Positions 1-17,915 are shown, counted from the stretch's first letter. The stretch: DNA of 17,915 nucleotides from an uncultured Candidatus Saccharibacteria bacterium (GCA_964559275.1 CAZLGC010000013.1:4208-22122); one strand, 5' to 3'. Notes: generated by a model not told the origin, from the letters alone. Program-made: numbers and translations.

Positions 1-7202: not shown

Positions 7203-7280
7203 GCATCAAATCACGAATTCCAAATAAGGACCAGTTGATCTGATTGCCAATCTCATAAACACGCGGATTTGATTAAGCTG

Positions 7281-8051
7281 ATGGATTTAGATTTCACAAC
7301 CGATCGGGGAGAAAAACTTCGTGGCATCGTAGAGCTGCCAGCCACCGGAAATCCACCTTGGCCAACCGTGATTTTTTGCCATGGGTTCTTGTCAAATAAA
7401 AACAGTTCTTGTATTCCGAGTTTTAGCAATCACCTGGCTGCTGCCGGCTACGCTGTTTATCGATATGATCTACCCGGACACGGTGAATCAGGGGGAGACA
7501 AAGCGGAAGTGACTCTGCCCCGCAATTTACAGGACGTCTCAAAGGTAATAGATATTTTGAGTGCGCGGCCGGAGATGGATTCGGGGCGGATTGCTATCAC
7601 TGGTCACAGCTTTGGGGGTATGACAGCTCTGCTGTCGCCCACAGTTGACCAGCGCATAAAAACAGCAGTTAGTGTTAGCGGTGCCCTGAACTTTCGAGCT
7701 GTGGTAGATCATCTATTGGGATGCGGAAAGATGGAATGGCGGGGGGAGCATCTCTATTTTAGTGTTCTCAAGGGTCTGGCCAAACAGCGTTGTCACCAGA
7801 TACTTTACGAGTATAGTCAAAAATTCGATGTCAGGGATGAAGCTGTCAAGATAAAGATACCGGTATTGCTGATTCACGGAACCAAGGATAAGACAATTCC
7901 CTTAGCTTTGGCCCGGGAGTCTTACGAAGTCCTGCCTGGAAACGATAAAAAAATGGTTGAAATCTCTGGTGCCGGTCATATGTTTCTAAAACCCTGGCAC
8001 CAGAAAAAGATAATCAGCGAAACTAAAAATTGGCTAGCCGCAAATTTATGA
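7281..8051 (+). CDS. Alpha/beta-fold serine hydrolase
   Basis: Nucleophile elbow GHSFGG. Asp in LLIHGTKDKTIP. His in GAGHMF near the C-terminus. Oxyanion-hole HGF near the N-terminus (VIFCHGFLS). The ORF track begins at a TTG at 7269; the ATG at 7281 (MDLDF...) is preferred. The TGA stop overlaps the next ATG as ATGA. Confidence 0.75.
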   Translation: MDLDFTTDRGEKLRGIVELPATGNPPWPTVIFCHGFLSNKNSSCIPSFSNHLAAAGYAVYRYDLPGHGESGGDKAEVTLPRNLQDVSKVIDILSARPEMDSGRIAITGHSFGGMTALLSPTVDQRIKTAVSVSGALNFRAVVDHLLGCGKMEWRGEHLYFSVLKGLAKQRCHQILYEYSQKFDVRDEAVKIKIPVLLIHGTKDKTIPLALARESYEVLPGNDKKMVEISGAGHMFLKPWHQKKIISETKNWLAANL

Positions 8052-8590
8052 AAACAGAGTTTGAAGTCAGGATTTTGGATATCGATCCGGGACAAATCAA
8101 AAGAAAATTGGATGAAATAGACGCCATTCATCACGGTGATTTTCATATGCAAAGGTGTGTGTATAATATTCCCGGAAAAGAGGGGCACACTTGGATTCGC
8201 CTGCGTCATGACGGCATCAAGTCAACCCTGGCTTATAAGGAGAGAAAAGACGATGGTGTTAAAGGGGTCAGTGAGGCGGAAGTACGAGTTGATTCCTTTA
8301 ATAAAGCCAAGCAGATATTAGATAACATGAATTTGAAATTTGTCGCTTGGCAAGAGAACAAACGGGAGCAGTACCAGCTGGGGGAGATAGAATTTTCGAT
8401 TGACTACTGGCCGCTGCTGCCGCCCCATGTTGAAGTAGAAGGCCCGGATGAAGCGGCCGTCAAAAAAGGTGTGGAACTTCTGGGTTACACTATGGATCAA
8501 ACTACCACCAAGACCAAGCTAGAGCTTTACAAAGACAAAGGGATTGACCAGCATAAATATAAAAAATTAACTTTTGATGTCCAGGAATAA
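8048..8590 (+). CDS. CYTH-domain protein (triphosphate tunnel metalloenzyme / class IV adenylate cyclase-like)
   Basis: Start MKTEFEVRILDID resembles the N-terminal E-x-E-x-K/R beta-strand signature of CYTH domains. ~180-aa size is typical. Start overlaps the upstream stop (ATGA). The assignment rests on a short motif and is moderate. Confidence 0.55.
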   Translation: MKTEFEVRILDIDPGQIKRKLDEIDAIHHGDFHMQRCVYNIPGKEGHTWIRLRHDGIKSTLAYKERKDDGVKGVSEAEVRVDSFNKAKQILDNMNLKFVAWQENKREQYQLGEIEFSIDYWPLLPPHVEVEGPDEAAVKKGVELLGYTMDQTTTKTKLELYKDKGIDQHKYKKLTFDVQE

Positions 8591-9662
8591 GAAAGTTTTG
8601 GTAGCCATGTCCGGTGGCGTCGATAGCTCCGTAGCAGCGGCGCTGCTTTTGGAAAAAGGGTATGAAGTCGAAGGTATTTTTATGAAATTCTGGCAGCCGG
8701 GGATCGTTTCACCTTTACAGAAGAACAACGGTGAAAACGTCTGTTGTTCCCGGGAAAGCTGGCGCCAGGCTAAGAAAGTAGCCCGTAAACTCGGTTTCAA
8801 AATTAAGGCGGTAGATTTGTCCGCTCAGTTCAAACAACAAGTCGTTGATGAATTCCTGGGCTGGCAACGGCTGGGGTTGACGCCCAATCCCTGCATTGTC
8901 TGCAATCAAAAAATAAAATTCGGTGAATTGATGAAGCTGGCAGACCAAGCCGGAGCTGACCTGGTTGCCACCGGCCATTATGCCAGGGTAATAAATGATT
9001 CCGGAAAACTCGAGTTACGCAGGGGAAAAGATAAAAAGAAGGATCAATCGTATTTCCTATATAAATTGACCTCAGCGCAACTGGCACGGGTTGTTTTCCC
9101 GGTCGGAGAGATTCGCAAGGACGAAGTCAGATCCAGGGCCAGAAGTCTGGATTTACCGGTTGCCGATCAGAAAGAGAGCCAGGAAGTTTGTTTTATCCCC
9201 GATAATAATCAGGTCGCTTTTCTGACAAAATTTTTACGCTCAGAAATGAAGCCTGGGGATATAGTTACTACCACCGGAAAAGTTATCGGCAAACACGTGG
9301 GCTTACCGGCCTATACGATCGGGCAGCGTCGCGGAATCAAAATCGGCGGCATTGGCCCTTTCTACGTGGTGCGCAAGGATTTCGGGCAAAACAAATTGGT
9401 CGTGACCAAGGATGAGCAGAATTTAATGAGTCGAAAGCTGACTCTCTTGGATACTCACTGGATTGGTGAGGCACCGTCTTTACCAGTGAGTTGCCAAACG
9501 CAAATCAGGTATCGCTCACCGGCAACAGAGGCAGTTGTGCAGCGGGAGAAAGACGAAATTGTAGTCAAGCTAAAATCGGCTCAGCGGGCCATTACACCGG
9601 GGCAAGCGGCCGTTTTCTACGACGATGACAGGGTTCTAGGCGGCGGGGTCATCCGTAAATAA
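8577..9662 (+). CDS. mnmA: tRNA-specific 2-thiouridylase MnmA (tRNA U34 2-thiolation)
   Basis: MSRNKKVLVAMSGGVDSSVAAALL PP-loop. EGIFMKFW, TPNPCIVCNQKIKFG, ATGHYAR, DQSYFLY, and C-terminal PGQAAVFYDDDRVLGGGVI all match MnmA/TrmU along the full length. The start overlaps the CYTH gene by 14 nt. Confidence 0.9.
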   Translation: MSRNKKVLVAMSGGVDSSVAAALLLEKGYEVEGIFMKFWQPGIVSPLQKNNGENVCCSRESWRQAKKVARKLGFKIKAVDLSAQFKQQVVDEFLGWQRLGLTPNPCIVCNQKIKFGELMKLADQAGADLVATGHYARVINDSGKLELRRGKDKKKDQSYFLYKLTSAQLARVVFPVGEIRKDEVRSRARSLDLPVADQKESQEVCFIPDNNQVAFLTKFLRSEMKPGDIVTTTGKVIGKHVGLPAYTIGQRRGIKIGGIGPFYVVRKDFGQNKLVVTKDEQNLMSRKLTLLDTHWIGEAPSLPVSCQTQIRYRSPATEAVVQREKDEIVVKLKSAQRAITPGQAAVFYDDDRVLGGGVIRK

Positions 9663-9666
9663 AAAT

Positions 9667-9813
9667 ATGATTTGGCATTCAATTAGCATTCTACTTATGA
9701 TTCTCGGCTTCGGCTTGGTTTTTTTGTGGTTGGATAAGATTAAGAAGAAGCGGGTTTTGTTTTTGGGTTTGTCTCTGGTTCTTCTGGCAATTATTCTGTT
9801 TGAAGCAATTTGA
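9667..9813 (+). CDS. Possible 48-aa two-helix membrane peptide
   Basis: MIWHSISILLMILGFGLVFLWLDKIKKKRVLFLGLSLVLLAIILFEAI. Two hydrophobic helices separated by a KIKKKR loop. The ATG lies 4 nt after the mnmA stop. Not in the ORF track, which omits ORFs under 60 aa. Confidence 0.3.
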   Translation: MIWHSISILLMILGFGLVFLWLDKIKKKRVLFLGLSLVLLAIILFEAI

Positions 9814-9838
9814 GGTAAATAGCCAATTGCGTTATAAT
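9810..9838 (+). promoter_or_regulatory. Sigma70-type promoter for the coiled-coil / alaS operon
   Basis: TTGAGG (9810-9815), a 17-nt spacer, TATAAT (9833-9838). It lies 24 nt upstream of the ATG at 9862. Confidence 0.45.
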
Positions 9839-9861
9839 AAAAAGGAAATAATCTCAAAAAT

Positions 9862-10194
9862 ATGAATAAATACGACAATTACGGAAAACCGGAATTGGAG
9901 CAGTTGGTGGCTAAAATGGAGGACGAACTAAAGGATCTCCAGAAGGAATTTGCCAAATTTCAGGAAAGTGAGCGGGCGGAAGTTGTTAAACTGGAATTGG
10001 AAAAGTCAAAGACACCAGCCTCAGATCCGGAGTACAATGCCAGGAATGAAGCCTGGCTAAACCGTCGACAGCAGTCGGAATTGGCGATCCAACAGATGCA
10101 GCAAAAGTTGCAGGGTTTGGAGCAGGAGTATCGCTATGCCAAAGAAGCCCTGGATAGAAAGATTGCCGCCGAAGAAGAGGCTCAAAAACAGTAA
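9862..10194 (+). CDS. Coiled-coil protein 1 (110 aa, E/K/Q-rich)
   Basis: No TM and no catalytic motif. Heptad-like E/K/L/Q composition throughout. First of four consecutive coiled-coil ORFs. Confidence 0.55.
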   Translation: MNKYDNYGKPELEQLVAKMEDELKDLQKEFAKFQESERAEVVKLELEKSKTPASDPEYNARNEAWLNRRQQSELAIQQMQQKLQGLEQEYRYAKEALDRKIAAEEEAQKQ

Positions 10195-10200
10195 AGGTTT

Positions 10201-11133
10201 ATGAGTGAGGTCGAGACCGAGATGGCAAAAATGAAAAGCCTGCTTGATCAGGCTGACAAGAGCCTGCGCAGCATTGATGCGGCGGAGGATAATTTTGAGT
10301 TAAAAAGCACCGAGAAAAAAATTGAGGATAAGAAAGCTGAACTGGAAAATAAGGAAAGAAAAATCGGGGCCGGTCCGTCCGACGAGGAATCTAGCGGTCA
10401 GGATATTAATCGTCTAGAATCGAAGCAGAGTGAACAAGAAGCGGAGATAAATCGTTTACAGAGCCAGATCACGGAGTTACAGGATAAGATGGTGGAAGAC
10501 AGAACTGAGCTTACGACCAAGCAAAATGATCTGCGTGGTGAAGTTCAGAAGCTCAATACTGATGAGTCCCGTTTGGTGTCGCGGCGGCAGGCAGCCGAGA
10601 CGGCGCTGCGGCAAGCGGAAAGCGAAATAAAGTCACTCGCGCGGGAACAAGACGTGGCCGAGCGGGCAGAAAGAGCCGTACAGTCTCAGGAAAAACGGAA
10701 AGAAGAAGGGGCGGCTCTGGAAAAGAGGGTTAAGCACGAGCGTGAATTGCGGGAAGGGGCGGAAAAGAAATTACAAGAGGCGGAAAAAGCTCGCAAGGAA
10801 CTTGAGAAGAAGGCAGCGCAAAGATTGGAGGAGGCAGAAAAGGCAGCTAAAAAAGCTGATTCGTCAAAGTCCGCAGGTCAGCCAGCGGGTGAAAAAAAGG
10901 AAATGAAGCCACCTGGTTCGAAAAAGACTGCGGATGAGAAAACGTTACGTAAACGGCGCGCTCGGGGCCGCAAGAGGCTGGAGTCGCTGCAGGCAGAAGC
11001 TCACGCTGGTAGTCGGGGTAAATCCAATAAAGATCGCCGTTTGCAGCTGGAGAGCAAAAAGCAGCGCAGTGGCCTGGAGGATGACGAAAAAAAAGAGCTG
11101 GCCAAATTGAAACAGAAGAAGAAATCAAAATAA
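10201..11133 (+). CDS. Coiled-coil protein 2 (310 aa) with a basic C-terminal tail
   Basis: Long E/K/R/Q/A-rich helical composition. C-terminal ~90 aa are strongly basic (RKRRARGRKR...KLKQKKKSK). Starts 6 nt after the previous stop. Confidence 0.6.
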   Translation: MSEVETEMAKMKSLLDQADKSLRSIDAAEDNFELKSTEKKIEDKKAELENKERKIGAGPSDEESSGQDINRLESKQSEQEAEINRLQSQITELQDKMVEDRTELTTKQNDLRGEVQKLNTDESRLVSRRQAAETALRQAESEIKSLAREQDVAERAERAVQSQEKRKEEGAALEKRVKHERELREGAEKKLQEAEKARKELEKKAAQRLEEAEKAAKKADSSKSAGQPAGEKKEMKPPGSKKTADEKTLRKRRARGRKRLESLQAEAHAGSRGKSNKDRRLQLESKKQRSGLEDDEKKELAKLKQKKKSK

Positions 11134-11134
11134 T

Positions 11135-11851
11135 ATGGTGGCCGAAGATAACACCCGGAAAATTGAAGAACTTGAGCGAACTATCGAAACCAAGGAACAA
11201 GAGATTTCGACTATTGATGATGATTTAGAAAAAAATCGGCAGGAGCAGCGGGAAACCGAGCGGGAACTGCGAGAGGTGACTTCGGAAATTTCCGGCGCTA
11301 GTCAGCAGACCAAAGGGGATGTCGGCAGGCTGGAAACAGAATTAGAACGAGTTAAGGGGGAGCTGGATCGGACCAAGACCGATGTTTTCCAGGCCAAATC
11401 AGAAAAAGGCGGCGCCTATGAAGCTCGGAGCATGGATGAGGCGGAGGTTCTGTCACTGCGTAAAGAGGTTAACGCGCTGGAAGATAAGTTGAAAATGCTG
11501 GAGAACAAAGCCCGAGCTGTTTCTGCTGAAGATAAGAAAAAGTTGGCGGATGTCGAGGCGATTATTGAAAAGATGGAAAAAATAAAGGGCAATTTGCGCG
11601 CCTTGGAGATTAAGCAAAGAGGAGTTATTAGGATGGAAGAAATGAAGATGGAGCAGCAAGTGGATGAGCATCAGCGTAGCGACGACAAGCAGGATAAGAC
11701 TCGTATTGACCGCTCCAAACTAAATTTGACGACTCCTAAAAAAAGAGAAGCCGAGGGCGATATTGCGTATTTGAGGCGGGAAATGCCGGCGGTTGAAGAG
11801 GAGTTTGGTAAAATTAGAAGGACTTTTGACGATTTAGAAGAAGCTGCCTAA
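11135..11851 (+). CDS. Coiled-coil protein 3 (238 aa)
   Basis: E/K/R-rich heptad-like composition. Starts 1 nt after the previous stop. Confidence 0.6.
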   Translation: MVAEDNTRKIEELERTIETKEQEISTIDDDLEKNRQEQRETERELREVTSEISGASQQTKGDVGRLETELERVKGELDRTKTDVFQAKSEKGGAYEARSMDEAEVLSLRKEVNALEDKLKMLENKARAVSAEDKKKLADVEAIIEKMEKIKGNLRALEIKQRGVIRMEEMKMEQQVDEHQRSDDKQDKTRIDRSKLNLTTPKKREAEGDIAYLRREMPAVEEEFGKIRRTFDDLEEAA

Positions 11852-11855
11852 GCTT

Positions 11856-12431
11856 ATGGCTAATTCCAAAAAATCTGATATCAGCTCTGCCGAGCTTGAT
11901 AGTCTGGATCGCCAGGTTAAACAACTGCGCGATCGTTTGACAGACGCTGATAAGCTACTAGAGAAAATAGATATAGCGGAAGATACTAAAAGAGAGCTTG
12001 AAACCCAAGCTAGCCTGAAAACACAAGCCGCTGCAGAGCTGGGTGAATATTCTCCCGAGGCCAAAGCTCGTTTGGAAAAAGAGCTGGAAAGCCTACATCG
12101 TGATTTGGATGATGTTGACAAAGAGCTTAAGTTTTTGCCGGGAGACAAAGAGGCTATTAAAGGTCGGCGCGAGGTCTTGCAAAACGAGTTGGCGGCTCAC
12201 GAGCGCCGCTGGCGAGATTTACAGGAAAAATTGGAGATGGCCCTGGAGCGCAAGCGCAAGGCTGAGGAAGAAGCCAAGGCCGAGGAAGAAGCTAAGGCCG
12301 AGGAAGCCGAGCGCCAGCAGGAGATTGCTGATAAGGAAAAGGCGCTGCAGAATAAGCTGGATATAAGCCGGGGAAAGGGTGAGACGCCGCTGCCACCGCC
12401 AACTGATCAAACTCCACCGGCTAGTACCTAA
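11856..12431 (+). CDS. Coiled-coil protein 4 (191 aa) with a KAEEEA repeat and a Pro-rich C-terminus
   Basis: Coiled-coil composition. (KAEEEA)x3 tandem repeat. C-terminal PLPPPTDQTPPAST. Starts 4 nt after the previous stop and ends 5 nt before alaS. Confidence 0.6.
   Translation: MANSKKSDISSAELDSLDRQVKQLRDRLTDADKLLEKIDIAEDTKRELETQASLKTQAAAELGEYSPEAKARLEKELESLHRDLDDVDKELKFLPGDKEAIKGRREVLQNELAAHERRWRDLQEKLEMALERKRKAEEEAKAEEEAKAEEAERQQEIADKEKALQNKLDISRGKGETPLPPPTDQTPPAST
12258..12311 (+). repeat. Imperfect 18-bp tandem repeat x3 encoding KAEEEA-KAEEEA-KAEEAE
   Basis: AAGGCTGAGGAAGAAGCC / AAGGCCGAGGAAGAAGCT / AAGGCCGAGGAAGCCGAG, head to tail and in frame, within coiled-coil protein 4. Confidence 0.75.
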
Positions 12432-12436
12432 TTCAT

Positions 12437-14764
12437 ATGGACGCTAAAGAACTTCGTCACAAGTTCATATCTTTTTTTGAAGCCAAAGAACATAAGGTTA
12501 TTCCGTCAGCTTCACTGATCCCGGAGAATGATCCTTCGGTGCTTTTTACTACTGCTGGTATGCATCCGCTGGTTCCCTATCTCGGCGGAGAAACACATCC
12601 TGAGGGTAAACGCCTGGTTGACGTACAGAAATGCATCCGGGTTGATGACATTGATGAAGTGGGTGACACTTCTCACAATACTTTTTTTGAGATGCTTGGC
12701 AATTGGTCACTGGGCGACTATTTCAAGACTGAGGCAGTGAGCTGGAGTTATGATTTTTTGACTAACAAAAAATGGTTGGGGCTTGATCCTGGCCGTTTGT
12801 CTGTTACCTGTTTTGCTGGTGATAGTGACGCGCCTCGAGACGAAGAATCAGCCAAGCTTTGGGAGAAGGCCGGTATTCCACAGGAACGGATACACTTTTT
12901 GCCCAAATCGGAAAACTGGTGGGGTCTGGCCGGAGGGGGACCATGTGGCCCGGACACGGAAATATTTTATGACACTGATCCGGAAGGTCCCGGTTGTTGT
13001 GAGCATTGTCATCCAGGCTGCGACTGTGGCAAATATGTTGAGATTTGGAACAACGTATTCATGCAATACGACAAGCAGGCCACCGGCACCGAGGTTATGT
13101 GGCTCCGGCACGGGGAGACAGATTGGAACATCGAAAAGAAAATACAGGGCGACCTGGAGACGCAGCTAAACGAAACTGGGCGTCAGCAAGCGGCCAAGGC
13201 TAAGCAGGAAGTGAGAGATTTTTCCCCGGATATAGTATTGACTTCACCCCTAGAGCGGGCTCAGCAAACAGCGGAAATAGTCGCCCCGGAATCGGCAAAA
13301 ATTATAGCGGAGCCGCTGGCTGTTGAACGTGACATGGGTGAGCTGGAAGGAATGACGCAGCAGGAGCTGATGGACAGCTGTCCATCGGATATGTTTATAA
13401 AACGAGGTGAAATTTATTATTGCGTTACGCCGCCGGGTGGCGAGAGCCTAAATGAAGCTAAGAGTCGAACAGAGAAATTGCTTAAGAAAGTTTTGCAGGA
13501 ATACCGTGGTAAAAAAGTCCTGATCGTGTCTCATGGGGACATTATAGATATGGCGCTGGCTTGCGAGCGGGGGGTTGACCCGGAAGAGACGATCGGCACT
13601 CATGCCGAGAATCTAGCAACAACTTCCTTTGAACTTTATGATTATCTGCCGTTGAAACAGAAGAATGTCGACACCGGCATGGGCCTGGAGCGGACACTAG
13701 CGGTCATTAATAATTTAGATGATGTATACCGCACCGAACTTTTTTGGCCGCTTTTGCAGGCACTGGAAAGGCTGAGTCATAAAAAATACGGGGTGGATAA
13801 GCGAGATGATTTTGCTTTCCGGGTGATTGCAGATCATATTCGAGCAGCTACATTTATTCTGGCTGACTCGGCCCAGGTTGTTCCCTCTAATGTTGAACAA
13901 GGATACATATTGCGCCGGCTAATCCGCCGTGCGGTGCGGTTTGCCAAAAAGCTGGGAGTAGAACCGGAATTCAGTCTGGGCAAGGATTTAGCTAATGTGG
14001 TTATCAGCCAATACAGTGATACTTATCCGGAGCTGTCCGAGCATAAAGAACGAGTCATTACCGAAATAAGCAAGGAGGAAAACAAATTTGAAAAAACTCT
14101 GACCAGGGGTCTGCGCCAGTTTCAGAAAATGAAGGGGAAGGGAGTTTCCGGTAAGGAAGCCTTTGACCTTTTCCAGACTTACGGTTTTCCGATTGAAATG
14201 ACAGCGGAATTGGCTGAGGAAATGGGGGCCACGATTGATCGCCAGGAATTTGATCGGCATTTTGCTAAACACCAGGAACTCTCCCGGCAAGGTGCGACCA
14301 AAAAATTCAAAGGCGGATTAGGGGATACAACTGGCAAGACAGTTAGCTTGCACACTGCTACCCATCTCCTGCTGGCCTCATTGCGCCAGGTACTGGGCAA
14401 CCATGTTTATCAGAAAGGTAGTAATATTACTCCAGACAGGCTGAGGTTTGATTTTTCTCATTCGCAAAAACTGACTGACGATGAGAAGAAGGCGGTCGAA
14501 GACTTGGTTAATGAAAAAATCCAGGCTGACCTGTCGATAAAAACAGAAACTATGACCGTTGACGAGGCGAAGAAGCAGGGGGCAATCGGGGTTTTTGGTG
14601 AGAAATACGGAGACAAAGTCAAGGTCTATTCTGTCGGCGGTTTTTCCAAGGAAATCTGTGGTGGTCCGCATGTTGAGCGGACTGGTGAGATGGGTCACTT
14701 CCGCATCAAAAAAGAGCAGTCCTCCGGCGCCGGAGTTAGGCGCATTAAGGCGGTACTTGAATAA
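12437..14764 (+). CDS. alaS: Alanyl-tRNA synthetase, compact form without the C-Ala domain, carrying an inserted histidine-phosphatase-superfamily domain
   Basis: AlaS class II motifs FTTAGMHPLVPYLGG, FEMLGNWSLGDYFK, GGPCGPDTEIFYD, VEIWNNVFMQY, DTGMGLERTLAVI. Editing-domain zinc motifs HTATHLL and CGGPHV. Between FMQYDKQ and LPLKQKNVDTGMGLER sit ~185 aa with LRHGETDWN...GESL...VLIVSHGDIID (phosphoglycerate-mutase-like RHG / SHG histidine phosphatase signature). The protein ends shortly after the editing domain. Confidence 0.9.
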   Translation: MDAKELRHKFISFFEAKEHKVIPSASLIPENDPSVLFTTAGMHPLVPYLGGETHPEGKRLVDVQKCIRVDDIDEVGDTSHNTFFEMLGNWSLGDYFKTEAVSWSYDFLTNKKWLGLDPGRLSVTCFAGDSDAPRDEESAKLWEKAGIPQERIHFLPKSENWWGLAGGGPCGPDTEIFYDTDPEGPGCCEHCHPGCDCGKYVEIWNNVFMQYDKQATGTEVMWLRHGETDWNIEKKIQGDLETQLNETGRQQAAKAKQEVRDFSPDIVLTSPLERAQQTAEIVAPESAKIIAEPLAVERDMGELEGMTQQELMDSCPSDMFIKRGEIYYCVTPPGGESLNEAKSRTEKLLKKVLQEYRGKKVLIVSHGDIIDMALACERGVDPEETIGTHAENLATTSFELYDYLPLKQKNVDTGMGLERTLAVINNLDDVYRTELFWPLLQALERLSHKKYGVDKRDDFAFRVIADHIRAATFILADSAQVVPSNVEQGYILRRLIRRAVRFAKKLGVEPEFSLGKDLANVVISQYSDTYPELSEHKERVITEISKEENKFEKTLTRGLRQFQKMKGKGVSGKEAFDLFQTYGFPIEMTAELAEEMGATIDRQEFDRHFAKHQELSRQGATKKFKGGLGDTTGKTVSLHTATHLLLASLRQVLGNHVYQKGSNITPDRLRFDFSHSQKLTDDEKKAVEDLVNEKIQADLSIKTETMTVDEAKKQGAIGVFGEKYGDKVKVYSVGGFSKEICGGPHVERTGEMGHFRIKKEQSSGAGVRRIKAVLE

Positions 14765-14775
14765 TCCCTAGGTAA

Positions 14776-14784
14776 TGTTATAAT
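14776..14784 (+). promoter_or_regulatory. Extended -10 promoter (TGtTATAAT) for the PHP gene
   Basis: TG at 14776-14777 and TATAAT at 14779-14784, 23 nt before the ATG at 14808. No clear -35. Confidence 0.4.
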
Positions 14785-14807
14785 GTCTTTCCTTAAAGTT
14801 GTAAGTT

Positions 14808-17915: not shown

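What the first reader, a model, noticed from the sequence alone, without database searches (positions are those of the whole stretch)
13094..13646. Alanyl-tRNA synthetase with a complete histidine-phosphatase (PGM-like) domain inserted into its catalytic core
In canonical AlaS the sequence runs EIWN-VFMQ(F/Y)..[short loop]..LP-K--DTGMGLER. Here ~185 aa are inserted in frame in that loop. They begin LRHGETDWN and end VLIVSHGDIIDMALA, which are the RHG His-nucleophile motif and the second catalytic His (SHG) of the histidine phosphatase superfamily (cofactor-dependent PGM / SixA / CobC / PhoE branch). A GESL-type segment lies in between, so the phosphatase looks catalytically intact. No intein hallmarks are present: no Cys/Ser at the N-terminal junction and no HN plus Cys/Ser/Thr at the C-terminal junction. 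A phosphatase embedded in an aaRS active-site domain is an unusual architecture. It could act on the tRNA 3' end, on Ala-AMP or a nucleotide by-product, or be regulatory.
Basis: partly seen in the sequence, partly recalled or inferred. Interest (0 to 1): 0.78.

Follow-up and report, generated by a model that had tools for sequence, protein, structure and literature searches.

The report
Phosphatase domain built into alanyl-tRNA synthetase
The enzyme that loads alanine onto tRNA in this uncultivated small-genome (CPR-type) bacterium carries a complete, apparently active phosphatase enzyme spliced into the middle of its catalytic core, and the same kind of phosphatase turns out to be embedded in valine and isoleucine tRNA synthetases of related bacteria, a recurring design that I found described in no paper and whose purpose is unknown.

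Summary
ORF 12437-14764 (+) is a short-type AlaRS of 775 aa (NF002436, 875 bits). A 184-aa histidine phosphatase domain (HP, PF00300, E 1.5e-42) sits in frame at aa 219-402 (nt 13091-13642). It lies at the tip of the beta-hairpin between the EIWN..FMQ strand and motif 3.

It is not an assembly artefact. The same fusion occurs in 10 protein clusters (59-75% identity), in independent assemblies that include a closed 1.14-Mb chromosome, at the ancestral mnmA-alaS locus.

HP catalytic residues R224, H225, R274, E297 and H366 are invariant. The insert is under purifying selection (dN/dS about 0.07 or less). The AlaRS active-site and editing motifs are intact.

An exhaustive search of 1.84 billion representative proteins found one AlaRS::HP clade. 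It also showed that every other large multidomain relative is a class I aaRS. HP is embedded in ValRS and, in tandem, in IleRS of several CPR lineages. One ValRS insert has a free-standing 61%-identical ortholog at a syntenic locus.

The substrate is unknown. My best guess (about 0.3) is a cis-tethered phosphomonoesterase acting on a phosphorylated tRNA 3' end. The main rival is an autonomous small-molecule phosphatase. I found no paper describing this.

The parts
12437..14764 (+). alaS::HP gene: a short-type alanyl-tRNA synthetase (775 aa, no C-Ala domain) with an embedded histidine phosphatase
   Evidence: ORF. Pfam gives tRNA-synt_2c + His_Phos_1 + tRNA_SAD. NCBIfam NF002436 scores 875 bits against a cut-off of 529.
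12437..13090 (+). AlaRS catalytic core, N-terminal part (aa 1-218). It includes motif-2-region R68, W161/W162, and the EIWN205-N-V207-FMQ strand.
   Evidence: Pfam stretch aa 5-219 matches profile positions 1-214. Aligns to A. aeolicus AlaRS 1RIQ residues 4-207. These residues are invariant across AlaRS with and without the insert.
12992..13036 (+). Cys-rich segment GCCEHCHPGCDCGKY, immediately before the hairpin strand. Possibly a metal knuckle.
   Evidence: Sequence. Shared by all insert-bearing AlaRS and by some insert-less ones (P0041, P0084), but not by P0011-P0014.
13091..13642 (+). Inserted histidine phosphatase domain (aa 219-402, 184 aa)
   Evidence: PF00300 E 1.5e-42. Boundaries come from the alignment with insert-less AlaRS. 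pLDDT is above 90 over most of the domain. Foldseek TM about 0.8 to PspA-type phosphoserine phosphatases 4IJ5 and 5ZR2.
13106..13114 (+). R224-H225-G226: the RHG motif carrying the phospho-accepting histidine
   Evidence: Position. R and H are invariant in all 10 AlaRS inserts and in 19 aaRS-embedded HP copies.
13256..13258 (+). R274 (SPLERA), the second phosphate-binding arginine
   Evidence: Invariant.
13325..13327 (+). E297 (VERDMG), the predicted general acid, equivalent to dPGM E89
   Evidence: Invariant. The equivalence to dPGM E89 is from my knowledge of the superfamily.
13430..13447 (+). PPGGES (aa 332-337), a substrate-cap motif typical of PhoE/CobC-like members
   Evidence: P114, P115, G117 and E118 are invariant in the clade. 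Coordinates.
13529..13537 (+). S365-H366-G367, the second catalytic histidine
   Evidence: H is invariant.
13643..14302 (+). AlaRS catalytic core, C-terminal part (motif 3 DTGMGLER, aa 412-419, nt 13670-13693) plus the helical tRNA-recognition region
   Evidence: Aligns to 1RIQ residues 210-427. D412, G414, E418 and R419 are invariant.
14303..14761 (+). AlaRS editing domain, with the HxxxH (H639, H643) and CxxxH (C741, H745) motifs
   Evidence: tRNA_SAD E 1.9e-15. The motifs are invariant. Foldseek matches to AlaX 1V7O and 1WNU.
8574..9662 (+). mnmA (tRNA 2-thiouridylase), a conserved upstream synteny anchor. It shows that alaS::HP occupies the ancestral alaS locus.
   Evidence: Pfam. mnmA lies upstream of alaS both in insert-bearing loci and in insert-less loci L094 and L095.

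Best explanation
Shown: the gene is the organism's housekeeping AlaRS. A complete PhoE/CobC/PspA-like histidine phosphatase has been grafted in frame onto the tip of a catalytic-core beta-hairpin. That hairpin corresponds to A. aeolicus AlaRS residues 207|210, between the EIWN-x-V-FMQ strand and the motif-3 strand. All sequence determinants of both enzymes are retained. The fusion has been kept under purifying selection across a deep CPR clade. It is one case of a recurrent, apparently CPR-specific design in which such phosphatases (single, or in tandem copies) sit inside the catalytic domains of AlaRS, ValRS and IleRS.

Inferred mechanism: His225 takes a phosphoryl group from a phosphomonoester, with R224 and R274 binding the phosphate and E297 acting as the acid, and the phospho-histidine is then hydrolysed. 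Because the module is tethered next to the aminoacylation site, I think its substrate is something the synthetase itself binds. The most likely candidate is a tRNA(Ala) whose 3'-terminal ribose carries a blocking 2'/3'-phosphate or pyrophosphate. On this view the phosphatase 'heals' the CCA end in cis before charging. This would be analogous to the way inserted editing modules (class I CP1, ProRS INS) act on the same flexible 3' end.

The anatomy and evolutionary statements are near certain. The tRNA-end substrate is a hypothesis, at about 0.3.
For: Anatomy.

Real and old:
- 10 clusters share the fusion at the same site, at 59-75% overall identity and 43-68% identity within the insert.
- It is present in the closed 1,136,458-bp record OZ246404.1 and in many Logan, ENA and JGI assemblies.
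- Neighbouring orthologs are only 48-54% (MnmA) to 76-79% (FtsA) identical across the clade.

Selection:
- R224, H225, R274, E297 and H366 are invariant.
- Between L081 and L087, insert dN is 0.18 with dS saturated at about 2.5. The host parts have dN 0.10-0.13.

Host intact:
- AlaRS pocket and editing residues are invariant.
- The alaS position downstream of mnmA is the same as in insert-less relatives.

Coupling to synthetases:
- In an exhaustive search, 12 of the 12 hits longer than 550 aa among the best 150 representatives are aaRS. One is AlaRS and 11 are class I ValRS or IleRS.
- Five of 8 CPR loci carry HP inside ValRS or IleRS, against 0 of 72 non-CPR loci.
- All the fusions are internal insertions in catalytic domains, not terminal fusions.
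- ValRS and IleRS use a homologous site, a zinc-knuckle loop at T. thermophilus ValRS residues 425-435.

Tether: AF2 runs host strands 200-217 and 403-416 straight into the first and last HP strands, with no linker.

Precedent for blocked CCA ends: toxSAS enzymes pyrophosphorylate the tRNA 3' end to stop aminoacylation, with tRNA specificity (PMC11559606; bioRxiv 10.1101/2021.04.30.441581).
Against: - No substrate was tested, and none can be tested in silico here.
- No member of the histidine phosphatase superfamily acting on tRNA ends turned up in the held literature.
- The inserts are sequence-generic. A profile built from 19 embedded copies hits ordinary free-standing PhoE/CobC-like proteins at 165-215 bits.
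- The ValRS insert of P0402 has a free-standing 61%-identical ortholog (P0266) at a syntenic locus, so embedding is not obligatory.
- Insert surface charge ranges from -14 to +6 and is strongly acidic in this window's protein. That does not suggest an RNA-binding surface.
- Both insertion sites are hairpin tips, which are structurally permissive anyway.
- Junction pLDDT is only 59-79 and no coordinates were available. Whether the HP active site faces the acceptor-end path is unknown.
Confidence: 0.3

Rival explanations
1. Autonomous small-molecule phosphatase. On this view the insert is an ordinary broad-specificity, metabolic or salvage phosphatase (for example acting on phosphoserine, sugar phosphates or nucleotides). 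It merely uses a permissive surface hairpin of an essential, constitutively expressed protein as a scaffold. Its chemistry has nothing to do with aminoacylation.
For: - The best sequence and structure matches are PspA-type phosphoserine phosphatases, PhoE, TIGAR, GpgP and CobC.
- A profile built from embedded copies is indistinguishable from free-standing family members.
- A free-standing ortholog exists at a syntenic locus.
- Surface charge is acidic and variable.
- Insertion sites are hairpin or zinc-knuckle tips.
- N and C termini of the fold are adjacent, which makes it easy to insert.
Against: - Partner specificity: every non-HP partner among the closest relatives is a synthetase (12 of 12). 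These represent at least three independent events: AlaRS, ValRS and IleRS.
- All events are internal insertions in catalytic domains, whereas hitch-hiking would be expected to favour terminal fusions.
- The fusion has been retained across deep divergence.
Confidence: 0.25
2. Nucleotide or adenylate-related helper. On this view the phosphatase acts on a small phosphorylated product or side-product of the synthetase reaction, such as AMP or another nucleotide, or conceivably PPi. The effect would be to pull the reaction forward or to feed nucleoside salvage.
For: - The top NCBIfam similarity is to alpha-ribazole-5'-phosphate phosphatase CobC, whose substrate is nucleotide-like (108 bits, below the cut-off of 162.9).
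- CPR bacteria are not expected to make cobalamin (my knowledge).
- The module is tethered next to an AMP- and PPi-producing site.
Against: - Dephosphorylating AMP would be wasteful.
- Branch-1 histidine phosphatases are not known pyrophosphatases (my knowledge).
- This reading gives no reason why only Ala, Val and Ile enzymes carry the module.
- A free-standing ortholog exists.
Confidence: 0.15
3. Protein phosphatase or regulatory module. On this view the insert removes an inhibitory phosphate from the synthetase itself or from a partner protein. For example it could counter Hip-type kinase toxins, which inactivate synthetases by phosphorylation.
For: - HipA-family kinases phosphorylate GltX, TrpS and LysS, and different kinases target different synthetases (PMC6581861, PMC8262856, PMC7029023).
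- The superfamily includes protein phosphatases: SixA, PGAM5 and Sts-1 (my knowledge).
Against: - No Ala, Val or Ile synthetase is a known Hip target.
- The similarity to SixA is marginal (24.9 bits against a cut-off of 74.5).
- A linker-less stalk would hinder reach to the enzyme's own active site.
Confidence: 0.08
4. Artefact, or a selfish or degenerate element: an assembly chimera, an intein-like mobile insertion, or a decaying remnant without function.
For: None found. The only point in its favour is that such insertions are rare in AlaRS.
Against: - Independent assemblies carry it, including a closed chromosome.
- There is no GC step across the insert.
- There are no flanking repeats.
- There is no Hint domain and there are no splice-junction residues.
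- The catalytic residues are invariant and dN is much lower than dS.
Confidence: 0.01

Closest known systems
Inserted cis-editing modules of synthetases (class I CP1 in IleRS/ValRS/LeuRS; INS domain of bacterial ProRS, between motifs 2 and 3)
   Same: A whole catalytic domain of about 180 aa is inserted in a loop of the aminoacylation domain. It acts, or here is proposed to act, on the flexible tRNA 3' end. Free-standing homologs also exist (YbaK and AlaX for editing; P0266 here).
   Different: The fold and the chemistry are unrelated. The editing modules are ester hydrolases acting on aminoacyl-tRNA, whereas this is a phospho-histidine phosphatase. The action on tRNA is unproven here. The comparison rests on my knowledge of those systems.
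Other enzyme or domain insertions in synthetase cores (GAD domain in bacterial AspRS; NCBIfam NF040702 'isoleucine--tRNA ligase, N-acetyltransferase domain-containing')
   Same: They are lineage-specific whole-domain insertions in a synthetase catalytic domain. NF040702 appears among the IleRS hits, which shows that an embedded enzyme domain in IleRS is already curated.
   Different: The inserted families differ (GNAT, GAD). No NCBIfam model in the hit lists describes a synthetase with a histidine phosphatase insert.
PhoE / CobC / PspA-type broad-specificity histidine phosphatases (PDB 1EBB, 1H2E, 4IJ5, 5ZR2, 6NRU)
   Same: The fold and the catalytic pentad R-H-R-E-H are the same, as are the PxGES cap motif and the small size without a dPGM C-terminal tail.
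   Different: Those are free-standing proteins of about 200 aa. The insert scores below the curated cut-off of every equivalog model, so its substrate cannot be transferred from them.
Bifunctional RNase H / acid phosphatase (Rv2228c type, NF005567)
   Same: A nucleic-acid enzyme is fused to a CobC-like histidine phosphatase. It is the second-best NCBIfam similarity (101-102 bits).
   Different: That is an end-to-end fusion, not an internal insertion. The score is far below its cut-off of 326.
Enzymes that unblock tRNA 3' ends (small alarmone hydrolases reversing toxSAS pyrophosphorylation; HD-domain phosphatase of E. coli CCA-adding enzyme)
   Same: They perform the function proposed here: removal of phosphate groups that prevent aminoacylation (for toxSAS; the CCA-enzyme HD activity is from my knowledge).
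   Different: The folds differ (HD superfamily). They act in trans. No link to the present domain has been demonstrated.

Membership tests
Alanyl-tRNA synthetase (class IIc; short form NF002436) | Class II AlaRS catalytic domain (tRNA-synt_2c) scoring above the curated cut-off | tested here: met
   PF01411 E 1.8e-134. NF002436 scores 875 bits against 529, and TIGR00344 scores 607 against 457. Foldseek TM 0.80-0.85 to 1RIQ, 3HXU and 9JDN.
Alanyl-tRNA synthetase (class IIc; short form NF002436) | Alanine/adenylate pocket residues: R68, N205, V207, D412 and G414, which correspond to E. coli R69, N212, V214, D235 and G237 | tested here: met
   All are invariant in the alignment of AlaRS with and without the insert. 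Positions are verified. The E. coli equivalences are from my knowledge.
Alanyl-tRNA synthetase (class IIc; short form NF002436) | Editing domain with the HxxxH and CxxxH zinc motifs | tested here: met
   tRNA_SAD E 1.9e-15. H639, H643, C741 and H745 are invariant.
Alanyl-tRNA synthetase (class IIc; short form NF002436) | Alanylation of tRNA(Ala) (G3:U70) in vitro or in vivo | not testable with these tools
   No tRNA gene lies in the window. This needs biochemistry.
Histidine phosphatase superfamily, branch 1 (PF00300) | Domain match above the gathering score, covering the whole fold | tested here: met
   145.9 bits against a cut-off of 21.7, covering profile positions 4-184 of 194. pLDDT above 90. 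TM about 0.8 to 4IJ5 and 5ZR2.
Histidine phosphatase superfamily, branch 1 (PF00300) | Catalytic core: RHG His nucleophile, two Arg, Glu acid and a second His | tested here: met
   R224, H225, R274, E297 and H366 are present. They are invariant in 10 orthologs and in 19 synthetase-embedded copies.
Histidine phosphatase superfamily, branch 1 (PF00300) | Phosphomonoesterase activity | not testable with these tools
   Needs an enzyme assay.
Cofactor-dependent phosphoglycerate mutase (dPGM) | Scores above the dPGM model cut-offs | tested here: not met
   TIGR01258 scores 43.8-48.6 against a cut-off of 81.7. All PRK dPGM equivalogs score 24-68 bits against cut-offs of 225-421. The matches cover only the N-terminal half.
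Alpha-ribazole phosphatase CobC / phosphoserine phosphatase PspA / SixA | Scores above the equivalog cut-off | tested here: not met
   TIGR03162 scores 103.6-108.1 against 162.9. NF045917 scores 78-81.5 against 350. TIGR00249 scores 24.9-28.9 against 74.5.
Intein | Hint domain; Cys/Ser at the N-terminal junction; His-Asn followed by Cys/Ser/Thr at the C-terminal junction | tested here: not met
   No Hint or intein Pfam hit. The junctions read T218|E219 and D402|Y403.

The most novel reading that the evidence does not exclude
Histidine phosphatase modules embedded in the catalytic cores of AlaRS, ValRS and IleRS of CPR bacteria could be a previously unrecognised class of cis-acting tRNA 3'-end 'healing' domains. 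On this reading they strip 2'/3'-phosphate or pyrophosphate groups from the CCA end of the cognate tRNA while it is bound, so that it can be charged. Such groups could be installed by toxSAS-type toxins, or left by nucleases. The modules would then act as built-in immunity against tRNA-end-blocking toxins, and would be a third kind of active site in synthetases, beside synthesis and editing.
Probability: 0.22. Interest if true: 0.9.

Novelty: new variant of a known kind. Interest (0 to 1): 0.7.

Why it matters
Synthetases are among the best-studied enzymes. Their known extra active sites are all for editing. Here a second, unrelated catalytic centre, a phospho-histidine phosphatase, is kept intact inside the aminoacylation domain, and it recurs in three different synthetases of both structural classes within one radiation of tiny-genome bacteria. 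That points to selective pressure at the synthetase/tRNA interface that has not been described.

If the substrate is a blocked tRNA end, this would be a new tRNA-repair and anti-toxin strategy, and a new principle for how synthetases gain function.

If instead it is an unrelated metabolic phosphatase, it is still a clear natural example of enzyme-in-enzyme domain insertion at beta-hairpin or zinc-knuckle tips. That would be useful for protein engineering and for annotating CPR genomes, where one of these proteins is labelled 'hypothetical protein' and one IleRS::HP gene is deposited as two partial proteins.

The question can be tested directly with recombinant protein.

Tried and rejected
1. 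Assembly chimera: rejected. The fusion appears in independent assemblies and a closed chromosome, and there is no GC step.

2. Intein or mobile cassette: rejected. There is no Hint domain, the junction residues are wrong, and there are only chance-level flanking repeats.

3. Functional link to the downstream PHP-domain gene: rejected as a requirement. PHP follows alaS::HP in the window and in L081, L087 and L096. In the most divergent member, L097, ftsA follows directly. PHP is also absent next to insert-less alaS.

4. Origin of the insert by phylogeny: unresolved. The neighbour-joining tree of 201 HP domains is unresolved at this depth. The AlaRS clade was recovered in only 18 of 100 bootstraps, and the commonest sister (5 of those 18) was ValRS P0273/P0402 plus P0266. 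Profile score ranks the ValRS P0273/P0402 insert first (163 bits), only marginally above free-standing P0266 (159 bits). No firm origin is claimed.

It returned no AlaRS::HP genome, only relatives at 44% identity or less, so taxonomy could not be read from record titles.

6. Exact look-ups of neighbouring ribosomal proteins returned no source names. The only names available are 'Patescibacteria group bacterium' for the closest insert-less AlaRS and 'uncultured bacterium ACD_63'.

7. The third homolog search, with a profile of embedded copies, returned only generic free-standing phosphatases. The single-sequence insert search did not even list the fusion proteins. That word-indexed tool is therefore unsuitable for counting fusions.

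8. dN/dS on near-identical pairs (window/L086, L087/L089) was uninformative because there were too few substitutions. Only the 80%-identity pair was usable, and its dS is saturated.

9. An AF2 model of the aa 1-470 fragment did not sharpen the inter-domain confidence (pTM 0.68). No coordinates are returned, so the distance between the two active sites could not be measured.

10. The afdb50 fold library was unavailable.

11. Literature searches for a synthetase combined with a histidine phosphatase or PGM domain found nothing relevant.
Full report
**What is there**

The window's largest gene after the vault-like ORF is 12437-14764 (+), encoding 775 aa. Three lines of evidence define its architecture.
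- Pfam finds the class II AlaRS catalytic family tRNA-synt_2c (E 1.8e-134) in two pieces. His_Phos_1 (PF00300, E 1.5e-42, profile positions 4-184 of 194) lies between them at aa 223-403. The AlaRS/ThrRS editing-domain signature tRNA_SAD is at the C terminus.
- The NCBIfam model for the short AlaRS form without a C-Ala domain (NF002436, 595 positions) scores 875 bits against a cut-off of 529. It aligns as profile ~1-216 then 217-593, with about 184 extra residues in between.
- Alignment with insert-less relatives sets the boundaries at aa 219-402, which is nt 13091-13642.

The insert contains R224-H225-G226, R274 (SPLERA), E297 (VERDMG), PPGGES (332-337) and S365-H366-G367.

**Artefact and chance**

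Base composition is continuous across the insert. There are no meaningful flanking repeats. There is no intein domain and there are no intein junction residues.

The same architecture, at the same site, is found in ten 90%-identity clusters, P0001-P0010. These are 59-75% identical overall and 43-68% identical within the insert. They come from independent assemblies:
- NCBI, including the closed 1,136,458-bp record OZ246404.1;
- ENA and JGI metagenomes;
- Logan assemblies; P0005 alone is on at least 24 contigs across ENA and Logan assemblies.

Gene order around the fusion is conserved: sortase, hydrolase, mnmA, several coiled-coil ORFs, alaS::HP, (PHP), ftsA. In insert-less relatives mnmA also lies upstream of alaS. 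The fusion therefore occupies the ancestral alaS locus and is very probably the housekeeping copy.

Across the clade MnmA orthologs are only 48-54% identical, so the fusion is old.

**Are both enzymes intact?**

AlaRS: residues that form the alanine/adenylate pocket (R68, N205, V207, D412, G414) and the editing-site HxxxH and CxxxH motifs are invariant in proteins with and without the insert. The AF2 model of the synthetase part superposes on AlaRS catalytic fragments with TM 0.80-0.85.

Phosphatase:
- The five catalytic residues are invariant in all ten orthologs.
- For the one usable pair (L081 against L087, 80% aa identity), insert dN is 0.18 with dS saturated at about 2.5. dN/dS is therefore about 0.07 or less. 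The host segments have dN 0.10-0.13.
- The insert has pLDDT above 90.
- It matches PspA-type phosphoserine phosphatases (4IJ5/6, 5ZR2), GpgP, TIGAR and PhoE with TM about 0.75-0.8.
- It falls below the curated cut-off of every specific NCBIfam model (dPGM, CobC, PspA, GpmB, SixA).

It is thus a PhoE/CobC/PspA-like phosphatase of unknown specificity, and it is not a phosphoglycerate mutase.

**Where it sits**

Against A. aeolicus AlaRS (1RIQ), the host sequence aligns up to G207 and resumes at T210. This is the turn of the beta-hairpin whose first strand carries the EIWN-x-V pocket residues and whose second strand leads into motif 3 (DTGMGLER).

AF2 predicts that the two host strands (200-217 and 403-416) continue without a break into the first and last strands of the phosphatase (DSSP strands 200-224 and 395-416). 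This gives a linker-less two-stranded stalk, in both the full-length and the aa 1-470 models. The pLDDT in the connecting segments is only 59-79, and no coordinates were available. The relative orientation of the two active sites is therefore not established.

**The wider pattern (the main new result)**

I ran an exhaustive HMMER search of 1.84 billion representative proteins, using the insert plus 20-25 flanking AlaRS residues on each side as the query.
- It found a single representative (P0004) that spans both junctions, which means there is one AlaRS::HP clade.
- Every other hit longer than 550 aa among the best 150 is a class I synthetase with His_Phos_1 nested inside tRNA-synt_1. These are P0247, P0250, P0251, P0257, P0259, P0260, P0262, P0264, P0273, P0298 and P0305.

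Among genome loci recovered with the insert profile, further examples appear:
- ValRS::HP in Sungiibacteriota (L015), Saccharibacteria (L026) and Paceibacteria (L005);
- IleRS with two tandem HP domains in Peregrinibacteria (L041) and Peribacteria (L046).

Named members are annotated only as 'class I tRNA ligase family protein', or are split into partial proteins.

Of 8 CPR loci in that set, 5 are synthetase-embedded and 3 are free-standing. None of the 72 non-CPR loci is embedded.

In ValRS the insert lies between T. thermophilus residues 425 and 435, inside a CxxC...CxxC zinc knuckle. The IleRS tandem insert is at the homologous position. All 19 embedded copies I aligned keep R, H, R, E and H. 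The remaining multidomain relatives are tandem HP-HP proteins of about 400-450 aa.

**Embedded and free forms**

The AlaRS insert shares an 'SHGDxxDM' and 'Y[WC]..P' signature with the ValRS insert of P0402/P0273 and with the 201-aa free-standing protein P0266.

P0266 is 61% identical to the P0402 insert. It lies next to a DHH-family gene that is itself 61% identical to the neighbour of P0402. The same phosphatase therefore exists either free or embedded at a syntenic locus in related genomes.

P0402 also has a weak ASCH-like segment (E 8e-4, just under the Pfam cut-off) immediately N-terminal to its HP.

A neighbour-joining phylogeny was unresolved. By profile score the ValRS P0273/P0402 insert is the nearest relative of the AlaRS insert, but only marginally ahead of free-standing proteins.

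**Mechanism**

Shown: the fold, the catalytic residues, the selection, the intact host, and the recurrent embedding that is specific to synthetases.

Inferred: the standard superfamily chemistry, in which His225 is phosphorylated, E297 acts as the acid, and R224 and R274 bind the phosphate.

The substrate is open. The argument for a link to aminoacylation has three parts:
- at least three independent events all landed in synthetases (AlaRS; ValRS and IleRS);
- all are internal insertions in catalytic domains rather than terminal fusions;
- they have been retained across deep divergence.

Among linked substrates I favour, at about 0.3, a phosphorylated tRNA 3' end.
- It is the one ligand common to class I and class II enzymes that is flexible enough to reach an inserted module, as it does for CP1 and INS editing domains.
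- Blocking the CCA end with pyrophosphate is a documented toxin strategy with tRNA specificity (PMC11559606; bioRxiv 10.1101/2021.04.30.441581).

Evidence against this choice:
- I found no histidine phosphatase known to act on tRNA ends.
- The inserts are sequence-generic.
- A free-standing ortholog exists.
- The insert surface is acidic or variable in charge.
- Both insertion sites are structurally permissive tips.

Rival explanations and their estimated likelihoods:
- an autonomous small-molecule phosphatase using the synthetase as a scaffold (about 0.25);
- a helper acting on nucleotides or reaction by-products (about 0.15);
- a protein phosphatase countering Hip-type kinases, which do target synthetases (about 0.08);
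- an artefact or selfish element (about 0.01).

**Comparison with the known, and novelty**

The protein is a member of the AlaRS family and of histidine phosphatase branch 1. Both memberships were tested and met. It is not a member of dPGM, CobC, PspA, SixA or the inteins. Each of those was tested and not met.

It resembles inserted editing modules and other synthetase insertions such as the AspRS GAD domain and the curated 'IleRS with GNAT' family seen. The resemblance is in design, not in fold or chemistry.

Searches of the held literature found no description of a synthetase carrying a histidine phosphatase. The sequences are public, with Pfam domains precomputed, but are unnamed or labelled 'hypothetical'.

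I rate it a new variant of a known kind, with interest 0.7. It is a real, conserved and recurrent architecture that a synthetase specialist would find surprising and that can be tested directly, but its function is not yet known.

Noticed in passing
window 3615-6470 (+): A 951-aa ORF with MVP_shoulder (E 1.4e-18) and Vault_3 domains, which makes it a major-vault-protein-like protein in a small-genome bacterium. The region is distinctly GC-richer (0.57-0.59) than the rest of the window (about 0.44-0.50), which suggests foreign origin. No NCBIfam hit.
   Followed up: partly
window 9862-12431 (+): Four consecutive E/K/R-rich, coiled-coil-like ORFs (110, 310, 238 and 191 aa) lie between mnmA and alaS. 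The one scanned (10201-11133) has no Pfam match. Three to four Pfam-less ORFs lie between mnmA and alaS in every member of the AlaRS::HP clade.
   Followed up: partly
window 14808-15515 (+): A PHP-domain metallo-phosphoesterase (235 aa) with weak similarity to the CehA/McbA, 3',5'-bisphosphate phosphatase and RNase RNM families. It lies immediately downstream of alaS::HP in the window and in L081, L087 and L096. It is absent there in L097 and next to insert-less alaS.
   Followed up: yes
window 12992-13036 (+), AlaRS aa 186-200: A Cys-rich motif GCCEHCHPGCDCGKY lies just before the hairpin that carries the insert. It is also present in some insert-less short AlaRS (P0041, P0084) but is replaced by non-Cys residues in P0011-P0014. 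Possibly a metal knuckle.
   Followed up: no
L093 5064-8723 (P0402) and L090 6001-6606 (P0266): A ValRS carries an ASCH-like segment (weak, E 8e-4) plus a histidine phosphatase inserted in its zinc knuckle. A related genome has the 61%-identical phosphatase as a free 201-aa gene beside the orthologous DHH gene (NrnA-like, weak). Either an insert was released or a free gene was captured.
   Followed up: partly
L041 7751-12145 and L046 7733-12148: IleRS (type with a DUF5915 C-terminal domain) of Peregrinibacteria and Peribacteria carries two tandem, catalytically intact histidine phosphatase domains, about 400 aa in all, at the site homologous to the ValRS insertion. P0247 has at least three copies (three aligned as separate domains; Pfam and the representative search each count four stretches). 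GenBank records of one such gene are split into 'hypothetical protein, partial' and 'isoleucine--tRNA ligase, partial'.
   Followed up: partly
L087 1914-3173: In a genome of the AlaRS::HP clade the histidyl-tRNA synthetase is called as two adjacent ORFs (119 and 256 aa, both tRNA-synt_His). This could be a split gene, a frameshift or a pseudogene.
   Followed up: no
L087 13308-18326: Between alaS::HP-PHP and ftsA this genome has acquired a block containing a CYTH gene, an MvaI/BcnI-type restriction enzyme, an N6/N4 methyltransferase and a zeta-toxin-family kinase. The block is absent from the window and from L096.
   Followed up: no
window 7-3098 (+): A 440-aa ORF without a Pfam hit is followed by a TrwB/HerA-like ATPase (588 aa) with a long low-complexity K/P/Q/G-rich tail. 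Its ortholog in L096 is annotated DUF8128. The pair is conserved in L096 at 63-66% identity.
   Followed up: no
window 8030-8590 (+): A CYTH-domain protein (class IV adenylate cyclase / triphosphate-tunnel family, below cut-off). Its start overlaps the upstream hydrolase gene and its end overlaps mnmA.
   Followed up: no
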